A DNA stretch of 36,789 nt from Gammaproteobacteria bacterium. Its GTDB lineage: Bacteria > Pseudomonadota > Gammaproteobacteria > SG8-11. This document shows, piece by piece, positions 1 through 36,789 of this stretch. The position numbers were made by a program, and so were the translations under genes. Under the pieces are notes generated by a model. The model ran no database searches. It had not been told where the DNA came from and saw only the letters and a list, made by a program, of their open reading frames with translations. The stretch is taken from the NCBI GenBank assembly GCA_031421535.1, contig JANOOV010000417.1, positions 1-36,789 on the forward strand, read 5' to 3'. How positions within the stretch are numbered: position 1 is the stretch's first letter; every line of letters begins with the position of its first letter.

Positions 1-508
1 TGAGTTTGAAGCCCGGCGCAAACGGTCCAAACCCGGCACCGTAGTGCGGTTCGCTGGATAGGCCGATGGCAGCCAGCGTGCGGCCGTGAAAATTATTCTG
101 GCAGGCGATGATCTCCGCGTATTCCTGCGGCACGCGCTTGATCTGATACGCCCACTTGCGTGCCGCTTTCAAGGCGGTTTCCACCGCCTCAGCGCCGCTG
201 TTCATCGGCAGCGCCTGATCGTAGCCGGTCAGCGCGCAAACCTTGGCAAGAAAGGGCCCCAACTGGTCATTGTAAAAAGCCCGCGAACACACGGCGAGTT
301 GTTTGGCTTGGCGCGCCAGCGCTTTAACCAGACGCGGGTGGCAATGGCCGTGGCTCACGGCCGAGTAGGCGCTCATCATGTCCAGATAGCGCTTGCCCTG
401 ATCGTCCCACAGATAGGCGCCTTTGCCGCGCACCAGCACCACTTGCAACGGTTGATAATTGTGCGCGCCGTAAATGTTTTCCAGATCGACGACGTTGCTT
501 TTTGTCAT
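1..508 (-). CDS. rocD: ornithine aminotransferase (ornithine--oxo-acid transaminase), N-terminal part; gene runs off the left edge
   Basis: Absent from the ORF track because the window truncates it. Reverse-strand translation from ATG at 508 gives MTKSNVVDLENIYGAHNYQPLQVVLVRGKGAYLWDDQGKRYLDMMSAYSAVSHGHCHPRLV..., an OAT-type class-III aminotransferase N-terminus. Its ATG overlaps the arginase stop (ATGA). Confidence 0.8.
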   Translation of the reverse strand, partial: MTKSNVVDLENIYGAHNYQPLQVVLVRGKGAYLWDDQGKRYLDMMSAYSAVSHGHCHPRLVKALARQAKQLAVCSRAFYNDQLGPFLAKVCALTGYDQALPMNSGAEAVETALKAARKWAYQIKRVPQEYAEIIACQNNFHGRTLAAIGLSSEPHYGAGFGPFAPGFKL

Positions 509-1404
509 AACATGGCGCTCAGTAGGGCCAAGGTCAGTTGCGTGGTTTTATCGGCGCGGTCGCGAAACGGATTGAGCTCGGCGATTTCCACACCCAGTAA
601 CGCCGGGTCGTTTCGTGCCAGGGCGAGACTATTCAGCAAAGCCTGGGCGGGAATGCCGCCCGGTTCCGGACTGCCGACGCCGGGCGCGTCCACCGGATCA
701 ATCGCGTCCAGGTCGATGCTGATGCCGTAGCCGCCGGGTGCACTGAGCGCAATGTTTAACGCGGCGCGCATGACGTGTTCCAATCCGTCGCGGCGAATCT
801 CGTGCATGCTGAAGACCCGCGCGCCAAGGCGAGACAATAACTGTTGTTCTTCAGGTTCAAAACTACGCACGCCGATTACGGCGACGTGAGCGGCGTGAAG
901 TTTGGTTGACGTGTCGCCCACGCCACTGAGGCGTGGGTCGCCCTGTCCCAGTAAACAGGCCAAGGGCATGCCGTGCAGTGCGCCGCTGCGACTGGTCTGC
1001 GGCGTGTGGCTGTCCATGTGCGCGTCGATCCAGATCAAACCGACCGGGCCGAGTTTCCGTTGCGCCAGCGCCGCGCCGCTCCAGGTGCCGATCGCGCAGG
1101 AATGATCTCCGCCGATCACCGCAAAGCGCCGGTGTTGACTTATTTCCGCAGCGACCGCGTGCGCCAGCCGCGTGCTCAATTCCGCCACTTGCGCGTAGGC
1201 ATCATCCGCAACGCCAAGCTCGGCACGCGGATGCAAGGTGTCACGCCATTGCGCTGCGATGCCCGAATCCGCCAGGCGTTTTTCCAGCGCGCGCTGCACT
1301 TGCTGGGGCCCGAAGTCGCAACGCGGATCGCGCGCGCCCAGGCACGAAGCCACGCCGATGATTGCAACCGGCGCGGAAGTGAGGCGATGAGCATGTTGGG
1401 TCAT
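505..1404 (-). CDS. rocF: arginase (ureohydrolase family)
   Basis: ORF 505..1536, trimmed to ATG 1404 (MTQHAHRL...), which is preceded by AGGA. Ureohydrolase Mn-binding motifs are present: VIGGDHS, DAHMD, SIDLDAIDP. It is translationally coupled to the downstream ornithine aminotransferase. Confidence 0.85.
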   Translation of the reverse strand: MTQHAHRLTSAPVAIIGVASCLGARDPRCDFGPQQVQRALEKRLADSGIAAQWRDTLHPRAELGVADDAYAQVAELSTRLAHAVAAEISQHRRFAVIGGDHSCAIGTWSGAALAQRKLGPVGLIWIDAHMDSHTPQTSRSGALHGMPLACLLGQGDPRLSGVGDTSTKLHAAHVAVIGVRSFEPEEQQLLSRLGARVFSMHEIRRDGLEHVMRAALNIALSAPGGYGISIDLDAIDPVDAPGVGSPEPGGIPAQALLNSLALARNDPALLGVEIAELNPFRDRADKTTQLTLALLSAML

Positions 1405-1637
1405 GGTAGTCCTGTGAATACGCGAGAAAACCCTGGCGGGTAGTTTATCGGCATGGTTCGGCATGAATTGATGCCGAGGAACGAATTCATGGGCGATCAC
1501 ACGGCGGTAAATAGTGTGACCAGAATCGCGGAACACGCATATGAATCACGAAATAGTGATTGCAGTAGTCAAGGCGCACCAGCATCTGCCGTAAGTTTGA
1601 ACATGCAGTGAATCTTACCCGTGCCTGGATCGATATC

Positions 1638-1790
1638 ATGAAAAAAAGACGTAAACCCGATTTCCTGTTTCTGCTCGCCATCATCGTAGGTGTCGGTGTA
1701 ATTCTTACCATGCGCGCGCAGGCGGGTGCCGACGCGCAACGCGCCAAGGGTGCGGCGAACAGCAGTGTTTCGATCGCGCAAACGCGCTGA
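1638..1790 (+). CDS. possible small membrane protein (50 aa): basic N-terminus plus one hydrophobic helix
   Basis: MKKRRKPDFLFLLAIIVGVGVILTMRAQAG... lies within ORF 1608..1790. It sits in an otherwise empty 455-bp intergenic region and is followed by a hairpin terminator. The RBS is weak and I recognise no homology. Confidence 0.25.
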   Translation: MKKRRKPDFLFLLAIIVGVGVILTMRAQAGADAQRAKGAANSSVSIAQTR

Positions 1791-1824
1791 ACAGCACGCA
1801 TTAGCCGCATTCGTGGTGCGAAGT

Positions 1825-1862
1825 AAAAACGTTGTGCCGAAAATTCCGGTGCAGCGTTTTTT
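1825..1862. terminator. bidirectional intrinsic terminator (A-run, imperfect GC hairpin, T-run)
   Basis: aaaaacgttgtgccg-aaaatt-ccggtgcagcgtttttt. It abuts the TAA stop (1861-1863) of the minus-strand amidotransferase and lies downstream of the plus-strand small ORF. Confidence 0.6.
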
Positions 1863-2565
1863 ATTTGCGTACCGCCGCAAGCCAGCGCGCGTAGACCTGA
1901 TCGGCGACGCGCTGCAAATGTGCAACGCGCGCCGTCAGGTCGCGGGTGATTTCCCCGGCGCTTTGCACGGCACCGGACGGGTGGGTGAATTCTTCCGGTG
2001 CGCTGGCGACCCACTGTCGCACCATCGCCTCGGTCATTTCGATATGGCACTGCATGGCGAGGGTGTTGCCGATGGCAAACGCTTGTTGTTCGCAGTTTCC
2101 ATTGCGCAGCAAAGACGTGGCCCCTTTCGGTAGCGAGAAAGTTTCGCCGTGCCAGTGGAACACCGGAAAACGCGCGGGCAAATCGGCAAACCACGCAGTT
2201 GAAGCGGGCGACGTGACATGCTCAACGTCGAACCAGCCGATCTCGGTGACGCGATTGCGGGTCACAATTCCACCCAGCGCTTTGCTGACGAGCTGGCCGC
2301 CGAGACAATGTCCGAGCACCGGGATTGACGCGGCAACCGCGCTGCGGATCAGGTTTAATTCCTGCTCAATCCACGGCAGCGGATCGTTCACGCTCATCGG
2401 CCCGCCCATGAACACTAGGCCGCTGAAGTCGTTGGGGTATTCAGGCAGCGCATCGCCACGGCCGATAGCAACAATACGGTAAGGGAGCGTATGGCGTTCC
2501 AGCACCTGCGCGAAATATCCCGGCCCCTCGTGGTCTACATGGGTGACGATTAAAATGGGTTGCAT
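1861..2565 (-). CDS. class-I glutamine amidotransferase (GATase1 / GMP-synthase-like domain protein)
   Basis: ORF 1861..2601, trimmed to ATG 2565 (MQPILIVTHVDHEGPG...), which has a GGAG RBS. It carries the nucleophile-elbow motif GHCLGGQ and a downstream HWHGETF. Confidence 0.85.
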   Translation of the reverse strand: MQPILIVTHVDHEGPGYFAQVLERHTLPYRIVAIGRGDALPEYPNDFSGLVFMGGPMSVNDPLPWIEQELNLIRSAVAASIPVLGHCLGGQLVSKALGGIVTRNRVTEIGWFDVEHVTSPASTAWFADLPARFPVFHWHGETFSLPKGATSLLRNGNCEQQAFAIGNTLAMQCHIEMTEAMVRQWVASAPEEFTHPSGAVQSAGEITRDLTARVAHLQRVADQVYARWLAAVRK

Positions 2566-2614
2566 AGTGTGCTCCTTGGTCTGCCCGCAAATTTCTAGCA
2601 CGATTCAACGGTGT

Positions 2615-3253
2615 GTGAAAGTGTGGGTTGCGGCGTGGTTGTGTCTCGCCAATGTCGGTACGCACGCCGCGCAAATCGACGTGGTGGGATTATTTAAAGA
2701 CAAGGCGGTGATTGTCATCGATGGTACGCGCCGTGTCTTGACAATCGCCGAAGTCAGTCCCGAGGGCATCAAGCTGCTGGCGGTGGAGCCGGATTACGTG
2801 GTGCTGGAAATCGCCGGCAAACGTGCGATTCACAAGCTGGGGCAGTCCGCGTCGGTGTCCACCACCTTCAGCTCGGCGCGCGTGACCGAGGAACGTATCG
2901 CGCCTGACCGGATGGGCATGTACCACAGCCACGGCAGTATCAACGGCACGGCGGTAAAATTTTTAGTCGACACCGGCGCAACCACCATTGCGATCAATGG
3001 TTCGCAGGCACGGCGCTTGGGCATCGATTTCAAAAAGCACGGCAAGCTGATCCACATCAACACCGCTTCCGGCAACACCGTGGGTTATCTTATTACCCTG
3101 GATCGCGTCAAAGTCGGCGGCATCGAATTACATAATGTCGCAGCCGCCGTGCTCGACGGCAGCGAACCCCACGAAGCGCTGCTTGGCATGTCATTTCTGG
3201 GGCGCCTGGAAATGCGCAATGAAGGTAGTCTGCTGCGTTTGCGGAAGAAATAG
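2615..3253 (+). CDS. retropepsin-like (clan AA) aspartic protease, TIGR02281-type, membrane anchored
   Basis: Contains GHYxxxGSINGTAVKFLVDTGATTIAI with the DTGA active-site motif, after a hydrophobic N-terminus. The start is uncertain: I chose GTG 2615 (GTG 2621 is also possible) because ATG 2543 would overlap the divergent gene. Confidence 0.75.
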   Translation: MKVWVAAWLCLANVGTHAAQIDVVGLFKDKAVIVIDGTRRVLTIAEVSPEGIKLLAVEPDYVVLEIAGKRAIHKLGQSASVSTTFSSARVTEERIAPDRMGMYHSHGSINGTAVKFLVDTGATTIAINGSQARRLGIDFKKHGKLIHINTASGNTVGYLITLDRVKVGGIELHNVAAAVLDGSEPHEALLGMSFLGRLEMRNEGSLLRLRKK

Positions 3254-3320
3254 CAACGGCCAAAAAATGGCGCCTCTGAAATAACCTTGGCTGGCTGTTT
3301 CTCTTTTCCAGGAAATTACG

Positions 3321-3326
3321 TAGAAT
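3321..3326 (+). promoter_or_regulatory. candidate -10 box (TAGAAT) for the rpsP operon
   Basis: TAGAAT lies 80 nt upstream of the rpsP ATG. I found no convincing -35. Confidence 0.3.
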
Positions 3327-3340
3327 ACGCGACCTTTGCA

Positions 3341-3373
3341 GCCGGGCTCAGTGGTTGAGCGCGGCGTTTTATT
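3341..3373 (+). promoter_or_regulatory. leader hairpin plus U-run (attenuator-like) upstream of rpsP
   Basis: gccgggctca-gtggt-tgagcgcggc (one mismatch) is followed by gttttattt. It lies between the candidate -10 and the rpsP start. Confidence 0.4.
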
Positions 3374-3405
3374 TACTTCAAGCTTTGTAATTGGGGATTA
3401 TCGCG

Positions 3406-3672
3406 ATGGTGACTATTCGCTTGGCGCGCGGTGGTGGTAAGAGCCGCCCGTTTTATAACGTGGTCGTAACCGACAGCCGCAGCAAGCGTGACGGCCGTTT
3501 CATTGAGCACATCGGATTTTTTAACCCGATGGCGCGCGAACATGAAACCCGCACACGTATTGATTTTGAACGCATGACGTACTGGGTGTCGAAAGGCGCG
3601 CAGCCTTCGGAGCGTGTCGCCTATTTGGCGAAAGAGCTGAAAAAACTGACTGCGGCCGCAGTTGCGGCTTGA
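3406..3672 (+). CDS. rpsP: 30S ribosomal protein S16
   Basis: [41 protein letters not shown], with a GGGGA RBS. The gene order rpsP-rimM-trmD-rplS is conserved. Confidence 0.97.
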
Positions 3673-3680
3673 TTGAGTAG

Positions 3681-4229
3681 GTGAGGGTGTCGCGCTCCGT
3701 AGCAGAGCCCGGCGCGATCATTCCTGCCGACGACGATTTTGTTGTGGTCGGCAAAATCACCGGGGTGTTCGGTGTGCGCGGTGGCCTGAAGGTGTATTCG
3801 TATACCGAGCCGCACGCCAACATCCTGAATTATTCGCCTTGGTATTTTGCGACGGCCGGAACCTGGGTGCAGCGCGAAGTGCGCAATGGGCATGCAAAAG
3901 GCAAAGGTGTGGTCGCGTTTTTGATCGATTGCACGGATCGAGATGCGGCGACGGCACTGGTGCACACCGAAGTTGCGGTGCGCCGCTCACAACTGCCCCC
4001 GGCGGAAGCAGGGGAGTATTACTGGTCCGATTTAATCGGCTTGCGCGTGGTTACCGTCAACGGTGTTGCGCTGGGGCAGGTGACGCAGTTATTTGAAACC
4101 GGCGCGAACGATGTGCTGGTGGTGCAGGGTGAACGGGAACGCATGATTCCGTATCTGCCCGCGCAGGTGGTGCGCGAAGTGAGCGTGGCGCGCGGTGAAA
4201 TTGTGGTGGATTGGGATCCGGATTTTTGA
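3681..4229 (+). CDS. rimM: 16S rRNA processing protein RimM
   Basis: Contains VVVGKITGVFGVRGGLKVYSYTEP and has the conserved position in the trmD operon. GTG start. Confidence 0.93.
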   Translation: MRVSRSVAEPGAIIPADDDFVVVGKITGVFGVRGGLKVYSYTEPHANILNYSPWYFATAGTWVQREVRNGHAKGKGVVAFLIDCTDRDAATALVHTEVAVRRSQLPPAEAGEYYWSDLIGLRVVTVNGVALGQVTQLFETGANDVLVVQGERERMIPYLPAQVVREVSVARGEIVVDWDPDF

Positions 4230-4257
4230 ACCCGATTCAGCGTGAGGCAAGCGGCCG

Positions 4258-5007
4258 ATGCGCTTTGATGTAGTGAGTTTATTTCCGGAAATGTTTTCCG
4301 TGGTGCGCGACTTCGGCGTGACCGGACGCGCAGTCGAGCGCGGCATTGTTGAGCTGGCAGTGTGGAATCCGCGTGACTACGCGCGCGACCGGCACCGCAG
4401 CGTGGACGACCGGCCCTACGGCGGGGGTCCGGGCATGGTGATGATGATTGAGCCACTGCGTGACGCCATCCGCGCCGCGCGCGCCGCGAGTCCAGATGAT
4501 GTGAAAGTCATCGCTCTTTCGCCGCAGGGACGGCCGTTGGATCAAGCCGCACTGCGTAGCATGGCAACGCGGCAACGCATGATTCTGGTCGCGGGACGTT
4601 ACGAAGGCATCGACGAACGCCTGCTCGAAATGGAAGTCGATGAAGAGTGTTCCATCGGCGACTACGTACTGAGCGGCGGTGAGCTGGCCGCGATGGTGTT
4701 GATCGACGGTGTGACGCGCTTATTGCCCGGCGTGTTGGGGCATGAAGATTCGGCGCAGCAAGATTCATTTGAACGTGGCCTGCTGGATTGCCCGCATTAC
4801 ACGCGACCCGAAGAGTTCGAAGGTCGGCGGGTGCCGGAAGTTTTATTAGGCGGCAATCACGCGTATATTGCGCGCTGGCGTTTACAGCAGGCGCTGGGGC
4901 GAACGTGGCAGCGGCGTCCCGAATTACTGGAAGGCGCGAAGTTAAGCGACGCGGAACGCGAGTTGCTTGCGGCATATATGCGCGAACAGCAAGACAAATT
5001 GAGTTAG
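4258..5007 (+). CDS. trmD: tRNA (guanine37-N1)-methyltransferase
   Basis: [13 protein letters not shown]..., GGGPGMVM and GRYEGIDER motifs. Confidence 0.97.
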
Positions 5008-5039
5008 GCAGTATCGGTTTATTTTCAGCGGAGCATGCT

Positions 5040-5420
5040 ATGAGCAACATCATCGACGAGATTGAAAAAGAACAAATGACCCGTGTAGTCCCGGTGTTTG
5101 ACACCGGTGATACCGTCGTCGTGCAATCCAAAGTGAAAGAAGGCGAGCGTGAACGGTTGCAATCGTTCGAAGGCGTGGTGATTGCCAAACGTAATCGCGG
5201 CCTGAACTCTGCGTTCACGGTGCGTAAAATCTCTCACGGCGAAGGCGTCGAGCGCGTGTACCAGACCTACAGCCCAAGCATTCACTCGATTGAATTAAAG
5301 CGCCGTGGTGATACACGCCGCGCCAAGTTGTATTACCTGCGTGAGCGTTCAGGCAAGTCGGCGCGCATCAAGGAAAAGCTCGGCGCCGCACCTACCGCAG
5401 TGGCCGACGCAGCCGAGTAG
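5040..5420 (+). CDS. rplS: 50S ribosomal protein L19
   Basis: [13 protein letters not shown]...[46 protein letters not shown], with a GGAG RBS. The track ORF 4788..5420 was trimmed to ATG 5040. Confidence 0.97.
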
Positions 5421-5446
5421 TCAACAGGCATTTTTAGGAGTTTCTG

Positions 5447-5480
5447 AAAAGCGCCGCGAGTCATCGCGGCGCTTTTTTTG
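5447..5480 (+). terminator. intrinsic terminator of the rpsP-rplS operon
   Basis: aaaagcgccgcga-gtca-tcgcggcgctttt is a perfect GC-rich stem followed by a T7 run. Confidence 0.9.
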
Positions 5481-5521
5481 TTGTGCGCTTGCCCGAATCG
5501 ACTTAGATTGTTCGCCATGAT

Positions 5522-5795
5522 CCTAGAAACGGCAGTTGAACGGCCTGTGCAGTGCGACCCGTTGAGTGCAGGGCAAGGCGCAACGAGCGAGGAATAGCGA
5601 GCTATTCCGATGATTCCCATCCGCGCTGGCTTTGCGCGGCTCTGGGACGAGTTGCAACGAAGCCATGCGCACAACGGGGCGTGCCGCACAGGCCGTAGCG
5701 GGCCTCACCTTCTGGGTGAAGCATGTAGGGGCTAAAAATATCAATACCTGTGCACACTTGCTTAGGCCTTGCAGCGGTCAACTGCCGTTTCTAGG
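5522..5795 (-). mobile_element. MITE-like element, copy A (274 bp, inverted relative to copies B and C, with a 37-bp internal insertion)
   Basis: The ends are CCTAGAAACGGCAGTTGA...TCAACTGCCGTTTCTAGG. The direct repeat ATGAT flanks it at 5517-5521 and 5796-5800. The interior aligns with copies B and C. Confidence 0.85.
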
Positions 5796-6314
5796 ATGAT
5801 ACTTGATATGCGAACCAAGCCGGTATTGCGCTCCTACGAGGCCGTGGTGCCGTTGCCGGTCGGATCGTGGCAGGTGGGGATACGCACCGATGGCCGTGCG
5901 GTGATCGATGTTGACTTTATCGACGCGCAGGGCTTCGAGCGCATCACACCCAGTGCTGTGGCCACCGAAGCCGCGCAGCAATTGCAACGTTATCTCGACA
6001 ATCCGCAGTGGCGCTTTACACTCCCGCTAAAATTAAACGGCACGCCGTTCCAACAGCGAGTGTGGACCGCATTGCAAACCCTGTCTGCTGGGGAGACGCG
6101 CAGCTACGGCGAATTGGCGCGGCGTCTTAACAGCGCCGCGCGGGCGGTGGGCGGTGCGTGCCGCGCGAATCCCATTGTGATCGTGATCCCCTGCCACCGT
6201 GTGGTTGCGGCTCACGGCCTGGGTGGATTTTCGGGAGCGACCGCTGGCAGTGAACTGTTACTCAAACAGTGGTTACTGGAACATGAGTCGTATAATCCTA
6301 GAAACCTCAGTTGA
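5796..6314 (+). CDS. ogt: methylated-DNA--protein-cysteine methyltransferase (Ogt/MGMT)
   Basis: Active-site motif IPCHRVV is present. The start is uncertain: ATG 5796 lies in the MITE target duplication, and ATG 5808 is the alternative. The TTG at 5769 is inside the MITE. The last five codons and the stop are MITE-B sequence. Confidence 0.85.
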   Translation: MILDMRTKPVLRSYEAVVPLPVGSWQVGIRTDGRAVIDVDFIDAQGFERITPSAVATEAAQQLQRYLDNPQWRFTLPLKLNGTPFQQRVWTALQTLSAGETRSYGELARRLNSAARAVGGACRANPIVIVIPCHRVVAAHGLGGFSGATAGSELLLKQWLLEHESYNPRNLS

Positions 6315-6532
6315 CCGCTTCAAGGCGTAAGAAAGTTCATGATGAAATTGAAGTTTCTTATTCAACCGAGCTTCACCATTTGGGTGAGCGCCGCTACGAC
6401 ATGCGCAGCGCGCCCCCTTGGGCGCATGGCAGTGTTGCAACTCGTCGGAATAGCTCGCTATTCCTCCTCCTTGCGCCTTGCCCTGCACCCAAGGGGTCAC
6501 ACTGCGCATGCCGTCCAACTGAGGTTTCTAGG
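6297..6532 (+). mobile_element. MITE-like element, copy B (236 bp)
   Basis: The ends are CCTAGAAACCTCAGTTG...CAACTGAGGTTTCTAGG. The direct repeat ATAAT flanks it at 6292-6296 and 6533-6537. Confidence 0.85.
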
Positions 6533-6535
6533 ATA

Positions 6536-7465
6536 ATGTCTAAACCAGCCGCTGAAGTCATGCCGCTGCGCGAAGTCGATGTACAGGCGGTTGAGGCGTT
6601 TCTCGATCAGTTGTGGGTGGAGCGTGGGTTGAGTGAAAACACCATCAGCGCCTACCGCCACGATTTATCCGGACTCGCCAAGTGGCTGCAACTGCACACC
6701 GCGCCTTGCCTTACCGATGCACGGCGTGAACACCTGCTCACTTTTCTGGGCGAACGCGCCCAAGGCGGGGCGCGCCCACGTTCCACCGCGCGCTTGTTGT
6801 CAAGCCTCCGGCGATTTTATCAACACCTGGTCCGCGAGGGGCGATTGCAAGTCGATCCCAGTTTGCGCATCGACGCCCCCAAACTGGGGCGCAGCTTACC
6901 CAAGGCGTTGACCGAGCCCGAAGTCGAAGCACTATTGGAGGCGCCTGACACCCAACAGGTGCTGGGTATGCGTGATCGCACCATGCTGGAACTGCTTTAC
7001 GCCGGTGGCCTGCGCGTGACCGAACTCGTATCGCTGAAGTTGTCGCAGATCAATCTGCAGCAGGGCGTGGTGCGTTTGATCGGCAAGGGCGGCAAGGAGC
7101 GGTTGGTGCCGCTGCATGAAGAATCCTTGCGCTGGCTGCGTGACTATATGGACGACAGCCGCGTGCAACTCAACAAGGGGCGCGGCAGCGAATATCTGTT
7201 CACCACCCGACGGGGTGAGTGCATGACCCGGCAGGCTTTTTGGTATCTCATCAAGCGCTATGCGGCCATCGCCGAAATCAGCAAGGCGTTATCGCCGCAT
7301 ACCCTGCGCCATTCGTTTGCGACGCATCTGCTCAACAACGGCGCCGACCTGCGTGTGGTGCAGATGCTGCTGGGCCACAGTGATTTGTCCACGACACAGA
7401 TTTACACCCACATTGCCCAAGAGCGGCTGAAAGAGTTTCACGAGATACATCATCCGCGTGGCTGA
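6536..7465 (+). CDS. xerD: site-specific tyrosine recombinase XerD
   Basis: MSKPAAEV...AFLDQLWVERGLSENTISAYRHDL and HTLRHSFATHLLNNGADLRVVQMLLGHSDLSTTQIYTH. The track ORF 6311..7465 is extended upstream only by read-through of MITE B. ATG 6560 is an alternative start. Confidence 0.9.
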   Translation: MSKPAAEVMPLREVDVQAVEAFLDQLWVERGLSENTISAYRHDLSGLAKWLQLHTAPCLTDARREHLLTFLGERAQGGARPRSTARLLSSLRRFYQHLVREGRLQVDPSLRIDAPKLGRSLPKALTEPEVEALLEAPDTQQVLGMRDRTMLELLYAGGLRVTELVSLKLSQINLQQGVVRLIGKGGKERLVPLHEESLRWLRDYMDDSRVQLNKGRGSEYLFTTRRGECMTRQAFWYLIKRYAAIAEISKALSPHTLRHSFATHLLNNGADLRVVQMLLGHSDLSTTQIYTHIAQERLKEFHEIHHPRG

Positions 7466-7482
7466 TGTATAGAAGTGCCCCT

Positions 7483-8253
7483 TTATTCAAACTCCACGCG
7501 GGCCGACTGCCCGCCGCGCAGCAGTAGGTCGCCGGTTTTGAATGCGATGCCGATTTCGTAGCGCGCGTCGCCGCTTTTATGCTCCACCGGCGTAAGCGCC
7601 GTCGTCACCACCCATCCCGCGAATGGCCGATCAGCGACGATCACGTGGGCGCGTTGTCCGATCTCCAATAGCGCCGCTATTTTTGCCGGCACGCGCAGCC
7701 GTGCAACGTATTCGCCCGCCTCCGCAATCACCAGCAGCGGCCGGATTTCCGTCGCGCTATTAACGCTTTCACCGGTACGCGCGCGCACCTCAAGCACCCA
7801 GCTGTCGAACGGCGCGGTGATCTTGCTGTGTTCAAGCTCGTAGTTGGCGCGGGTGAAATGTGCCTGGGCTTGACGACAGATGGCAGCGGCGCGATCAGCG
7901 TTCAGCTTGGCATTTTCCAGCTCAACGTTGGACAGCACCGAACGTTCGTACAATTGCTGCGCCTGCGCATAGTCGCGCGCGGCCACGGCCTGATCGGCGT
8001 TGCAGTGCGCGAGTCCGGCTTCCGCCTGTGCCACGGCGGCAAGGAACAGCGTGTCATCGAGCGTAAGTAAAACCTGCCCGGCAGCCACCTTCTGTCCGGT
8101 CATGACATTTGCCGTCTTCACCACGCCGGACACCGGCAGACCGAGTTCCACACGCCGTCCGAACATCACGGTGGCCTCGTAGCCCGCGCCTAACGCGGCC
8201 TCTCCGGAGATAGTGACAAGAAGGGCAAGAATTATCCGCAGTGCTGGTTTCAT
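7483..8253 (-). CDS. short HlyD-family periplasmic adaptor (membrane fusion protein-like, 256 aa, signal peptide)
   Basis: It has a signal-like N-terminus (MKPALRIILALLVTISGEAALGA), a lipoyl-type motif (GQKVAAGQVLLTLDD), a short coiled-coil segment and a beta-barrel tail. Its ATG overlaps the TolC stop (ATGA). Confidence 0.7.
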   Translation of the reverse strand: MKPALRIILALLVTISGEAALGAGYEATVMFGRRVELGLPVSGVVKTANVMTGQKVAAGQVLLTLDDTLFLAAVAQAEAGLAHCNADQAVAARDYAQAQQLYERSVLSNVELENAKLNADRAAAICRQAQAHFTRANYELEHSKITAPFDSWVLEVRARTGESVNSATEIRPLLVIAEAGEYVARLRVPAKIAALLEIGQRAHVIVADRPFAGWVVTTALTPVEHKSGDARYEIGIAFKTGDLLLRGGQSARVEFE

Positions 8254-15953: not shown

Positions 15954-17080
15954 GGGCTACTTGCCACGGGTTGCGGTGCTTTTTTGCGCTTGCGTAATTG
16001 CGCCAGCAATCCCACGATGCCCTGCGGCAGAAATAACGTCACGATCACGAACAGGCCACCCAGCGCAAACAGCCACACGTCCGGCAGGGCCGCAGTGAAG
16101 TAGGTTTTTCCGTAATTGACAAGAACCGCGCCCGCAACCGCGCCGTAGAGTGTGGCACGCCCCCCGACTGCAACCCACACCACCAGCTCAATGGAATTCA
16201 ACGGCGAAAATTCGCCCGGATTGATAATGCCAACCTGCGGCACATACAGCGCACCGGCGATACCGGCCAGCACGGCGGAGAAAGTGAAGATCCACAACTT
16301 GTAGTGCTCGACCTGATAGCCGACAAAGCGCGCGCGGCTTTCGGCGTCGCGCACCGCCGTGACGACGCGCCCGAGTTTGGAATTCACCACGTAGCGGCAG
16401 GCGAGATATCCCAGCGCCAGCGCCACGGCCGAAGCAAAAAACAACGCGGCACGCATGCCGTCACTTTGCAAGTTGAAGCCCAGCAGATCTTTGAAATCGG
16501 TCAGGCCGTTGTTGCCGCCGAAACCCATTTCATTGCGGAAGAACGCCAGCATCAATGCAAAGGTGAGTGCCTGGGTGATGATGGACAGATACACGCCGGT
16601 GACGCGCGAGCGAAACGCAAACCAGCCGAACGCAAAGGCGAGCAAGCCGGGCACCACCATCACCATCAGCATCGCAAACCAGAATTGATCGAAGCCATAC
16701 CAGTACCACGGCAGTTCTTTCCAGTTCAGAAACACCATGAAGTCCGGCAGCTCCGCATTGCCGTACACACCCCGGTCGCCGACCTGTCGCATCAGGTACA
16801 TGCCCATCGCATAACCGCCCAACGCGAAAAATGCGCCGTGGCCCAAGCTCAAAATGCCGCAATAACCCCACACCAAATCCATCGCCAGCGCCAGTAATGC
16901 AAAGCACAGGTACTTGCCCAGCAGCGTCACGGTGTAAGTGGACAGATGCAGCGGGTTGGATTCCGGCACCATCAAGTTGAGCAGCGGCACGACGACCGCG
17001 ACCATCGCCAGAATAGCCAAAAATATTTGGCCACCGTGGTCGGCGCGGAGCGCAGCAAAAAATGCGGGGATGTTTTTCAT
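15950..17080 (-). CDS. urtC: urea ABC transporter permease UrtC
   Basis: LLGKYLCFALLALAMDLVWGYCGILSLGHGAFFALGGYAMGMYLM and the UrtC-typical LPDFMVFLNWKELPWYW loop. ATGA overlap with urtD. Confidence 0.8.
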   Translation of the reverse strand: MKNIPAFFAALRADHGGQIFLAILAMVAVVVPLLNLMVPESNPLHLSTYTVTLLGKYLCFALLALAMDLVWGYCGILSLGHGAFFALGGYAMGMYLMRQVGDRGVYGNAELPDFMVFLNWKELPWYWYGFDQFWFAMLMVMVVPGLLAFAFGWFAFRSRVTGVYLSIITQALTFALMLAFFRNEMGFGGNNGLTDFKDLLGFNLQSDGMRAALFFASAVALALGYLACRYVVNSKLGRVVTAVRDAESRARFVGYQVEHYKLWIFTFSAVLAGIAGALYVPQVGIINPGEFSPLNSIELVVWVAVGGRATLYGAVAGAVLVNYGKTYFTAALPDVWLFALGGLFVIVTLFLPQGIVGLLAQLRKRKKAPQPVASSP

Positions 17081-17157
17081 TGCAAAATAGTTTTGTCAGG
17101 TTGAGTCGTGACGTCTATTTTGGCATACGCGGGATTTTACGCTATCTCCTTATCGAC

Positions 17158-19347
17158 TTACTTGCCGCTGAGCGTGTAGGCACCGTCCCAATCCGGTGCC
17201 GGTGGGAGGAGCGCGTATGCATCGCAGCGGGCGACAAAAATTTCGCGTAATCGATCCGAGGGCAAGGTCTGGTACAAGGTGCGCGCTTCGGACCATTGGC
17301 GTTGTTGATAGTGCTCGAAAGCCCGCGCCGTGGTTTCACACAGTGCACGTGCCGTGGCTAACTCGTCCGCATCCGCAAACGGCAGCGGTGCGTAAATACG
17401 AATGGCGTGTGTTTTGCCTTTGACGCGCACGCTGTCAATCAGGCGGCAGGGGAACTCGGCACGAACCTGAGTCCAGGTGTTTTCAGTAATCAATGCCGGG
17501 CAAGCGTAGATTTTTGTGAGTCCCTCCAGACGTGCGGCGAGATTCACATTGTCGCCGATGGCGGTATAGGCGAGCTTTTTTTCCGAACCGATGTTGCCCA
17601 GCACCGCCTCGCCGGTATTGATGCCGATGCCGATTGAAATCGGCGCGACATCAAGCGCGATGAGCCGGGTATTTACATCACGCACCGCTTGCAGCATGCG
17701 CAGGGCGGCGCGCACCGCTTGCAGCGCATGCTGTTCATCGCGCACCGGCGCGCCCCAGAACGCCATGATGGCGTCGCCGATGAATTTGTCGATGGTCGCC
17801 TGGTGTGCAAACAACACGTCGGTCATCGCCGAAAAATAAATGTTGAGCATTTCAACGATTCTTTCCGGCGCCAAGGTTTCCGACATGCCGGTGAAGTTGC
17901 GGATGTCGGCGAACAACACGGTAATGTTTTCCCGATGGCCCACTTCGGCGCGCAGGTAGTTTGCATATTTGTCCACCACCTCGGCGAGCACTGCAGGCGA
18001 GACATATTGTGCGAGCACGCGGCGCACGCGCCGCTTGTCCTTGCCCTCGGTGAAAAACAAAAAACTGAAGGCGGCAAACCACGCGCAAAACGCCGCCGCC
18101 ATCGGTGTCATCATGTCCACCACTACGCCGTAGCGGAATGCGATTGCCGCGCCGCTGCCGAACAACAGCAGCAGCGTGAATAGCAATGCGAGCTTTAAAG
18201 TCACCTGGCGTAACGCCAGCGCGGCCAGTGCCCCGAGCAACGCGAGTGCCGCACTGATACTCCACGTGCCAGTGCTTGATAAGGGTTGCAGGAAATCGCC
18301 GCGCAGCAGATTACCGGCCACTGACGCGTGCAGGTAGACACCGGCAGTTTTGGCAGATAGTGCAGTTGCTTTCAGATCGTGCACGCCCACGGCGTCGGCA
18401 CCGACAAACACGATGCGGTCGGTGAATTCGTCCGGGTTTACCAGCAGGTGCTCGACGTCGCCTTCATTGAGCTGTTTAAGTGACGCAATCAAACCACTGT
18501 ACGAGTAAGCATTGAATTTTCCGTATTGGTTGATCAGCAACTGGCCGGAGGAGTCGAGCGGAATGCTGAGTGTATCCAGGCGCAGTGTTGCCGCGTGCGA
18601 TTGCAATGTCGTCGGGCGCAAGCTGTCGAGCACCGGCGCCAATGCCAGGGCAGGGTACAGGTCATTGCCGAAGGCATGCAGTAACGGCATGCGTCGATAG
18701 CGCCCGTCGCGATCCGGCTCGGCCCGCACCACACCCACGCCGCGCGCCGCCTGCCACAGGCCATCGATGGGGATTTCAAAATCGTTGTATTCGCTGGGCG
18801 CAGTCGAGGTGGGTTCAACGCGTAAGTGCCGCTGCAACGACCAACGTTCCGTAAAGTCAGCGGGCAGTTGTGACTGCAACACCTGGGCGCGCGCGCCGTC
18901 CGGCGGCTCGGTGAGAAACTGCATCGCATGGTAGGTAAAGCCACTTTGGCGCGTGGTGTCGATCAGGCGTTGATCGTGGGCGCTCAGCGCGCCGGGGCGA
19001 TTCACGTCACGCTGGTTCTCGACAAATAACAGGTCGAACACCACGGCGCGCGGTTTGCCGCGCGCCAAAAAGTCGAGCAGGTCAGCGTGCACCGAGCGTG
19101 GCCACGGCCAGCGTCCGGCGTCGCGATTCAGGTATTGCAGTGAGGCTTCGTCAATCAAAATCACCGCGATCTCCGACGGCGCGGGTTTGTCGGTATTGAA
19201 CCAGCGCAGCCGTGCGTCGTAACTCATCCACTCCAGGGGTTGCAGCATCCCCGACGCCGTCATGCCGCCGACAAACACGATGCCGATCAAGGCCGATGCC
19301 ATGCCCCGCAGTGTGGTGGTCAGGTGCGCGCGCGTTAGACGAATCAC
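17158..19347 (-). CDS. CHASE2 sensor - transmembrane - class III nucleotide cyclase (probably adenylate cyclase)
   Basis: The N-terminal CHASE2-type periplasmic region (AVILIDEASL...WPWPRSVHADLL...VVFDLLF) is followed by 3-4 hydrophobic helices and a cyclase core (VLFADIRNFTGMSE, DKFIGDAIMAFWGAP, GINTGEAVLGNIG, YTAIGDNVNLAARLE). GTG start. Confidence 0.85.
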   Translation of the reverse strand: MIRLTRAHLTTTLRGMASALIGIVFVGGMTASGMLQPLEWMSYDARLRWFNTDKPAPSEIAVILIDEASLQYLNRDAGRWPWPRSVHADLLDFLARGKPRAVVFDLLFVENQRDVNRPGALSAHDQRLIDTTRQSGFTYHAMQFLTEPPDGARAQVLQSQLPADFTERWSLQRHLRVEPTSTAPSEYNDFEIPIDGLWQAARGVGVVRAEPDRDGRYRRMPLLHAFGNDLYPALALAPVLDSLRPTTLQSHAATLRLDTLSIPLDSSGQLLINQYGKFNAYSYSGLIASLKQLNEGDVEHLLVNPDEFTDRIVFVGADAVGVHDLKATALSAKTAGVYLHASVAGNLLRGDFLQPLSSTGTWSISAALALLGALAALALRQVTLKLALLFTLLLLFGSGAAIAFRYGVVVDMMTPMAAAFCAWFAAFSFLFFTEGKDKRRVRRVLAQYVSPAVLAEVVDKYANYLRAEVGHRENITVLFADIRNFTGMSETLAPERIVEMLNIYFSAMTDVLFAHQATIDKFIGDAIMAFWGAPVRDEQHALQAVRAALRMLQAVRDVNTRLIALDVAPISIGIGINTGEAVLGNIGSEKKLAYTAIGDNVNLAARLEGLTKIYACPALITENTWTQVRAEFPCRLIDSVRVKGKTHAIRIYAPLPFADADELATARALCETTARAFEHYQQRQWSEARTLYQTLPSDRLREIFVARCDAYALLPPAPDWDGAYTLSGK

Positions 19348-19389
19348 AGCTCGTGTAACGGAAACACCTAACAGGACTTGAGAGATTAT

Positions 19390-19467
19390 GGAGTGCGGCG
19401 GCTTGCCGCCGCTGTTAAAGCCGGGGCAAGCCCCGGAAATTCAAGCGGGAGCAAGCTCCCGCACTCC
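19390..19467. other. 78-nt GC-rich triple-hairpin element closed by a 5-bp helix (cloverleaf-like); candidate structured RNA or DNA element
   Basis: The closing helix is GGAGT (19390-94) with ACTCC (19463-67). H1 is gcggcgg-CTTG-ccgccgc (19395-19412), H2 is ccgggg-CAAG-ccccgg (19421-19436), and H3 is gcgggag-CAAG-ctcccgc (19445-19462). Both linkers are 8 nt. Confidence 0.5.
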
Positions 19468-19553
19468 GCATCCAGGGTTCATTTTTTTTCGATACCCGCT
19501 ATGCTCAGGGGGTATGCTTGACGTTTTTATAAAAAGGGTTGGCAGGGAAAATT

Positions 19554-21554
19554 ATGCAGAATGCTTTTGCGCGGTTTCTGGCGTTGCGCAGTTGGTCGTT
19601 GCGCAGCAAAGTAAATTTGACGGTGGGGCTGTGTTTTTTGTTGGTGATGACCCTGGTCACAACCTACAACGCGCGCCGCGAAACCGCGCGCCTGACGCAG
19701 TTTGCCGAAGAGCAGACCAAAGACCTGACCACGTTTTATTTCGACAGCCTGAATACCATGATGCTCACCGGCACCATGGATCAACGCACGATTTTGCGCA
19801 AAAAAGTTCTGGCGCGGCGTGCGGTGGTCGATGCGCGCGTGGTGCGCGGCGAGCCGGTCAAGCAACAGTTCGGCCCCGGTTATCCGGAAGAACAGCCGCT
19901 GGACGATTTTGACCGGCGTGCGCTGGCCGGTGAGGAAATTTCCGTTATTGAAGACCGTGACGGCAAACGTGTAATGACGGTGCTCACGCCGTTTCGCGCC
20001 ACCGAAAACACCCGCAACGTCAATTGCTTGCAGTGTCATCACGTGACTTCGGGCGCGATCAACGGCGCGGTGCGTATCAGTTTTTCACTGGAGAAGCTCG
20101 ACGCTTCCGTACGCCAGGAAGTGTGGGTGTCGATTCTTGCCAATTTTGCGTTGCTGGCAACCGGGCTGCTGCTGGTGAATCTGGTGATGCGGGCCTGGGT
20201 TACTAATCCGCTGGCGCAATTGATGAAGGTGGTGCATCGGCGTGCGGCAGGTGAGGAAAGCGTGCGTGCCGAAGTGACGAGCGAGGATGAAGTCGGTCGG
20301 CTGGCGGCGGCATTCAATACGCTGGCGGAAAATATCATGATCGGCGCCAAACGCGAGCATGACTCGGCCGCAGAGTTGCGTTCTAAAGTCGCGCGGCTGC
20401 TGGACGTGATTCATAAAGTGACCGACGGCGACTACGACGTGGACGTCGGCTTCAGCGGGACGGACGCCATCGGTGATCTGGCCGGTAATTTGCAGATCAT
20501 GATCACCTACATTCGCAACTCCATTGAAGAAAAACGCGCGGCGGTGGAAGTTTTACGTCGGCAGGTGGATGAAATTCTCGGCGTGGTGACCAAGGCGGCG
20601 GAAGGTAATCTTACCGGGCGCATCACGCTTGCCAACAGCGACGCCATCGGCCAGTTGGCGAGCGGCGTGCAGCGCATGATCGACAGCCTGAGCAGTCTGG
20701 TGGCGCAGGTGCAGCGCTCCGGTATTCAAGTGGCGTCGTCCACCACCGAGATTGCCGCGACGTCCAAGCAGCAGGACGCGACCGCCGCCGAACAGGCGGC
20801 CACCACCAACGAAATTGTCACGACCGCAACGCAAATTTCCGCGACCTCGAAAGAACTGGAAAGCACCATGAACGAAGTTGCCGGAATCGCCGAAGTCGCG
20901 GCACGTTCCGCGACGCTCGGGCAGGCGGGCTTGGCGCGCATGCAAACCACCATGGGACAGATCGTGGACGCTTCCGGTTCGATTGGCGCAAAACTGGAAA
21001 TCCTGAATGAAAAAGCCGGCAACATCGGCATGGTGGTGACGACCATCAATAAAGTCGCCGATCAAACCAATCTGTTGTCACTCAACGCCGCCATTGAAGC
21101 CGAAAAAGCCGGTGAATACGGTTTTGGCTTTGCGGTGGTCGCGCGCGAAATCCGCCGCCTGGCCGATCAAACGGCGGTGGCGACGCTGGATATCGAACAG
21201 TCGGTGAAAGAAATGCAAAGCGCGGTCTCGGCCGGTGTGATGAGCATGGAAAAATTCTCCGATCAGGTGCGCCGCAGCGTGGACGATGTGACGCAGGTCA
21301 GCCAGCAGCTCGCGCAGGTCATCGATCAGGTGCAGGAACTGCGGCCGCGCTTTGAGTCGGTACATCAAAGCATGCACTTGCAGGCCAAAGGCGCGGAACA
21401 TATTCATCAGTCGATGACCCTGCTCAATGAGTCGGCGCAGCACACGGCGGATTCGATTCGCCAGTCCAACGCGGCCATCGAGCGCCTTAACGACGCCGCG
21501 CATAACCTGCAAAACGGCGTGACCAAGTTCAAGGTGCGCAAGGACGCTGATTGA
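19554..21554 (+). CDS. wspA: methyl-accepting chemotaxis protein, WspA-position receptor with periplasmic CXXCH (heme c) sensor domain and multiple HAMP repeats
   Basis: ATG 19554 has an AGGGA RBS. Two TM segments flank a ~150-aa domain containing NCLQCHH. HAMP-like repeats follow ([35 protein letters not shown]), then the signalling hairpin [34 protein letters not shown]. Confidence 0.85.
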
Positions 21555-22015
21555 TGCTGTATTTGTTATTCCACGTCAACGATGAAAGCTACGCGGTGGA
21601 TGTGCGCGAAGTGATCGAAGTCGTACCCAAGGTGAAGTTGCGCTCCATTCCCAAGGCGCCGGATTATGTTGCGGGACTGCTCAATTATCGCGGCGCGAGT
21701 GTGCCGGTGCTTGACTTGTGCATGCTGTTGCACGAAAGGAAGTGCGCGGCGGTGTTCAGCAGCCGCATTGTGCTGATGAAATATCCGGACGCACACGCAG
21801 TGGCACGCGTACTCGGTCTGTTGGCGGAGCAGGTGACCGATACCCTGCAATGCACCGCCGAAGCGTTTCGCCCCAGTACGCTGCTGCATACGGCGGCGCC
21901 GTATTTGCGTGAGGTGACGACGTACCGCGATCATCTGGTGCAGCGCATCGACGTCAGCGCCTTGCTGCCGACCAAAGTTCAGGCACTGCTGTTTCAACCT
22001 AGAAACGGCAGTTGA
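21554..22015 (+). CDS. wspB: CheW-like coupling protein (WspB position)
   Basis: The CheW fold is readable (YAVDVREVIEVVP..IPKAPDYVAGLLNYRGASVPVLDL). Its ATG overlaps the MCP stop (TGATG). The last five codons and the stop are MITE-C sequence. Confidence 0.8.
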   Translation: MLYLLFHVNDESYAVDVREVIEVVPKVKLRSIPKAPDYVAGLLNYRGASVPVLDLCMLLHERKCAAVFSSRIVLMKYPDAHAVARVLGLLAEQVTDTLQCTAEAFRPSTLLHTAAPYLREVTTYRDHLVQRIDVSALLPTKVQALLFQPRNGS

Positions 22016-22234
22016 CCGCTGCAAGGCACAAGCAAGTGAAAACCGGTATTGACCTTTTTGGCTCAGGCAAGCTTCACCCTTTGGGTGAGGCCCGCTACGG
22101 CGTGTGGAGCACGCCCCGTTGTGCGCATGGCTTTGTTGCAACTCGTCGGAATAGCTCGCTATTCCTCGCTCGTTACGCCTCGCCCTGCACCCAACGGGTC
22201 GCACTCCACACGCCGTTCAACTGCCGTTTCTAGG
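21998..22234 (+). mobile_element. MITE-like element, copy C (237 bp), inserted between wspB and wspC
   Basis: The ends are CCTAGAAACGGCAGTTGA...TCAACTGCCGTTTCTAGG. The direct repeat TTCAA flanks it at 21993-21997 and 22235-22239. Confidence 0.85.
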
Positions 22235-22244
22235 TTCAATAATC

Positions 22245-23492
22245 ATGCCGCTCAAAGCCATCAAGGATTTATTAAGGCAAACCATCGGTCTGAATGTCAG
22301 TTCGGTGGGGGCATCGAATTTTGAACGTGCGGTGCGGCAGCGCATGAAGTCGCTTGGGATTCAAGAGGTGCACGCTTACAGCCTGAAGCTGCGCCATGCC
22401 GATGAGATGCGCGAACTCATCGACGAAGTCGTCGTGCCTGAAACCTGGTTTTTCCGTAATCCGGCGTCGTTTACCGCCCTGCAGCAATTTGCCGTCGGGC
22501 GCCGGGCAGGGCGCGCCAACGGCAGAAAACTCATGGTGCTGAGCATGCCCTGCTCAACCGGTGAAGAACCGTACACCATCGCCATGGCCCTGGATCAGGC
22601 CGGATTGCAGCCGAATGAATATCAGATCGATGCGTTCGATATCAGTCAACGGTTGCTGACCAAGGCGAAACGCGGTGTGTATGGGCGCAATTCGTTTCGC
22701 AATAAAGAGAACGAATTCAGGGACCGGTATTTCGACCTGGTCGGCGGCATCTACGTTTTAAATGACACGCTGCGCAACGCGGTTAATTTTCAGCAAGGCA
22801 ATTTGCTGGATAAACATTTCGGTATCGGCGGGCAACTCTACGACGTGATTTTCTGCCGGAATTTACTGATTTATTTTGATCGCGACACGCAAAATCTGGC
22901 GATGTGGAAATTTCATAACATGCTGGCGGACGACGGCCTGTTATTGCTTGGGCATGCGGAAACGCCGGATTTTCTGCGCGGCAATTTCACCCGCTCGGAA
23001 TATGCGCGGTCGTTTTCCCACCACAAGGTGGTGCACGGCGCCGCATCAGTAAAGGCAGGCGGGGCGCCGTCCGCTAAAACAAAAACAACTGCGCCCTTCC
23101 CGTCGTACGCCAAACCGCGTCTGGAATTTTTGGAAACTGTCGATCTCAAGAGCGCCGCCCCATTGCCGCAAACCGACGCCGCGATACTGCGTGATGCGGC
23201 CCGCCTGGCCAACCGGGGTGAGTTACGCGAGGCGGGCGCCCTGTGCGAAAACTACTTACGCGAACATACGACTTCAGCGCAGGCTTATTACCTGTTGGGT
23301 TTGGTGCGCGAAGCGGAAGGCAAGCACCAGCTGGTGGGCGAATTGTTCAAAAAAGCGGTGTATCTCGACCCCAATCATTACGAGGCCATGATCCATCTGG
23401 CGTTGCATCTGGTGCGTTACGGTGATGCCGACAGCGCCAGGAGTTTGCAGCAACGTGCGCAGCGGGTCTTGAGCAGAAAGAAGCCGGAATAA
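22245..23492 (+). CDS. wspC: CheR-type methyltransferase with C-terminal TPR (WspC position)
   Basis: ETWFFRN, SMPCSTGEEPYTIAMAL and IFCRNLLIYF, followed by TPR-like AQAYYLLGLVREAEGKHQLVGELFKKAVYLDPNHYEAM. Confidence 0.85.
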   Translation: MPLKAIKDLLRQTIGLNVSSVGASNFERAVRQRMKSLGIQEVHAYSLKLRHADEMRELIDEVVVPETWFFRNPASFTALQQFAVGRRAGRANGRKLMVLSMPCSTGEEPYTIAMALDQAGLQPNEYQIDAFDISQRLLTKAKRGVYGRNSFRNKENEFRDRYFDLVGGIYVLNDTLRNAVNFQQGNLLDKHFGIGGQLYDVIFCRNLLIYFDRDTQNLAMWKFHNMLADDGLLLLGHAETPDFLRGNFTRSEYARSFSHHKVVHGAASVKAGGAPSAKTKTTAPFPSYAKPRLEFLETVDLKSAAPLPQTDAAILRDAARLANRGELREAGALCENYLREHTTSAQAYYLLGLVREAEGKHQLVGELFKKAVYLDPNHYEAMIHLALHLVRYGDADSARSLQQRAQRVLSRKKPE

Positions 23493-23499
23493 TCCATCT

Positions 23500-24195
23500 A
23501 TGCCTGATCCCAAGCACGACATGACAACCGCCCAGATCGTCAATTGCTGGAACAGCATCGGCGTGTGGGGTCGGGAACGGCCACGTTGTCCGGTGTTACT
23601 GGAAGTTATTCATTGCCGCAATTGCGACCAATACATTGCGGCCGGACAGCGTGTGCTGCAACGGCCGATGCCCAAAGAATATCAGCAGGAGTGGACGCGC
23701 CTGCTGGCGCACAAGAAAGACACCGATGCCGGGCACCACTTGATGATTATTGTTTTTCGCATTGGTAATGAGTGGTTTTCATTGCCGGTCAATTATTTGC
23801 AACACGTCGAAACACGGCGCGCGATTCACAGCGTTCCGCATCGCAACTCCGCCATCGTAAAAGGCGTCGTCAATATCGATGGCAAAGTGAAAATGTGTTT
23901 TTCACTAGGTGCATTGCTGGGCATCACCGAATCGGCGACGGCGTCGGACTCGACCCGGCGCACCGCCGTTTACGAAGGACTGGTGGTATTGAAGAACGCC
24001 GGGCGCAGCTACGTATTCCCGGTGACCGAGGCGTTGGAGCTGGCGCGCATTTCACTTGAAGAATTAACCGCAGTTCCGTCCACGGTATCCGCAGTCTCAG
24101 CCAGTTATTTGCTGGGTCTTGTGCAGTATGCCGGGCACCGCATCGGGCACCTGGATGCCGATCTGGTCATGGCCGGTTTCGAGCGCAGTCTCTAA
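23500..24195 (+). CDS. wspD: CheW-like protein with N-terminal four-Cys motif (WspD position)
   Basis: The N-terminus is CWNSIGVWGRERPRCPVLLEVIHCRNC. The CheW domain follows (IIVFRIGNEWFSLPVNYL...VKGVVNIDGKV). Confidence 0.8.
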   Translation: MPDPKHDMTTAQIVNCWNSIGVWGRERPRCPVLLEVIHCRNCDQYIAAGQRVLQRPMPKEYQQEWTRLLAHKKDTDAGHHLMIIVFRIGNEWFSLPVNYLQHVETRRAIHSVPHRNSAIVKGVVNIDGKVKMCFSLGALLGITESATASDSTRRTAVYEGLVVLKNAGRSYVFPVTEALELARISLEELTAVPSTVSAVSASYLLGLVQYAGHRIGHLDADLVMAGFERSL

Positions 24196-26432
24196 TGGCA
24201 AAAGATCACGGCAAAAATATCCGCGACCTGTCCATGCAGGAGCTATTTCAGATTGAGATTGAGACTCAGAGTGAGACTCTTACAGAGGGCTTGCTGAGTC
24301 TGGAAAAGAATCCGCTGCAGCCCCCCGCCATCGAGTCGTTGATGCGCGCCGCGCATTCGCTCAAAGGCGCAGCGCGCCTGATGGGATTGCGCGCCATCGA
24401 GCAGCTCGCGCACGTGCTTGAGGATGTCTTCGTCGCTGCGCAAAAAAATTCCATCGTGATCGGCGCAGATGCCGTCGATGTCTGTTTGCGCGCCGTGGAT
24501 ATGATGCAGCAACTTGCTGCGCGCAAAGAATCCACCGACAGTGTCGAGTCGGAGTCAGGTCTCGATATTATCGTGAATGCACTTGAATCCGTGCGGGAGG
24601 GCGCTGCGTTACCGGCACTGGCACCGCATTCGACGGATCGCAGTATTGATCCGGCGCTGCCGGCTGAGTGGCCTGCGGCGCAGGGGCACGAGCGTGTGCT
24701 GCGGGTCAGCGCCGAACGCCTGAACCGGATTCTCGGCCTGAGCAGCGAGTTGGTGGTGGACGTGCGGCATGCGCAGAAGCAGGTGCGGGCGCTGTTACAG
24801 ATGAAGAAGAAACACGCGGACGTGATGCAGACGCTGGATTTGCTGCGCGCTGCATTGTCGGGTCTTGGCACCCATGAACGCGCACATATTTATCTGGCGC
24901 AGTTGCGCAGGCGTGCGGCCGGTGTCCAGCAACTATTGACCGAGAATCTGGTGGAGGTCGATGCGTTTGATCGGCGTCTGAGCATCACAACCGCGCGCCT
25001 GCATCGCGAAGTGATTTTGACGCGCATGCGGCCCTTGGCCGACGGCGTGCAGGGGTTTGCGCGCATGGTGCGCGACCTGGCACGCGCCACCGGAAAAAAA
25101 GTCGAATTGATTATTCATGGACTGCGCACCGAGATCGACCGTGAAGTGCTGGAAAAACTTGAAGCACCGTTGACGCACCTGATCCGTAATGCGATTGACC
25201 ACGGCATTGAGTTGCCCGAGGAACGACTCACCAACAACAAACCCGAGCACGGCACGGTGCAATTGGCGGCGAGCTACAGCGGCGGCATGCTGCTGATCGT
25301 GCTGGAGGACGATGGTTGCGGCGTGGACTTCGCGCAGCTCAAAAGAAAAATCGTCGAACGTGGATTAAGTCGTGCCGATATGGTCGAACGTCTGAGCGTC
25401 GACGAGCTGGTCGAATTTTTATTTCTGCCGAAATTTTCCATGCGTGATGCGTTGACCGAATTATCCGGTCGCGGCGTCGGTCTGGACGTAGTGCGCGACG
25501 CGGTGCAAGCGCTGGGCGGAACAGTCAAGACCAGCACTCATCCGGGGCGCGGCACGCGGTTTACGTTGCACTTGCCCATTACCCTGTCACTGATGCCGAC
25601 GCTGCTGGTGGAGATCGGGCAGGAAAGTTATGCGTTTCCGTTGGCGCGCATTGACCGGTTGCTGAAGATCTCGGCGGCGCAGGTGCAAACCATTGAGGGC
25701 CATCAATACACCGTGATCGACGGCGACAATGTCGGCCTGGTGGACGCGTGCAGTTTGTTCGGCAAAACCGCCGGGAGCGACGCCCATCCACAGCTTGAAG
25801 TCGTGGTATTAAGTGATCGCCTTAATCGTTACGGTGTGGTGGTGGACCGCATCGTCGGTGAACGGGTGCTGGCGGTGCAAAGCCTGGATCCGCGCATGGG
25901 CAAGGTGCGCGACATCAGCGCGGCGGCCTTGCTGGAAGACGGCACGCCGACCTTGATCATCGACGTCGATGATTTCGTGCGTTCCATCGACGGTGCGCGT
26001 CGCGGCGGCACGCTACAGCACATGGAAGAATGGGCCGATAATCAAAAACGCAGAGTCGAGAAACGCGTGCTGGTGGTCGATGATTCCATCACCGTGCGCG
26101 GCGTGGAAGCCAAGCTGCTTGAGATGCACGGGTACGTGGTGGTCACGGCGGTGGACGGTATGGATGGCTGGAATCGTGTGCGCAGCGAGCGTTTCGATTT
26201 GGTCATTACCGACGTGGATATGCCGCGCATGGATGGTGTCGAGTTGGTTGACATGATCAAGCACGACGCGCAGTTGAAGACCATTCCGGTGATGATCGTC
26301 TCGTACAAAGACCGGCCGGAAGACCGGCAACGCGGGCTGGAGGCAGGTGCAGACTATTATTTGACCAAGGGCAGTTTTCACGACGAAACCTTGATTGACG
26401 CCGTTATCGATCTGATTGGCCGGGCTAAATGA
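24195..26432 (+). CDS. wspE: hybrid CheA histidine kinase with C-terminal receiver (WspE position)
   Basis: Hpt (AAHSLKGAARLMG), HATPase (IRNAIDHGIE, GRGVGLDVV, GRGTRFTL), a CheW-like domain and a receiver (VLVVDDSITVR...LVITDVDMPRMDG...K). Confidence 0.9.
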   Translation: MAKDHGKNIRDLSMQELFQIEIETQSETLTEGLLSLEKNPLQPPAIESLMRAAHSLKGAARLMGLRAIEQLAHVLEDVFVAAQKNSIVIGADAVDVCLRAVDMMQQLAARKESTDSVESESGLDIIVNALESVREGAALPALAPHSTDRSIDPALPAEWPAAQGHERVLRVSAERLNRILGLSSELVVDVRHAQKQVRALLQMKKKHADVMQTLDLLRAALSGLGTHERAHIYLAQLRRRAAGVQQLLTENLVEVDAFDRRLSITTARLHREVILTRMRPLADGVQGFARMVRDLARATGKKVELIIHGLRTEIDREVLEKLEAPLTHLIRNAIDHGIELPEERLTNNKPEHGTVQLAASYSGGMLLIVLEDDGCGVDFAQLKRKIVERGLSRADMVERLSVDELVEFLFLPKFSMRDALTELSGRGVGLDVVRDAVQALGGTVKTSTHPGRGTRFTLHLPITLSLMPTLLVEIGQESYAFPLARIDRLLKISAAQVQTIEGHQYTVIDGDNVGLVDACSLFGKTAGSDAHPQLEVVVLSDRLNRYGVVVDRIVGERVLAVQSLDPRMGKVRDISAAALLEDGTPTLIIDVDDFVRSIDGARRGGTLQHMEEWADNQKRRVEKRVLVVDDSITVRGVEAKLLEMHGYVVVTAVDGMDGWNRVRSERFDLVITDVDMPRMDGVELVDMIKHDAQLKTIPVMIVSYKDRPEDRQRGLEAGADYYLTKGSFHDETLIDAVIDLIGRAK

Positions 26433-27460
26433 AAATCGCAATCGTTAACGACATGTTCATGGCGGCGGAAGCGTTACGGCGCGCGGTCGTGACCAATACC
26501 GATCATCGCGTGATATGGATCGCCGAGAACGGGCGGGACGCCGTGGCGCGCTGCGCGACCGATCTGCCGGATCTGATCCTGATGGATTTGATCATGCCGG
26601 AAATGGACGGTGTGGAAGCGACGCGACGCATCATGGCCGCTACGCCGTGCGCTATTTTGATCGTAACCGCGTCGGTGGATGGCAACGCCGCGCAAGTGTT
26701 CGCGGCAATGGGTTGCGGCGCACTGGATGCGACCAACACACCGCTGTTGGGAACCCAGGGCAATGAGGCGGGCCGCGCGGAACTGCTCGCCAAACTCAAA
26801 ATCATTGAAATGCTGATTCGGCCGCGCCGTGTGCCGTCGGAACAACCCAAGGCCCTGCGGGCCAACGCACGGCCGCCGGCCGGTTATCAGCTGGTCGCAA
26901 TCGGCGCGTCGTCAGGCGGGCCGTCGGCGTTGATGACAATACTGGCCGCCTTGCCGACGGATTTTCCATTACCCATTGTCGTCATACAGCATGTGGACGC
27001 GCAATTTGCACCTGAATTGGTGGCCTGGCTGGGCACTCACACGGCGCTGAAAGTACGCGTTGCAAAATCTGACGTGCGCCTTGAGCCGGGTGTTGTCTAC
27101 GTCGCGGCGCGCGACGCGCATCTGGTGCTTAATGGCTGGGGCGCCCTGAGTTACAGTGCACAACCGCAGGATTTGCCGTATCGACCGTCGATTGATGTAT
27201 TTTTCAACAGTGTGCAGCAATATGGTCGTGGCTGCTGCATCGCGATTCTGTTAACCGGGATGGGGCGTGACGGCGCCGAGGGGTTATTGCATTTGCGCCG
27301 CGACGGACATCTCACCATTGCGCAGGATCAGGCGACGTGCGCCGTGTACGGAATGCCGCGCGCGGCGGCTGAGCTGGATGCGGCCGTCCATGTGCTGCCG
27401 TTACTTGATATTGCACCGTTCGTGATGCGCAGTGTAACTCCGGAGGAAAAAACACCATGA
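26429..27460 (+). CDS. wspF: CheB-type methylesterase with receiver domain (WspF position)
   Basis: Receiver DLILMDLIMPEMDG. The esterase domain has AIGASSGGP, VIQHVDAQF and LTGMGRDGAEG. ATGA overlap at both ends. Confidence 0.9.
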   Translation: MKIAIVNDMFMAAEALRRAVVTNTDHRVIWIAENGRDAVARCATDLPDLILMDLIMPEMDGVEATRRIMAATPCAILIVTASVDGNAAQVFAAMGCGALDATNTPLLGTQGNEAGRAELLAKLKIIEMLIRPRRVPSEQPKALRANARPPAGYQLVAIGASSGGPSALMTILAALPTDFPLPIVVIQHVDAQFAPELVAWLGTHTALKVRVAKSDVRLEPGVVYVAARDAHLVLNGWGALSYSAQPQDLPYRPSIDVFFNSVQQYGRGCCIAILLTGMGRDGAEGLLHLRRDGHLTIAQDQATCAVYGMPRAAAELDAAVHVLPLLDIAPFVMRSVTPEEKTP

Positions 27461-28524
27461 GCGAAATCGACGAGCCTCTTGTGATTGCTGCGACGGATGC
27501 AAAATGCATCGTGCTGCTGGTGGATGACCAAGTCATGATCGGTGAAGCCCTGCGGCGTATGCTGGCGGATGAGGCCGACATCGAGTACCACTATTGTCAA
27601 GCGGCGAATCAGGCGCTGACGATGGCGGCGCAGTTAAGGCCTACGGTGATCTTGCAGGATATTGTCATGCCCGAGTCCGACGGGCTGAGTTTGCTGAAAG
27701 AATATCGTGCGGCGCCGCACACGCGCGCGGTGCCGGTCATCATGTTATCGACGCGTGATGACCCGCGTTACAAAAGCCAGGCCTTTGCCGCCGGGGCCAG
27801 CGATTATCTGGTAAAAATCCCTGATCAGATCGAGTTGATCGCACGGATTCGCGCGCATTCGCGCAGCTATCTGGCGCACGAACAACGCGACGCAGCCTTC
27901 AGGCAGTTGCACGTGCTGCAGCGCGAGCTCGAAGCCAGCAACCGCGAGCTGCACCGCATTTCCTGTCAGGACGGATTGACCGGTATTTTCAACCGCCGCC
28001 ATTTCGATACCTACCTTGATCAGGAATGGGCGCGCGCGCTGCGTGAAGGATCAAACATCGCGCTGGTGATCGCCGACATCGACTATTTCAAGGCGTACAA
28101 CGATCACTACGGCCATCCCGCCGGGGACGAATGTTTGCAAAATGTCGCACGTGTGTTCCGCGAGGTGCTGCAGCGCCCCGGCGATCTTGCCGCACGTTAT
28201 GGCGGCGAAGAGTTTGTGATGGTGTTGCCCAAGACCGATCTGGAGGGCGCCGCCGTGATTGCCGAGTCCGTGCGCGCGCGCGTCGAACGACTTAACATTG
28301 CGCACGAATTTTCCAAGGCGGCAAATTACGTCACCCTGAGTGCAGGAGTTGCGACGGTGCGTCCCAACCCACGCATGCGTCCGCCCGAGCTGGTGGGATT
28401 AGCCGACAAGGCGCTGTACCAGGCCAAGCAGGCTGGACGTAATCGCTGTGAGCAGGCACGTAACAATCAGGATGAACTCGCGATGCTGCATAACCGCAAT
28501 ACCAAGCCCGACGCGGACAGCTAG
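27457..28524 (+). CDS. wspR: response regulator-diguanylate cyclase (REC-GGDEF, WspR position)
   Basis: Receiver VILQDIVMPESDG, a coiled-coil linker, then DGLTGIFNRRHFD, an RPGD I-site directly upstream of ARYGGEEFVMVLP, and ADKALYQAKQAGRNR. Confidence 0.9.
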   Translation: MSEIDEPLVIAATDAKCIVLLVDDQVMIGEALRRMLADEADIEYHYCQAANQALTMAAQLRPTVILQDIVMPESDGLSLLKEYRAAPHTRAVPVIMLSTRDDPRYKSQAFAAGASDYLVKIPDQIELIARIRAHSRSYLAHEQRDAAFRQLHVLQRELEASNRELHRISCQDGLTGIFNRRHFDTYLDQEWARALREGSNIALVIADIDYFKAYNDHYGHPAGDECLQNVARVFREVLQRPGDLAARYGGEEFVMVLPKTDLEGAAVIAESVRARVERLNIAHEFSKAANYVTLSAGVATVRPNPRMRPPELVGLADKALYQAKQAGRNRCEQARNNQDELAMLHNRNTKPDADS

Positions 28525-28859
28525 CTAAATCGATTCAGGGGATTCACGGCAATGAATAACAGGCGACTACAACTTGAAGCGCCACAAAAAAGAGCTTGTG
28601 CGAGTGTGTGCCGTAATGGCATTGGGCCTGTTCGCTCGGCGCACACGACGAAGCCACGGAATTAAGCGACGTCGATGCTGACGCGGTGTATGCAATCTGC
28701 AATAAACACCTCCCGGTGTTGATAGTGCCGATGATCGCCGACTTGAAATTCTGACCCGTGTGGTTACTTCTTCACATCGTCGTTGCAGCCCCTTGCTGCA
28801 CATGGGGCGTGGCATATTTTCTGCACCGGCTACAAGGCAGGCGTCGAGGAAGGTCATCC

Positions 28860-29141
28860 ATGAAAGAGCTCACCGAATGCAAGAATCTTTATGGTCCATT
28901 GCCGGAGCGTGACATGCGCATGTTGATCAGCATGGTGCACCAGCCCTCCAGCGAGATTTGGGAGCTGGCGCGCCGTGTGGTGATTTCAGCCGCACCGGTG
29001 ATGACGCTGGATATGGCTGTCAAGCTGGTGGCCCCACCCAATCTTGGCGATGTTCCCGATGCCTTCACGGTGCGGCGCGCGATCCGCTATGCAGTGCGTG
29101 CGCAAAAAGGACGACGCGGACGCCAACCGCACTGGCGCTAG
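28860..29141 (+). CDS. hypothetical protein (93 aa, basic C-terminus), no family recognised
   Basis: ATG 28860 is preceded by GAGGAAGG. The sequence is MKELTECKNLYGPLPERDMRMLISMVHQPSSEIWELARRVV...KGRRGRQPHWR. It lies in an AT-richer stretch. Confidence 0.4.
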   Translation: MKELTECKNLYGPLPERDMRMLISMVHQPSSEIWELARRVVISAAPVMTLDMAVKLVAPPNLGDVPDAFTVRRAIRYAVRAQKGRRGRQPHWR

Positions 29142-29519
29142 ATTTATCCTGTGCGTCGTTAACACGACACCTGCATACACCCGCTGTCGGGAATCAGACG
29201 TTCCAAGTTTCGCTTACCCCCGCGCTTTTTTGTAAATGCTGCCGTTTCCAGTGTGGTGCTTCGTAAATCATACGGAGCCGAATAACCACGTGCTTATCAC
29301 TGCCGGTGAATTCGCTGGATGAATTTACTATATGAATTCTGCATTAACTTCTGCGTTTGATCGGCGATAACCAAAGTGAGGGGCGCCGGTGTGTGACGCT
29401 CGTCAAACTCATAAAGAATACTTGAGTCAAAATTGGACGAGATGCCATGAGCATTGTAAAGTTTGCACCGTCCGCGCCAAGCAAACCGCAGGACATTTAT
29501 TTGCCGGGGTGAGAACGTC

Positions 29520-30095
29520 GTGTCGCAAATTAAACTTGCTGTGATATTCAGCCTGGCCGCACTGGCGCCGCTGTCGGTGCAGGCGAATAAAGATTCCGAG
29601 GGCACCCATGTTGACCGCAACGCGATTGAGATTGTCACGACGGCATTCGGGCTTTCGCGGCTGACGCAATATTCCGCCAACCGGAATGCGCTGGGTGTGG
29701 CTTGGGCACGTTACTTTGGCATGGAAGCGTCTTACTTCGATTTGGGAAATTCAAAATTTGCAAAGAGTCGGGTTGCGGAAAACGATGCTGCGGAAAATGT
29801 CGGCGGACGCATCGATCTCAAACTCGCCGTGGATTTATCAGCGCGACTGGGTGCAGGCTCACGCCTGTACAGTCGCGTTGGCGTGTATGTGTGGGATGTT
29901 GACGTCAACTATAACCGTGTCACGAATAAATGGGATGCGTCACGCGGTGGCAACAGTCAGATGGTTGGTGTGGGCGCCGCGTACGGCGAAGCGGCGATGC
30001 GTGTCAGTGTTGAGCTGGAACAGTTGAACGCGAATTCCGCTATTACCCACCGCGACCAGCAGCGCCTGTTGTTTAACGTATCTTCGAAATTCTAG
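29520..30095 (+). CDS. small outer-membrane beta-barrel protein (191 aa)
   Basis: GTG 29520 gives the signal peptide VSQIKLAVIFSLAALAPLSVQA|NKD. The body has alternating hydrophobic beta-strand patterns and the protein ends in Phe (LLFNVSSKF). Confidence 0.6.
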   Translation: MSQIKLAVIFSLAALAPLSVQANKDSEGTHVDRNAIEIVTTAFGLSRLTQYSANRNALGVAWARYFGMEASYFDLGNSKFAKSRVAENDAAENVGGRIDLKLAVDLSARLGAGSRLYSRVGVYVWDVDVNYNRVTNKWDASRGGNSQMVGVGAAYGEAAMRVSVELEQLNANSAITHRDQQRLLFNVSSKF

Positions 30096-30112
30096 TTTCG
30101 GTAACCGTCTTC

Positions 30113-31606
30113 TTACACCTTGCACTCGTGAGTCACTTCAATTTTCCCGTCCTCGTAAACGGTTTCCAGTCGCACTGTAAATCCCCATAAACGGGTAACG
30201 TGTTTGAGCATCTCGTCGGTCGAGTCCGCCAGCGGGCGACGCGTGTGCCGTACATGTCGCAAAGTCAGCGCACGATCACCACGACGATTGACGTTGTAGA
30301 CCTGGATATCCGGTTCGTTATTGCTGAGGTTGTATTGTTCGGACAGTGCGCTGCGCACCGCGCGATAGCCTTCCTCGTTATGGATCGACGTAACTTCCAG
30401 CGCACTTTTCTTGTCGTCATCGACGATTGCAAACAAGCGCATGTCGCGCATGACTTTGGGCGACAGATATTGAGCGATGAAGCTTTCATCCTTGAAATTG
30501 CGCATCGCGAAATCCAACGTTTTGTGCCAATCACTGCCCGCGATTTCAGGAAACCAATGACGGTCTTCGCTGGTTGGATGTTCGCAGATGCGGCGCAAAT
30601 CGCGGTAGAGCGCAAAGCCCAAGGCATAGACATTGATGCCGCTGTAGTGCTGGCTGTCGAAGGGCGGTTGGTACACGACATTGGTATGGGATTGTAAAAA
30701 TTCCACCATGTAGCCGTCGCTGAGCAAGCCCTCGTCGTACATTTGATTAAGAATGGTGTAGTGCCAGAACGTGGCCCAGCCTTCATTCATGACCTGGGTT
30801 TGCCGCTGTGGATAAAAATACTGCGCGATTTTGCGCACGATGCGTACGATCTCGCGCTGCCACGGGGTTAGTAGGGGCGCGTTCTTTTCAATAAAATACA
30901 GCAGATTTTCCTGTGGCTCAGGCGGAAAGCGTTCTTCCCCGGATTGATTCGGGTCGGCGACTTTCACCGGAATGGTTTTCCATAGATCGTTAATCTGTCG
31001 CTGCATGTACTCTTCACGATCCTTCTGCCGCAACTGCTCCTTGTTGGTCGACAATTTGGGCGGGCGCTTGTAGCGGTCTACGCCATAGTTCATGAGTGCA
31101 TGGCAAGAATCCAGAATGTCTTCGACGGCGGTCAGTCCGTAGCGTTTTTCGCATTCGGCGATGTATTTTTTCGCGAACAGTAAATAGTCAACAATGGCGT
31201 CTGCGCTGGTCCAGGTGGTGAACAGGTAATTATTTTTGAAGAACGAGTTGTGGCCGTAGGCGGCGTGCGCGATCACCAGGGCCTGCATCATCATGGTGTT
31301 TTCTTCCATCAAATAGCAGATGCAAGGATTGGAATTGATGACGATTTCGTAGGCCAAACCCATTTGCCCGCGCCGGTAACGCTGCTCGGTGGACAGAAAA
31401 TGTTTGCCGAATGACCAATGGTGGTAATACACCGGCATGCCGATGGAGGCGTACGCGTCCATCATCTGCTCAGCGCTGATGATCTCGATTTGAATCGGGA
31501 ACGTGCTCAAGCCGAAGTTGCCTGCGACACGCGCAATTTCATCGTTGTACGTGGCGATGAGTTCGCGGGTCCATTCGGATGATTCGGACAGGAGTTTGCG
31601 TTTCAT
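30113..31606 (-). CDS. ycgB: SpoVR-family protein (YcgB homologue)
   Basis: The 497-aa protein (...[16 protein letters not shown]...[11 protein letters not shown]...) is the third gene of the conserved prkA-yeaH-ycgB unit. ATGA overlap with yeaH. Confidence 0.88.
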
Positions 31607-32865
31607 GCGACCTGCTTTTTAAATAATTCGCGGAACACCGGATAGATTTCACCAATGTCTTCGATGCGCTGCATAGCGAAGTTTTCACACACGGTCTTGA
31701 CGTTCAGATATTCGCGCCACAGGTTTTGCGGATTCTCGTTGGTAATTTCAATGTAGGCGAAATACTGCACCAGCGGGGCAATCTGGTTGATCAGAATATC
31801 GCGGCAGATGGGCGAGTCGTCGTTCCAATTGTCGCCATCCGACGCCTGTGCGGCGTAGATATTCCAGTCGGCCGTCGGGTAACGCTCGGTGACGATTTCA
31901 TGCATGAGTTTCAACGCGCTCGACACCACGGTGCCGCCGGTTTCACGGGAGTAAAAAAAATCTTCTTCGCTGACTTCTTTCGCTACCGTGTGATGGGAGA
32001 TAAATACCAGCTCGATTTTTTCGTAAGTGCGGGTCAGAAACAGATATAGCAGGATAAAAAACCGCTTCGCGATATCTTTCTTGGCCTGATCCATCGAACC
32101 GGAGATGTCCATGATGCAGAACATCACCGCCTGTGTGGTCGGCTTGGGAATATCCACGCGGCTATTGAAGCGCAAGTCAAACGGATCAATGAACGGAATG
32201 ATAGTGATGCGCCGTCGTTCTTCATCCATTTCATTTTTGATGCGCTGCACGCGTGGATCATCCGCGCCGCACACCAGCAACAAGCCTTGCAATTCGGCGT
32301 CGAGTTCTTCCAGGCGCTTTTGATGCGGCGTGCGCAGCGCGATACGTCGCGACATGGCGCCGCGCATCGAGCGCACGATATTGATGTTTGAAGGATTGCC
32401 GGTATGCGTGTGGCCGGCGCGCACTTTGCGCACATCGGGGATCTTGGCGATATTGGTCTTGACTAGGTTCGGCAGTTCGAGATCTTCAAAAAAGAATTCG
32501 AGAAATTCTTCTTTGGAAAGCTGGAATACAAATTCATCCATGCCTTCGCCGCTGTTGCTGGCTTGCTTGCCGCGACCCTTGCCGCCGCCATTGGGGCGCG
32601 GGATGGTGTCGCCCCGGATGAATTCACGATTGCCCGGATGCACGGCCTCACGCATGCCGCCCGAGCCATGCCGGAAGGTGGGTTCGGAAATGTCCTTGGA
32701 CGGAATCGAGATGGCTTCGCCTTTTTCAATCTCGGTGATCGAACGCCCGGCAATGGCCTCGGCCACCGCTTTCTTGATTTGGGTGCGATAGCGTTCGATG
32801 AAACGGCGACGATTCACCGCGCTTTTATTTTTGCCGTTAAGTCGCCGATCAATGATTTGCGCCAC
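31603..32865 (-). CDS. yeaH: YeaH/DUF444 (vWA-like) protein
   Basis: [19 protein letters not shown]... parallels the E. coli YeaH N-terminus as I recall it. GTG 32865 has a GAGG RBS 9 nt upstream, and TTG 32880 is the ORF-track alternative. Confidence 0.85.
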
Positions 32866-32922
32866 AACGTCTGACCTCAATGACGGGTCCGGGGAATCAA
32901 GCTGCCAGTATCGCCGCCGTCG

Positions 32923-34845
32923 TTACGATGACTTGCGTACGCGCAGGTACCATTCACAAAGCAATCGCACCTGTTTTTGCGTGTAGCCGCACTTCATCAT
33001 GCGCTCGACGAAATCCTGGTGTTTTTTCTGATCGTCGCCGGAGCCTTTGGCGTTGAACGAAATGACCGGGAGCAAGTCCTCGGTGTTGGAGAACATTTTT
33101 TTCTCGATGACCGTGCGCAGTTTTTCGTAGCTGGTCCACTTGGGATTTTTGCCATCGTTGTTGGCGCGCGCGCGCAACACGAAGTTGACGATCTCGTTGC
33201 GGAAATCTTTTGGGTTGCTGATGCCCGCCGGTTTTTCGATTTTCTCCAGCTCTTCATTGAGCGCACCGCGATCAAACACTTCGCCGGTGTCGGGGTCGCG
33301 ATACTCCTCGTCTTGAATCCAGTAATCCGCGTAAGTCACGTAGCGGTCGAAAATGTTCTGGCCGTATTCGGAATACGATTCCAGATACGCGGTCTGTATT
33401 TCCTTGCCGATGAATTCAATGTAACGCGGCGACAGATAGCCCTTCATATAAGACAGATACTTCTCTTCCATTTCCGGCGCGAACTGCTCGCGTTCAATTT
33501 GCTGCTCCAGCACGTAGAGCAGGTGTACCGGATTCGCCGCCACTTCGGTGTTATCGAAATTGAAAACTTTCGACAGAATCTTGAACGCGAAGCGCGTCGA
33601 TAAACCGGTCATGCCTTCGTCAACACCGGCGTAGTCGCGATACTCCTGATACGACTTCGCATTCGGATCGGTGTCTTTCAGGCTCTCGCCGTCGTAGACG
33701 CGCATCTTGGAATACATGTTGGAATTTTCCGGTTCCTTGATGCGCGACAACACGGCGAATTGCGCCATCATCTCCAGCGTGCCGCGTGCGCACGGAGCAT
33801 TGGCAAGATTGCTGTTGGTCACCAGCTTTTGATAAATTTTTACTTCTTCCGACGCGCGCAGGCAGTACGGGACCTTGACAATATAAATGCGGTCGAGGAA
33901 CGCTTCGTTGTTCTTGTTGTTCTTGAACGTCACCCATTCCGATTCGTTGGAATGCGCCAGAATAATGCCTTCGAACGGAATCGCCGACAGACCTTCGGTG
34001 CCTTTGTAATTGCCTTCCTGCGTCGCGGTCAATAACGGATGCAGCACCTTGATCGGCGCCTTGAACATTTCGACGAATTCGAGCAGACCGCGATTGGCTT
34101 TGCATAACCCGCCCGAGTAGCTATAGGCATCGGCATCGTCTTGTGAAAATTTCTCCAGCATGCGGATGTCGACTTTTCCGACCAGCGAGGAAATGTCCTG
34201 GTTGTTCTCATCGCCGGGTTCGGTTTTGGCCACTGCAATCTGCTGCAACTGCGACGGACGCACCTTAACGACTTTAAATTTGGTGATGTCGCCGTTGTGT
34301 TCGTGCAAGCGCTTCATCGCCCACGGCGACATGATCATATTAAGGTAGCGGCGGGGGATGCCGTAATCCTCTTCGAGAATTTCGCCGTCTTCAGTAGGTG
34401 AAAATAATCCCAGCGGCGATTCGTAAATCGGCGAGCCTTTGATGGCGTAGAAATGGACGTGCTCCACCAGCGCCTTGAGCTTCTCCGCAAGTGACGACTT
34501 GCCGCCGCCGACCGGCCCCAGCAGATACAAAATCTGTTTTCTTTCTTCGAGACCTTGTGCGGCGTGTTTGAAAAACGACACGATTTGCTCGATGACGTCT
34601 TCCATTCCGTAAAATTCGCGGAACGCCGGGTAAATTTTTAGAACCTTGTTCGAGAACAGGCGACTCATGCGTGTATCGTTGCGCGTATCGACCATCTCCG
34701 GCTCGCCGATGGCTTTGAGCATGCGCTCTGCCGGCGTGGCGAATGCGGTCGGATCGGATTTGCAGAGTTGCAAATACTCCTGAATGGTTAACTCTTCTTC
34801 CTTCGCCTCTTCATACCGGGCTATGTAATGACTAAAGATGCTCAT
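32923..34845 (-). CDS. prkA: PrkA-family serine protein kinase (YeaG homologue)
   Basis: ATG 34845 has a GGAGGG RBS. MSIFSHYIARYEEAKEEELTIQEYL parallels the YeaG N-terminus, and a GPVGGGKSS P-loop is present. The upstream 24 codons of ORF 32923..34917 were discarded. Confidence 0.92.
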   Translation of the reverse strand: MSIFSHYIARYEEAKEEELTIQEYLQLCKSDPTAFATPAERMLKAIGEPEMVDTRNDTRMSRLFSNKVLKIYPAFREFYGMEDVIEQIVSFFKHAAQGLEERKQILYLLGPVGGGKSSLAEKLKALVEHVHFYAIKGSPIYESPLGLFSPTEDGEILEEDYGIPRRYLNMIMSPWAMKRLHEHNGDITKFKVVKVRPSQLQQIAVAKTEPGDENNQDISSLVGKVDIRMLEKFSQDDADAYSYSGGLCKANRGLLEFVEMFKAPIKVLHPLLTATQEGNYKGTEGLSAIPFEGIILAHSNESEWVTFKNNKNNEAFLDRIYIVKVPYCLRASEEVKIYQKLVTNSNLANAPCARGTLEMMAQFAVLSRIKEPENSNMYSKMRVYDGESLKDTDPNAKSYQEYRDYAGVDEGMTGLSTRFAFKILSKVFNFDNTEVAANPVHLLYVLEQQIEREQFAPEMEEKYLSYMKGYLSPRYIEFIGKEIQTAYLESYSEYGQNIFDRYVTYADYWIQDEEYRDPDTGEVFDRGALNEELEKIEKPAGISNPKDFRNEIVNFVLRARANNDGKNPKWTSYEKLRTVIEKKMFSNTEDLLPVISFNAKGSGDDQKKHQDFVERMMKCGYTQKQVRLLCEWYLRVRKSS

Positions 34846-34938
34846 GGTGCTCGCCCTCCGACTGTCACTGTAAGCAATGGTGTATGTGCTGGTGTCCTTA
34901 TTACTGATAGCAGACACAAGCGACGTTCAATAAATTTT

Positions 34939-34954
34939 AGCAAGAACCAAGCCA
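34939..34954 (-). promoter_or_regulatory. sigma54 (-24/-12) promoter for prkA-yeaH-ycgB
   Basis: The minus strand reads cTGGCttggttcTTGCTa, with GG and GC separated by exactly 10 nt as in the TGGCAC-N5-TTGCW consensus. It lies about 90 nt upstream of the prkA ATG. Confidence 0.6.
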
Positions 34955-35180
34955 GAGACGTTACGGCGACGTTCCGATGTCGGTAACGAATGGTTACGGT
35001 TGTTCTTACAAAGTAATTGAAACTGATTACAAACAGCGCGACCGGATTGGCGATTCTGCTAAAGGATCAGAAACGCGTGAGACAAAAAAGTTCGGTTGGC
35101 GTTAGGCACGAACTTTAATTGAAGCAAGCAGACGTTGGGATATTTTTGTCAATCATTTGACTGATGTAGTGGGAAGAAAA

Positions 35181-35543
35181 CTATTTTCTAAATGACAGGA
35201 CTTGTGCGTTATGCGGCGGCTTGGCCTTCAATGCGTGCGTTTGGGAAGTGGTTAACAACTGGATGGATGCCGCCAGCCCACCCGGCCCAACCAGCGCGTC
35301 CCACATCATTGACGAGAGTCGGATACAGGCACCCATCGCGGTATGTGCGCGCCGCCGTTCCATATCGATGCGAAACTGCAAGCCACGCATGCGACGCTGT
35401 TTGGAAAGCGGCAGCGTGCTGAGGTAGTTTTCAATCACGGCTTGGCGACGTTGTTCAAAGCCTTCTGGATCACGGGCTGCAAGCTCCAGCCATTCGTCAA
35501 AATTAAAGGGCTCCGCGTGCCCGGTGTTGTGTGTCGAAATCAT
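35181..35543 (-). CDS. DUF3135-like small protein
   Basis: FNFDEWLELAARDPEGFEQRRQAVIENYL...RMRGLQFRIDMERR matches my recollection of the DUF3135 family. Confidence 0.65.
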   Translation of the reverse strand: MISTHNTGHAEPFNFDEWLELAARDPEGFEQRRQAVIENYLSTLPLSKQRRMRGLQFRIDMERRRAHTAMGACIRLSSMMWDALVGPGGLAASIQLLTTSQTHALKAKPPHNAQVLSFRK

Positions 35544-35733
35544 ACGGCCACCTCTGTATAACTAAACCATCTGACCCCACGATATCATGGCGCGAATAGG
35601 TTACGAACTAACGAAATACACTCATAACACCCTGAAATGTAAAACTTAGAGGTGGGAAGTCACGCAGCCTGTTCAAAGAACGGCGAACCCCGTCACATTG
35701 TGACTGCGACGAAATCTCGCAGCGCAGGCAATG

Positions 35734-36594
35734 CTAGCCGACGTGGTGCAAGTTTTCGCTGGAATAAAGTGTGTTCTTCAATAATGCCGCGACGGTCATC
35801 GGACCGACTCCCCCGGGTACGGGCGTGATCCACGCCGCGCGTTCTTTTGCCTTGTCAAACTCTACATCACCCATCAAGCGACCATCGGCAAGGCGAGTAA
35901 TACCCACGTCGATGACCACGGCGCCGGGTTTGATCCATTCACCTTTGACTAAACCGGGCTTGCCGACAGCGGCAACCAAAATGTCAGCACGTTGCACGTG
36001 CAGTTGGAGATCGCGGGTAAAGCGATGGCACACGGTGACGGTACAGCCGCCGAGTAATAATTCCAGGGACATGGGTCGGCCGACGATATTTGATGCGCCG
36101 ATGATCACCGCCTCCGCACCTTTGATAGTGCACTGGGTGTGCTCAAGTAAAGTCATGACGCCATGCGGCGTGCAGGGGCGCAACAGCGGGTTACGTAACG
36201 CGAGACGGCCGACGTTGTAGGCGTGAAAGCCGTCGACGTCTTTGTCGGGATGGATGTGGTCGATGATGGCTTCGGGTGAAATTTGCGCGGGCAGCGGCAG
36301 CTGCACCAAAATGCCGTCGACATCCGCCCGATCATTGAGCTCGCTAATCAATGCGAGCAATTCTTTTTCGCTGGTGGTGTCCGGTAAGTCATAAGAGAAG
36401 GAGCAGATGCCGACTTCTTCGCAGGCCCGGCGTTTACTGCGTACATACACTTGCGATGACGGGTCGGCGCCGACCAGCACCACCGCCAGGCCCGGATCGC
36501 GTAAACCGCGTGCGCGGCGCTGGTCGATTTGTTGTTTAATGCGGCGGCGGATGTTTTCAGCAATGCTTTTGCCGTCGATGATGCGTGCGCTCAT
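35734..36594 (-). CDS. folD: bifunctional methylenetetrahydrofolate dehydrogenase / methenyl-THF cyclohydrolase
   Basis: [19 protein letters not shown]...[30 protein letters not shown]...VQLPLP...[12 protein letters not shown]...[10 protein letters not shown]. The track ORF was trimmed to ATG 36594. Confidence 0.95.
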
Positions 36595-36692
36595 GCGTGC
36601 GAGGCCTAAAATTGAAAGGGCCACAATGATCGCATGCCGGGCGCGGTTCGCAAATTACTCGCAGCCGCATAGCTTCTGCGCAAGTGTGCCGC

Positions 36693-36698
36693 TATAAT
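36693..36698 (+). promoter_or_regulatory. candidate -10 box (TATAAT) for tRNA-Pro
   Basis: A perfect TATAAT ends 10 nt upstream of the mature tRNA 5' end. The -35 is not clear. Confidence 0.4.
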
Positions 36699-36708
36699 CT
36701 CGCCGCAT

Positions 36709-36785
36709 CGGGGTATAGCGCAGCCTGGTAGCGCACTTGCTTTGGGAGCAAGGTGTCGAGAGTTCGAATCCCTCTACCCCGACCA
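36709..36785 (+). tRNA. tRNA-Pro (anticodon UGG), CCA encoded
   Basis: Manual fold: acceptor CGGGGTA/TACCCCG, D arm GCGC-AGCCTGGTA-GCGC, anticodon arm CTTGC-TTTGGGA-GCAAG (anticodon TGG), T arm GAGAG-TTCGAAT-CCCTC (one A-C mismatch), then ACCA. Confidence 0.93.
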
Positions 36786-36789
36786 ATTT

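Follow-up and report, generated by a model that had tools for sequence, protein, structure and literature searches.

A family of MITEs at gene boundaries in a gammaproteobacterial genome and its probable mobilisation by a divergent IS1380-like insertion sequence

A stretch of 36,789 nucleotides from a gammaproteobacterium (contig JANOOV010000417.1 of assembly GCA_031421535.1, referred to here as the window) contains three homologous non-coding elements of 274, 236 and 237 bp. It is concluded, with a probability of roughly 0.85, that these elements are copies of a MITE which has most likely been mobilised by a divergent insertion sequence (IS) of the IS1380 family that is ~1.63 kb in length. 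MITEs are non-autonomous DNA transposons, and here the transposase that moves them in trans would be encoded elsewhere; no transposase gene is present in the window, as had been noted in the initial annotation, which was made from the sequence alone. That annotation had interpreted the elements as MITEs, and this interpretation is supported by empty sites in related genomes, by target-site duplications across the whole family, by the discovery of an IS whose ends match, and by a co-linear stretch of ~93 nt that the MITE has in common with this IS.

Copy 1 occupies positions 5522–5795 (274 bp) on the reverse strand, and is thus inverted with respect to copy 2 (6297–6532, 236 bp) and copy 3 (21998–22234, 237 bp), both of which are on the forward strand. 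The copies are bounded by terminal inverted repeats of 17–18 bp with the form CCTAGAAAC-NN-CAGTTGA (located at 5522–5539 and 5778–5795 in copy 1), which are perfect over 18 bp in copies 1 and 3 and over 17 bp in copy 2, where position 18 is mismatched. The terminal pattern CCTAGAAACNNCAGTTGA has six matches in the window, one at each end of each copy and none elsewhere, compared with 0.01 expected by chance (100 shuffles, none of which gave as many). Each copy is flanked by its own direct 5-mer, a target-site duplication to which no strand is assigned: ATGAT for copy 1 (5517–5521 and 5796–5800), ATAAT for copy 2 (6292–6296 and 6533–6537) and TTCAA for copy 3 (21993–21997 and 22235–22239). The extents of the elements, the near-identical perfect repeats and the copy-specific 5-mers had all been described in the initial annotation and were confirmed; its description of the setting as GC-rich needs to be softened, as the window is 57% G+C and so only moderately GC-rich. 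A full-length alignment of the three copies has a mean column identity of 83%, and the greater length of copy 1 is due to a 37-bp palindromic insert (5611–5647, reverse strand), seen as an alignment gap, that marks a sub-lineage of 272–274 bp; indeed a 272-bp copy from another genome (L037), inserted at a different site, contains the same insert. Since the window copies have diverged from each other by ~15–20%, they are not the product of a recent burst, and activity of the family may have ceased here. Two internal structures can be located in copy 3 on the forward strand: a small conserved hairpin, TCACC-N5-GGTGA (22075–22087), which appears to be the remnant of a hairpin in the parent IS that contains the transposase start codon, and a long hairpin (22097–22216) with arms at 22097–22131 and 22182–22216 and a central GGAATAGC/GCTATTCC palindrome, in which covariation is seen across 44 copies.

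All three copies lie exactly at gene boundaries (rplS/ogt, ogt/xerD and cheW/cheR), as was originally reported. Copy 1 separates ogt from the rplS terminator and sits on an in-frame ATG: the ATG of its right-hand duplication is in frame with ogt, and a single ATGAT is present at the uninterrupted site in L121. Copy 2 is inserted inside the ancestral overlap of the ogt stop codon with the xerD start codon, and its right-hand ATAAT, together with G6538, creates an ATG at 6536 that corresponds to Met5 of the ancestral XerD. Copy 3 lies between cheW and cheR (wspB/wspC-like), where it separates the final sense codon of cheW from its stop codon; an exact look-up of the CheR encoded in the window gave no match on record. 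In syntenic relatives with conserved gene order (XerD 86–94% identical; CheR 81–84% identical), all three junctions are uninterrupted, the site of copy 1 being empty in loci L121, L124–L127 and L260 and that of copy 3 in loci L261 and L262. When each element was excised in silico along with one 5-mer, a gap-free alignment was obtained at all three sites. The initial annotation had suggested such a search for empty sites, and had reasoned that occupation of the same junctions in distant relatives would point to a conserved regulatory region; the opposite was found at every site. The insertions at gene boundaries date to the recent ancestry of this bacterium.

In public genomes, at least 120 stretches contain the terminal-repeat pattern. 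Among the matches listed there are 76 bounded copies in about 74 loci, mostly from Betaproteobacteria, and these copies adjoin unrelated genes in many taxa. Tabulation of the flanking 5-mers, also suggested in the initial annotation, was carried out on the 76 listed copies and revealed 48 perfect duplications and 18 with one mismatch, whilst random pairing of flanks predicts 5.2 perfect duplications. In 64 of the listed copies the duplications on either side have the same central base, and in 5 they have complementary ones, which means that these are direct repeats and not extensions of the inverted repeats. The target has the consensus W-T-N-A-W, with 147 of the 152 flanks of the listed copies having T at position 2 and 150 having A at position 4. 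Outside the elements, the window offers 516 W-T-N-A-W sites, and a scarcity of targets is therefore not supported as the cause of the boundary location, which probably reflects the survival of harmless insertions rather than targeting. The length of the MITE is tightly maintained across taxa (232–239 bp, with 234 and 237 bp the commonest). Palindromic elements of ~163 bp which are unrelated to the MITE have only the terminal repeat in common with it; several families with the same termini are to be expected if one transposase serves multiple non-autonomous lineages. Several unpaired termini among the listed genome loci resemble solo or truncated ends, and no transposase open reading frame was found beside unpaired termini in these loci. 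A BLAST search of plasmids with the whole element gave no match, and plasmid copies were recovered with a 30-nt terminus search only. Viral contigs gave 50 isolated terminus matches, none of which had an inverted partner at the spacing of the MITE, indicating that the element is not a phage feature.

The search for an autonomous partner that was proposed alongside these analyses led, outside the window, to an IS of ~1.63 kb with CCTA...GGCAGTT ends, a W-T-N-A-W target and 5-bp duplications. In a plasmid of Polaromonas sp. P1-6 (L179, 5592–7222; CP087967.1, 343356–344986) this IS is 1,631 bp long, encodes a 510-aa transposase (UUZ66186.1) and is bounded by TTTAA-CCTAGAAACGGCAGTTAG on one side and CTAACTGCCGAAAATAGG-TTTAA on the other, and a MITE copy is located 358 bp away from it in the same plasmid. 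A further 65 complete copies of ~1.63 kb were recovered from metagenomes, with ends CCT.TTTCCGGCAGTTGA and CCTAAAAACGGCAGTT and with flanks that again conform to W-T-N-A-W (T at position 2 in 125 of 126, A at position 4 in 124 of 126). The exact 18-nt terminus of the MITE is found in IS copies L215 and L238, the latter of which is flanked by an ATAAT duplication; most IS copies are unlike the MITE terminus at 3–6 of the 18 positions, and exact left ends are seen in 2 of 63. Perfect duplications flank just 12 of 63 IS copies, these being on metagenome contigs, for which chimeric assembly of repeats is a plausible explanation. Members of the IS1380 family are about 1.5–2 kb in size, with ends starting CC and a duplication of 4–5 bp, and the partner fits this description in its length (1,627–1,666 bp), its CCT... 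ends and its 5-bp duplication.

The best NCBIfam match of the 510-aa transposase is to the IS1380 family (E = 1.6e-45, profile positions 8–416 of 419). Since this match (NF033539, IS1380 family transposase) is full-length and best but scores 155.5 bits, under the curated cut-off of 180, the partner is best described as a divergent IS1380-like clade. The Pfam domains PF13701 (DDE_Tnp_1_4; 86.5 bits, cut-off 34.7) and PF01609 (70.3 bits) are both found above threshold, which is the same architecture as that of the ISEcp1 transposase, and, of the acidic residues aligned among 28 relatives, D158, D237 and E373 never vary, with E368 conserved in at least 90%. Judged by these comparisons, the MITE termini are placed with a divergent branch of IS1380. 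This clade is widespread and poorly annotated: in public records the transposase is called only ‘transposase’ or ‘hypothetical protein’, and Polaromonas was the only named host obtained from a look-up of the IS cluster. A very abundant and mostly unnamed transposase clade has now been linked to a set of ends, to a 5-bp W-T-N-A-W target and to a non-autonomous partner.

The relationship between the MITE and this IS extends beyond the termini. An nhmmer profile of 44 MITE copies gave a co-linear match to IS positions 1–93 (best E = 5.7e-8), with 18 IS copies matched at E < 0.01. The matched region reaches the transposase start codon and includes the TCACC..ATGGGTGA hairpin in which that codon is held, and a motif of the TCACC-N5-GGTGA type is located 50–100 nt inside the left end in 58 of 63 IS copies. 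On the evidence of these alignments, ~93 nt at the left of the MITE are homologous to the left end of the IS. The MITE would comprise the left ~93 nt of the IS (terminal repeat, 5′ untranslated region and first transposase codons), a hairpin module of ~120 nt, and an inverted copy of the terminal repeat. We infer that the IS transposase mobilises the MITE, and the chemistry would probably be as follows: after binding to the CCTAGAAAC-NN-CAGTTGA termini, the transposase would cleave a W-T-N-A-W target with a 5-bp stagger, and repair of this cut would generate the flanking 5-bp direct repeat.

As a kind of element the MITE is ordinary. Like other bacterial MITEs it is small (about 160–320 bp), has terminal inverted repeats and a target-site duplication, lacks a transposase gene and is present in dispersed copies; like the Correia elements of Neisseria and IS-derived MITEs it has a fold-back structure, inserts at gene boundaries and has ends in common with an autonomous IS. 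It differs from the well-known families in the sequence of its terminal repeat, its 5-bp palindromic W-T-N-A-W target and its IS1380-like partner; both Correia elements and IS630-type MITEs duplicate TA. In the searchable literature no description of this MITE family or its terminal repeat was found, nor any MITE tied to the IS1380 family, and the terminal-repeat string gave irrelevant matches only. The family with these termini appears to be undescribed, though it leaves the general picture of MITEs unchanged. ISEcp1, an IS1380 element, resembles the partner IS in having a single DDE transposase (PF13701 and PF01609), 5-bp AT-rich duplications and ends that start CCTAG (its left end, CCTAGATTCTACGT, was verified in L180), whereas the partner transposase is about 90 aa longer and 22% identical to that of ISEcp1 (E = 4e-18). 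The elements of the window differ from the IS1380 family in that they are non-autonomous derivatives and not the IS itself. The termini and target of the family also recall eukaryotic piggyBac, which has been paired with IS1380-like transposases (PMC5718144, PMC10813416) and whose ends read TTAA-CCCTAGAAAGATA (PMC3078864), compared with TTNAA-CCTAGAAACGG here. The targets of both are palindromic and AT-rich, but piggyBac duplicates the 4-bp TTAA rather than the 5-bp W-T-N-A-W, and the hosts of the present family are bacterial. The predicted fold of the partner transposase, taken from a moderate-quality model, matched the piggyBac and piggyBat structures weakly (E = 3e-5, TM about 0.32) and Tn5 better (E = 1e-7), and a PDB sequence search with the transposase gave no match. 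The likeness of the termini to piggyBac covers about 8 bases and could be the result of chance or convergence.

Several other explanations of the elements were weighed. Tn3-family ends are about 38 bp long and start GGGG; the terminal repeats here are 18 bp, start CCTAG and are not of the Tn3 type, whilst the transposase of the IS that has matching ends is PF13701 / IS1380-like rather than of the Tn3 family, and this IS is homologous to the MITE over the left 93 nt of the latter. It is hence extremely improbable that the elements belong to the Tn3-derived inverted-repeat miniature elements (TIMEs), with a Tn3-family transposase as mobiliser, even though TIMEs are already a described class (PMC4133298) and are likewise non-autonomous, with the 5-bp duplications and AT-rich targets that Tn3-family transposases produce. 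A palindromic intergenic element of regulatory or REP-like type, conserved, non-mobile and native to these operons, would account for the position of all three copies at gene boundaries and for a stable fold (z = −6.8) with a covarying hairpin. This explanation is scarcely tenable, as it is already refuted by the empty orthologous junctions of close relatives, where excision gives co-linearity; in addition, the 5-bp direct repeats differ from copy to copy, other copies are found beside unrelated genes in many taxa, and the elements have no match in Rfam, at gathering or at permissive thresholds. Very unlikely, too, is the possibility that the element encodes a small protein in a frame of ~76 codons between the TAGs of both terminal repeats (the longest open frame of the elements is about 77 codons). 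This frame is open in 21 of the 25 copies with a length divisible by three, the commonest lengths are 234 and 237 bp, and an ATG near position 46 is semi-conserved. Against this, other forward frames are also frequently open in G+C-rich DNA, and the conserved ‘LGE’ is accounted for as a leftover of the transposase start, MGE. Among the 44 family members the variability has no codon periodicity (mean entropy 1.18, 1.26 and 1.19 for the first, second and third codon positions) and 19 have a length that is not a multiple of three, and on these grounds the TAG-to-TAG coding frame is rejected; the original statement that the elements contain no credible open reading frame holds.

The ~120-nt hairpin shows strong compensatory covariation between genomes, with pairing preserved in dozens of them from several bacterial orders. 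Among 44 copies taken from other genomes, pairing is found in 93% of cells compared with 79% in shuffles, both sides have changed in 262 cells compared with 81 (0 of 500 shuffles being as high), and the observed score is 0.362, with slid controls at or below 0.083. The two variable bases of the terminal repeat likewise covary between the element ends. Conservation of a hairpin through compensatory change is something that a purely parasitic element need not show. A more tentative reading of the MITE, which we consider rather unlikely, is that it carries a selected structured RNA or DNA module that either is required for transposition or influences neighbouring genes, for instance by stabilising mRNA, by attenuation or as a binding site for a protein. 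The maintenance of pairing in many genomes, the covarying terminal bases and the conserved length of 232–239 bp across taxa are consistent with such a module, but wobble mismatches have no strand bias (77 G.T vs 54 A.C; 32 G.T vs 43 A.C for the internal hairpin with one column excluded), and a strand-specific RNA structure is therefore unsupported. Orientation relative to the flanking genes, as assigned by a noisy GC3-based classifier, is 14 against 7 and shows no clear bias; a scan for promoters and terminators revealed no promoter-like or terminator-like site within the copies, and there is, as above, no Rfam family match. Inheritance from palindromic master copies or hairpin-templated repair could also preserve the pairing. 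Were the hairpin a selected module, which is doubtful, it might be structurally required in IS1380/piggyBac-type transposition, for example in fold-back single-strand synapsis, or serve as a portable cis-regulatory structure of RNA or DNA, tolerated or exploited by hosts at operon junctions, and the family would then provide a model for the recognition of non-autonomous substrates by transposases of this type.

As MITE insertions, the copies have altered the genes that they adjoin. The ogt frame now ends at a TGA (6312–6314) within the terminal repeat of copy 2 and the cheW frame at a TGA (22013–22015) within that of copy 3, and the C-termini of Ogt and CheW have been changed as a result of these insertions. 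XerD has been separated from its ancestral start codon by copy 2, and its translation may now begin at the ATG at 6536 or at another in-frame codon such as the ATG at 6401. Because the insertions split the overlapping ogt–xerD pair and the cheW–cheR junction, read-through of a strong hairpin may now be required for expression of both xerD and the Wsp-like operon. For annotation, these unannotated elements distort gene calls, as seen here in the xerD frame, which is open across the whole of copy 2, and in ogt and cheW, which enter a terminal repeat. Elements of this family are also common in Betaproteobacteria MAGs, and contig ends frequently fall inside copies.

The three MITE-like elements in the window are insertions, and they belong to a real MITE family that is linked to an IS1380-like partner. 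They lie at 5522-5795 (copy 1, inverted, 274 bp), 6297-6532 (copy 2, 236 bp) and 21998-22234 (copy 3, 237 bp), positions that were confirmed when the sequence was checked. The pattern CCTAGAAACNNCAGTTGA has six matches in the window, one per end per copy, against a chance expectation of 0.01. The terminal repeats are perfect over 18 bp in copies 1 and 3 and carry a single mismatch (position 18) in copy 2, and each copy is flanked by its own direct 5-mer, as the initial annotation had described: ATGAT/ATGAT (copy 1), ATAAT/ATAAT (copy 2) and TTCAA/TTCAA (copy 3). Mean column identity is 83% over an end-to-end alignment of the three, and no further copies or fragments of the element were found elsewhere in the window. 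Copy 1 is longer than the others because of a nested 37-bp palindromic insert (TGATTCCCATCCGCGCTGGCTTTGCGCGGCTCTGGGA, 5611-5647), which may be a second tiny element. This insert is also found in a 272-bp copy at another site in the MAG JANMQQ01 (locus L037, 102-373; L-numbers denote loci from other public sequences), and it is therefore the signature of a sub-lineage that went on transposing, not a private event. The same MAG holds the closest copies to those of the window among the matches listed (85-91% identical). Related genomes, in which the initial annotation had proposed to look for empty sites, are empty at all three junctions. For sites 1 and 2, relatives with 86-94% identical XerD have the same gene order (rpsP-rimM-trmD-rplS-ogt-xerD-dsbC), with an rplS-ogt gap of ~100 bp and an ogt/xerD overlap of 20-32 nt; nucleotide alignments with relatives break the window sequence exactly at the predicted junctions, and in silico excision of the element plus one 5-mer gives a gap-free alignment against the closest relative (L260). 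For site 3, the cheW-cheR spacing is 2-7 nt in relatives with 81-84% identical CheR, and once the element is excised, the window sequence (…TTTCAATAATCATG…) runs co-linear with that of these relatives (…TTCCAATAATAATG…).

A terminal-repeat scan using one genome per species recovered at least 120 stretches. Among the matches listed, the hosts are mostly Burkholderiales, Rhodocyclales and Nitrosomonadales-type MAGs and isolates (including Rhodoferax, Acidovorax, Polaromonas, Ottowia, Accumulibacter, Dechloromonas, Sulfuricella and Gallionellaceae), alongside some Gammaproteobacteria and a few Chlamydiae, Verrucomicrobia and Acidobacteria. Pairing of inward-facing termini defined at least 76 bounded copies in at least 74 loci outside the window among these matches, and the sizes of the 76 listed cluster at 232-239 bp and 157-170 bp. 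The initial annotation had proposed tabulating the 5-mers that flank copies elsewhere, and 48 of the 76 listed copies have perfect 5-bp duplications, with a further 18 showing one mismatch; randomly paired flanks would give 5.2 perfect duplications, and the maximum in 2,000 shuffles was 14. The flanks give a W-T-N-A-W target logo (147/152 have T at position 2 and 150/152 have A at position 4, among the matches listed). Its central base is the same on both sides in 64 of the 76 and complementary in five, so the 5-mers are direct repeats and do not merely extend the inverted repeat. Elements of ~163 bp form a second family, AT-rich and almost perfectly palindromic, whose likeness to the 235-bp family is limited to the terminal repeat and the W-T-N-A-W duplication (L005 4343-4506 and 7625-7781, L019 6868-7029, L030 7206-7368, L046 7555-7717; also L062, L096 and L113, as well as L048 and L065 from Chlamydiae). 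Their interior is unrelated, which means that the same ends serve several non-autonomous lineages. Similar short elements are present in Chlamydiae and Parachlamydiaceae MAGs. Solo left ends were observed in L035, L038, L041, L044, L109 and L112 (23 nt, CCTAGAAAC-NN-CAGTTGACCGC(T)), with a W-T-N-A-W-like 5-mer before them, ordinary genes directly after and no right end within 3 kb; these may have arisen by truncation of copies or by one-ended events of the type known for ISEcp1. Three viral contigs (L134, L138 and L141) hold the 17-nt pattern together with a second match on the same strand, with three mismatches and a spacing of exactly 309 nt; this is probably a recurring coding motif that has nothing to do with the MITE.

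No transposase gene was found beside any unpaired terminus among the matches listed. A 30-nt terminus query against annotated plasmids found copies in Hydrogenophaga, Variovorax and Polaromonas plasmids, and in Polaromonas sp. P1-6 (CP087967.1, L179) a 234-bp MITE lies 358 bp away from a 1,631-bp element (5592-7222) encoding a 510-aa ‘transposase’. This IS begins with CCTAGAAACGGCAGTTAG directly after TTTAA and ends with CTAACTGCCGAAAATAGG directly before TTTAA, and hence has a 5-bp TTTAA duplication. The best NCBIfam match of the protein is the IS1380 family (E = 1.6e-45, positions 8-416 of 419), but its score of 155.5 bits is below the curated cut-off (180), which indicates a divergent clade of IS1380. 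Its Pfam architecture is that of ISEcp1 (PF13701 and PF01609, both above threshold), to whose transposase it is 22% identical (E = 4e-18). Domain architecture, size, ends and duplication length all place the partner with IS1380. Metagenomic relatives of the transposase (74-92% identity) are very abundant and mostly unnamed; 79 fetched metagenome loci yielded 65 complete IS copies of 1,627-1,666 bp, with left ends CCT(A/C)TTTCCGGCAGTTGA and right ends (reverse complement) CCTAAAAACGGCAGTT. The IS flanks are also W-T-N-A-W (T at position 2 in 125/126, A at position 4 in 124/126), and two IS copies (L215 and L238) carry the exact 18-nt MITE terminus, L238 with a perfect ATAAT duplication. Perfect duplications are found in only 12 of 63 distinct IS copies, probably because of flank swaps between copies: in L189 and L190, LNAO01 contigs from one metagenome, the flanks are reciprocally swapped (ATAAT...TTTAT versus TTTAT...ATAAT), which points either to IS copies having recombined or inverted with one another or to chimeric assembly. 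The search for an autonomous partner thus yielded a ~1.63-kb IS with matching ends, target and 5-bp duplication, and the terminal repeat, which the initial annotation had left unplaced, is now linked to it. A profile of 44 aligned MITE copies runs co-linear with the left end of the IS (profile 1-93 to IS 1-93; best E 5.7e-8, 18 IS copies below 0.01). In 58 of 63 IS copies the small conserved MITE hairpin TCACC-N5-GGTGAG has a counterpart lying 50-100 nt in from the left end (TCACC(N)ATGGGTGA in L181-L259, e.g. L238 1418-1510), and this holds the transposase start codon, ATG GGT GAA reading MGE... and fitting the protein consensus MGEAKR. The co-linear match and the start-codon hairpin identify the left part of the MITE as the IS left end. 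Judged from this homology, the MITE appears to consist of the IS left end up to the first transposase codons, a ~120-nt hairpin and an inverted terminal repeat, with its small hairpin a surviving relic of the start-codon hairpin, which in the IS could mask the start codon and curb translation of read-through transcripts.

At the sequence level the window elements have every hallmark of a MITE, and the insertions themselves, their 5-bp W-T-N-A-W duplications, the IS with the same ends and target and the MITE-IS homology bear out that interpretation; observation and interpretation in the initial annotation are both correct. Full-text literature searches turned up no account of either this terminal repeat or a MITE derived from IS1380, and the family is apparently undescribed as judged from that literature. 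Mechanistically, an IS1380-like DDE transposase would bind the ~18-22-nt MITE termini in trans, and the MITE would be integrated through a 5-nt staggered cut. The acidic residues that correspond to ISEcp1 positions in the alignment (D158, D237, E368/E373) show little or no variation among 28 relatives, and a predicted transposase model of moderate quality (pLDDT 61) resembles Tn5 (E = 1e-7) and piggyBac/piggyBat (E = 3e-5), with no other significant fold matches. In eukaryotes, the recognised counterpart of IS1380 is piggyBac (PMC5718144, PMC10813416), whose ends, TTAA followed by CCCTAGAAAGATA (PMC3078864), bear a suggestive likeness to the TTNAA followed by CCTAGAAACGG seen here, although this covers about eight bases only and the duplication length differs. 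Tn3-derived TIMEs have the 5-bp duplication in common with these elements but differ in ends and transposase.

The predicted fold of copy 3 is much more stable than that of shuffled sequence (z = -6.8). In an alignment of 44 copies from different genomes (A4; median identity to consensus 70%), the consensus structure pairs the terminal repeats with each other and contains a long internal helix. Paired cells amount to 93.1% (79.0% in column shuffles), 262 cells are changed on both sides (81 in column shuffles), and the covariation score is 0.362 versus 0.124 shuffled (0/500 as high; at most 0.083 in registers slid by 1-3 columns). The NN bases of the terminal repeat covary between the ends (A4 columns 10-11 with 239-240; in the window 5531-5532/5785-5786, 6306-6307/6522-6523 and 22007-22008/22224-22225) in the combinations GG/CC, CG/CG, CT/AG and others (G-C in 19 copies, C-G in 18; T-A in five at the next position). 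Each copy therefore keeps perfectly complementary ends. The implication is either that the copies were amplified from symmetric masters or that some mechanism homogenises both ends. Mismatches have no strand bias (G.T 77, A.C 54), so a one-strand RNA is not favoured over a DNA-level or two-strand constraint. Scanning found no promoter-like or terminator-like sites inside the copies, and there is no clear bias in orientation relative to flanking genes. A frame running from the TAG of the left terminal repeat to that of the right one (76-77 codons, from element position 3) has no internal stop in 21 of 25 copies of 234 or 237 bp; a coding function was rejected since there is no codon periodicity in this frame across the 44 copies and 19 of their lengths are not multiples of three, in agreement with the earlier view that the element contains no credible ORF.

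Annotation of the neighbours places all three copies at gene boundaries, as had been noted: copy 1 between the rplS terminator (5446-5477) and ogt, copy 2 between ogt and xerD, and copy 3 between cheW and a cheR-TPR gene. Since W-T-N-A-W is abundant in the window, with 516 sites outside the elements, the copies are more likely to be found at boundaries because harmless insertions survived there than because boundaries were targeted. Two of the three frames entering the terminal repeat meet a stop codon within 18 nt (CC TAG; CCT AGA AAC NNC AGT TGA), and the ogt and cheW frames extend 15 nt into the repeat and end at its TGA, as ...PRNLS and ...PRNGS. By comparison with relatives, the Ogt C-terminus is now ...SYNPRNLS and was formerly ...SYNV, and copy 3 added five residues to CheW. 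Copy 2 cut off the ancestral xerD start (ATG in GAACATGAGTCG, 6283), so that XerD must begin either at ATG 6536, equivalent to Met5 of ancestral XerD, or at an in-frame start within copy 2, through all of which the frame is open (ORF 6311-7465; in-frame ATG at 6401). The protein would be either four residues shorter (start 6536) or extended by an element-encoded N-terminus, and gene callers are likely to mis-call it here. Copy 3 splits a complete Wsp-like chemosensory cluster (19539-28524; MCP, CheW, CheR-TPR, CheW-like protein and CheA-receiver hybrid) between the first CheW and CheR, and ORFs downstream in this cluster fit CheB and a diguanylate-cyclase-type gene by size alone. A tRNA gene lies at the right edge of the window (36709-36782; Rfam RF00005, 63 bits).
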